The notes under the pieces: generated by a model
What the model saw: the letters and a program-made list of their open reading frames with translations, nothing else
What the model was told of the DNA's origin: nothing
Databases searched by the model: none
Made by a program: the position numbers and the translations under genes
Origin: Mytilus edulis
Lineage: Eukaryota
Length of the DNA stretch: 64,000 nt
NCBI RefSeq assembly: GCF_963676685.1
Contig: NC_092345.1
Coordinates: forward strand, 86,676,001-86,740,000
Reading direction: 5' to 3'
Shown here: positions 1 through 64,000 of the stretch, one piece after another
How positions within the stretch are numbered: the first letter of the stretch is position 1
How the letters are laid out: each line of letters starts with the position of its first letter

Positions 1-149
1 GAAATCATATCGCTAACTGCATGTTTGTTCTTAATTAAATACACTGCATTTTATTTAATTCTGTGTTTTTTGTTTTGATAATCTAGCCACAAGATTACAC
101 TTCATTTTTAAATCATCTTTATAATAGATTTATGTTACCTCATCCAGAT

Positions 150-1549
150 CGATTGAAATTTTTGGCATATAAACAATAACCCTATGCCAGTGGTAGATCA
201 CTCCTTACATATTGATATACAAAAGTGCCAGAAAAACTCGGCAAAATTAACTGTTGATGAAAACATAAAGAAGGCAAGAGTATCATTATACAGCCTAATG
301 GGCGCAGGATTACATGGGAGGAATGGATTAGATCCTGAAACAGCTATAACTCTTCTAAATATATATCTTATGCCTATATATTAACCTAAGGTTTGGAAAT
401 ACTACTTCCGACAGGCAGCATTTTTGACACAATCCACCAATTCCACAAGAAAATTATTAAACAAATACTCTCTTTATCTCAACAAACAGCTGACCCTGCT
501 ATATACATACTAAGTGGAATGCTACCAATTGAAGCTGAAATCCACCTTAAAGCTTTAACACTTTTAAGAAATATCACCAGAGCTAACAAAACATCAGTTG
601 AATGGAGATAAACAGAAAGACAGCTGCAATTAAAAACACATACAAGTAAAAGCTGGTTCATAGAAATAAAGAAAATATGCCTAAAATATGATCTGCCAGA
701 CTGTCAGAACTTCCTAACTTACCCTCTTGGAAAATTCCAATGGAAAAAATTGATTACAAGGAAAATGTATACTTACTAGAGATAAAAGATCAATGAAAAT
801 TCAGAGGGTTATTCAAGCTTGCAACACATCGCATGTGCCTATAAGATCAAAACAATCCATCCAATCCTGACAATAAACACTTCAAACTGCAGGAACATCA
901 ACAGAATACCTATTAGAACAAAAGTGGCAACAGGAAATTACATATTGCAATCAAATAGAGCCAAAATCAACAAATGTGAGGTATCAGCCACCTGCAAAAT
1001 TTGTAATAAAGAAGACGAAACCATTGAACATTTTCTTATATCTTGTATTCATCTGAAACGGACAGAGAAAAGCTTTTAAAAGTGATACGTGAGCAATGTC
1101 TTAGATTGGTAGAACTATTTAACATTAGTTTGGATATAAACTTACTCCATGTGATAATTAACCCATACTATCTTGTGAAATTTGGCTTGCACCAAAACTA
1201 GTGATTTATGTAGCTTTATTAGCTTGCATGTTGAACCTGCATGTAGAACACTTATATATAACCTGCATATGCAAATATACAAGCTCCTAAACAATGGACA
1301 GAAAAACTAAAGAAAGTAAAATTTAGCTAAGTAGTAGTTGTGTGCGGACTGTAAGTTATTATTAATTAAAAGTAAATTTATTCTAAATTCGTTGAATAAG
1401 ACTTGATATGTGATATTGGTGAAGGAATTATTGTGTACAGACTGTATTATAATTCTATTGGTGATTGGATTTATATTGGAGTTATTAATTCGTACTGAAG
1501 GTGTGCCTATATTGGCAAAATATATGAAGATACAGAATACAGAATACAG
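150..1549 (+). mobile_element. 5'-truncated, degraded non-LTR retrotransposon (LINE): ORF2 C-terminal part plus 3' tail
   Basis: Frameshifted, stop-broken ORFs 184-384, 393-611 and 819-1079 read as post-RT LINE ORF2 (YSLMGAGLHGRNGL, TADPAIYILSGMLPIEAEIH, and a CKIC..EDETIEHFLISC zinc finger). The element ends in a (tacagaa)n tandem at about 1530-1549. The 5' boundary is approximate. Confidence 0.85.
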
Positions 1550-2062
1550 TTACCATTTATAAATACAGCTATTTATATCGTGTGACATTAAATACTTGAG
1601 TGTCGTCTTAATTGATATACTACTCAACTTTCTTTAACACTTTTCAATTGTTTCTAAAACAGGATCGTATTACAAATGTTTAAATGAATATATATAAAAA
1701 TCTGAACTTTGAGGAAGTGAGAATTTATTTCGCAGTTCAATGTACATTTTCGATCGTGCACAATTTCTTTGCATACAATTGAATTGAAGCATTGAATTAG
1801 AACAAAGTACAATAATTATAGTTCCAATGAACACGGTGACCACGTGGGATCGAAAGGATGTACCGAAGATCACGTGTAGTTTTGGAATCACACATTCTAT
1901 AAAACTGATTAACTATTCCATCTTCTCATTATATTGTACAGTTTGAAGAATTACATTGAATAGGAATACATGGTGTTGAAAAAACAGTATTATACAATGT
2001 ATTTCTTCAATGATACGTGAATACATTTATTAGAAAAAAACCTATCTTCATATGTACGGACC

Positions 2063-2158
2063 ATGGTTAATATTCTGAACATGTCTAAACTAAGTGTTTT
2101 CCTTTCTATAATTCTATTAGAGAAATCTGCTGCTAGTTGGTGCTCGGCAGACAATAAG
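2063..2158 (+). CDS. GPCR coding exon 1 (signal peptide [32 protein letters not shown])
   Basis: ATG in accATGg context (alternative in-frame ATG at 2081), hydrophobic core, strong AAG|GTGAGT donor in phase 0 matching the exon at 17679. Possible acceptor at 1941. Linkage across the 15.5-kb intron is inferred. Confidence 0.7.
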
Positions 2159-5100
2159 GTGAGTGTTTAAACTTTATATTGTGTCAAATAAAAAATTAGT
2201 TAAAATAAAAATTAAAATATTTTACTTGTTTTAAATATTAACAAACAAAAAAGTTTAGAATCACATATTTTGTAAATCTGAATTACCATTCCATCTTCTG
2301 TACCAGTTTACATAGTTACAGTGTTTACCAGTTTAGAAACAATAAGTCGTATTTCAACTTGTAAAATGCATTTCATGTTCATGTTTTAACCCAAGTTATT
2401 TCATGTTCCATTAACCTCGTATTATGTGCTTAGTTGAAAGTTAGTTCTTCATTTGTTTCTATTTAGTTTGGTTTTGGGACTTTTAAAACTGTCATTGTAT
2501 ATTGTTATATACACATACTCATCACTTTTGCCATTTTTTTTCGATAACAAGTACAGTTATGATTATGCTCGTTTAGTTGTCCTTAATCGAGTAAACAAGG
2601 CCTAAGGACTACGAAACCTTAAAGCAAGCGGTGTTTGATTTACCGTACCATTACACGAGCTCACTTTTTTATTCACCGGTGAAATTAAAACGTCTTTTGC
2701 ATATTTTAGGAACATTCACTCTACTAGTATTTATGATACACTGGCTTTAAATAGTCGTCAGTGCTAACTTGAGATTTAAGGTTAGGAAATCTTGAACTAA
2801 ATCAGTTGATTTTATAACCTTTAGAGTTCGAAACAGGAAGTACACAAAGCTTACTTGTAGTAGAAATACACCGTTAAATGTTCTCCATTAAGACACATTA
2901 CGATTAGTTGCACTTTTTACAAGTTATATAGCTACAGAACAATGATTAATTAAACGATCGAGCGTCGTCATTTAAAGTAAAAATCAATAGAAATTTATAG
3001 AAAAAAACCCGAATTTGTTTTTATTACCTACTCTCAATCAAAATGCAAACTTCTTTGTAATATCAGTGAAATACGAAATTCCCAGGTGTTAAGAAACCTA
3101 AAAGAAATATTAATATGCTTATCCAAATTCCCTAGGACTGCTTTTTTCAGAAACTTTTTTTGTTCCAAATTTGTAACGCGTTAGGCAAAGATCAATGAGA
3201 GAGTAACTAATAAAATACAAAATAACCAATTAGACATAGAGGCCACCAAACGCTCCTGAACAACAGACAAATATGCTACGATACCTTTACCTTGGATATT
3301 TCTGTTGTCTTTATTTATGTCAGTACTGCAATATTGAAAATTACTCTCTAATTCTAGCAACTGCTCCGTCGCTAGCCGTTATTAGTTGTGATGGCATGCT
3401 GGTTGAAAACCGGGCAAGTCAAACAGTATACCAAAACAATGCTCTCGCTAAAAAGGAAAAGTATAACATAACGAAGGACCTTATTGTAGATTAATGGTTT
3501 TGAGGTCCATTATTATTACTAGGCAAATACCCAATTTAATCCAAATACTAGAAACAGCTGTATTAATTGCCCCGTAAAATATGGAAAGAGCTTGTCAATC
3601 AAGGTAATTACCTGAAATATTCATTTTAAATATTTACATTATCCTAATATTTGTTATTTTAGATGTGATACTTCTCTTTTCGAAATATGTAAAACATCTC
3701 AGTCAAGTACATCTAACATGGTTACAACAAATATTTTGTATTTATTTTTGTGGAATGTTGTTAAAAATTATTTGTATCTTTTATTTACTCCTGTCTGAAT
3801 CGATTTCCTTTATATACAAACGAGTGTCATCTTGAAGGAATGTTAGAGCTTTGGATATGCCCCGATCAAGTATTGCAAAATAACGAGTTTTATTAACACA
3901 CATTGTCTGAAGAACATCAGTACTACCTTGTTACATTTAAAAACAATGGAAAGACAATAATGTCTTATTAACTGTTTATGTATTATATGCATTACCATTA
4001 TTCAACCATACACATGTTCGAAGCGCGGTTAACATATTCCTTTTCAAAAATATATATGCTATCCAAAACATCCTGATTTGCACAATTAAAATCATGACGT
4101 TTTTCATAAAAAGAAACTTCTATTTAACCGCCCATTTTATCAATTAAAAGGCCTAAGTTCTGGTACTATGTATGTTGCAGCAGCCCTTGTTTTTTATCGT
4201 GTTTTTTTCTATATCAATTAAATAGATGATAAAATGATTATCTTGGAATTTGTAATTACTCATGTTTTGAGAATTAAAAACTACAACTAATTATTGACGT
4301 AAAAATAATCCTCACCTTATTACAGCAGTTATAGCGCAGACTATTATACAAAATGACTGTAAGTTAAACATTATTTGTGAAATTTCTATTAATGCGAATA
4401 ATGTGAGAAATATAACTCCCATTATTCTGATTTCTTTAACGAAAACCGAAATAATTATATTCGCTATTTTGTTAATTATTCAAAAATCGCAATTTAATAA
4501 ATGCATGCAATAATATCTGTTTAACAGTATTTTAAAATAGAGGCGAAAACAAACTGACAATGCTTTGGCACAAAAAAGACAAACAACTATATACAAAGCA
4601 CAGCATAGACAGCTTAACCCCATTTCTGCACATGAAAAGAAGAAGCACCATGATAAACATAGCGATATGCCGTTGTTTGAAAAGAAAAGTATGTCATGTT
4701 GTACGAAGAGATGTTTGGCCGATCTTATGTAAAGTCCTTACTGGAAATGACGCATAGCCAAGACATGGAAAAAAAGATTTGTGAATCGGGAAATATTTCA
4801 AAGATACTTAGGTTTGATGAAATGTCGTACGACTATGTAGGGCAAGACGGTTGCCAAAAAAAAAACCAACCCAAAAAAAAACACACAAAAAACTCCTTAA
4901 ATAATACTACAAAATCGCACTAATCACCTGAGATAAACAGAAAATACCCCACAATTTATATCTTCAGGTTCATTAAGAGAATATATATCAAACTTCGATT
5001 CCAGGAGGAAAGTTTCCAATGCCCCATGCGTTTCTTTTCAATTGAACTACCTCATTTCAGTTTAAAAATTAAAAAAAATAAAAATGCAAAAGAAAATGCC

Positions 5101-8100
5101 TGTACCAAGTCGGGAACATGACCGTTGTTGCTCATTCGTAAGATGTGTTTGAGGGTTTTAATTTAGCATTTGATTACGAACTTTTCGTTTTGAATTTTTT
5201 TTTGAGTTCTTTATTTTTGTTCTTTTACTTTTTAAATAAAAATCAAACAAGCTTCGACGACCTTGTGTTTGGAGTACAAAACGATCTTTTCTCGGCGATC
5301 AACCAAAAAAGAAAAAAAATACATAAATTTCATTTATAGTAAACAATAAGTAAGATGCGTCTAAAAGTATATATTATGTCCATAGTCATTGAACTTTGTC
5401 CATTCGAGTCATTTAACTTTGCAAATCATATCAAGTTTTTATTTACAGAAATATGCTCCATACTTTATTATACACATTTGTAAAAATAGTTTCAGCAAAA
5501 TTAATTTGTTATGTTCATCATGTTCATAGATTTTAAGCAAGGTTGATAATATGCAATATAATTATTCATCAAACAAAAAAGCATTATTGAGAGTCTAGTC
5601 ATATAAATGTAATATTAGCTAAATATAAAGGTTAGTCTAGTTTACAGTAGAATGTACTATAAATAAATAAAGAAAACAACATACCCGTGTTCAAAGCCAT
5701 AAATCGATTAGGAGAAAACAAAATCAGGTTTAAAAACTAAAATCGAGGGAAACACATCAACTATAAGAGGGAAAAAAAAAAGGAACGACAGTTACAATGA
5801 AATGCAAGAAAATAAACTAATCCTAGATTACTAGTAACATTTTGTATCTGAAACGTGCGGTGCGTCTACCAAAGACTCATAAGTGATGCTCTTATAAATA
5901 ATGTCAACCAGGCCTATTACAGTACGAAGTTGAAAATCATTGAGGTCACATAATTCCGAAAGGTTTTGCCAAATTACAGCTAAAGTAATCTATTCCTTGG
6001 ATAGACAATCCTTAGTAATTCGAAAATTACGTTTTGTGATCTGTTAATTTATAATTATGACCATATCAATGATAATGAAAGCCAACATAGACGTGTACGC
6101 CTTAGGATTTTAAATAGACATACGATATGAGGTTCGTAAATTATATATTGTATATAGTCAAAAACGATTTATGAAAACAGTTGCCGAATCAATTTTTGTG
6201 ATTAAATTAAATATTCAACAGGTTTACAATTTTAGTTTTTTCTTGAAAAGAATACTAAAATAATAGTTTGTAGCAATCTTACGACGTATTACTTTATTCA
6301 TATGAGGTTGACTTCATACAGGAATTTTTAAGAATGAAAAGATGCAAGCCTTAATCTTTCACTTCAATTTCAGCTATAATTCAAAGTTTGGTGACTTTCT
6401 TCACCGCGACTATCAAATCGAACTTGAAAGAAAGGATTCAATATCAAGATAGTGTTAGGTCTGCTTACTATTTGGAATTACATCTTGAAAGAGTTGACAA
6501 TGAGAGTCGGGTTGAGAACAAACTTTACGACACATGCGATGATCCCAGGTTCCAAATTGTGAACTTTCTATTTCTTTATAGCAACATTCTTGCAGGACCT
6601 GATTATGGAGTATATTTCTCCCAGTTGATATGCTGGGGCCAGGTGCTTGCATTTCCTACCAAGGTTTCCTAAAACAAAGTTTTAATGGTGACAAGGATGC
6701 TATTAAACCAAGAGTTCCAAGTTGTGAATTTGTAATCACCACATCGAAAATTTTACTAATGCCATAACGAGTTGGTTGACCGTTATTGAATATCTGTCTC
6801 ACAATTGACGAAGAATATGTTCCAGTGGTCGTCCCACAATCCCGCACTCTTGTCCCCGAATATAACCTACATAATTGAATTTTATTGGTCATCATTTGTA
6901 CTTATATGAGCAAAAGGAAGGGTGCAAATGTGGAGCTAGGTCTGTTTACCGCTCTGGAGCACAAGCTATCGTTCTTAGTTTTTGTTTGGGTTTATGTTGC
7001 TCAGTCTTTGGTTTTTGTATGTTTTGTATTGTATACTGCCGTTTGTATCTTGGTCTTTCGTATTTTGCCATGACGTTGTAATTTTGTATGTAACTTTGAT
7101 ATATTTTGCTCTCTTCTTCAATGTTGAATTCAATTTCGTTTCTTCATTACTCATTCTGTTCCTAGTTATAATTTGGTTTATTTACGTCATTGTTTCAGCC
7201 CATTTTTATGTGAAACAATTAAGTCATTATATAATTAGGTACATGTCAAATTAAGACCTGTTTTTCACTAATTCTTATCGAAATTGTGACTATAAGACTA
7301 AGTTTAAAGTCTTTTTTCTGTAATGGATAAAATTGCAATCAATAATTTAACCTCTTAAAAAAGGCTACAAGAGCTAAGTTACTTTCATTCTGATTGACTC
7401 TATAAAAAGTGAATTAATATTTAGAAAAAATATTGAGATCTTGCTTCCATTGTCTTGAATGTTAAATATATTGTTCTAGCAGTTGAGAAAAAAAAGAAAA
7501 AAAGAAAAAAAAAGAAAAAAAATCAATATTTAGATACTTTTTTTTTTATTCAGGACGGAAATGAGGAGAACAGCTCTTCACAAAAATTGTATATTAATTA
7601 AAAATAAATATTAGTGTAAATAGTTTCACCTTCACCTGTTCTGACAGAAATTGTAGATATAAAAAAGTATGACACATATAAATATATATTTGATAACTTA
7701 TCATAATCGTATCAACGGATGGGCGTAATAGATTTTCACTTAATTTTAATATTTATGAATACAGTTTGAGATATTTTAACTGATATGTGCACTTTGTGAG
7801 TTAACAAGGTTACCAACTGTGCAAGCTATCTTGTTAGCGTATTATTGTTTATGTATATCATACATTGTTAAAATTGCAAACCCTTTTAAAATGTTCATGT
7901 GTCCCTTGTTGCATTTATTTAAGTGATCTATTGTGAAATGTTACGATTTCTCATATCACATATACAAACAATGTTATGTACAAGAAATACGCCTGTCGTT
8001 CTTTTGTGCTTATTTCAGGTTTAAAAAAACTTATTATTTCTCAACCTCAAAAGGAAGATAGCAAAGATTTGTTAAATCGCATAATTATGCGCCTTCTAGC

Positions 8101-11100
8101 AGCCTATATTAATGTTACAATCGAAGATTAGCCTGAAATCGGCGGAACATACGTCGAATGAAAATTATTCGGGTTAAAGATTTGTTTAACGTCAGGTGAA
8201 CTAAAAAGGAAAAATAATGTGTTGGCGATAAGCTAACAATTCAGGTCCCTAGTAAATATTGTGTGCTTGTGCTAAGTTATACATTCCAGTCCTTCGTAAA
8301 TTGTGTGTGTTTGTGCCAAGCTATACATCGCAACTCCTAGTTAATAAGGGAATTTTGCGCTAATCTATAAATCCCAAATATGTTAAAATGACTGCTCTTC
8401 CTAGTGTACCCATAGTTTTACGTTTCATTTCAATTTGGTTTTCGGAGAGATCTTTCAAGTAACAGTTTTATCTCTGGCATGTTTAACCTGAAGGTAACAA
8501 GGTTGGATAAAGGCACTTCATTAAACACACAATTATTCCATATTTTCCTTTGATTTGAGCGCAAATGATTTTGTTTTGTTTAAAAAGGCAAGGCTGGTTA
8601 AAGGGTTTTTATTTACTTTTTTAAAACCTTTCTATTCTTTTATGAATCCCCGTAAATTGATTTCCCTTTTTACATTTCTGAAGTATTAACTATCTTAATA
8701 TACATCCTTTAAACCTTGTATATTATGAAAGCGCGTATATTCGATTGTACAGTAAACACAGAATTAGTTGCTGCATGGTGATATGCTAAATGTTGTAGCA
8801 AAAACCAATGTAATAGATAAGGTAAATAAGATCTCAGCAGTCAGTATGCTTTTTAGATTTCAGTTTTGTTGATACAAAACTTATGTCTTTGTCCAAATTA
8901 CAAATTCGGTAACTAAAAATAACAATCCTCTGACCTGCACACAATTATCACATATTGTTGCACAAACCATAGCAGGTTATAAGGTATAGAGTCTAATTTG
9001 GTCTATTTTTCTTACAAAGTGGACCATGTATAGATAGAGTTCTGTGTAATTTTCTTTCACGACTGGTGAATTGCCGATTCAATGGTTTATTACCTAAAGA
9101 TTAGCTCAAATAAAAAAGAAATTGCTGAATGTAAATTGACTGTCCCTCTGGTATCTTTCGTCCCTCTTTTAGATTAAGGCAATACAGTTATAGTAATCAT
9201 CGTATTATACGCACGAATTGTCAATTAAATGTAAATACAAGATTGAAAAATAATATTTAAAATACCAAATATTGGAATACTGAACTTAAAGGTAAGACGA
9301 AGTCCATAACATTTTAGATAAGACATGTATCTTAATGCGACCATTCATTTAAATTTTACCTAAACATACTTATTGGTAACTTTAAACGAATGTCTATAGT
9401 CCATTTGTATATGACACTACTTGTTTTTATGAACACATATACACTGGGGTAAAGCTGATGACCGTAACTGCATTCACGGTCATCCCAAGATGTCGGATGA
9501 AAAATTAGGTCAGTTTCTGTATTGTCTGTTAAAGTGTTTCTATATCATTTTTTTCACAAATCATACATTGAAACGATGAAAATTTATAAAAGATTCATAC
9601 GGAAATCACTAATTACTACAGAGAAATGTGCATGAAACAGGAATTTCGATTTGAAAAAATCGTGAAGATGACCGTAAATCACAATCGAGATGACCGTAAC
9701 AGAAACAGCGATTCATAACAAGGGTGACCGTAATTGGTTTAAAAATGACCGTAATTTGTAAATGATGACCGTGACTTTTAAAGGATGACCCTCAATTCTA
9801 AGAAATATCCGTATTTATATAACTACCTTTTTGTATCAAATGATAAATCGTGTTGGTATAAACATATTAAAATGAGAGTATTATCCTATAGGTAGAAGAA
9901 AATAAGACGTGCTTCAAATGCAAAGTTTACCATATGTATCTTTTTTACGGTAGAGGGTTTAATTTTTAAAATGAATTTGCAAAAAGACATGCAAATAAAC
10001 AGGTAGGGAAAACATGCTACAAAAGCGCGATAAAATGACACCTTACAAGTATAATGAAAAAAATGCGGTGCACAGCCTCCAACTGCACGACAAAAGATTT
10101 TTTTGTTATTTCTGGGATTCCTTTTAATGCATATAATAATAATAAATACACATTTTTAAAAATGCCAATGCATGTACACCCATTGATATTATATCGTCTT
10201 CCATTTTGTCGTGCAAATAAAACCACAGAAAATATTTTGAAAATATCATACGACTAAACTAGTGAAGGTGAGCTCCAGCAAAGTAGATCCTTAAAATAGT
10301 CTTGTACGAATAGCGTATCACAAGGCGGAACGTTGTCAATTTGTATATATACAGAAATGTTATAATATTCATACAGTCAGGATTATACTTCGTCAAAATT
10401 ATCTCCCCATTACGCCAGTTCATGCTCACAATCGTAGAAATGGAAGCCATTGTAGGGATGACGCTCTGCCAATTTTGCTTTTGAAAACTGACAAATTTAT
10501 CCACATAGCACCATTATGATCCTTATATGTCAGTTGTAGTTTAAAAGACAAATGTATCTACTAGCTAATGAGCATCAGTTAATGATCTTGTCTGCATTGA
10601 TTCAACTTAAAAATATTGTCTGATCGGATGTCAGGTGGAATTTTCGAAAATTCTTAAGCATTTTAAAAAAAATTCTAATTAAATATTTCGTGGAAGGGCA
10701 GACTAAATGTTTTCAGTGGTTGGAGATTATAACCCCTAGTTATCACACACAAGAAAATCATATTTTTTCGAAGATATTCATTTTCATCATCCAAATTAAA
10801 AGACTGTCGTCAAGAACTTTTAGAAAAAATAGCTATTCGAACACACCTACTGTTTTTGTGATTCATTAGATAGGTATTTCACTTGACCCATATATTCAAT
10901 TTTCATCTTTTCGTACTGTCATTTTTTTACGTTATAAAGTCAACCTGTAGCTTTGATATATAAAATTGATAGAATCTGAAGCGAGATGCTATATCAAATA
11001 CTCTTGGTTTGTACGTTTTAAAGACAAAATATACACCTCAAACATGCCCTAACATAAAAAGGTGCACTCGATTTTCTCTTTTCGATACAATCGTTACCTA

Positions 11101-14100
11101 TTTTGGGGAATTTTTCTTGATTCACATAATGGAAGGGCAGACACGAAAATTTCTGAACTAAAAGATTGATATGTTCTCCGTCCCTCGTTAAAAAAATTAA
11201 ATAAATCGGAGGTTAAGCATTTTCTACATCCAACTTATAGATACCCATGTCGTCGACTTGATATCTTATTGTTTTGCACTACTATGTAATAGATAAATTG
11301 AAAACTTATGCAAATGGTGTTTTTAAAATAAAACACTTCGTAATTGAGAAGAAAATTGTCGTTGTATTTGTTTCTATTAACTTTTAAAAATGTTGTCACT
11401 ATAGTAAACATTACAGTAAACATTTATCGCCTTCTCTAACAAAGAGCTTCGATTCTTTTGTTCTATTTCAAGTGTGTTTCCGGCTGCATATATCAAGACA
11501 AATTAAGATTATAATCTGCTTGCTCTTGAACCATACACATGGGCTCGATTACCGAATATCCATATGTATTATTAATGTTTTTCATGCTCCATTAATTAGC
11601 ATAATGTTTTTCTGGTCTGTGCGTATGTTCGTCCGTTCGTCTGTTTGTTTGTCCGTTTGTCCAGCTTCAAGTTAAATCAACTTGAAACTTAGTACATATT
11701 TTCCCTATGGTATGATCTTTTTAATTCTAATGCCAAATAACAGTTTTATCCCATTTTCACAGTCCACTTAACATAGAAAATGATAGTGTAGATGAGGCAT
11801 CCGTGTACCAGGAACACATTCATGTTTCTTCAAATTTTCGTCGTATCGCTGTCAATTTGTTTTAAAATTTTAACGTCGTTATCAATAAATATTTCATTGT
11901 TTACGAGAAATATGCAATTTACTATCATTGTCATAAATCCCAAATACGGCCAATTATATTATAGTTTAAAAAAAGAAATTTATGAAACATATTTATATCC
12001 GCCAACCGAGCCCCTATTGAGATCGACAAACTCAACAAAAAGCTTTCAATACAAATACGGATATTTCTTAGAATTGACGGTCATCCTATAAAAGTAATTA
12101 CAGTCAGTCTTTACAAATTACGGTCATCCTTTACAAGTTACGGTCATCTTTTTACCAATCACGGTCATCCTTGTTATATGTTACGGTCATCTTGAAAATA
12201 TTTTGATTATGAATTACGGTCATCTTCCCGATTTTTTCAAATCGAATTTCCCGTTTCATGCACATTTCTCGGAAGTAATTAGTGATTTCCGAGTGATTCT
12301 TTTATTAATTTTCATCGTTTCAATGTATGATTTGTGAAGAAAATGATATAGAAACACTTTAATAGACAATACAGAAACTGACCTAATTTTTCATCCGACA
12401 TCTTGGGATGACCTTGAATGCAGTTACGGTCATCAGCTTTACCCCAGTGATATATCTATAACAAATCAGTGTTTGTTTATGTTGTTTTTTGTTTGGTAAC
12501 TATCTTGAAGAGACCATAAACATACAAATAATCATAATCTATTTTATTATTATCATGATATCAGGATGGGCGTGACTGATTTTCACCTAATTCTGTATGT
12601 ATGAAATACATTGAGAAATACTTGGGCGATACTTTCAATTTTCATGATAATGCAGATATACCTACGGAGAAAGTAATCTTTTATATTTGAACTATTTACG
12701 TTTGCTAATCATGCAAAAATGTCATTTTGTACTCTGAGCGTTTATTTAGATACGAAAATTTATATCTGTAGAGTAAAAGTGAAATTAAAGAATTTTTCAG
12801 GATACTTTTCCGGTTTTCAGATGGTTTTGTAGGAATTTTGTTTCAAATGAGTACACAATAATTCAGTCAGAAAGGATTCACATTAAGTACCAATTTAAAA
12901 ACCAAATATTCGACTACATATCAATCGTTCAAATACAATAGAAATGTTGCTTCTAAAAAAATCCAGTATTCTAATGTTATTGTTTCCAGTTTAGTTCGCT
13001 AGTAAATGAATTTAAGTCTGAAACCATCAGAGGGATTAGATAAAGGCAATAGTAGTATACCGCTGTTCGAAATTCATAAATCGATAGAGAAAAAACAATT
13101 CCGGGTTACAAACTAAAACTGAGGGAAACGCATCAAATATATGAGAACTACGACACAACAGAAATTTGTAACAAACACAGAAACGAACTATAATATAACA
13201 GTGGCCATTTTCCTGACTTGGTACAGGGCATTTTAAGAAAAAAGATGGTAGGTTGAACCTGGTTTTGTGGCATGCCAAACCTCCCGCTTTAATGGCAATG
13301 TTAATTATAATTTTAAAATGACAACATTACATGATAGGACTACAATACAAATAAATTGGAGAAACTATAGGACAGAGAAACAACAAATAATAGCCAACAA
13401 AAGGTACCAGGTTAAAAATTTCTCCGCGTCGCTAGGTAAACTCAACTTGCGACAGTAAAATCTACGTTTTACGAAAGCCAAGCTTAAAATACAATACAGT
13501 TATCTCCTAATTTGACGTCGTGAAAATAGCATTGTAACGTATGTCCTTAAGACTTTGTACTGCTGTAAATTCAGTGTGTTTATACAATGTGTTGCAACCA
13601 ATTCATTATGTTGTAAATACGACCTACACAGTCTGATCATGTATTGAACATATCTAAATTGAATGTAATGCGAGTGGTAAGAACTGTACTGAATTTACTG
13701 CAGTGAGTCAGTCTGAAAATTGAACATATAAAATTACTTGGTAATGTATTGTTTATAGTCTGTTACGAACGGTTCTGATAAAATCACCATTTCAGAATAA
13801 ATTTCGTTTTCTATTTTTTATTGTTAGCTTCAATGTGATTCTTCACAAATTATAATTTTTTTTTTTATAAACAAAAACAAGGATTTTTATCTATAATTTC
13901 TATTTTTGTAGACAAAATCTTGAAATGTAGATGTTCGTCTTCGAGGTGATTGGAGAATTAAAAGTAGTTCTTTAGATATTTGAAATATCGACATCTAATT
14001 GACACTGAAGGTTGAAGATACCTAATGGCAATACAATTTAAACCGTCTTTAACGGTAGAAATGATGACAGTAAGACCTTGAGGAACACATCGACATACCC

Positions 14101-17100
14101 TTTATATACTGTTCTGTACAATGATTTTGGTTAAGTTTTGACATTCATTAGGTAGAAGAAACCCTTTTTACGTTTCTTATTTGCATCAAAGGAGAGAAAG
14201 ACGAGTTTTATTGTTTTCTAAAATCACATCTTTATGCGTGATATTAGTGTTTATTAAGATTTGCCTTTTTTCCAAGTACTTTTGCCAACTATCCAAATAA
14301 TTCATTTTGGGTATAAACAGTATTGTTACAGGCCTTGTCTTCTGAATAACGCAATATCCTTTGTTAGAAGAGGAAAAATCATCCACAACATTAAGAATAA
14401 AGTGTCCTGTTAGCTTCATCTGGCACGCCTATTACTAATATTCTTGCATAGTCATCAACTGCATCCTACAATATTTTTTTTTTCTTTCTTGCAGGTGATT
14501 AACTTAACAGTTTGGTATTTCGGGCCTTTGCCTAATCAAGTTTTTAGTTGTTTGTTGTTTACGATACCAGGATATGTTGTAATAACATGAATTTACGGAT
14601 TATGTTTGTATGGAGACGATTGATAGACAAGTTAAAGTTTTGAGATTTACATCCCTGACGGTAAAGGTCTCCTATACTCTCCTGTGAATTGAAATTTTGG
14701 AATAAATGGAATTGAAATTACATACATGTTGAGTTTCTTTGACGTATTCAAAAATTGCTGTATGTACAGATTTGCATTAGAAAATAATGTTGATATTGAC
14801 TGCAAACCGTTATAAGGGAATTCAACTCAAGATAAAATGTCCGTTTTAACAGTTTTAGAAGAAATGTTTACGGGTTTAGAAAGCCTGTAAATATCGATAT
14901 CAATAAATAATGTAAAATGTGTTTATACGTTTTGGCCAAATTTGTTTTATTACATGAGTGTTTTCGATTTTTTGAAATAGTAAATTGAGCTATGAAAACT
15001 GTAAGTGAAATTGTTATGTACGAATGTCAAGAATTTCGAATTGGTATGATGAGAGGATAACTGGTCGTGTAAAGAAGTCATATGACGCTCTGCTTCCTGA
15101 ATTTCATGTCTTCTACATTTTAAAGCAGTGTTCGCTTTTGCTGCCGTAAATAAGTACTCATTTTCGATTATCGGTTTTAATGTTATTCCCACATTGGTGT
15201 ACTCTTTCTTTTCTTTTTGAGAATGTTATCGATTTGTATGTAAATAATACATAATACATAATAACAGTTCATTCATGCATAGGATGGATTACATAAAAAT
15301 AGTAAAGTATCATACCACTTCTTATATTTGATAGTTCTACACTCATTGTATGAAATTGTTGTATCAAGAACTTTTTTTTGTTAAGTTGAAAAGTTCATTA
15401 ATCGTCAATGATTTTATATTCTGCTTGGATTGAAAGTGCATGCTACATAAATACGTTGCATAATAACCACAGCGTTATCTCTTACGAGGGAGAAACACCT
15501 ACTGATTTTACATCTAATTTAAAGCGCTATTTTTATTTACGTTTTGACATGCAACTGCAGCAGTTACTGTTTCATACATTCCTGATTAGATTGTACAATT
15601 ATTGGTATAAAACAGATTTATGTGACATTATGAATTAGAAAAAATACCACAGATAATGGGTGATATCTGGATTATTTACACGTGTAACTGGATAAAAAGA
15701 TTAAAGCTTAAACATATGGAAGGTTGCATTTATTGTACTGTTGGAATAATTTCAAATGTTTGCTGATCATTCGTGATAATTTTTTTTCAAAGATCTTGAA
15801 GCTTATAAAACAGATTTCCCCCCTTTTTTTTTAATACAACTTGTTACTCAAATAGATGTTAAAGGATTTAAAAATTGCGATTGATTAAATACATATCACA
15901 ACATTTTTTATAGTTAAATATTTTCGAAAATTTTGGGTAAAAATGCAAAATTATAACGTCTACTTTTCTGTTGTAACGGCTTACGATTTTAGGGCCTAAA
16001 ACAGTTCATACAGTTTTAAAGCTTTGCGCAATCTTTAATGTCAGTGTAACTTGGTCTTTTCGTCATTTTGGTTTATCGTGGTGCAGGTCCAATTGATTTT
16101 CTGTTTTCATCGACTTACGTTTTTATTGCCCTTTGATATACTCTCCCGTTTTTGGACTTGAATAAGGAATAACTTTTTTTTCAAAAACTTTCAATGAAAT
16201 AGTACAAACAAACAACAATATGTTTTCCTTCATTCATTCTTTCACAGAAACTTTCAAAGAGTACATTTAGCATTTGTTTTTTTTAGAATTGTTTCTAAAT
16301 TTAACATTTAAGTAAAGAAAAATGAGAAAAGTCAAACTAGAAATAGAATATCAGCAATAACATATACTAGTTTTAGAGAATACATTACTCCTTATTTCTA
16401 CTCTTTGAACAGGAAAATTGCAAAGTTATATTTTATATAGACATATTTAACTAAAACATTTTTTTCCTGTACCAACTACGTTCGATTTAAAATGGGAGAA
16501 ATGTTTCAAAAACGTTAATGTGTAACCTTAAAAATTTTATCCTGTATAAATTCTGAAAGCACAATTTACTGCTTTCCATATTTGTGTTCTATGACGAAAT
16601 GAATTTACAAGCAACACTTAATGTCGACGCTTTTAGACGGCGTTTATTTCTTATATCAGTAGCAATCGATACTTGAAGTTTAAATTGACGTTAATTGGGT
16701 AACAATAAGTTCCGAATGTTAAGTGCTTCTTGACTTGTGTTTCTATTTACAAGTTCTATCATAGTCGTTTGTCTGTGGGAATATTTAAAGAAAACTCTAC
16801 ATTAGAATGTGTATATCGGTTAAGTGATAATGGTCGTTATGGTCATTTGGGACTCTTGAAGCTTCATTCAACAAATATCACTTAGGTTAAATAGGTCAAG
16901 ATTAAATTGATCATAATCTTACAGCTAACAAGTATTTTGTTTCAAACGCAAGCAATTTCTAGGCTGATTATTCAAGATATTAAAATAATTGTTGACGACA
17001 TTATACACGATAAATAAATCATTCCTTCCGATAGTCTTCATGTGACGAATTCAATAAGTGCTGTCTACAGTCGAGGAAATGGTGAAATCAAAAATAGAAT

Positions 17101-20100
17101 GTCGGTCTTTTATTATTGAATAAAATGAGATATGGGTATACGTCAATAGGACACTTTGAGGTTAACATACACCACGGTCTTCAGCAACAAGCAGAATGAA
17201 GTTTTATGATAGGACAGTTATAGTTTAGTCTTTGAAAAAGACTATTCACAAAAATTTACTCGCCCAATCAAAGAAATAACCCCTCAAATTAATACAAGAT
17301 GCAGGGTTTTCTTTTATGTATCCTCGGGTCGATGGGGCGGTAAAATATGCCCACACATTGCAATAAAATATAGACACTGGTATTCATACTTATACTATTG
17401 ATAGAATTATTTTTTTGGGGGGTGGTTTGTTATGTGTTTTACATGTGCGGTTATTGTAACTGAATGATTTCTGAGAACATGCATATTAAAGTTATGGTTT
17501 GGTTCATGATGCTATGTTTTTTAGTTTTTGGTGTGATGTTATTGACCTATTTGTTTTCCGACTTTTTTCGTTAGTCCATTGTCGGATTGTTCTCTTTCTA
17601 GGACTTATAATTTTAAATTGCCTTTTGGTATCTCTTTGGCATATTATTTCAAAAACTATAATTTTTAACGTATTACAGGAAGTTACTCAGCTTGACCAAC
17701 TTAAAGCACTCAACAAAGCTCTGACCGATTGTAACGCAAGTCTCTCGGCACCTATAAACAATGATACAGGTAAATCATCGTCGTCATCATCATTAATATC
17801 ATCAATATGTCATGTGTTTGTCGTGAGACAAATTCATATTCTATCTCCATTCAAGAAGTAGGTGCTATGTCACCTTTTCTATATCTCTGTTCTTACTTTA
17901 AAAACAGTGTTTTCGGGTCTACTGAACAGAATAACTTTTTATCTTTTGTAAGTAAGTAAACAATAACAAGTATTACCGTGTGTGCACTTTAAGGATCTGC
18001 CAGACACATTATGATGTTTGCTGATACTTTGAATCTTTGAATATTTTGAATGGACTATATGTTTTTTCGTCACAGTTTTATCTATGAAGGATAAATTATG
18101 ACTTTATATTTGGTCAGCAACTTAACAGTGACAGTTTTTTTTTATACATGAGGACGTTTCGAATATGTCAGTAAAATATTTTCTGTGTTACGTAATATTC
18201 TAAATTTTCAATAAGTACAAATGTTAAATGTTCCATCACACTTTTTTTTAAGTACTTCTGAACAGAATGACTTCATATTTTGTCAGCAACTTAACAAGGA
18301 ATAATTTGAATCTATAGATATGTTTCGGTTCTATGAGATTCCTAGCATTTTGTTTGCCGATATCTGAATTGGTCAATGTGTTGAAAACATCTTTAAATTT
18401 TGAGTCACACATTTCTGTGGTACTACTTTTAAAATGTCTATGTATCTATAATTCACTAAACTTTTACAGAATGCAGTGGACACTTTGACGGAATTATGTG
18501 TTGGCCTTCCACCAAAGCTGGAGAGATTTCAAAACGTTTATGCCCGGCTTATATACATGGTTTCAATACTTCAGGTATAAATTTTTTAAGAAAACTTTTT
18601 CATACAAGTGTTCGATAATTCTTTTATACTGGAACGAGTTTTGATTTTGATTTGCTTTCAATAATAAACACACAATCGATGATATTAAATTATGGATTGC
18701 ACTGATAGTCACTGTACTGTTCTGAAATCACTTCAAGCAAAAGGTCTATGAATGCAGATAAACATCTCAAATATAGCCTCAAACCTTCAAAAAGGTGTTT
18801 GTATCTTTATGTTAGGGCACGTTTATGTTAGTTACAGAGCTTGGGTAATGTGTATTTTGTGTACGATTTTGCATACAAATTGGCAGATCTTTATTTGTGA
18901 TTGATTAAAGATTATAAAGTCTATCATGCTGCCATTTGATGACTTTGAATGAATTCATTTATTTGTATATGCAAGCAAATTTACATTGTTTAAACATAGA
19001 AAAGGGAACACTTTGATTTGATTTCCATGAATGTTCTACATTGTTTCATTTCTATTATTCAATTATGTATATATAGGTATATAAGTAAACTAGTGGCAGG
19101 GTAAAAGAACGTTTACCTATATTCAAACTGCTACAATCCGACAGAACTGAGTATTCAATAAAATTGAGCAACGTAGGATTAGTTCCTTTAGCTATGTATG
19201 CTATAACTGTCATGGAAATTAGACCCGTTAAAAAATGCCACGAAAGGGAAGAAAACATAATTAATATGTTTTAAACTTTCTATTTACGTAAACATCTTTT
19301 ACAGGTTATGCAACCAAGGAATGTCTTCCGACAGGAACATGGTACTTCCATCCAATATTTAATAAATCATTTGCAGATTTCGCAGGATGTATTCCAAATG
19401 TTCCTTTTCCATCTGCACCTAAACCAACTAGAATAGAATTAATAAAGGTATAATTTTTTTATTATTATTATTCTTCGAACAAAAAGTGTACAACGTAAAG
19501 ATTGTGTTATGACTACAATTAATAAAGCTGTGAAAATAAATCCGCAATAAATTTGTAATGAATAAAACCATTTTTAATTACTATATTCATATGAAAAAGG
19601 TTGATAGGCACTTGTATTCCTAGTTCTTACGTTTTCCAAAAGGCAGTTAACTTCACCGCGTAGAAAACGAACAAGTGATCTGGTGGATAGCAACCGTTTG
19701 AATTTTAAGGAACAATAAATTAATCGTATTAGTGTAAACATTCCATATAGTTTTAATCATTCGGCTCGAAATAGTAAGAGGAATAGATTTTACAAAATAG
19801 TATCATAATTCGAGATACAGAAGCCAAACGCATATAGCTGGCCAGCTTCTTTGAATTTAAAGGCCGCTAGTAAAACATTTTGGTATATATCAAAAAGGAA
19901 TACTAGTAATTTTGTTATTTGTATTTTCAACTTTTTCATTCGGTCATGGTGTCTATAGTCCCTCTTCGACTTATGGTTTTTGATTGCCTTATGGTTTTTG
20001 ATTGCCTTATTGGTGTTTTCTTATGTTTTATTATAGGTGTTTTCAAATGTTTTATTATAGGTGTATTCAACCTACATATTAAGGCTTATTGTGTTGGAAA

Positions 20101-23100
20101 TAAGTTCGATATCTCATGTGATTCAAACGTGTGACCTTCATAGAAATTACTTCATTTTAACGCAAAGAGATAAGAACAGGTTGTGAGAAATTCCGATATG
20201 AATAAAAAAGAATATACATTTACCAGAATTTACATGGATTCTATACCTTCAAAGATCCATATATATCCATATATATCCATATCCATATATATCCAATCGT
20301 GTCGAACAAAGTGGAACTATAAAAGTATTTTCGTTTTCGATATTAAGATGCAGTTCACTGAATCCTAAATACAATAGTTTGCTTTTATTTTACATGTACT
20401 TCACCTGAAACGCCGTTTTACTTTTTAGCCATAGTGTTGCATATTATCATTAGATTAAAGACACGCGCTTCGTTTACAAAAGACTCATCAGTGACGATCG
20501 AATCAAGTTAAAAAAGCTAAATAAAGTACAAAATTAAAGAGCATTAAATTAAAGACCAAAAATCTGAAATCAGTTACGATTGATTTATATTTTTCCTTGG
20601 TATCTTCATCTTCTTATCAGTTTATTTTCCAACATAGTGATGATCGAGATATCAAACACAACATTTTTGTCTGTTAGATATTCAAAACAACCATAATCAT
20701 GCAATAAAACCCACCATGGGGAATTTTTAAGACTAAACACAAGGAACCAATGCACAATATAATAATATTTAGGGATGTTTTTATTTAGATTACGTTCAAT
20801 TTAGTTATGGACATGTAAATTATCGAATAAGTGTTTATTGTCTGTCTGAAATTCGCATGTTGTCTAAAACATTGATTCTGTTTACTAGTTGCTGATGAAA
20901 GGATATCCGTCAGCGCTCCTGCAGGCATAGGCTAAAGTAAATATATAATTATTACTCTATCGGTTTTACTTTTCAAACTTTCCCCCGATATATGGTCTGC
21001 CAACATTTCTACCACACAAAGACTAAAGAAAAACAGACATTTACTACAAGGATGTGTATAATACAGTCTAACTATTGGAATCCTTGTTAACTGTGAGTGC
21101 TCTTCGATCGGTGTTTTGTGTCGTTTTTTGTTTTAAGTTGTTTTTGTGCTTCGACATTGCTCCATTAAGTTAAGTCATACACAACTGATTTTTACAGTTT
21201 GTTATTATGTTGTGATGTTACACCACATTACCAGGTTAGGGGAGCATGAAACGCCAGCAATTTACTTTATCCCGTGTGTGTCTGTCCCAAGTCAGGAGCC
21301 TATAATACAGTGTTTGTAGTTTGTTCATGCGGGTATTTTGGTTCTCGTAAATTGTATTGGTTTAAATTAGTCCTTTAATTTTTCTTGTCTGAATTGTTTC
21401 TCATTTTTCGTGTCGGGCTTTAAATAACTGACTATATGGTTTGTGTCTTTCTCAATTTTGAAGGCCGCGCAGAGACAAGTCATTGATTATAACTTCGTTA
21501 TTTAAACAGAATTTTATCTTATGGCCAATATCATTCCACATCTTCTTATGTTAATATACACACGCGCGATACCAATAAGCAAGATCAAGTAAAAGGTCTG
21601 ATTTTAATCAGACTTAAATGCATCGTTTACATGATTCACTATTTTTTGTTAAGTTATGTTGAGTAAAGATACCAATTTTTTTTTTTTTTGATTTTGTTTT
21701 CCTAACATATCAATTATGTAACATATCTTATCTATTTTAAGTCTCACATGGCATCAATACAGATCATTTACAGAACTGGATACGCTGTGTCTTTGATATT
21801 CCTCGTCATAGCTGTTGTGGTCATGACAATATTTAGGTATAAAGCTAATGTTTTACAGTTGCATGACAATTGCATATTCAAAATCTACTTAAATATAGTG
21901 TGAATCTTAACCTATGAAGAAGATGATGTGGTATGATTACCAATGTGACAACTGTCCACAAGAGACCAAAATGACACAGACATTTACAACTATAGGTCAC
22001 CGTACGGCCTTCAACAATGAGCAAAGCCAATACCGCATAGTCAGCTATAAAAGGCTGACAATTTCTAATTTAGAAAAATCCACTTATAAACCGTAGATGT
22101 AATACGTGTATGGTGGAGTGATCAAGTATTTCTGATTCTTCTTTAAAGATAGTGCTGGACCCATTAATAATCAATATTTTTGTTATGCCGAAAAAAACCC
22201 AGAGTGTACAACGAATTAATGGTCATAGGAAGGCAAATACTATATTATTTTTAAAGATATCTCCATTGGATCTGCTTATCCTTCAAGAGCACCTGCGACT
22301 ACCCCCTGTTTTAGTTGGGTTCGTGTTGCTACGTACTTTTTTCTTGGGCAAGGCGCTGTCAGTTTTTTTTTCGACTTATGAGTTTTAATGTTTCTATGGT
22401 TTATTTCGCCTTTTTTTAATAGAATGAAATAGTCAGGTCATTTTATTGCATAATCTCATTTGTAATGACTATGTGTTAAGATGTGTTGACATTTTTCAAC
22501 AAAATTAATATCAAGTGTTCAGCGTGATAAAAGTTAACAAGAAAGAAACCCTGACAAAATAGGCTATATCTCTCACCGTAAACACCTATCAAACGAATTC
22601 CTGTTGCAATGTAACATTATGTTGGTGTTTATTTGAAAGTTTTCGGGGAAATATTTCAAAATCGGATAACTTTCCAATTAGTTTGCTCTTCCTGAAGTTT
22701 TAGACGATTTTAGACAATGCCAATACGTTACATAACACTTAGACATGTTTCTCAATATAACAGATAGTTCAATGTATATTGTGAGACACTTGAAATTAGC
22801 ATTTGACAGAATTCACATATCTTTCTATTACTGATTGTCTCTGAAAACTTTTTCCTCATTTTATTCTAGTAAACTACATTGTCAGAGGAATACAATCCAC
22901 ATCAATTTGTTCCTATCATTTATCTTTCGAAGTATAATTTGCTTCATCAAAGACGAACATGGAATTCCTGAAGAAGAAACGAATATCATGGATGAAGTCC
23001 TTAGACAACTAAACTCATCAGATGCTGTAAGCTCTTTATTAGTAAACAACAGAGTTTTATTAATTCACTGGTATATTCATCGACAAACAATTTGCCAAAA

Positions 23101-26100
23101 AAGTAAAATCACATAAAATACTGAACTCCGAGGAGAATTCAATCGGAAAGTCCCTAATTACATGGCAATATCAAATGACAAAACACATCAAACGAATGGA
23201 CAACAACTGCCATATTCCTGACTTGGAACAGGCATTTTCAAATGTAGAAAATGGTGTATTGAACCTGGTTTTATAGCGCGAAACCTCTCTCTTGTACGAC
23301 AGTCTCGTCAAATTCCATGAGAGCAAGGGAGATCTTACTGTGAGGAGAATGTTTAACACTCAATTGATTTAAAATCGGGGGGACAGGTGGAGGAAAAAAA
23401 AAACACCAATTGTTGAATCTGCACTTCGGAGAGAACAATCAGTTTATCGAATAACTACTTATCCTTGTTTCTAAATGCCTTTCAAAATTTTTATTAAGGT
23501 TGGTTCTGAACTATAAAGATGAACGAATTGAAGCTAAAGTTTACACATCCGTTTAAGAATGTTTTTTTATGAAATATTTCGTAAATAAAAATACTTCACC
23601 TATTACTTTTCAGTCTTGGTGGTGTAAACTTGTCCATGCCTTGTTCTTCTATATTTTGGTAGCAAACTACATGTGGATCTTTGTCGAGGGAATATATCTG
23701 CATACACTTATATTTGTTACAACTTTTCACAATATATCCCATAAAATGTTCAGAGTACTAATTGTCTTGGGATGGGGTAAGTAATTATAAACAAACTGTT
23801 GAGCATTTGACTAAAAAGAACACAACAAAATATCGAATACATAGATTGAAGTGTTTATTCAGTCGTTTCTACAGACCATATTAACATATATTCTCTAATA
23901 ACAATGCATTACAATAAAGCCTTGTTTCCTCTCCCCAAATCTATGTTATTGAATTCTATCAGCTCCAAAGCAATGACTGCTCGGCCTTTCATTTAATTAT
24001 CCTTATGGAATTTAGATAAACCAGAGGTTGTACATTTCAGTGGTAGTTAAACATATTAATAAAACAATACAAAAAAGAGAAGCAGACGATACAAAAGGGA
24101 AATTCAAACGAAGAAATACAGCCTACAAAACACTACATTAAATGACTGAGCAAAATAAACTAACCTCGATTGAAATCAAGTACCCCAAAAGTGTACTTAT
24201 ACTCTGCCCTATTGCACGTGGTAAATGCATAAATTTGGTGTAATATCATATGAAAGGATCTTCTTGTGATATTTACGTGTGATCACAGGTTTTCCTCGCG
24301 CTTATGCTATGTAGTTGTCATTTTCTTACTAGTCATGGCTAAGGTCATTGCATACGAAAATACTGTCGGATAATGAGATAACGGGAGGACTATTCAATAC
24401 CAGTAAATTTCTATTTCTATTTCTTACAGAATATAAAGGATTTTCGTTTAAAAAAAGTCCATGAAATGTTTTATAGTAAAACTTAGCCGTTGAACATGAA
24501 ACATATTATAACCTTTTTTAATTCAAAGTTTCGTATGGCTTTAATAGAGGCATCAGTTGCATGCCGCTGGTAAATAGCTATAACTCAATTAAGCAAACAC
24601 AAATCCGGGAAACAAACTAAAACAGAGAGAAATACATAAACTATAAGAGGGAAACAACGAAACAACAGGAACACTGAACTACAACAAAAGCAAACCATAA
24701 CATACATAGAAATAGATTCTAGATAACAACTGCCATATTCCTCACGTGATGGTCATACGATCGTTTCGCTCTCTCAAGAAGAAACAGCTAACATTTTGCA
24801 CAAATAATCCATTGCAGTCAATTTACTCATGGAATTAAAGCTCCGAAGGAATGACTTTTACTTTACCACTGGGAATGTTTGGCTCAAATTCACCCTTAGA
24901 AGCAACAACAAGACAAACAATCATAATTTAGTGTTTGCGTTAATAGTGATAGTGTCTATGACTTATGTCATTATATCTTTACAATATATTTCAGTATCTC
25001 CTATTATCTGTGTTATGCCATGGATAATTGTAAGAGTTATACATGAGGACACATTGTAAGTTGTACTAATTGTTTTTCAAATGAATTCTAAAAAAAAATG
25101 CGCATCAGTTAATTAATTGTTATATTTTAAAACTTATTCTTTTTAATGTACTTCGACAAAAAGTAAAACAGAATATAGAAATTAATTTAAAACATTATTG
25201 TCGATCTGGTTGTTTGTTCGTTGAAGATTTTTTCTATCTGGTACACAATATTTTGCAATAATCTGAACGATGAGCAATTCATTACAAAAACCTTTGCCAA
25301 TCACATTTTCTTCTTAGAAAACTAGTTTGTTGTGATCTGAAAAATGCAATGAAACAATTACAGGATGCACGTCAATGAAGTAAAATGTATGACTGTGATA
25401 AATTACTTGTTGAATCGGTTAATTAAATAACTGAAACAACAACTATTGTTTTGTTTACAGATGTTGGAATTTGCATAATCAAGATAATGGTTTCCATTGG
25501 ATTTTACAGGGACCGATCATAGCTACTTTATCCGTGAGTGTCTAATAAATCATTTATTGTCATAATATACCATATGCACATGTTTCAAGATTCTTTCCAT
25601 CAGCTCAGTGCTGTAGTTAATACATCTAGTTTTTTTGAACACCTTCATGCATTCGTTATTATAAAAATGGAACATTGATTGATGGATGATTGGTGTCCTG
25701 TGGCAAAAAAGCATTCATTATGAAGGATGACAACATCTTTACGAAACATGGATGTTTCTTGTCTTGTACTAAACCGACATGCCGAGTAATTTATATCGTG
25801 CTATCTCACAGGTAAAACAAGAGATAGACACATCCATTACCTAAGAATAACTCAGCTCTTTATAAAAGAGGGACGAAAGATACCAGAGGGACAGTCACAC
25901 TCATAAATTGACAACGCCATGGTTAAAAATGAAAAGGACAAACAGACAAACAATAGCACACATGATACAACATAGAAAACAAAAGAATAAACTACACGAA
26001 CCCCACCAAAAACTATGGGTGACCTCAGGTGCTCCGGAAGGTAAGCAGATCCTGCTCCACATGTGTCACCCGTCGTGTTGCTTATGAGATAACAAATCCG

Positions 26101-29100
26101 GTAAATAGTCTAATTCGGTAGGTCACATTTATGAAAGGAAATGGGATTGTAGTTACGACGAAAGGAGCATTCCGATATCATTTGTGAAACGGTTATTCCA
26201 TAACGGTTAACCAAAGGTATTTTTTCGTCATGTAACTCCTCTAGTATTCATTTATTTATAAAAAGTTGGCCTTCAAAACAAGATACATTGTATATGTGTT
26301 CCCAGTAAAGGTAAATTCAGACTCTTCGGGCGCACTGCAATTGTAAAAAAGGGACGAAAGATGCCAGAGGGACAGTCAAACTCATAAATCGAAAATAAAC
26401 TGACAATGCCATGGCTAAAAAGGAAAAAGACAAACAGACAAACAATAGTACACATGACACTACATAGAAAACTAAAGAATAAGCAACACAAACCCCACCA
26501 AAAACTAGGTGTGTAAAGTGTTACTCGGACACATACATTTTCTCAGTAGCAACCTATCGTTTATCTTATTCCTCATTGTCACCTGCTTGGACGGGAAGCA
26601 GCATATATTTATTTAATGCCAACTCTCTAACTCAGCCAGTTAATAGAACATTGAAAATGTTTATTTGAGTCTATTAACAATTAATGCTTCACTGAATCAA
26701 AGCTTATTTTTTTCAGGTCAATTTTTTCTTCTTCTTAAATATCATTCGGGTGTTATTTACCAAACTATCGGCGACTAATTCAAGAGACCCAAAATGTTAC
26801 AGGTATAAGACAGTTCTTTTTATTTATAATGTTTTCTAGATATTTATTATTTCAAATATGTCATCTGCGTTTTTCAGATTTGCTTTTTTTGTAATTTCAT
26901 TTTAGGTGTCACACCACCAATTACTCCCTCAAATTTAGAACTACTCGGACAAAAAATAGTGCATTTGATGTCATTGTTTACTTAAACTACCCAACAAATT
27001 TGCAGAAATGAAACTTTTGGTGAAAGAGAAATATATTAAGACCATTTTGAGCCCAAATTTACTTGTCTATGATTTGACATTAAAAATTGAGGATTACTGC
27101 GCTCCATAGTATACTAATTTAAGATTTCAAGAAAACCAGGGGTTATTTTTAGTGGTACATCCATTCGGAAGGTCTCTTCTTTCTTATATGGCATTAAAGG
27201 TATGCTGAAAATTTGCATGAAGAAAGGTGATACCTGTACGATTCAGGACATACCTGGTTTGTAAGAGGTTAAACTTAAGACAAAAACTTTAGAAAGCTAT
27301 GAAAATTGCAAAATTTGGTTGAACAGATAGGGACTTTTAATTGGTGGTCTGACACCTATAAGAAGATTCATTACTGTTTAATTATTATTTTTTATCTGAA
27401 AAACAAAACATGTTATGTTTGGACCATTAACAACTTTGAAAAGAATGTCATTTAATCAAAATTTCGCAAATTGATATGGATAAGCCAAACTCCATATTAT
27501 ATAAAAAACAAATCAAAAAACAAATGTTTGAATAAAAAAAAATCATACGCACATTGAAGATACTGTGAAATTCAGTCAGTAGTACATATATAATTTCTTG
27601 GAGTAAATGCAATGTCCATGTTTGCAATCGGATATCCAATATTATCTGATCCAACATTTAAAATAAGAAGTGCACAAGTAAATGTTGAGAGAATCCCAAG
27701 AATAAACTATAAAAAAAGTTTGCAAATTACTTTTACAGGAAATTAGCAAAATCCACTCTTGTACTTATACCTCTATTTGGAGTTCACTACATAATGTTCA
27801 TGGCAATACCAATATGTCTTGAGCCTGAGATGGAAGTTGCATGGCTGTATATAGAACTATTTTTCAGCTCATTTCAGGTAAATAAACTTCAATTATATTT
27901 CTGAAAAGTATTACGTCATAGAAGTTCTGTTAGTAAATTCAGTTTTAGAGGTAATATTAATACATGAAACAATTAAAACTTGTTTCATAAATTAAAGGCA
28001 ATGTGACGTACGGAACAATGCGGATGTAATTATCATTACATCAAGATATGAACATAAGGTCTTCAAAAGTATCTTATGCTTTAATTACAAAAACTTTATC
28101 TATGCCAGCAGTCATGTTTACATATACAATCATGCAAATCTTACTTTTTGTTACAGGGTTTTGCTGTGTCTATGTTATTCTGCTTTACACTAGATGAGGT
28201 GAGTGAATAAAATAACCATTATTTTCAAGGCGATTTGCGTCAGTCTTGTATGGCCTGCATCACGATGAACAATTTCCTACGCTGTAATGAGTCTTAAAAC
28301 GTTTGTATATGACATCAGTTAATTAGTCTTCTTTATTTCATTTTGATTGTTCCTGTTTTAAAGTGAGACTAAATCGATTGTAGTAACTGTAATCATTCAT
28401 TATTTCATCTCTAGAATGTATGTCTGATTTTGCAATCTTACTTAGATGATGTTGTATAGGTGGTAGGATATCGAATCAAAGGTACCAGGCTAATAGTTTG
28501 ATACGCCAGACTCGTGTTTCGTCTTCATAAGACTCATCGGTGACGCCATATCGAAATAGTTAGAAAGCCAAAAAAGTACAAAGTTAAAGAGCTTTGATGG
28601 CTCAAAATTCCAAAAGATTTTGCCAAATACGGCCAAGGTTATCTATGTCTGGAATAAGAAAATCCTTAGTTTTTCGAATAATTCATATTTTGCAAACTGT
28701 AAATTTATAAAAATGACCATGTAATTGATATTCATGTCCGAAGTGATGACTACTGGGCTGGTGATACCCTCGGGGTTGAAACGTCCACCAGCAGTGAGAT
28801 GATGACTATGTATATATGTTGCCATACTGACATGACCCTGATTATCACTACATGCAAACGATTGTCTGTTTTCCTACCGACAAACTAGACTGGCCTTTGA
28901 GCATCGCCAATAAAAAAAAACTAATCGCCACGTAATTTTATTTGATATGTTTTACTTTCAATGTTTTACGTTTATTTCCAAATTAAACGTTGAAACATGT
29001 CGCAATCAGTATCTTTACACAGTTAATTGAAATCACCAGCCATAACATACTAGTAGTCCATTTTGAAATAACCGACTGTACGGTCGGTGACTTATAATTG

Positions 29101-29821
29101 TTAATTACTGTGTCATTTGGTCTCTTGTGGAGAGTTGTCTCATAGGCAATTATACCACATATTCTTTTTTATATTCGTTGCAATTTGTTTTATAAAGAGG
29201 GACGATTTCTAAGTAGCACATGCTGTATATCTTGCTAAACATACTCCATGAGTACTATAGAACTGTCATTGTGTATATTAATTGATTTTTCAATTTCTGT
29301 TTGTGCCGTAGAGGTGTTATGATAATTAAAAGTATAAGTAGTTGTCAGATACCATACAATGTTGGTTCCTCAGACTTTTCTACAACATGAATAAAGTTGT
29401 TTTCTTTTGCAAACAAAAAAAAGAATTAAATTAAAAACTAAATAATTGGTCTACTGGTTTAAAAACTATAGTTATAATCATTCTTGTCTTTTAGGTTAAA
29501 TCTGAAATAAAGAAACACTGGCAAAGACACATGTTGCGAAGACAAAGTATGACATCAACGCGTTCAACACGGACATTTTCTGTACAGTCTTCTGGGTCAG
29601 GACATGAGCAAGAGTCACCAACTTACAAACGGCAGAACGGGTTATCACTCATTACTTGTAATAGTTTAGAAAAAGCCATTACAAATTACGATACAGAGAC
29701 AGAACTTTATCATAATAATAGTGAAGAAAACGATGGTCTTTATTTCAATTCATCTGTAAAATTAAAGGATGACAATGAAAATATGCCACTATTTTCTAGC
29801 GAAATAGCAACAGTTTTATGA
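2063..29821 (+). CDS. Class B1 (secretin family) GPCR, parathyroid hormone receptor-like; 13 coding exons, about 525 aa
   Basis: join(2063-2158,17679-17769,18470-18574,19305-19447,21742-21836,22870-23026,23614-23776,24995-25055,25461-25533,26717-26802,27739-27877,28157-28198,29495-29821) = 1578 nt. All introns are GT-AG, phases are compatible and there is no internal stop. Motifs: six-Cys hormone-binding ectodomain ([12 protein letters not shown]...CP...C...GTW...C), [19 protein letters not shown], GWxx[24 protein letters not shown]. Confidence 0.93.
6285..7080 (+). mobile_element. Degraded Penelope-like element (PLE): RT C-terminal fragment and tail
   Basis: Broken reading [47 protein letters not shown] resembles the KLYDKRDDF.F.IVNFP...PAYGVYISQLIR segment of PLE-type RTs. 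Boundaries approximate. Confidence 0.7.
9442..12449. mobile_element. Non-autonomous DNA transposon, about 3.0 kb, CACTG...CAGTG termini, ~375-400-bp TIRs (CACTA/CMC- or Transib-like)
   Basis: 9442-~9816 is the near-perfect reverse complement of ~12053-12449. Arrays of GATGACCGTAA occur in opposite orientation at the two ends. Both sides are flanked by ATATA. No transposase ORF. Confidence 0.9.
11578..11827 (+). mobile_element. Small Helentron/HINE-like (DINE/Pearl-type) insertion nested in the CACTG element
   Basis: GTCY-type microsatellite (gttcgtccgttcgtctgtttgtttgtccgt) followed by aacttgaaactt and a short 3' stem; layout matches this class. Family assignment is inference. Confidence 0.5.
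13038..13420 (+). repeat. Interspersed repeat family A (ataaaggcaa.agtagtataccgctg...)
   Basis: High similarity to 31272-31840; partial copies at ~5660-5800, ~24590-24740 and inverted at 42905-43000. Confidence 0.85.
17679..17769 (+). CDS. GPCR exon 2 (ectodomain helix, [30 protein letters not shown])
   Basis: tattacag| acceptor and G|GTAAAT donor; carries the first ectodomain Cys. Confidence 0.88.
18470..18574 (+). CDS. GPCR exon 3 ([35 protein letters not shown])
   Basis: Class B ectodomain signature CxxxFDGxxCWP...CP; canonical splice sites, phase 1-1. Confidence 0.95.
19305..19447 (+). CDS. GPCR exon 4 ([17 protein letters not shown]...FADFAGC...ELIK)
   Basis: CxxxGxW ectodomain motif; ttttacag| acceptor and AAG|GTATA donor. 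Confidence 0.93.
21742..21836 (+). CDS. GPCR exon 5 (TM1, [23 protein letters not shown])
   Basis: Class B TM1 motif YxxGYxxSL; AG/GT boundaries. Confidence 0.93.
21915..22055 (+). repeat. Interspersed repeat family B (aagatgtggtatgatt.ccaat..gacaact..ccacaagagacc)
   Basis: Related copies at 29075-29172(-), 55270-55435(-), 56258-56600(+), 56660-56730(-) and ~60950-61130(-). Confidence 0.8.
22870..23026 (+). CDS. GPCR exon 6 (ICL1-TM2-ECL1)
   Basis: [21 protein letters not shown] motif; donor GCT|GTAAGC. Confidence 0.95.
23098..23318 (+). repeat. Interspersed repeat family C (aaatactgaactccgagg..aattcaa.cggaaagtcc)
   Basis: Related copies at 45240-45430(+), 46030-46220(-), 55770-56090(+), ~51970-52170(-) and ~5090-5230(-). 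Confidence 0.8.
23614..23776 (+). CDS. GPCR exon 7 (TM3-TM4)
   Basis: WCK...[17 protein letters not shown]...LGW; ttttcag| acceptor and G|GTAAGT donor. Confidence 0.95.
24995..25055 (+). CDS. GPCR exon 8 (TM4-ECL2)
   Basis: [21 protein letters not shown]; tttcag| acceptor and |GTAAGT donor. Confidence 0.93.
25461..25533 (+). CDS. GPCR exon 9 (ECL2-TM5)
   Basis: [24 protein letters not shown]; tttacag| acceptor and |GTGAGT donor. Confidence 0.94.
25864..26510 (-). mobile_element. Two tandem copies of a PLE-tail-related repeat (aaagagggacgaaagataccagagggacagtc...)
   Basis: 25864-26215 and 26345-26510 share about 165 bp. The distal part of the first copy is the reverse complement of the tail after the RT fragment at ~6770-6840. 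Other copies at ~9125-9170, 22265-22420 and 43070-43220. Confidence 0.75.
26717..26802 (+). CDS. GPCR exon 10 (TM5-ICL3)
   Basis: [17 protein letters not shown] motif; tttcag| acceptor and AG|GTATA donor. Confidence 0.94.
26905..27356. mobile_element. 452-bp MITE with 19-bp TIRs and TA target duplication
   Basis: ta|GGTGTCACACCACCAATTA ... TAATTGGTGGTCTGACACC|ta, with one mismatch between the TIRs. Confidence 0.85.
27739..27877 (+). CDS. GPCR exon 11 (TM6-ECL3-TM7)
   Basis: [17 protein letters not shown]...FFSSFQ; canonical splice sites. Confidence 0.96.
28157..28198 (+). CDS. GPCR exon 12 (42-nt TM7 exon, [14 protein letters not shown])
   Basis: The 14-codon TM7 mini-exon typical of class B1 genes; ttacag| acceptor and GAG|GTGAGT donor. 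Confidence 0.93.
28478..28797 (-). mobile_element. PLE pseudo-LTR-like repeat carrying a mutated minimal hammerhead ribozyme (28503-28546)
   Basis: The minus strand reads GGCGTCA-CCGATGA-GTCTTATGAAGAC-GAAAC-ACGA-GTC-TGGCG, a type I hammerhead layout with CUGA changed to CCGA. Confidence 0.75.
29495..29821 (+). CDS. GPCR exon 13 (helix 8 and Ser/Thr-rich C-tail)
   Basis: cttttag| acceptor, then [11 protein letters not shown] running into ORF 29531-29821, ending TGA. Confidence 0.92.
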   Translation, partial: VKSEIKKHWQRHMLRRQSMTSTRSTRTFSVQSSGSGHEQESPTYKRQNGLSLITCNSLEKAITNYDTETELYHNNSEENDGLYFNSSVKLKDDNENMPLFSSEIATVL

Positions 29822-31271
29822 GAATCAAAATCAACTTGAACATTATTATTTCCAATTAACAACTTTGTTTATTTACAGTGTTATGAAGAGTTGGCAGATT
29901 ATGAAATCACTCAGCGTACCATTTGAATTGTATTTTTTAGTGTAATCTTAAAATGCTTTGACTGTAATGTAATTTCATAAGTATCCAATGCTTATCTTAG
30001 ACGACTTTGAAATCATCGAGGAAATACAAAAGTGTTTATGTCTAATCTGTACTTAAAGTTTCATGTATTCGTTTATTCATTTGTTTGACTATAGTTGTAT
30101 AGACACATGTATTTGGATGTATATTTATCATTTTATGTATATATATACATATTCTTTATGTATATGAATTTGTTTGTTTTGATACAAAATATAAATACAA
30201 TTTTAAAATGATAATGAAACTGCTAGTTAGGTGATATAACCAGTATTTATTCATTGTCGCATGTTTTTTTTTGGCACCACATCACAAAAAAATATTAAGA
30301 TACAAAGTATGTCTTGCTTGTCAGATTGTGGCGTTCAAACTGAATTGTTATCTCAAGCACTTAATCAGAAATGTCGTTGTCTCTATTAGACATCTAGTAA
30401 ATTCATTAAAGATAAATCAGAAAAATAACATTTTTGTTTCTATACACCGTTTTTTCACAAGAAGTAACAGTTTTCCAGTATCCATAATCTTTAACATATC
30501 ACACTTCAATCAATTAAACACAGATACACCCTCAGCTTCTAAGATCATCTCCGGTTTTGTTTAGTTCTCACTGACTTATATAATAATTTTTATTCATAAC
30601 ATATGATTTCGAACCCCTTCTACTATCCTTCTCTATAGCGTGTTTACTAGTTTGATTTACAATGACAATATTTTTAGAAAACAAGATATTATAGAAAGTA
30701 TCTAAAAAATAATATAAAGGGAACCCACGGAACCCTGCAACTCGCTTGCGATTGCTATTGTCAGTGTAAAAGTGTTGCCAATAGCGTAAAAAGTGACTCG
30801 GTTTAATACGTAAAATATTTTAAAAAAATCAGTTGTTTTATTTAATTGCTTTCTCTAAATATTAGATTCAGATTAATTAACAATCCATGAAGGTTTACAA
30901 ATTGATACATACGGTATGTAAATATTAACTGTCAATACTGAAAAGGGACCACGATATACATTTTAAAATGTTTTATCTCGTTATAAAATCATCAAAAAAT
31001 CGGTCCCTCATTTCAGAATATTCCATAACGGTTCCTTCTATCAGAAAAAAACATAACAATGGCTAAACAAATATTGTTATAAAAAGTATATCACAATTAC
31101 CAAAATCCAAAGATTATTTTTAAAGTTCATAAAAAAACTGACATAAATTTGTATTTAAGCTTTCCTTTGAACATAATAAGGTTCTCTCCAATTAACGTGC
31201 GATTAAAAAAAAGTTATACATGAAAACATTATACTGCATCTAAATTTTAAGTCCATACATATATCATATAA

Positions 31272-32225
31272 ATAAAGGCAACAGTAGTTTACCGCTGATG
31301 AAAACTCGTTAATCGATGGACAAAAAACAAAATCGGGGTAACACACTAAAACTGAGGGAAACGCATTAGATATAAGAGGAGAACAACGACACAACATTAA
31401 AATGTAACACACACAGAAACGAACTAAGCATAAGACAAAATCTAATGAGAATAACAAATATAACATCAAAACCAAATAAATGAATTTGGGATAGAAAAAC
31501 ACCGTGACATGTCTTATAGTAATTTGAATTCACACTCAAATATAAGAGAAAACAAACGACACAACGGAAACACAACGTTAAAATGTAACACACACAGAAA
31601 CGAACTATAATATAACAATGGCCATATTCCTGACTTGGTACAGGACATTTTTAAAGAAAAGAATGGTGGGTTGATACTGGTTTCGTGGAATGCCAAACCT
31701 CCCGCTTTAATGGAAATGTTGAATATAACATTAAAATGACAACATTACAGGACTACAATACAAATAAATAGGAGAACATATTAGACAAAGAAACACATGA
31801 ATATAAGCTAACAAAAGGCACCAGGTTTAAAATTCAATACGCCAGAAGCGCTCCTCGTCCACACAAGACTTACCAGTGACGCCAATATATAAAAGTTCGA
31901 AAGTCAAAACAAGTACAAAGTTGTACAGCACTGAGGATCAAAAGTTCCAAAAGGTTGTGCCAAATACGGCTAGGGTTTTCTGCTTGGGATAAGAACATCC
32001 TTATTATTTAGAACAATGTATGATGAATTGCAAACAGTAAATTTTATCAAATGAATATAAAAGATATACATGATAAAACTGAAGTATTTAATAATTACAG
32101 AAAACAAAACCCGGATACACTACATAAGACAACACAAAAAATACACATCCAACTTAGTCAAGGACTCAACGCAAAAAGTGAAAACAAGTGACGTCACATA
32201 CGAGTGGTGAAAAGGCACAAAAATG
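31272..32225 (+). mobile_element. Long copy of repeat family A joined to a degenerate hammerhead-bearing pseudo-LTR-like segment
   Basis: Shares sequence with 13038-13420, has an internal duplication (31375-31425 and 31545-31606), and continues into aatacgccaga...gacttaccagtgacgcc, related to 28478-28797. Confidence 0.75.
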
Positions 32226-32284
32226 ACGTCACATTTGAAATACGGAAAACTGAAAACACATATATGTCTAAAAAAAACTTTTAC

Positions 32285-32396
32285 CACAGGTGCAAATGTT
32301 GAAATGTTGCTACATAGAGATGGAAAGTTCGCAACTTGGAAGCTGAAATCTACTCTTTTCGCAAAGTTTTGTTTTCAACCGACCCTCATTGTCAAT
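32285..32396 (-). mobile_element. Short PLE RT fragment
   Basis: Reverse complement reads IDNEGRLKTKL...F.FQVANFPSLCSNI, homologous to ~6495-6590. Confidence 0.65.
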
Positions 32397-35300
32397 AAAT
32401 TACTCTTTCATGGAACAGTTATCCAAAAGGCAAATAATATCATTAAACGACAATACGCAACAACAACAAAAATCTATTAACGATTTGAGTAGTTTAAGTA
32501 AAGGGAGGAGTTTGATAAGAGCCATTATTTTGATTTTGATGGATAAAATTTCCCTTTTGAATAAATCGGCAATCATATAACATATCTCATCATCTTGTAC
32601 AAGCATGACAACTAGAGCGTGGACATGAATAAATGTCATATAACATCAAGTAAATATGATGTGTTGCTTCGAACTTAAATACCAATTATTATAAAGCACG
32701 TATAACTAAGAAAAACAGTTTCGTCTACATAAAACTCATCAGTGATTCTTGAATCAAAACAGTTAGAATTCCAAAATCAAATACGAAATTAAAGAGGATT
32801 TAACACAAAAAAACAAATTCGACATTCAAAAACAATTATACCAAAAAATGCTTAGGCAATCTATATCTCATAGTCTAAAATATATATATGGTGAAGTTGA
32901 CATATTTGTGATGAAATGACAAAGGAATAGGTTCGATAAGGCTCTAAATGAACCCTTTATTTAGCTTAGATTTAAAAGTAAGATGTGCTGACAATATTAC
33001 AATTAATCATAGCTGATACAATGACTACATAGGTAATACGTGTATTTCTTGACAATTTACGATACTTATTTACGATTTATTCATGACGTCACAATAAGTA
33101 TTCGTTTTGATTTTTCACGAAAAAAAGAATGAAAATGGCTAAATTTTCATTGATAATTGGACAGGAAATATAGAACGCATACGTCGACAAAAACATCTTT
33201 TTTTGTCGCAGTATAGCTATTAATTGAGTACATGTATCTTCAAAGTCAGTTTATTAGAAGAATTAAATTTATTTTGGCAATTATATAATACATTTAATAT
33301 TCTGCTTTTTTTTTATCAATGAATCACAACCGAGAGACCACTATAGCAAGTTTAGGTTTCATCAAAACGCTAAAGGCTACACATGACGAGATAATTTCAC
33401 ACATGAACCAACAATAACAGTTAGAATGATGCACTATGTGAATTTTTTTTTGACAAAAGCTTTGTAACATACGTAACAGAAAAAAGTAATTGAAATCACA
33501 ATCTGATTAGGATTTACTTATAAGTTGTAAGGAAGTCATATATTATTGCAATACATTTTTTTTATTGTATGATCAATCTTTTGCGATATAGATATAAAAC
33601 ATTGGTATTAATTAGAGACAACTGTTATTTACAAAATATTGAGCGAAAACAAATATGACAAACATTTGATTGAATAAAAGTTCATCTTATTTTAGCAAAC
33701 TTGTTTGAAAACGAAATAGAAATTAATAAAAGGTAAGCAAAACTACCATTTATCGATTACCGGTTTGACGCGAATACTTCACGAAAGTCCTTAAATATTC
33801 TTTCCAATTTAAGTCCGTGTTGATCACAGAGAGTAAATATAAAACAATGATTCCCCTCTAAATATTTAAAGATCCTTAAATTGTATTGATAACCTGAATA
33901 ACACAGAACATATTCAATGTTCGTTCCTTTATGAGTTCCTATGATCTAATATAAAAAGGTTGGAAAGATCAACTGAATAATCAGAATCCATCAAATAAGA
34001 CTTTAAGAACAGTGTTGTTAATTAACTTATGAGAGAAACCTAGATCAACAATCGAGATTTCTAAACATTTGAGTCTTTTGTAGACTTTTATGTTTGTGAA
34101 CATGTCTGTGCTTGTTATTAATTAGAAATAAACCCAATGTCAGGTTTACCATAAGATCAGACTTTCTGATATTTCTATACGAATGCACATTTGATATAGC
34201 ACCTTCTAAAAATAAATAGTTTTACAAAGACAAAATAATTAATTTTTTAATTACAGGTAAAACATAATAAATAGAACGAAAGTTGCAATGCTAGACAAAC
34301 AAAACACGAATATTTTTCAAGAGTACTTTACTGTTTCAAATTGTATTTGTATCATCGTGCGTTGACAGATTAACTATAAAGATTTCATAATGATGTTTTA
34401 ATATTCTGTTACAAGCTAATTCTACTTGACATTCAAAAATGTGTATAAAAGTAGGCATAGGATCATTCTTTTAGCATCTGTATCACAGCAAATGTATTTA
34501 CTGCATGTTGTAGGTTTAAAATGTTGATAAGTCATAAGAACATACATGTCATATCAGACAGCTTTGTAGATATATTAATCATGTATAAAGGGCGTAATGT
34601 TATTTCTGAGATAACTTATTCCATTTGAATAAAATTTTTAAAATGTTGTACTTTTCATTGTGGCACAAAAGCGACGTTGATTAAAAGTTTCGTGCTTTTG
34701 TTTCGTGTTTTACTGTGTAGATAACAGTTTTTCCTCAATTCTTACATTTCTTATTTATAGTTTATCTCAACCTTCTTAGCTGTTTTATTTTAAGCTCCTG
34801 GACATCACATATATTTGGCTCTCCAAACTTTTCATTTCAACTGCATGTATAAAGTAGCTTTATTTTGTTATCACTGGGTTTGATACTTCATATGTTTGAC
34901 TGTAATTCCTCGACACCGCAAAACCAACGTTAAGAAATCTGTATAGGTGTAGTACCACCAAACCATGATACGCCACAGCCAGTTAATTGTATACGAAAAT
35001 AGGTTGGAAAAAATATTTCCTTGTTTCATAAGCATATGTCTTCGGTATTTCAAAAGCAACATTATTAATTTTTTTTTTGGGGGGGGGGTGGGTTATAGAA
35101 TATTTTGTAAACTTGAGGTTACATGGTTACTAAAGCTTGTACATAGGTTAAATAAGGGGAGAAACTTGATTGGTTAACTTCCAGTGATGGATATTTTCTT
35201 ATATGCATTGAAATGTTATGTGAATTTTTTTCAATAGTACTGGACAGGATAAAACTTTACTCATGCCAAGTATTTCCTTATTTGAAACAAAGATAAATTC

Positions 35301-35769
35301 TGCACAAGTTTTTGAAAAGTGCAAATTTAACAAAGAATCATATGGGAAAATCAATGGTGGTATTACATCTATAACGTTTACTGGTCTAATTCCAATCATT
35401 AATACATTAATATTGCACATCAAAAAATTATATGAAGATTTCAACTTCAAATTGTTTTTATTGTAATAATCATGTATTCACTTCCAAGTCTTTTTGTATG
35501 GCTGATGTTCAGTATTCCATAATCATAATGCAATGTTTATACAAGTATTCTTATACATGATCTCAGTATGTTCAAGACTTTTGAATGATCTAACTTTCCA
35601 AAATCATATTACAAAACTAAATGTGTCGGAACGATACGATTGGAACCGTCTCAAAAAGTTGAAAAATCTGCAATTTCATCAAATCATGGGGACACAAACA
35701 TGCATGGATAGTATCCAGCTCTCAAGACCAATACTTATTTGATGAAACATTTCTTTAATCAATGAGTAG

Positions 35770-36520
35770 TTTAATTTCAAACTTTCAGCAAACAGGAAAA
35801 GGATGTACTGAAGATCTAACAAGTTGTGTTGAAAAGGTTGAAAATCAGCATAGCAGAACGAAACATAAACTTTATCTGTAACTCAACATGGTAGACTCAT
35901 ATGTATCATGTATATAAAAAAAAAATAAGTGCAAAATCTGAAGGTATATAGAAAAAAAGTCTGTGTCATATGTTTGGCAAAACTTTTAGGAATTTTTGGT
36001 CCTCAATGATTTTCAACTTCGTACTTTATTTGGCCTTTTTAAAAAAAAATATTCGAGCGTCACTGACGAGTCTTTTGTAGACGAAACGCGCATCTGGCGG
36101 AAATATATAATTTCAATCCGGGTATCTATGATGAGTTTATTTACTGTGATTTTCAACAGTTTTCAAATTCCAAAAACAGTGATTTCGACAACAAATCATC
36201 ATAGCCAAACGAAATTTACATTTGATCAGTAACTCATTATGGTAGACTCACATACCAAAAAAAAAAACAGCCCAATATCTGAAGGCTTTTAGAAAAAAAG
36301 TCCATCTAACTGTAAGTTAAATCAATTTAACTAAGTCAAAAGCCCGTAATTTTGGCAAAACTTATTAGAGCGGAACGAAACTTAAACTTGATCTTTAACT
36401 CATCATGGTTAACTAACATACCCATAATCAGCTCAATATATTAAGGCGTTTAGTAAAAAAAAGTCCGTAAGACTGCAATTTTCAACAATTCATCAAAGTT
36501 CAAAGCCAATAATTGTGGCA
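35770..36520 (+). repeat. Degenerate tandem array of ~170-bp units interrupted by the hammerhead-bearing repeat
   Basis: gaacgaaac.taaactt.atct.taactca.catggt recurs at ~35856, ~36208 and ~36373. Confidence 0.7.
36056..36099 (+). ncRNA. Minimal type I hammerhead ribozyme motif within a PLE-derived repeat (~35965-36145)
   Basis: CGTCA-CTGACGA-GTC(TTTTGTA)GAC-GAAA-CGCGC-ATC-TGGCG. Stem I is CGTCA/TGGCG, the CUGANGA and GAAA cores are intact, stem II is 3 bp, and stem III is a near-palindromic mini-stem with one mismatch. Confidence 0.75.
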
Positions 36521-36556
36521 ATAGTATGTCACTTGTAAAATATCAAAACTTTTTAT

Positions 36557-37268
36557 TCATTCGATGATCCTGTGGCATTTCGCACTTATGAAAATAATAA
36601 AACTGGGATTAAGTGAAGCAGACAATATCCAGACACTTTTAGAATGCCAAAAATTCAAGTTTAGGCGTTTAACAAAATGCCTGTCAACCTTTGATAGATA
36701 AATAAAAGGTCATTGTAGTAACTTATACTGTTGTAAACCTCTAAGTGATTAAAAAAATGAAGAATTAAAGAATTGAGTAAATATATTATAACTAAAATTT
36801 CCTAAAAAAATCAATTATAACTAGTATAATTTGTACGTGACATAAAAGATTTGATATCCATGGCGCAAAATATCAAGAAACATGTTTGAAAGGAGAGGTC
36901 GTGATTTAACGTGATACTTTCTTCTCAGTCGTTCATGCTTTTAAACCCGTGTAAAAGTCCATGTTACTAGCGGAGCATACAATCTAATCAGGCAGTGCGA
37001 TTAAATGCTCCAGCTTAAAAATAACTAGGATACCACTGGCTCTTGACATTAAAAAACACCATACTTTAAACAAAAAGGTGTGAAGAAGCTGTCTGAAGCA
37101 AGTCTGAAAAATTTAAGAGCAGCCTGAAGCTTTTAAGCCGAAGCTAAAAATATTTGAGAGTGACCAAGTGGCACTTAAAATTATTAGCGATTGTTATAAG
37201 CAACTATAAAAAAAAACAAAAGCATTCTGGAGCAACTGTCAAATTCATGTTAACATGGAGCACCTTGA
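36557..37268 (+). pseudogene. Decayed death-fold-like coding sequence, copy A
   Basis: Fragments DDPVAFRT / KLGLSEADNIQTLLECQKFKFRRLTKCLSTF / DLISMAQNIKKH / ESDQVALKIISDCYK / ILEQLSNSC*HGAP* with frameshifts and stops; colinear with copy B. Confidence 0.45.
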
Positions 37269-37423
37269 ATAATTTCCAAAGTACGCAGTGTTGGCGACTT
37301 TTTAAGTCATTTTCTTAAAAATGTATCGTACGGATTTGTACGGAAGAAATAAAATATCATTGGCAATCATACCCTAATTTTTTTTTATATCAAAGTTCTA
37401 ATAAGAAAGTTAGGATTTATATA

Positions 37424-38663
37424 TGTTACACTCAGAAACGTGTCCCCCAAACGTGTCCCCCAAACGTGTCCGATTCCCCCAATCGTGTCCACATGACGTC
37501 ACTGAACTGCAAAAACATGTCTAGTTGTCAATGGGCGCCAAAGCGTGTCATTTGTGTAAACGCCCAAACGTGTCCATATCAAGCTTTTTATTTTATTGGA
37601 ACTATCATTCGTGTTCATATTATATAAACGTAGGTTATTTGTGGCTATTGGTTTTTTTTTTAAATTATTATTGTATACTTATTTTACGATTTTTACTATT
37701 TCATTAAAAGATGAAATAAATTAGTTAAATTCTTTTTCTCTGCGCATTAAAATCTGTATAGCATTTCATTCTTTATAATGTGCCATAAGTTGTATTTTGA
37801 AAGGCAATTTTTTTTTAAATTTCCGCAACTTTTATTTAAAACGGCCTCTATATTACATAACATACATTGAAGTAGTTTGACTTTCTTACTGAAGTCATAA
37901 ACAAATTGGTCTTTATTCGCATTTATTTTTTTGGATTAAAATCCTAACAAGTGGTAATCCCAAATAACCGTAAAAATTAAGGCTCAATTTTAAATTCCGG
38001 GTATGAAAATATCGTTAATATGATGTCGTTCAAATAACGAATGAAATATTTGGTACTGGACGTTATGTCTCTTGTTCGTGTGTCTTTAGTGATACTCCTA
38101 TCTTAAAATTTATCAAAAATCAGAACTGTTAAAAAAAGAAAGTAGGTCCTGCAATACAACTGAAAGCACGCCGTGCAATATTCTGATTAATATAAAAGGC
38201 ATTATCGGAGTTTATTAGTAAAAAATAATTTACATGGTAATCGATCAATTCAACTGTACTAAAATTATTTGTATGTTCACTCTAACCTAAATGAGCATGA
38301 AATACTTGCAACTGGACAATAAGCAAATTCAGTCAAAAGTTAATTCATGTTACATATTAAATTTTTAGTAATGATAATCATTAACAACCAGCATTGAACA
38401 AACTAACTAATAAATGACCACTTCATCAACTGTGTCCCGCGTCATAGAATACCCGTGAACGTTATTGATGTCGCTTTTAGGACATGTATTAGCGCTAAAA
38501 GACGCGAAACGTTCTGGCGAATAACAATTATCGGACACGTTTGGGGTAATGAAATCGGAAACGTTTGGGGAATATTAAATATCACGGACACGTTTGGGGA
38601 GAATAGACACGTTTGGGGGAATCGGACACGTTTGGGAGGAAGGACACGTTTGGGAGTGTTATA
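37424..38663. mobile_element. 1.24-kb non-autonomous TIR element with TGT terminus and TATA flanks (Ginger-like)
   Basis: tata|TGTTACACTC...GAGTGTTATA|tata. Arrays of AAACGTGTCC on the left and GGACACGTTT on the right. Absent from duplication unit B. Confidence 0.85.
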
Positions 38664-40030
38664 TATATACTAGTATGTTCTAGTCGTATTGTTGGAAATC
38701 AACTCATAATTTAAGCCATGTGTTCCAACGAGCAGTGCACTATATTATGCGCACACGGTTTTTTTTCAAAAACACATAAGCACTTCTTATTGTGTTCAAG
38801 TCGTACATTGTTAAATGATTACTGTAGTTCTAGTTTAAAACAGAAGAACTTATAAATCCTGGGAATTTAAACCTGTCATAGCAACGTTTGTATATTTGTT
38901 TTGAATTGATGTTTCATTGAAAAGTGCACTGTGCAGTTAATGATTGTGTTATCATGCAGTATCTGATATTTAAAATGTTTTTACCGAGTTAAACATCAGC
39001 ATGTCCTTCTAACGATTCCGATTTCTGAGGTGAAGTGCATAATCCTCACTTATATCGTCCTTATCAAAGAACATCTTGAAAAACATATTTATAATACAAG
39101 TTTTTTATTCTATATTTTTAGTTAAGTAATTTCACAAGTTTTTAATTTTTCATACATATAAATTATATCTAGATGCAATCATATGAATTAGGGCGCGAAT
39201 CCTACAAAAGATAACCTAGTTCTAATGAATCAAAACTGTGTTATTGTTGATGTCTCGATTGTGACAAACTTTAAAGACATTTACAAGAAAAAGAAAAAAA
39301 AATTCATCAAATATACCAGGCTTAATATTTTGTACGCAATTCGCGCGTTTGGTCGACACAAGACTTATCAGTGGGGTTTTAAAAAAAAAACAAACAAATA
39401 AAGTACACAGTCGAAGATAATTTACGACCCAAGTTCCGGAAGGTTTTGTTACTTAACTTATTTTGTATGGGTCTATTAAGATGGCATTCCCGTTGAAGAG
39501 CTATATGACAAAAAAAAAAACTAAAAACAAATAGCCAAATTCATCTAAAGTCAAGTTTGCCAGAGGAAGCTTACAACTTAGTTTCTTAATAATTCCAAAA
39601 TTTATAAACGGACAATTTTAGAAAAGTTTGTTAAATCATGTCTGAAGTATAAATCATTGCAACATTGTATGGAAAACAAATAAAATCAATATTTCAACTT
39701 ATCAACTTTGAATTGTAATAAAATTATATAATTAATCTTGAATCTGCTTCCACGACTTTTCGTATGATATTGATTATTAAAAAAAAGATAGTGGACTGTT
39801 TATACATAATTCGTTTACATGGTATCAGCATTTTTAAGGCTTTTGATAAGGATTACATAATTTATAACAGCACATTCCACACTCAATGACAAAACAATAC
39901 TTGAAGTATTAGATTACGAAAATGTGAGAATAATCCAACATTAATGGCCAGAATTTACTATTATAGAGATTAATCATTACCATTTTCATATTAAAGTGGT
40001 ATGTAACTAGCAAAATAAAAAAAAAAGTTT

Positions 40031-40736
40031 TCATGTATTGATGATCCTGTGGCATTTCGCACTCTGAAAATTAATAAACTGGGATAAAGTAAAACAGACA
40101 TCAAGATACTTTTAGAATTAAAAAAAATCAAGTTTAGACGTAATACAAAATACCTGTCAACCTTTGAAAGATAGATAAAAAGGTCATTGTATTAACTATG
40201 GTATTGTTGTGAGCCTGATAACAAAAAGAGATTATAAAATAAGCAGAATCAAAGAATTGATAATATAAACTTTAAATTAACTAAAAATACCTAAATATAG
40301 TACTTGTACGTGAATAAAAGGATTTGATGTGCATTGTGGAAAATATTAAGAAACATTTATTAAATGATCATATGGTCCGTGATGAAAAATGGAATTTTCT
40401 TCTCAGACCATCGTGATTTTTTATTTGTATAAAAGGTTATGTGACTAGCGGAGCATACAAATCAATTAAGCCGCTCGATCAGAAAATCCAGCTTTAATCA
40501 AAACCTACGATGCCACTGCCTTCTGTACCATAAAAAGACAATATTCTGAAAAGAAGGTAAGAAGAAACAGTCAAGAGCAAACCAAAAAATAATGCAGAGC
40601 AGCCAAAAGCCAATACATAATAATCGAGAGCAACCGAGTGACATTTTGAATAATTTGCAAATGCTATAAAAAAGTTTAAAAAAACAGGTGCATTCTGGAG
40701 CAAATGTCAAACTCCTATTTACATGGAGCACCTTAA
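40031..40736 (+). pseudogene. Decayed death-fold-like coding sequence, copy B
   Basis: SCIDDPVAFRTLKINKLG*SKTDIKILLELKKIKFRRNTKYLSTFER* / IVENIKKHLLNDHMVRDEKWNFLLR / ESNRVTF*IICKCYKKV*KNRCILEQMSNSYLHGAP*. Confidence 0.45.
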
Positions 40737-41140
40737 ATAATATTAGAAGTGAGCAGTATGGACGATAGTTACGTGCTGTCACTTATTAACGACATATAAA
40801 ACGTCAGTGATTAGAATAGACGTATCACAAAATTTACCACATTTACATCTGATAATTATATTTGAATCTCCTGATACAAAAATATCAACATTAATTCATT
40901 TTTAACTGACTTCTCCAAAATGATTCGTACGGATTTATACAAAGAAATAAAGTTAAAATACGAATGCGATAGTTTGAATATAAGTACTAGTATGTTCTTG
41001 GAAATAAACTACTGTGTTGAGCCATTTCTTCCTTTGTGCAATGCAGTGTATTATTTGTTAATGCATACATATTTTTTTAATTAACACTTCTTATTGTGTC
41101 GTGTCGTACCTTTTAAAGTGGTTACTGTAGTCTTGTTTAA

Positions 41141-42330
41141 GGGAATACGATACAGTTACAGGGGAGGTAATGACGTTGCTAACGTAAATTGTTATTTTCG
41201 CGACGTTAAACTATGACTTATCGGGAAAAGATTCAGTTTTCGGATGATTTTTATCATTCAAACTTACTTCACTTGAAAAAGAGTTCAGGGACCCCTCTTT
41301 TTTAAAATGCCATTTGGTTTGTTTACGCGAAAAGATTGTGTGTCTTAATTTTCATGAAAACGTTAATAGTGCAATTTTTTTAAAGGAGTAGGAAAGGTAA
41401 GGGCCGATTTTGGCCTCAAATTCCAGGTTCATCTTACGAAAGATTTTGGACACTTTTTAAACATCTAAGTGTCTATATCAATTGATTTGATTAGTTTTTG
41501 TGAAAGATTTTAACTGATTTAGTCAATAAAATGGTTCCGATTCAAGCTTAAATATGAAAAATCTATCAAATATGCAAACAAACCGTCACTTAAGGTGGTT
41601 TTTGTCAAAAATGAAAGTGTTCATCCTCAACCTTTATATATTTTATATATTATCATCAAATACAACTTACATTTCATTATTATGAATGAACACGAATGCG
41701 ACCACTTTCATTTAAGACGGAAACCATCTAAAATTTAACTAAAATGCTGAAATTTTAAAGATTTCAGTAATTTAGCATGACTTAATGATGCTAGTACTCG
41801 ATATATTTGCATTGTATTGTCGATAACAGCCCATATGTTTGTAGCAGAAGCATTATACTTTCCAATATAAAGCTAAAAAATTACATTTTCACAATTTTGT
41901 AAAACTGATATATTTTGGGGCCAAAAAGGGGTCTTACTGAACCTTCTTCTTTGATAGATATACAGCAAAAAAAGATGTTTTTTTTTCTACATTCATGAAC
42001 ATTTGAGAAATATGAGATATTTCTGAATAAAAAATGTATAAATTTTTAGGATACTTATAAAATACAGAATTTACAAATTATTTAACAAAAAAACAATTTG
42101 TGTTTATCTTTTAAAACAAAAAAGTTATGTCTTTCTTTCGAAAGCAAAAATACGGCCACAAATCCGAATTTTGAGCAAATGTACAAAATGTTGACCTCAT
42201 TTTTCTCAAAAAGTAGCACATGAAGGTATATTTTTTTATAACATATTTGATTTAATCAGGTAAAAAATAGTCTATATGGAATTTTTTTTATTCAAATGTA
42301 AATATGGGATCAAAACTGTATCGTATGCCC
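41141..42330. mobile_element. Kolobok-like MITE (GG..CC termini, TTAA TSD)
   Basis: TTAA|GGGAATACGATACAGTT ... AACTGTATCGTATGCCC|TTAA. The paralogous empty site with a single TTAA is at ~38835. Confidence 0.92.
41384..41950. mobile_element. Second Kolobok-like MITE nested in 41141-42330
   Basis: TTAA|AGGAGTAGG..GTAAGGGCCGATTTTGGCCTCAAA ... TTTTGGGGCCAAAAAGGGGTCTTAC..ACCTTCTTCT|TTGA; imperfect TIRs and a decayed TTAA. Confidence 0.7.
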
Positions 42331-44107
42331 TTAAAGCGAAAGAACTTATAAAATCCTTTCAATCCCTCTTGTTAAAGGCAAGTCTGTTTTTTTGTTTAAA
42401 GTTGATGTTCCAATGAAAAGATTCACTGTGTTATCATGCAGTAACTGATTTTCAAATGTTTTCACGAGTTAAAAACAGCATGTCCTTCAAATATTTATGA
42501 AGGTAGTGCATAATTGTAAATTTATCAGAATATCAAAGAACATTTGAAATACATATTTATAATATTATTTTTTTATTCTACATTTTTAGTTTAGTAATTT
42601 AACAAGTTTTGAATTGTATACATATAAATGATATCTACATGCTTTATAGATTTTTAATCCTATGATCCAGGGCGTAAATCCTAAATGAGATAACCTACTT
42701 CCAACGAATCAAAACTGTGTTATTGTTGATGTCTCGATTGTGACAAACTTTTTACACTTTTACAAGGAAAAATCCATCAAAGATGCCAAGCTTATAATTG
42801 TGTACGTAAAACGCGCGTTTGGTCAACACAAGACGCATCAGTGATGCGGAAGAAAACAAAAACAAATAAAGTCGAAGAGCATTTACGACCTAAATCCGAA
42901 ATGACGTGTTTCCCTCAGTTAAAGTTTGTAACCCGGATTTGTTTTTATCTCAATCGATTTATGACTTTCGAACAGCAGTATACTACTGTTGCCTTTATTT
43001 AGTTACATTTTTTCGTATGTGTCTATTAAGATGTGATTGTCGGGAGCCTTTAACTATGGCACTCTTTCAACTGAGATCACGCCCAGTTTTTGGTGGGGTT
43101 CGTGTTGCTTATTCTTTAGTTTTATATGTTGTGTCATGTGAACTATTGTTTGTCTTTTTCATTTTTGGCCATTGTGTTGTCAGTTTATTTTCGATTTATG
43201 AGTTTGACTGTCCCTCTTTCAATGAATGGACGACCAGGCAATATTGATGTGACTTAAAATAAATATAAAATGGGACAACTAATTTTGTAAACAAAATCGA
43301 TTAAAACAATCATACTGATGCGTCTTGTAATGAATTAATGAATGAATCAATAGGTAAATAAATTACAACTAAATCAAAATAGTTGAAAATCTATAGTTTT
43401 ACCACAAATATATATTTATATACTTATATATAAGTGCAGTCTAGATATTTATGCAATGAAAGTAAAGTTATCGTTTTGATACAACTTCTGATATTCTGGT
43501 TTTTGAATTATTATGTAATGTTGCTTAAAGATGTTTGTTTATGGTTATTATCAGATTCTGTGATGTTTTATTTGTCCCACAAAACGTAACATGATAAGAT
43601 ATGAAGCCGTTTGAACTTGGATCAAGAAGTATAATTTTACCCTGTTATATACTGAATACATCACACATGTGCTACAGGTGGAAATAAGGATGATCTTTTC
43701 TTATCTTGATATAGATCTTCCTTCAACATTTGCACAAACATAAATACATAAATAAATAATTGTAATCTTATTGGCATAAGGTTTTTTTTTCGTTCAGACT
43801 CAATATTTTTGTATCGGAAAAATGAAAACTATGAAAAAAATAACATGCATATATTGATATCAACTTATAGAATATCATGTGTTCAAAATGTTAAAACATT
43901 TGTATTGGCTAGAATTTGTTGTCACGGTTGGTTAATTATCAACAAGGTTATAGCATTCTTAACTCATTGTCTTCATAAACCAAATGAAAAACAAGGGGAT
44001 ACAGTGAGACACAAGTTGAGTCAGGACTAAACGACTTTACTTTGATACAAGAAATAAACATTGATTGTTATTCATTACAATCTTATAAGGTCATCATAAT
44101 AATTTCG

Positions 44108-44556
44108 CAAATATGGTCGTATTTACACCACAAATGTCACCCTGTGTACATACAACCATGTGCACCTGGAAAAGTTAAAGAGCATGGCTGGACTTAGATA
44201 AATGAAATTTAATTGCTTTTTATGTTTGAGAATATTTACTAGATTTACTTGATTTTGCTATTCATTTTTTTTCTTTCCAGCAGAAGGTGCGAAAATAAAC
44301 TAAGTTGGGAAAAAGGTTTTAGAAGCTCCCCGCATATGATACATTTTGCGAGATGTATTGATTTAAATGGAAAAAAGATGGACAAAAGATATTTCCAAAC
44401 AATAATTTAATTTAACTGTGTAACTGTGAAAATCCACATCAATATCCAGGTAAGTTTTTAATTTTCTAAGTCCAGCTAGGTCTTGAAACTTTGCTAGATG
44501 CATAGGTTTGTGTGTACTAAGAGTATAATTTGTGATGTAAATTAGGCCATAATTTT
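44108..44556. mobile_element. Old foldback/MITE with ~100-bp degenerate inverted arms
   Basis: The left arm (tttacaccacaaat...gtacatacaa...gctggacttaga) is the reverse complement of the right arm (tctaagtccagc...ttgtgtgtac...atttgtgatgtaaa). Confidence 0.65.
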
Positions 44557-47549
44557 CAATTCCTTTATATAAAACTAGAGTATATACTAATATCTTTATT
44601 TAACCAATGTGTCCATGTGTCCAGTAGACAGACAGATGTAAGCCAACTACTTTTTTCATTGGCACCTTGCCATTAATCCTACTAGTACTTAGGGTAGCTT
44701 AACTTAATTTGTTATGACAATCACATGATAGTGTGTGTGGGTGGTAAACTGATATAACCACTTTAAGTTTGTGTCTGTACCAAAGTAAGAGAAACATACT
44801 TGATGATGTGATATGCGTTTCAATCTTTTTGTTTCAATATTTTTCTAAAAGAAGTCAGGGTGTTAATGATGTACATGGTCTGTTGAACTTTTCAGTATAT
44901 AAAATAATTCACATATTCCGAAATCTTTAAAAAAAAAAAATGGGGCTTATCATTTCAAAACTAAATTTACACTTTGAAAAAACTATAAGATATTACAAAC
45001 ACATTGAACATCAGTCAGTTATTATTCTACCACATTGTCAAAATCTGAATAAGTCTGGAGTGAGTAAAATGATTTAGAAGCACAAGGGAACATGTCTTAA
45101 TGAAAGCAAACATGTTGTAAAAATAATTTGAAGCAAATTTTGTTATATAAGGATTCACTGCATGGATAGACGTAATGACGTGGCTCTTTTTTAGAAGAAA
45201 TAATCAATCAACATATAGACAAGCGACAAAAAGAAAAAAGTAAACTAAAAAAAATACTGAACTTACAGGAAAATCTAATCGGAAAGTCCATAATCACATG
45301 GCAAAATCAAATAACAAAACACATAAAAAAATTAATGGACAAGAACTGTCATATTTCTGACTTGGTACAGGCATTTTCAAATGTAGAAAATGGTGGATTA
45401 AACCTGGTTTTATAGCGATAAACCTCTCATCAAATTACATTTTAGGAAATTTAATCTTCTATTTAAATACTTCGAACGACATTATTTTATATCTCTACCT
45501 GTCTGACATTTACATTCTGACGTTGTATGCGCGATTCAAGTCGATCTGGCTCGGTCCCAGTGCTTAAAACTTTTAAATCGTTTATTGGATTACACATACA
45601 TAAATAAAATTCATAATAAGAAAGCAATGAATGAGGTTGTTACATTTGATATATGTTTTTTTTGTGCACCTTTTTTTAATATTTGTTGGTCTTCCATTTT
45701 TGCTATTTGTTTTGTCTATATGGTTTTTTTTTATGTTTCTTCGTTACATATATGACGTGGCTCTGTACTTATGTATCCCGTCATTGTGTTATACCATGGT
45801 AAATTTGTGTGCTCTAGTGGTTTTTTTTTTTTAATTTGTACTAATATGTTTTTTCTTGTGCCATTTTGTGCTTCTGTGTTACATGTTTGTATGTTTTTTT
45901 TTTAGTGATTAGGATTATAGCACAATGTTGACTGCTGTATTATTGACATTTTTATCTATTATGTCTGTTAGTTTTGTTCACGCATCGTTGTCAATATAAT
46001 GGAATTTAATGCCACTGTCATACAAACGAGAGGTTTAGCTAGCTGTTAAACCAGGTTTAATCCACCATTTTCTATATAAAAAAATGCCTGTACTAAATCT
46101 GGAATATGACAGTTGTTATCCATTCGTTTGATGTGTTTTAGATTTTGATTTTGCCATTTGATTAGGGACCTTCGATTTTGAATTTTCCTCGGAATTCAGT
46201 ATAATTGTGATTTAACTTTTAAATGTACAAACATAATAAAATAACTCAGATAAAAGAACATCATGATTGTGTGTTGGATGTTTAAATCCTTTATAACAGG
46301 ATTATAAAAAAAATTGTGCAAAAATATGAATAAAATTTGAGGTAACAAATTATGGTCGTCATCTTCACTGAACATCGTGTAGTTTATATCCTGTGTTAAA
46401 CTATACTAAATTGGGTTATACTGTAATCAGCTATTTCACTATACAGATAAAGCTATACGTATAAACGATAGCTTTATACGTCAATGACCTCAACAAACCT
46501 ATAAGCCCCGCCTACTTACCGGAACTAGTGTATTTCATCAACAATGTCACGTCACAACCATGACAACGTGTTGTAACAATGATCAAACTTTTATGAATGT
46601 AAACTTGTTATGTATTCAAATTGGTAATTTATATACCATGTTTATCAAATGTTATTAATTAAGTTCATTTTCCCTTTCTAATTCCTTAAAATGTCAATGG
46701 CTTACCGCCTGGACTACGCTTATATGGAAATACCCCAAAATGGTACCCCGAGAGGAAATTCCAAACACTTTTAACAATATTTGTCACAATTTTTTTTTTT
46801 TTTTTTATCGATTTCAGTATAAAAACAATATACATATAATGTGTTAAAATATGAAATTTATTTGTATTCGGCACAAAACGGAAATTTTCGGTAAATCCTC
46901 GCATTTCCCCCCGTTTCTAAGCCTCATACAAATAAATTTCATTTTTCAAGACACTATACGTATATTGTCTAATTATATATATTATGCAGAAAAACTGACA
47001 ATCATAGTCAATTTATAATTCAATGAATTAAGATATGAGTCAAACACACCTGTCAACAGTATGGTTCGACCTCACAACCTCAGTGTTGACAGGCTAGTGA
47101 TACAGTATGTTATCTACTTAAACCACTAGGCCTCTTAATCCGTGATTTACATCATAAAATATATCAAATATATTTTAATTTATTTTACCTCACGTAACAT
47201 TTTCTATATGACATAAGTGCTCAATATTTTCACTATTTGCAAGTGTTTAACTATTGGACCGGTCAACAGTTTCCAATTTTTGGACCTCGATGAAACTGTT
47301 TGACCGCAAACGTCATTACATTTCGCAGAATTTAAATCTACGGAATTGGGGAATTTTGAAAATATCGCGGTAGTTACGACGTTTCATTATACCTATTGTA
47401 TATAGTGTTAACGTCAGTGCAGGATGAAGCCTTAGCATTTTAGAATATTTATGAAGTAAACGTTAAACAGTATGGCTAGGTTTCTGCTTTTTATATTACG
47501 ATAGTTTTTTTCATCCCTGCCATTTATTGTATATTTTCGATATAATAAA

Positions 47550-47692
47550 TCACTTACTGACTGAATATTCCTGGAATAGTAAGTGCATTTTTCCTTTGGA
47601 TACAACTATAGCCCTAAGCTACGCTTCAGGGAAATAGTTGCACCTCAGGGACAATAAACTTACTATTCCACTCATACACAGTCAATAGGTAT
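47550..47692. repeat. Degenerate long hairpin, probably the terminus of a palindrome-ended non-autonomous element
   Basis: tgactg...ggaatagtaagt...caactat.gccct / agggaaatagttg...acttactattcc...cagtca. Confidence 0.7.
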
Positions 47693-47769
47693 ACAATGTT
47701 GGTGATATAAGTAGATGTCAGTTATCAACTTCAATATTAAACAAACTACAATAATAATATCAGATTATT

Positions 47770-47894
47770 ACATGGCATTTTTCATATCGCATGTATTATC
47801 AGCCCTAGGTTCAATATCAGCCCAAGAGCCGCATGGCTCGAGGGCTGATATTGACCGAGGGCTGATAATACATGCGATATGAAAAATGACATGT
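47770..47894. repeat. 125-bp near-perfect palindrome, probable end of a Crypton-like non-autonomous element extending to about 48522
   Basis: ACATGGCATTTTTCATATCGCATGTATTATCAGCCCT..TCAATATCAGCCC..GAGCC-gcat-GGCTC..GGGCTGATATTGA..AGGGCTGATAATACATGCGATATGAAAAATGACATGT. The Crypton assignment is inference. Confidence 0.85.
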
Positions 47895-50834
47895 TATGAT
47901 CTTTTTATCATATGCTTCAACAGTAGAGAAAAATAACAGATTCATATATTGATCCTTCTACATGGTTCCCGAAAAGAAGTTGAAAGAGTAAAAAGTTCAC
48001 GGACGTCGGAACCAAAATTTGATACATTCAATATGAAATCTTTCTATCATATGCCTCAACAGAGAAAAAAACAACATTTTAATATTGACGAATCGACTAA
48101 AAATAATTCAACAATATACATAATAAACATTGTTTGGAAAAGTCAACTTTTTTAAAGTAACTTTCTAAATTATGTTTCAGAAAAACTTAAAAACTGCATT
48201 TATTTAATATTTTTTTTTTTAATTTAATGTAATCATTTTACACAATATACTTTCCACTATTGAAATAATTGTTTTGTGCACTACTTTGTAATGTTTTTCA
48301 CTGAAAACGTAGCATTGAGGTGTATTTTCCGGAATTTGCCGAGTATCACCGGAATGCCATGTGATAACGTTACGGAAAGGCATGTGATAACAATCGAAGC
48401 ATGTGATAAACTTTTCATATCAGCCCGCTAAACACCAATTCGAAAAATATGGAAAATACTTTAATTTAATGCTATTATCATACGGTAAAAATCATATGTT
48501 ATTTAGTCTAAGTATATGATAATATATCGATATACAGGGTTGTGCTATGATTATCAATCAAACAACTATCAAACCTAGTTTATATGAAGCAGACTTAAGC
48601 AACTTTAGGTATTTAGATATTGCATTGAATAGCAAATTGGTTGTAATAGATTCAACTACAATTCTGATTAAAGGAAGATAACTCAAATTTTTAACATCAT
48701 TGATTCTTGCACCTTGCAAAAGTCATGTTATTTTCTTGACAAGCATTACATCATTTTTTGACTTGTATATCTGATCGTATTTTACATTCATATATTTCCT
48801 GGATAGAATGTATATAAGGGTATAATCAATGCCCTATGGTTTGTGTATCTCAAAGGTAGTGATAAACATTAGAATATTTAGATATCAAGTCAATAAGCTG
48901 GGGTTTTGATTGCATTTCATACAATCTTCATCCCAAAAAAAGTAAGAAGAAAGGCAGAAAGCACACAAGGACGAAGTGTTAAATAATTCATAAAAAAAAA
49001 ACAAAAATAAAAACCAATGGCTTGAATAAGCACCTCACAATAAAAAAAAATCAGGTTAAGATAAAGAAATTCTAGGCAGTATGAAAACATTGTAAAAGTT
49101 CTAAAAGAGATCACAGACATCATAATACATGTTCATGCATATAATATAATGATAACTTATATAGGCAGAACTAAACATGAATATATTGGACAATGCAAAC
49201 TGTATAAACTGCAACAAGACAAGGTAAAAGGATCAACCAAACAGTTCAACTTCAAGTATGCTAAATACAAATAGTTGTTGATGGTACATATGATGTTTAT
49301 TCATTATACATCATACTAGCTTTTAAAGGTACCATGATTATAATTTAATTATTCTGTGCTTTCTCGAGATTATAAGTGAATCTTTGCACTATTTCAAGGC
49401 AATTTTTTTCACAGATGAAAAATGTTTTGTCGTCGCAGAGACCTGATTAGCCTCTGTATTTCAAAAGGCCGCTCGTTGAATTAGTCAATTCGATTTTAAC
49501 ACGAATTAACAAGTTTGCATCAGACTCGGTTGTAAACTATTTTATCCAATTCAAATCATATTGAAAATAAATTTTCTAAGATTTGACGGAACCTTTCATC
49601 TGTTTAATACATAAATTATGTTGCGCTGTATATCACGCTTAAGCGACATTACCAGTGATGACAATGAGGATGAAATATTGAAATTATTTGCGTCGGGCGC
49701 AAAAGCTGATGCTTCGTTTTCTGATTTCTCACAAATTTAGAACATTGATCCGGGTTTCAGAAAACCTGGATGCACAAGTTTTCATTGCCGAAAATATTCA
49801 AATGGCAGTTACAAAAACAACAACAAAAAGAATAAATATTCAGCAATGAAAGCAAAGAAGAGTGGCAATACTGGCTAGGCTAAGTTAATGACAGGATATG
49901 ACTGGTTTTCGCACGAATGGCAAAAACTATATATTTGAATTATTACACGATACAAAAATCTTTATGGAGTGGCATGGTACCATTTATAAGAGTGGCAGAA
50001 ATGCTTAAATCCAAAACTCAAAATGCAAAATGATGCGAGAGAACATTTCTAAAGAAATGGCAGTGTTGAGTAATACACATTTCAAGCTGTCAATTTAAAG
50101 GACAGATTTCTCTGAAGCCACACATTGATAGAAAATGCCATGAACTTTGCAATCGCGATGAAGACGTAGGTAGCTACATTTTTGTAGATGACGTAGGCAA
50201 GAAATGAAATTAACAAAACTAGCAAGAACATAAAAATCATCTATGGTAGAATTTCCAGCTACAAAGGGAATTTCAGGGCACGAACTAAGTTTTAGACCAA
50301 AGGGGCTATCAGCCAAGACCAAGTTACCAGAGGGTTCAATCGAGAAGAAGTAGACACAATGGCTACAGTCAAATTTGTTAACCACAAGGTTGAATAAACC
50401 ATTGAATAATTTTGTTCAGTGAATTCTAGATCCTGATAGTAAATAGTTATCAAAGTTACCTGGATTATAATTTGATAAATTTGAAATCAAGGCTTCCAGA
50501 CAAAACTATAAAAAATCTTTCTTTAACCTTGAAGACAGTCAACCAATGTTAAGTATGAATAGTCTTGAAGAAACTGGGTTTTGTAGTGTACATTGAGACA
50601 AGCTAGTTCACTTTATCTTTAAAGTTACTCCTAGATTATTTGTCTACATTGTTTCAAAAAGGATGATCTAATAGCTGTATAAATAAGCAATAAGCACAAA
50701 CCAGCAAAATGTCAGTTTTAACAGTAATATTCAGATTTTTGAAAGGTATGTTAAATCGTAGACCACTAAGAACAAGATAATTGTAAAATTGGAATGACGG
50801 TAAAGCAATGAGCTATTTAGAATCACTATATCCA

Positions 50835-51240
50835 TTACAGGATTTGGATTTTAAAATGCTAACTGTAAAATGTGTTGCTTTAATTGCTCTGGTATCTTCT
50901 TAAAGATTGCAAACACTCAGTTCAGGCACATTATTTTTGTCACAACTTAATTAAAGAAAATTGTTTCTCAGAAAAAAAGAAATTTGTCCTGTTAAAAATT
51001 TAAAACATTATATTCGCCGAACTTAAAATCTAAGAACAAGTAGTTAATTGTTCATTCCATTCAAAACTTTAAAAGCAGCTGTAACAAACTGTTCACTTGA
51101 TAGGTGGCTGAAATTTGTACTGTCGAATGCAGGCATAAATATGTCGAAATTGAAAGCTCATTCATATAGAGATACGTCTTCTTTTGCAGCTAAAGGAAAA
51201 GGTATATCATTAAACGATATTCAGCGAAAAGGACAGCAGC
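50835..51240 (+). mobile_element. Degraded tyrosine recombinase of a DIRS1-type retrotransposon
   Basis: DFKMLTVKCVALIALVSS*RLQTL (catalytic Arg region), ICPVKNLKHYIRRT, RWLKFVLSNAGI..KAHSYR (HxxR); stops and deletions present. Confidence 0.8.
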
Positions 51241-53824
51241 TCCTTCAAGCAGTTTAATTGTAAGGATACTGAGGTAGACAATACAAATTCAGATTGTGTC
51301 CATTCAGTATTTTATCATACTTTAACAGCCTGATCATGTTGATGTTGATAGTAACTTATAGATACATTTCCAGAGTTTTTTCTGAATCATCAGATGTTTT
51401 GCCTTTGGGGACTGACAGATTGGGAATGGATGAACCCTTATTCAAGGTATTTTTTTAGTGAAGGATATATATAATGACTAGGCATTTTTCTTGTAGACAC
51501 ACCAAAAATTTGAGAAACTAGCGATTGGCATTAAATAATAATTGGTATTGAATTATTTTGTGTTTACATGTGACGCACATTAATACATGACAAGATATTA
51601 AGAGAATTAATCCAACATTTTCTGTTTAATTTTCGTCTATTGTAAATATATTTTTTTTTATTTTCAAATTAGTTAGCGTTAGATTTTTATAATTCTTTTC
51701 ATTTGTTTTTTTAATGGTAATTTAAATGAGACCAACTCTTTATTAAGTTCCAATTAATTCTCATCATCTTATTTTGAAGTTGCATTTATTGGAGATACAA
51801 AGAGTTCACATACTATCATGAGTAATTCACGGATTATGATGTAAATGTTACCTTATCGAGGTGTAATACCACCAATTCATAGTACGTCTCATCCGGTTGC
51901 GACTAGTGGGAGATGATTTTTTTTTCTAATTCTGAACATTTTTTCTGAAAGCTTTGAAAAAAACAACGCATACCAAGAGGTAAAACTCGCTATAAAACTA
52001 GGTTTTGTCCAATATTTTTAGCATAAGAATATGTCTGCATAAAGTCGGAAATATAACAGGAATATAACAGTCTTTATCTATTCGTGGATGTGTTAGAGCT
52101 TTAATTTTGCAATTTGATAAGGGACGTTCCGTTTTGGATTTTCCAAAAAGTTATATATTTTTTTATTTTACTTAATTCAGAGGATTTAACTAATAGCTAA
52201 AACTCTAGAAAAGTTGGATTCTTAAATCATATTTAGAGAAAAATATACAATAAATTCCCATGGGTGAAATTTTATGTAATAACATAAGTTAATGTCTGTC
52301 TACAGGTAAATGGGTAGTATTTCATGAATATTCATGATGAGCACAAAAATACAATACGTATATGGTGTTAATTGAGGATCAGTTTAAGATAAGTCATAAT
52401 ATAAAGATGATCATATTTGTTTCTCATATTGTCTTTCAATGGTGCTTCTTAATGAAAATTATACGATGCCTTCGCATCGCCATATAGACAAATAAGTAAT
52501 TATAAAATGATTTTCTGTCAAAAGTTATTATACAACTTAGAAAGTAAGGGGTCAGAACGTTTACTTGACTTTAACACAAATACGGCTAAACAATACGCAA
52601 GTATAGATACAAATTAACCATTGCTACATGATGTGCATTTAATGCATCAATTAATGGATAAACCTTGCTTTGTAAATTAATTGTTTATATGACAATAAAA
52701 GAAAAAGAATAACAAAAATACGGAACTCCAATTTAAATTTAAAAAGGGGTAGCCCATTAAAAGTGGCAAAATCAAACGATACATTTTATCAATCTACTGA
52801 AAGAATGAGAAACATGTATTTTTGATTTGATAACGAGATTTTTCGAAGAAAAGGGTGGATTACCATAGCATAATAGCTCGATTAACCCCCCTCTTGTATG
52901 ACAATAAAATTGAGAGTATCAAACAGTACTTCTACAAGAAGCGATTCTATTCATTTATTGACACAGAGATTTTTCTCACCTGTGAGCATTAAAGAGGCCA
53001 TTAAATTCTGAAAATAAGACAATTGCTTTTTAATTCAATTTAGTGGACAAGGCCTCAAAATAGTCGTGAAACTTATATTAACTGATAGTTATCCAACTTT
53101 GTACAACATATCAGTGATCTATCATTAGAAGATTCTTTCAAACTAAATTAGGCTGTCAATAAACAAATGTTGACGCCGTCGCCATTGTCGCCAGATAATG
53201 TGTCTGGTTTTCCGCGACTTTCGTCGCAGGCGTGTAGAAATGAAACCTTAATAATATTTGGTATGACTATCTATGATGTTCAGACCCCAAAAATGTAAAC
53301 ACAACTTGAAATATATTAACCATCGTAGTACTTAATAATACATTTAGAAGTATCCAAAAATTTAAAAAAGATAAACAAACCAGAAAAAACTAATAAATAA
53401 ATACGAAATAATTGATAAAATTTGTTTGTTCCCCTTTAATTTTCATTAGAAGAGTTAAAAGCTGACATAAATCTAAGATAATGCGAAACACCATATCTTT
53501 TAAAGGGGTTTTTAAGAAAGGTTAACGTTCAACTTGTATCTCTTGGTAGTTCCATAAGTATGCCATACCTTTTCAGAAAGGTCTGCGTTGAAGCTATTGT
53601 TGATAGTTATATAAATTAACGTAGTCATTTTTACTGAAGAACGAAACATAAAAAAGGGAACATTAGTTGAGGAGAGTGGCAACATGTCGTTTTTCTATCA
53701 TGCACAATAAAGCGATGATCTTTAAAAAGCACAGTTTTCTGGCTCAACGTTTTAATGTGTATATTCTGATGAAGCGAATGATACGCTACCGTGCGATAAA
53801 CAGTACGGCACATAGTTAGTTGAA

Positions 53825-53945
53825 ATCGTATCACGAGATGAGGACTTATTGCATCGCTTTTGGTTCTGTTGTTTAGGACGGAATTGTCTCAAGTATGGTG
53901 TTCCTAAAGGATCGCTCCTGGGACCAAACCTTTATTGCATTTCTT
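53825..53945 (+). mobile_element. Tiny LINE RT fragment (CR1/L2 group)
   Basis: LKYGVPKGSLLGPNLYCI matches the GVPQGSxLGP RT motif. Confidence 0.65.
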
Positions 53946-55158
53946 TTAATATTTTATTTTATTTGTATGTTTTTTATTGTTAAATTTTTATTTTATCATG
54001 CCTATTTTTTTAAATTTTGTTGTTTATTAGTAAATATAATAGAATAGTTGTATGCAATATATTTTAAATCAATTATTATAAATATTTATAGTCAACATAT
54101 GTGTGTGAACTGATATATGTTGTAAATCGCTTCGGACGATTTTTATTATATAAATTAAATGCTCTGTCATAAATACTGTCTGATATCTGGGACTATTATA
54201 CTATCATTATAGTATGTCCCAGATGATACTTATAAAAACAATATGTTAGGCTTTTGAATCTTTTGAGCGCAAACAGTGCATTTGTTTTTGAATTTAATTA
54301 ACTTCAATCTAATACACAGATGTACATGATAGGTTATAAATTACCCTTTGTAAGGCATTGTGGACCGTGACATATGTTGTTAACGTTACAGGCGATATGG
54401 ACATAGTATAAACAGGCACTGCACAGTCCTGCGACATGTAGTTTATATTGGTTCCGATAACAGGTAAGTTTTGAAACAAGTTATTTTGAAAGTCGTAGGT
54501 ACGTTGACCTGTAGTTACTAACTTCATCCGCATTTGGTTTCATATGAAAATTTGTCTTACTGACATTCAAACTCCCCGGCAGTTCCAACTCAGATCCACA
54601 TACTGCTCTACACTAATTGATGGAGTAAAGGAAAATAGTTCTGGAACGGAAACGATCACTGTACGGAGTTTGGCTGACAATCGTACAACATCATATTATA
54701 CTAAGCACTGATATGAATATCGAGTAGATAAAATAAGATATTAAAACATATACATAGTTCAGATAAGTCATTCCGGATTATCAAAGTTTAATAATACAAA
54801 TCGACAAAGAAATACTGAAAATTAATTAATTTCGTCATGAATATGAACTGAAGTATTTCGCACTGAGCTTTAACCAAGCAATGATCAATCTAGCAATCTA
54901 TATATTATATATACTGACTAGAAAATGCACATGTATCAACTGGTTTTTCCGACTTGGAACAACGTAATTTTATTAATTCTATGAAGTTGGCTTATAACAC
55001 AGGTCGCAATGTCCTTCTTACTTCCTTTGAAATTATGTAATTCTACCTTTACGAATATTAAAGAAGTAATTTGCTTAATTTTGCTATTTTTTACCATAAA
55101 AATGGAACTTTATTCTGATAAAAAAGTACATTTGTTTTTGTTATTTTTAGAAACAAAT

Positions 55159-55216
55159 ATGCAGTTCAAGCTTACAACATTGGTGCTATTCCAGCTGATT
55201 TTAGTTTGCAGCACAT
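55159..55216 (+). CDS. Cys-rich protein signal-peptide exon
   Basis: Acceptor at 55150, ATG at 55159, hydrophobic LVLFQLILV, donor T|GTAAGT. Confidence 0.78.
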
Positions 55217-58200
55217 GTAAGTAATAATCAGTTTACTCGTTTTAACAATTATGACCTATGTAAACATTAGACCGTTAGTTTTCTCGTTTGAATGGTTTTA
55301 CACTAATAATTTTGGAGCCCTTTATAGCTTGCGTGTTGAAGGCCGTACATTGACCTATAATTGTTTACTTTAACAAATTGTTATTTGGATGGAGAGTTGT
55401 TTCATTGGCACTCGTACCACATCTTCCTATATCTATATACGTAAATATATGTAACAAGAACCCAACGCGTAGTACTGTTTGTTCTGTTCAGATCATTTAT
55501 GTACTTACAAATGTTTGATGTATTAAGTATTCTAAATTTTTGGTCTAATAAATACCTGTTGAATGTTTGCCTGGCGCCGTTCTGGTGTTTAAGCTATTCC
55601 ATTGAAGTTACCAGCAAACTGTACTCCCGAATAGGCAACTATTCTCAATTGACAGTTTACATTTGTCTATCCTTTATAAGACACAGTTACAAAATCTTAA
55701 TTTAACACGATTATTTAATGATCAATACCATTGTCTTTGAAATTCGAGAATAATGAGTGTAACAATATGAAAAAAGTAAAATAACAAACATACCGAACTG
55801 CGGGGAAATTCTAAACGGAAAGCTCATAGCAAAATGCAAAATCTAAAGCTCAAACACATCAAATGAAGGGATAACAACTGTCAAATTCCTGACTTTGTAC
55901 GTACATTTTCTGATGTAAAAAATGGTGGAATAAACATAGTATTTTAGTAAGCTAAACCTTTAACATGTATCACAGTCGCATTACAACTCCATAATATTGA
56001 CAACGATTTGTGAACAAAACAAACAGACAATCACATAATATGCAAAATGTTAAAAATAGGGGTACCCCTTTATGTTTAAAATATAACGAAATAATATACA
56101 GGATATCAACAAAAAAAATCCTCAAAAAGATAAGAGGTTTATAATTTTGAAATAAGCTTTGCTTTTTATTTGGTAATATCTCTGTATTTTTTATGACAAT
56201 AAAATTAAAATCAAGGTAGTTGACATTGCGATTCGAATAGGCAAATTTGTTCCTACATTGTGGTATTAGTACCAATGAGACAACTCTCCATACAAGTCAC
56301 AATTTTTAAAGTAAACCATTATAGGACAAAGTACGGTCTTCAACACGGAGCCCTGGCTCACACCGCACAGCTATAAAGGGTCTCAAAAAATTACTAGTGT
56401 AAAACCATTCAAACGGGAAAAAAACAACGGTCTAATCTATATAATAAAAAAAAAACGGGAAACGAGAAACACTTATGAACCACATCAACAAACGAAAACT
56501 ACTGAACATCAGATTCCGGACTTAGGACAAACGATTAAATGGGGTTAAACGTTTAAATGGTATCAAACCTTCAAACTTATCTGAAATTATAGTGAAACTT
56601 CACAACATAGAAAGAAACATTATAAAATGTCAATTGAAAAGGCTTAAATATCAATTGTTAATGTCTGTGTCATTTTGGTCTCTTGTGGACAGTTGTCTCA
56701 TTGGCAATCATACCACATCTTCTTTTTTTATATTAACTCAATCAAAAGACATATTAACATATTTGAACATACACTGAACGTATAAATATGATCTATGATA
56801 CAATTTAAATACAAAATCAATAAAATAAGGGATGAATAATTAGAGTAATTTAAGTATTTTACACTTTGAAATGTAAAACAATTTCATAAAAAACAACAGT
56901 AAACTTTAACCAAAATTCGCCATTTGCAATAATATTATACACATGTAATTGAAAATAATTTTGTTTTTAGGTATACTGTTTGAAAGGAGAAATGAAGTAT
57001 TCTTACAAAATAAATAGTTTTGAAAAAGAAGTGAAAATTAAAAAAAATATCAAACACTTATCAAAGCTGGTATACAGACTAGATATAACCTTGAATAAAT
57101 AAACATTAAATAACAAAAAAGCATTAATAGATAAAAATGAACGTGGGTGTGGTTTATACATCCCGTTAGAAAAGAATACAAATTTAGTTATGTTTTAATT
57201 TGCTGACGACAAAATCGATATAGTATTGTTTATATAAAGTAGCAACTTTACCTGACCATATAGGAAAATAGGTATTTAGTCGGATCTTAACACGTACTTG
57301 TGATTTGGTTAAAGGTGGCACGGTAGTATTTCCTGGCCCATAGGGATAATGATAGCCTTTTTAGAATTTTCACCACTTTCTAACACTGCAAAAAAATCTA
57401 CACTCACACTTAACTGAAGTACTTTCATTTTACTATTCAGAAATGAATTTTAATATGTATCATGACCGTTTACTTTTTTTGCTATTTTTAGAAACCTAAG
57501 GCCACTAGTAATTTTAGGTCTTTTATGGTGCAGTGAATACAAAATTTAAAAAAATTCTCAAAAATTCATTTTCATCTGTATGTAAAATTATTTCATATTT
57601 TTCTACACCTGATTCATCCCTCAGTTTGGGAAAGTATGTTCAGTTGATACTGTATTTTTTGTCCAATCACACTGTTTAGATACATTTACCTAAGTAGGGT
57701 ACACAAAAGAGCAACCTAAATTTTGGAATGCAAATACTACCGTGCCACCTTAACCAAGACATAACAAACTTGAAACCAGTCATGACACCTATGATGCATA
57801 GACTTCTTACTTTGGAACATATTACAATAAAGAATACTAGTCTGCACTCATTTCTTATAAAAAAAAATGAAACATTACATCCCTACCCCATCTGGCAGAT
57901 TTTCACTTTTTTTCATCTTACCATTTTTACTTAAGAAGTGAACAAAACCCAAATATATGATGTTTCAAATCAACACAGATGTCAAACATTGTGATTTAGG
58001 AGGAATTATTGGATTGCCAACTCTGTTTATGGTTAATCTGAGTAAAAGAAACAGTTTAATCACCAAATCATGAAAACTGATATTAAAGTCCATTCCACAT
58101 TTTACAGCATGCCTTACATTACTTTAAACATTTTCAGATTATGAGGGCAATACAACAAGAGTCTTTAGATTGCAGTTAACTATTATTCCGTAACCTGTTT

Positions 58201-61200
58201 GACAATACATGTACTAGAATACATCTCTAAGTTGACTGTTTGTCTATTTCTCATGTATGCATTAAGTTAAATTATGTCCCCTTACATAATCAATTTGCAT
58301 TTATTGTGCTTTTCACTGTCAGAAAATCTTAACAACTAATGGTATTTGCATGGAAAATGAATAAACCATTTAATCTTGCTGATATAGCATCATAAATACA
58401 TTCTTTGTCAAAAATAATGTCTATTCAATGTACAGAAACCCCTATTTCTATCTCTATTTCATACCAATATGAGAGCTAAATGAATAAGTAAGGACCCCTT
58501 AACCACTTACTGGTTCCCCAAAAGCTCCTACTGGTGTCATGTAACATCAGAACTACTAATTAAACCTTAAGAAAGCTAGTATAGCTGTACTTATGTTGAA
58601 AAAAATAAGAAATTATGCAATTTATTTATTTCGGTGAAAATAATAGGATGAACATGCAACCGTAGAATGTCGCGTCTCAAATTTCAGTGGTTGCACATGT
58701 GTCAGACACTGCGAAAAGTTAAAGCGAGCATTTATAATTAAAAATGTATTGCAAGTTACATAAAAATAATGAAGTTCTACTTTCTATGAAAATTTTTACA
58801 TTATTACCTACAGATCAGGCAAAATTTGCTGAATCAGCAATTTTTACTCTCTGGGGTGGAATTTAAGGCTTGTTTTATCATAGTTGCCCTTCATCAACTT
58901 TTTATTGATAAACTTACAAATTGCATAGGTAAAAAAAGTTCCTTCATTGATTTAGTGTAAAAATATATATCCCCCTTAAGGTGGCACGGTAGTATTTCCT
59001 GGCCCATAGGGATAATGATAGCCTTTTTAGAATTTTCACCACTTTCTAACACTGCAAAAAAATCTACACTCACACTTAACTGAAGTACTTTCATTTTACT
59101 ATTCAGAAATGAATTTTAATATGTATCATGACCGTTTACTTTTTTTGCTATTTTTAGAAACCTAAGGCCACTAGTAATTTTAGGTCTTTTATGGTGCAGT
59201 GAATACAAAATTTAATAAAATTCTCAAAAATTCATTTTCATCTGTATGTAAAATTATTTCATATTTTTCTACACCTGATTCATCCCTCAGTTTGGGAAAG
59301 TATGTTCAGTTGATACTGTATTTTTTGTCCAATCACACTGTTTAGATACATTTACCTAAGTAGGGTACACAAAAGAGCAACCTAAATTTTGGAATGCAAA
59401 TACTACCGTGCCACCTAAAACCGGTTTTGTTCAAAATATACGAAGAAATGTCGAAATGTTCAGGACTAAATTAAATCCGTATTTCGGTAGGATGGTGCAA
59501 GCATACGATTTTTATTGCGTCTTACACTTTGAGAAGCGAATAATCTTCAACTACTTTATTCAAATATTGTGTAAAAACGTTAATTTTGAGCTATGAAAGT
59601 CAAGTGGCTCAGTTTTTTTCTGAGGAAGTTTTAAAAAATTGCAAAGAAATATTTTTACATTGGGTTAGCTTTCATTAGTCTTAACTATCTATAGATTAAC
59701 AACTTTTGGTTATATTTATAATTTAAAATCATCATTGAAGGTGGGGGACGATTTCGCAGATAATTAATTATATTGATGTGCCATTTGTATGCAAGAGTGA
59801 CATTTCGTTGTATTATGTGCCAATTCGAAAAAAGTTATGCGAGTATTCTCTCCCCTTAACAGGTTCATTATTTTATAATTAAGTTTAGGTTTCTGATATA
59901 ATTTTGAATAATTACAAAATGTATCAATTCAATATATTTCAGTTTGTGTTATTGGTGTATCAAAAACATTGATGTACGAATATAATTTCATAAATTTGAA
60001 ACGTTTAAAATGATTACATACCAATATAAAGAACCGTTCATCATTTTTGAAAAAGACTATGAACGAAAATCGAGTTATTTATCTTCCCTTGGTGACAGAT
60101 TGATTGGGAAATGAACCAGCGTAATATAATGGTAATTTTTAATTGTAGCTTATTCAACGTTAAAACAATTTTCCAATATAAACGAATGTTACTTTATACT
60201 AATATAAGGACTTTGTTAGCTAAATCTACAAATTTTATTAGATATTATAATTTTTTATTGCAATAGATTAATATGCTATATAAAGAGTTCATTTTGATCG
60301 AATGAACAAATATACGTTGACAACCATCTGTGAAATGCCAAAATAACTTGTTCAACTGAAATATTTACAAGTATAAACAGATGCATTTTTCTATTTGGGT
60401 TGATCTTCAAATTAGCAGTTTGACGTAGACATTATATGTTCAATTCAATTCAGTTTTATTTAAATTCGATATTTAATAAACTATATAAAAACAAGCTCTG
60501 GTGAGTAATTCAAATTGACTAAATTTCAAAATGTGTACAAACATTCCCAGACTAAATCCATTGGATGTTGGATGTGTACTGATTGATAATTAAGTCTTAG
60601 ATCAATGATGTTTTTATTAGTTGTTATTGACTTTGAACTAGCTGTCACTAACTGTCAGTAACTGTGAGTACTCTCAGATCTATAATAAGTGTCTTTCTGT
60701 TGATGGATGTACAAGTACCCGGCCACGTCCACTCTGTGTTTTGTAAGATGTATATCTATTTGTATCTACCTGATTGTTGTAGCTTGATCTTAACTTCTTA
60801 TATAGTTCTGTTACACCACTGTCACAGGTAAGGGGGATCCCGTTAACATGTTTAACCCCGCAACATTCTGTATGTATGTGTCTATCCCTGTCTGGAGCCT
60901 TTAATTCAGTCGTTTGTTGCTGTTTTACATATTTGTTTTTTGTTCATTTTATTGTACATAAATTAGGCCGTTAGTTGTCTCGTTTGAATAGTTTTTACAT
61001 ATTTATTTCGGGACTTTTTATAAGTGAATAAGTGGTATGGGCTTTGCCCGATGTACTGTTACTTATTGTAGTTAATTTCTGTGTCATTTTGGTCTAATGT
61101 GAAGAGTTGTCTCATTTGCATTCATACCAATCAATCTATCCTCGCGAATCGTTTTTAATACCAGATCAGAAAGGATAGAGGAATCCAACTACAAAAGGAT

Positions 61201-63398
61201 AGGTAACGACGACGGGTGAAACTACGTTAAATGAGATAGGTATAATGAGGTGGAGAGTCTAGTAAAATGTTAGAAATGGTAGTCGAAAATCTATTAATAC
61301 GGATAACAGAATAGGGGAGTAGTATTGCTTGACCTTTCCTATACTAGTATTTGTTAAAAATATAATACTCTTCAAATTCTTGCTGCTGAATTTGTTGGGA
61401 AATCACTTCTTGGTTTAGTTTACACTTCATATTTGAGTAGGTTAGTTACTTTTTGGTCTTTGGACATGATAAAAGGATGTGGGTGCTAATGAACTGATTT
61501 TTTTCTATGCAATCTAAAAAAAAATATAGGTTGCAACATCATGTACAGACGGTAGTATGCTGATTTCGAACTTGTTTAAAAAAAAAAAAGAGTAAATACT
61601 TTTTAAAATTACATCGGCAAATTCTTCTTAGTGTGATATCTAACTGTGAGACTTTGTAATACAAAACGGGCAATTTAAATCATACATCAGCAACAACAAA
61701 AAACAATGAATAATGCGTTCAAAATTAAAAAAAATGTAAAAATAGCCCTTAAACAATAACGAAAATTAACAATCCCGATTTTTCAAAACATGATCATATA
61801 CAACCTGCACAAAACCAACTACTGCTCTTAATTGTGTCAGACTAGCCAGAAACGGAAGCAATTAGTATCTTGACTTAACAACCCTCTATTACTGTCATTC
61901 ATCTAGGTCAGGATTTATTTAAAACAATATCAATGTGCTTCCATCTGGGATTCATTTGTCATTTATATTTTAAAAAATAGATTCAAGTGAGGATTATGGT
62001 GTTTGTAAAGTGTATAATACGGATGACAACCTTCCAGAAATCGTTGATGGACACAGACAATGTATAAAATCTGAGATGAGCACCTTTTGTATTGAATGGA
62101 CCTGTCCAGACCCCGAATGTGACAATCCTACAAAACCAGAGACAGGATGCCCCTTCTGTCAAGGTATGTATAGAAAATCATGTAATGTATCATATATGCA
62201 TGCAAAAATAATGTTTCGACAGTACTAGAGACATGTGTTCTAAAATACTATGTTAACATAATTTACCCCAAAAAAATCATTTCTTTCAGCTCAATGCTTA
62301 TGCGATTATTCTTCCGTACACAAGAAAGAATATGACCAATGCCATTGTCATATAAAAATCCGACACATATGTCTTCCTATCAAACGACGACGCTGCTGTA
62401 GACTATTTATTTAATGCTTTATAAACACAAAGGAAGAAGAGCTTTATAACCCAATTTTGTGTACAGATTCCTTATGATTTGAAATATTTTATTAGCATTT
62501 TCCCCGTGCTCTATAGGTTAACAATGATAGCTGGGCTGTTAAATATTGGGAAGGCGTATATGTCCATCAGACAGAGTTTAACTGACTTTTACAGCATTTC
62601 ATAATTATTGATCAACATAAACATTTGTGAATAGATAGGTTTTATATACATTTTTGTTAAGGGGCCAGGTGAAGTTCGTCTCCGGTGCGGTTGTTTCTAG
62701 CTGTATTGAAGACCCATCGGTGGCCTTCGACTGTTTTCTGCTCTTTGTTCTGGTTGTTGTCTCTTTGACACATTCCCAATTTCCATTCTCAATTTTATTA
62801 TAACAGTTGTTATAAGTTATAATCTTTTTGTGGTATATAGAAGGATTACAAGGTGTAGATGTCGGTCTGTCAAGATTGCAATGACCTTCATTTCAATGTA
62901 TGGTTCATTGAACAACAGAACGTTAAGCACTATTTACTACAAGTATATATGGTCTTAAAGACTATAGATTCATTGGTGTGTCGACATTACCGTCTAATAG
63001 TTTATATGTCAACTATTTTCGAAATACAGTTTGTAACTATTTTCGAAATTAAAGGCATAGTATGATGTATCATAGTTCTGTCTGGCGCTGATCACCTGAC
63101 CTCACCTCATTTTAGATACTACATTGTACATATATGTTGTCAAATATGATAATTATCTTATGTTTTAACTTTTCGCTTCATATATATACGTTATGGTAAA
63201 AGTGTTAGTGCTTATCATATGTTTCCTTTTTTAGGAGACTGCAGTTATGGCGGTAAAATATACAAAGAGAGAGAATCCTTCCCATGTGTGGACAACGTCA
63301 ATACCTGTCACTGTCTGGCAGGGGGTGTTATTGGATCATCATTAATTGCAGTAAATCCAGAATATATGTGTACCGCAAAGTTAGATAAATTATCATAA
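55159..63398 (+). CDS. Secreted cysteine-rich protein, 134 aa, with degenerate VWC/pacifastin-like modules; 3 coding exons
   Basis: join(55159-55216,61981-62163,63235-63398) = 405 nt, phase 1-1 GT-AG introns, open frame: MQFKLTTLVLFQLILVCSTYSSEDYGVCKVYNTDDNLPEIVDGHRQCIKSEMSTFCIEWTCPDPECDNPTKPETGCPFCQGDCSYGGKIYKERESFPCVDNVNTCHCLAGGVIGSSLIAVNPEYMCTAKLDKLS*. Confidence 0.85.
57314..57749. mobile_element. 436-bp Kolobok-like MITE, copy 1
   Basis: 18-bp perfect TIRs GGTGGCACGGTAGTATTT/AAATACTACCGTGCCACC; flanks TAAA (left) and TTAA (right). Confidence 0.93.
58980..59415. mobile_element. 436-bp Kolobok-like MITE, copy 2 (direct repeat of copy 1)
   Basis: Same TIRs and one substitution seen versus copy 1; flanks TTAA (left) and TAAA (right). 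Confidence 0.93.
61981..62163 (+). CDS. Cys-rich protein exon 2
   Basis: aatag| acceptor; 7 Cys ending CPFC; G|GTATGT donor. Confidence 0.87.
63235..63398 (+). CDS. Cys-rich protein exon 3
   Basis: tttttag| acceptor; CSYGGKIY...SFPCVDNVNTCHC; TAA stop. Confidence 0.87.
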
Positions 63399-63749
63399 GT
63401 TTTATTGAACTTTTCTTGTTTATTTCACAGAAAAATACAAATGATAATGGCATTACATCACGCAGCATTTTTTGTTGCTATTGATATAACCGATAAGTAA
63501 CGAATAGAGTATGATCTAACTCCCTTTGCAATATTGAACCCAGTTCTGATATTAGTTTATAGTCCTTTATAGTCACAAAGCTCTTCATACGTTTCGGATC
63601 TTATAGAATGGCTAAATATTTTAGCTCTGAGCGTGTCTGATGAAAGTAAATCACGACGCATAACATTTATTAAGTGTTATTTTCATTTTATAAAGGAATA
63701 CTTTGCCTGTTTCAGACAGTTTCACCATTTATTAATTGCTATTAATAAT

Positions 63750-64000
63750 TTTAATTTTCAAATTATAGATTTCCCCCACCTTAGTAGCAATATACAAACT
63801 TCACCTGCATATGGGATATATATTTCCCAACTTATTCGATATTCAAGAGCTTGCAGCTCCTACTCAGACTTTGTAAAACGTCATCAGTGTCTGAGTATAA
63901 AGTTGATGAACCAGGGGTATGTCAAAGAACGTCTCGTCCTTTTTCAAAAAAAAAAGTCCATCGGAAGGTACCAAGACCTTGTTGATAAATATTCCGTATT
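63750..64000 (+). mobile_element. PLE RT C-terminal fragment running off the window end
   Basis: FNFQIIDFPHLSSNIQTSPAYGIYISQLIRYSRACSSYSDFVKRHQCLSIKLMNQGYVKERL. Confidence 0.8.

What the first reader, a model, noticed from the sequence alone, without database searches (positions are those of the whole stretch)
57310..59419. Apparent composite transposon: twin MITEs with swapped target-site duplications carrying 1.2 kb of cargo
Seen: two 436-bp MITEs in direct orientation, with one difference found by eye, bracket a 1.23-kb segment. Neither copy has matching flanks of its own (TAAA/TTAA and TTAA/TAAA). The outer flanks match each other (TAAA at 57310-57313 and 59416-59419) and the inner flanks are both TTAA. 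Established: GG..CC termini with TTAA targets typify Kolobok elements. Inference: the whole 2.1-kb unit entered intron 1 of the Cys-rich gene in one recent event using the outermost TIRs, like a bacterial IS-flanked composite transposon. An alternative is that a MITE-containing circle integrated by recombination or cointegration. Either route would let MITEs move ordinary genomic DNA.
Basis: partly seen in the sequence, partly recalled or inferred. Interest (0 to 1): 0.8.

Follow-up and report, generated by a model that had tools for sequence, protein, structure and literature searches.

The report
Non-autonomous KolobokP transposon copy
The "twin MITEs carrying cargo" are one young, non-coding copy of KolobokP, a mussel DNA transposon type published in 2022 whose normal build is two long direct-repeat ends around an internal region, so it is a clean example of a known element and not a MITE pair capturing ordinary DNA.

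Summary
Two 436-bp repeats, 435/436 identical and each with its own 18-bp inverted ends (GG..CC), bracket 1,222 bp. TTAA lies on both inner sides and TAAA on both outer sides.

The 2,102-bp unit sits 74 bp inside another young repeat. The whole unit is therefore an insertion with a 4-bp duplication.

It is not an ad hoc composite. The same repeat-internal-repeat unit occurs at many loci with matching 4-bp flanks: 15 of 15 long elements paired on chromosomes 1-7. It also occurs as solo repeats, as tandem multimers with a 1,666-bp period, and as repeat-less internal-internal junctions holding a single TTAA.

This is the published architecture of KolobokP (Kojima & Bao 2022, PMC9587614), which is rich in Mytilus. 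The "cargo" is the family's own non-coding internal region. Targets are TNNA, not strictly TTAA. The autonomous partner was not identified.

The scan had already found KolobokP elsewhere in this genome.

One addition: inherited variants are always present in both end repeats of a copy, and one-sided variants are never shared between loci. The two ends therefore appear to derive from one template at insertion.

The parts
57240..57313 (+). 5' 74 bp of the host repeat R, into which the element inserted. Ends with the left copy of the TAAA duplication (57310-57313).
   Evidence: four paralogues (L047-L050) align from TAGCAACTTTACC through gatttggtTAAA and continue straight into accggtttt; the last ~90 bp of the left flank had no match among the 40 candidates scored.
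57314..57749 (+). Termini GG...CC.
   Evidence: three non-consensus bases (57403 C, 57451 T, 57723 T) are shared with the right LTDR.
57750..58979 (+). Non-coding.
   Evidence: at least 494 first-look candidates genome-wide; no ORF above 68 aa and no Pfam or Rfam match. INT-INT junctions elsewhere hold a single TTAA.
58980..59415 (+). Differs from the left LTDR only at 59216 (T versus A).
59416..59419 (.). Right copy of the 4-bp target-site duplication TAAA.
   Evidence: TAAA is single in the paralogous empty sites.
59416..60000 (+). Continuation of host repeat R. Its 3' end was not mapped. It is 98-99% identical to many other copies.
   Evidence: 680 first-look candidates, and most scored hits start at query base 1..

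Best explanation
This is one monomer of a non-autonomous KolobokP DNA transposon. It has a 436-bp left LTDR, a 1,230-bp non-coding internal region that starts and ends with TTAA, and an identical-type right LTDR.

Shown: it is inserted as a 2,102-bp unit. The insertion made a 4-bp TAAA duplication 74 bp inside a young interspersed repeat.

Inferred: a KolobokP DDE transposase supplied in trans by an autonomous relative acted on the two outermost inverted ends. The genome carries many transposase plus His-Me nuclease units.

The same family also occurs as:
- solo LTDRs, which arise by LTDR transposition or by LTDR-LTDR recombination;
- (LTDR-INT)n-LTDR multimers, which arise by unequal crossover;
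- LTDR-less INT-INT junctions, which arise by LTDR excision.

Both LTDRs of a copy carry the same inherited variants. New copies therefore probably come from a donor whose two LTDRs were clonal. That donor could be an interior unit of a homogeneous multimer or a one-LTDR intermediate. This last step is inference.
For: Anatomy of the window copy.

Empty site: four paralogues of the host repeat hold a single TAAA.

The unit is a family, not a one-off:
- 1,666-bp-period arrays and dispersed LTDR-INT-LTDR copies, all bounded by LTDRs.
- Pairing of left and right ends on chromosomes 1-7 gave 41 solo pairs, 36 with identical 4-bp flanks.
- The same pairing gave 15 long elements, all 15 with identical flanks.
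- Nine fetched monomers all have perfect 4-bp duplications.
- INT-INT junctions hold one TTAA (X2 contig).

Match to the published KolobokP description (PMC9587614):
- LTDR of about 450 bp with its own 11-18-bp inverted ends.
- RR..YY termini.
- 4-bp duplications in the Mytilus families.
- Solo LTDRs, multimers and LTDR-(INT)n-LTDR with one tetranucleotide at the junction.
- Non-autonomous families of 1.7-3.3 kb.
- The terminal 8-mer GGTGGCAC/GTGCCACC recurs at the ends of published KolobokP LTDRs.

Possible source of transposase: the genome holds at least 150 His-Me nuclease ORFs, many in 3.6-4.8-kb tandem units. One such unit encodes a 584-aa DDE transposase (PF20700, E = 2e-48) on the strand opposite the nuclease.

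LTDR variants in 19 copies: 62 + 38 symmetric, 62 one-sided, and none of the one-sided variants is shared between loci.
Against: - No autonomous element with these LTDRs or this 13-bp terminus was found. One search gave only 16 hits, mostly mutated copies of the same LTDR. The one autonomous unit fetched shares no nucleotide similarity with the LTDR or the INT.
- The exact family was not found in the paper's supplementary text as held, which is cut and machine-read.
- At 436 bp the LTDR is slightly below the 445-480 bp seen for the listed families.
- No long reads were available to confirm the assembly.
- Four of the first ten arrays examined have non-matching outer flanks. Recombination or rearrangement therefore also shapes these loci.
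Confidence: 0.85

Rival explanations
1. A solo LTDR first inserted at TAAA. An extrachromosomal LTDR-INT circle then recombined homologously with it. This is Kojima & Bao's Fig. 5b1 and the reader's circle alternative. It rebuilds LTDR-INT-LTDR with the old duplication.
For: It yields the observed structure. Solo LTDRs with duplications are abundant. INT ends are found joined through one TTAA. One-unit circles are the expected product of LTDR-LTDR recombination. The model is published.
Against: A single crossover gives chimeric LTDRs, so a variant carried by only one partner ends up in one LTDR. Here three non-consensus bases at LTDR positions 90, 138 and 410 are in both LTDRs. The 62-mer carrying the first two occurs nowhere else in the assembly. 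Across 19 copies no one-sided variant is shared between loci on the same side. The INT-INT junctions seen are chromosomal tandem junctions and are not proof of circles.
Confidence: 0.1
2. One reading: two independent MITE insertions happened to flank 1.2 kb of ordinary genomic DNA at a donor locus, and the pair then moved it as a bacterial-style composite transposon.
For: The outermost ends plus a matching TAAA duplication and the empty site show unit insertion. The LTDR can exist alone with its own duplication.
Against: The 'cargo' is itself a high-copy family component with fixed boundaries, found in every fetched copy, including old subfamilies whose INT is only 87-95% identical. The layout is the conserved architecture of a lineage found in 7 phyla. 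Independently inherited MITEs would pass on left/right differences, and none is seen.
Confidence: 0.03
3. An LTR-type retroelement (TRIM/LARD-like). The 436-bp repeats are LTRs made identical by reverse transcription, and the solo copies are solo LTRs.
For: Direct terminal repeats that are identical at insertion and then diverge like a clock. A 4-bp duplication. Many solo repeats and tandem repeat-internal arrays, as reported for TRIMs, including biv-TRIM.
Against: - Termini are GG..CC with an 18-bp perfect inverted repeat, not TG..CA.
- No TGG-type primer-binding site follows the 5' repeat and no purine tract precedes the 3' repeat, on either strand (read).
- Internal-internal junctions that lack the repeat and hold exactly one TTAA fit excision or insertion of a duplication-making DNA element, not LTR recombination.
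- M-c-c-M copies exist.
- The terminal 8-mer matches published KolobokP LTDR ends.
Confidence: 0.02
4. Assembly artefact: a solo repeat or a longer array was wrongly collapsed or expanded to two repeats here.
For: Repeats of 99% identity are hard to assemble. No long reads could be laid.
Against: The two LTDRs and the INT carry locus-private bases absent from the rest of the assembly, and the LTDRs differ from each other at one site. Many independent loci have the same monomer structure.
Confidence: 0.03

Closest known systems
KolobokP (Kolobok superfamily DNA transposons with paired long terminal direct repeats; Kojima & Bao 2022, Mob DNA 13:24, PMC9587614)
   Same: - LTDR-INT-LTDR build, with an LTDR of about 450 bp that carries its own short inverted ends.
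- RR..YY termini and a 4-bp duplication.
- Solo LTDRs, (LTDR-INT)n-LTDR multimers, and LTDR-(INT)n-LTDR with a single tetranucleotide at INT-INT junctions.
- Non-autonomous derivatives of about 2 kb.
- Abundance in Mytilus.
- Terminal GGTGGCAC motif shared with some published LTDRs.
   Different: - This family (436-bp LTDR, 1,230-bp INT with TTAA tips) was not found in the held supplement.
- It encodes neither transposase nor His-Me nuclease, and its autonomous partner was not identified.
- Very long INT-only arrays and a 33-kb array exceed the sizes tabulated in the paper.
Canonical Kolobok elements (TTAA-specific)
   Same: GG..CC (RR..YY) termini, a 4-bp duplication, and TTAA among the targets.
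   Different: Targets here are TNNA (TATA, then TGTA and TAAA equally, then TACA). Long direct terminal repeats replace simple inverted ends.
Bacterial composite transposons and IS26 translocatable units; maize Ac/Ds macrotransposons (from general knowledge)
   Same: Two complete mobile end-modules in direct orientation move the DNA between them. The duplication flanks the whole unit. Each end-module can also act alone.
   Different: Here the arrangement is the heritable, conserved design of a lineage and not an opportunistic pairing. The internal DNA is the element's own. The end-modules of a copy share all inherited variants.
TRIM/LARD non-autonomous LTR retrotransposons, including biv-TRIM (PMC6934838)
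   Same: Direct terminal repeats identical at insertion, solo repeats, tandem repeat-internal arrays, and a short duplication.
   Different: No TG..CA, no primer-binding site and no polypurine tract. 18-bp inverted ends. Precise repeat-less junctions. biv-TRIM has 202-218-bp repeats and a 77-80-bp core.

Membership tests
KolobokP | [quoted passage not shown] | tested here: met
   436-bp direct repeats, 435/436 identical, around 1,230 bp.
KolobokP | LTDR length of about 450 bp (or about 660 bp) | tested here: met
   436 bp. Mytilus families listed in Table S1 are 447-464 bp, so this is slightly short.
KolobokP | Each LTDR has its own short inverted ends (11-18 bp) with termini 5'-RR...YY-3' | tested here: met
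   18-bp perfect inverted ends, GG...CC. The terminal 8-mer also occurs at the ends of published LTDRs.
KolobokP | Short target-site duplication (3-5 bp; 4 bp in Mytilus families) around monomers, solo LTDRs and multimers | tested here: met
   TAAA here, with paralogous empty sites. 36 of 41 solo pairs and 15 of 15 long elements match. 9 of 9 fetched monomers match. One copy has a 5-bp duplication.
KolobokP | Family also occurs as solo LTDRs, as (LTDR-INT)n-LTDR, and as LTDR-(INT)n-LTDR with one tetranucleotide at INT-INT junctions | tested here: met
   arrays of 2 to at least 28 units, M-c-c-M, and a single TTAA at INT-INT junctions.
KolobokP | [quoted passage not shown] | tested here: inconclusive
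   Such two-gene units are abundant in this genome. None was linked to this LTDR: one search found no other family with this terminus, and one search found no similarity to the one unit fetched.
Canonical Kolobok | Strict TTAA target and duplication | tested here: not met
   Left flanks of exact LTDR ends: 178 T[ACG]NN, 436 TTAA (mostly internal to arrays) and 31 not starting with T. Outer duplications are mostly TATA, TGTA, TAAA and TACA.
LTR retrotransposon / TRIM | TG..CA repeat termini, a primer-binding site after the 5' repeat, and a polypurine tract before the 3' repeat | tested here: not met
   Read directly: GG..CC termini; TTAACCAAGACAT follows the 5' repeat and ATATATCCCCCTTAA precedes the 3' repeat. 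Neither strand has a TGG start or a purine run. No tRNA-complement search was run.
Ad hoc composite transposon (two independent MITEs plus captured host DNA) | Internal DNA is ordinary host sequence, and the end elements have independent histories | tested here: not met
   The INT is a fixed, high-copy family component. All inherited LTDR variants are symmetric.

The most novel reading that the evidence does not exclude
KolobokP copies may regenerate both long terminal repeats from a single template at each round of spread. One route is a one-LTDR circular LTDR-INT intermediate whose LTDR is duplicated on integration, like IS26 translocatable units or cointegrates. Another is obligate launch from the clonal interior of multimers. 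Either would give a eukaryotic cut-and-paste-type transposon an LTR-like 'two ends identical at birth' clock. The window copy, with 1 difference in 436 bp, would then be among the youngest insertions.
Probability: 0.3. Interest if true: 0.55.

Novelty: new member of a known kind. Interest (0 to 1): 0.25.

Why it matters
As a finding it mostly closes a question. What looked like MITEs capturing host DNA is the normal design of a published transposon lineage, so it is no evidence for MITE-mediated gene movement.

It has modest value as a clean, datable, non-autonomous KolobokP family with a verified empty site and hundreds of copies in all published structural states.

It is also a practical warning for annotators. 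In bivalves such units will be called as 'MITE + satellite + MITE' or as LTR-like elements.

Tried and rejected
- I first read the 1.2-kb unit as an older 1,226-bp satellite invaded by a MITE and then dispersed by composite transposition. I dropped this as the primary account once the KolobokP paper explained INT-INT junctions as LTDR excision. The order of events is still not proven.
- I considered the LTR/TRIM reading because of the identical ends. I rejected it on the termini, the missing primer-binding and polypurine signals, and the single-TTAA junctions.
- I searched the own genome with both flanks, looking for an alternative haplotig allele. None was found. Instead the right flank proved to be a repeat, which gave paralogous empty sites.
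- Reads were only short Logan contigs. The 'skips 2106' joint is seen in X15 and X2 but cannot be told apart from paralogues of the host repeat. There was therefore no allele test and no spanning-read test.
- The search for the autonomous partner failed by terminus pattern and by one fetched two-gene unit.
- The exact LTDR terminus is absent from the held supplement text.
- Pfam and Rfam scans on the element were blank.
Smaller later requests passed.
Full report
OBSERVATION

Two 436-bp direct repeats lie at 57314-57749 and 58980-59415, which I call M. They differ at one base (57550 A, 59216 T). Each has perfect 18-bp inverted ends (GGTGGCACGGTAGTATTT...) and GG..CC termini.

Between them lie 1,222 bp (57754-58975), which I call c, with TTAA on each side. 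TAAA lies on both outer sides (57310-57313 and 59416-59419).

IT IS AN INSERTION, AND THE EMPTY SITE EXISTS

The right flank from 59416 onwards is itself a young, high-copy repeat, R. One search gave 680 first-look candidates at 98-99% identity, most starting at query base 1.

I fetched four other R copies with their upstream sequence and aligned them. R starts at about 57240 in the window. The paralogues run uninterrupted through ...cttgtgatttggtTAAAaccggttttgttc....

IT IS A FAMILY, NOT A ONE-OFF

Searching the genome with M and with c gave these results:
- The 1,666-bp unit M+TTAA+c+TTAA is tandemly repeated, with at least 28 units at C4:8.54-8.59 Mb and more on unplaced C1121.
- c alone also forms 1,226-bp tandem repeats, c-TTAA-c, on unplaced contigs C887 and C373 and inside arrays. 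A Logan contig of run X2 has the same form.
- Dispersed chromosomal copies are always bounded by M. They occur as M-c-M, M-c-M-c-M, M-c-M-c-M-c-M and M-c-c-M.

I then used exact-pattern scans of the left end and the right end and paired them by coordinate on chromosomes 1-7:
- 41 solo M pairs, 36 with identical 4-bp flanks.
- 15 longer elements, all 15 with identical flanks.
- Eleven of the 15 are about 2.1-kb M-c-M.
- One is M-c-M-c-M.
- One is M-c-M with a 1.9-kb LINE-like insert in c.
- One is a 33-kb array.

Nine further monomers fetched all have perfect 4-bp duplications. Their c is only 87-99% identical to the window's. The unit with these exact boundaries is therefore old and has subfamilies.

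The target spectrum among flanks of exact left ends is:
- 178 T[ACG]NN (mostly TATA, TGTA, TAAA, TACA, TGAA);
- 436 TTAA (mostly internal to arrays);
- 31 not starting with T.

The target is therefore TNNA and not strictly TTAA.

WHAT IT IS

A literature search led to Kojima & Bao 2022 (PMC9587614). They describe KolobokP, a Kolobok lineage 'especially rich in bivalves', Mytilus included. Its features are:
- LTDRs of about 450 or about 660 bp, each with its own 11-18-bp inverted ends and RR..YY termini;
- duplications of 3-5 bp, 4 bp for the Mytilus families in Table S1;
- plentiful solo LTDRs and (LTDR-INT)n-LTDR multimers;
- LTDR-(INT)n-LTDR in which only one copy of the tetranucleotide that starts and ends the INT is present at the INT-INT junction. 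Their example is TATA; here it is TTAA;
- non-autonomous families of 1.7-3.3 kb.

Every structural feature is met here (see the membership table). The terminal 8-mer GGTGGCAC...GTGCCACC also occurs at the ends of published KolobokP LTDRs from other taxa.

The element is non-coding. It has no ORF above 68 aa and no Pfam or Rfam hit. It is therefore a non-autonomous copy.

The genome holds at least 150 His-Me nuclease ORFs (PF05551; 542 candidates), many in 3.6-4.8-kb tandem units. In the one unit I fetched, the nuclease lies opposite a 584-aa DDE transposase (PF20700, E = 2e-48). That is the two-gene KolobokP core.

I could not link a particular autonomous family to this LTDR. I also did not find this exact family in the held supplement, which is machine-read and partly cut. 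I therefore file it as a new member of a known kind.

Earlier notes of this scan (s1-836981, s1-832276, s1-838840) had already identified KolobokP elsewhere in this genome. Other notes (for example s1-834641) call the genome the blue mussel. I did not verify the species.

HOW THIS COPY GOT THERE

Shown: unit-length insertion with a TAAA duplication at a site that is empty in paralogues.

Inferred: transposase in trans acting on the outermost ends.

The alternative is a solo LTDR at TAAA that later recombined with an LTDR-INT circle. It predicts chimeric LTDRs in which a variant carried by only one partner sits in one LTDR.

The data do not fit that prediction. Both window LTDRs share three non-consensus bases (LTDR positions 90, 138 and 410). 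The 62-mer carrying the first two occurs only twice in the 1.37-Gb assembly, and both occurrences are the window's LTDRs. The window's c also has four private bases. Consensus letters replace all of these private bases in the four public runs laid.

AN ADDITION ON MECHANISM

I classified the variants in 19 copies that have at least two LTDRs:
- 62 non-consensus LTDR variants are present in both outer LTDRs and recur in other loci.
- 38 are in both LTDRs and private to one locus.
- 62 are one-sided.
- No one-sided variant recurs on the same side in a second locus.

One-sided differences range from 0 to about 12 per copy. They rise in the diverged subfamilies, so strong ongoing homogenisation is unlikely.

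The pattern is the one known from LTR pairs. The two ends of a new copy come from one template and then drift apart.

For a DNA transposon this argues against a plain composite whose two ends are inherited independently. It points to donors with clonal LTDRs. These could be interior units of homogeneous multimers, which abound here, or a one-LTDR intermediate with LTDR duplication. Nuclease-induced repair between LTDRs, as the paper proposes for multimerisation, could contribute.

My text search of the paper found no such analysis. I cannot exclude that it exists elsewhere.

LIMITS

- Only short Logan contigs were available. There was no spanning-read check of the assembly and no allele test. 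The 'skips 2106' joint in X15 and X2 is indistinguishable from R paralogues.
- Intron placement was not tested. A Cys-rich exon-like ORF lies at about 61990-62164 with a GT after it but has no Pfam hit.
- Four of the first ten arrays examined have unequal outer flanks, each with TTAA on one side. I did not explain this.

VERDICT

The striking claim, that MITEs move ordinary DNA, fails. The feature is an ordinary young copy of a known transposon type.

Noticed in passing
window 57240-57313 and 59416 to at least 60000: Host repeat R is a young interspersed repeat (680 first-look candidates, 98-99% identical) starting TAGCAACTTTACCTGACC. Its type and 3' end were not determined. No long ORF lies in 59416-62000.
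   Followed up: partly
19 loci: window, L031-L044, L051, L054-L062: All inherited LTDR variants are present in both end repeats of a copy (62 recurring + 38 private). The 62 one-sided variants are never shared between loci on the same side. This is an LTR-like 'identical at birth' signature in a DNA transposon.
   Followed up: yes
G000:C4:56216423-56249425: A 33-kb array of the same family has LTDRs spaced by 1 to about 10 internal units. It is bounded by LTDRs with identical TGTA flanks. It is either a very large unit insertion or in-situ growth with many LTDR losses.
   Followed up: no
G000:C1:10154610-10160634; C6:38600039-38603495; C3:75181394-75186030: The same LTDR end recurs at other tandem periods: 530 bp, 1,506 bp (each right flank TAAA) and about 2,305 bp. 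This suggests deletion or insertion derivatives of the internal region, or LTDR-plus-flank duplications.
   Followed up: no
C4:8.54 Mb, C3:36.72 Mb, C12:70.87 Mb, C9:19.54 Mb: Four arrays have unequal outer flanks (TGAA/TTAA, TTAA/TGCA, TTAA/TTTA, TGTA/TTAA). In each, one side is TTAA. Unexplained.
   Followed up: no
G000, e.g. C2:54190969-54231938, C7:17724404-17760369, C6:79990118-80021808, C8:81326715-81436310: His-Me nuclease ORFs (PF05551) lie in long tandem arrays of period 3.6-4.8 kb. The unit fetched (L053) also encodes a 584-aa PF20700 DDE transposase on the opposite strand. These are autonomous KolobokP multimers.
   Followed up: partly
L051 895-2775 (G000:C6:40685994-40687874): A 1,881-bp insert ending in an (ATT)n tail sits inside the internal region of another copy, with the 5 bp at c positions 411-415 present on both sides of it. 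It looks like a 5'-truncated non-LTR retrotransposon.
   Followed up: no
window 61990-62164: An exon-like ORF with many cysteines (...CIKSEMSTFCIEWTCPDPECDNPTKPETGCPFCQ) is followed by GT. It has no Pfam hit at E <= 1.
   Followed up: partly
window 55261-55426, 56259-56441, 56657-56722, 60897-61136: Another repeat family has long inverted arms: 52, 45 and 35 nt at 83-94% complementarity, 0.8-1.1 kb apart. A partial direct copy lies downstream. It looks like a separate foldback or MITE-like element.
   Followed up: no
Read-laying run X2 (organism B): A 1,259-bp contig wraps from the end of the internal region through one TTAA into its start. The LTDR-less INT-INT form therefore also exists in a run labelled as a different organism.
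   Followed up: no
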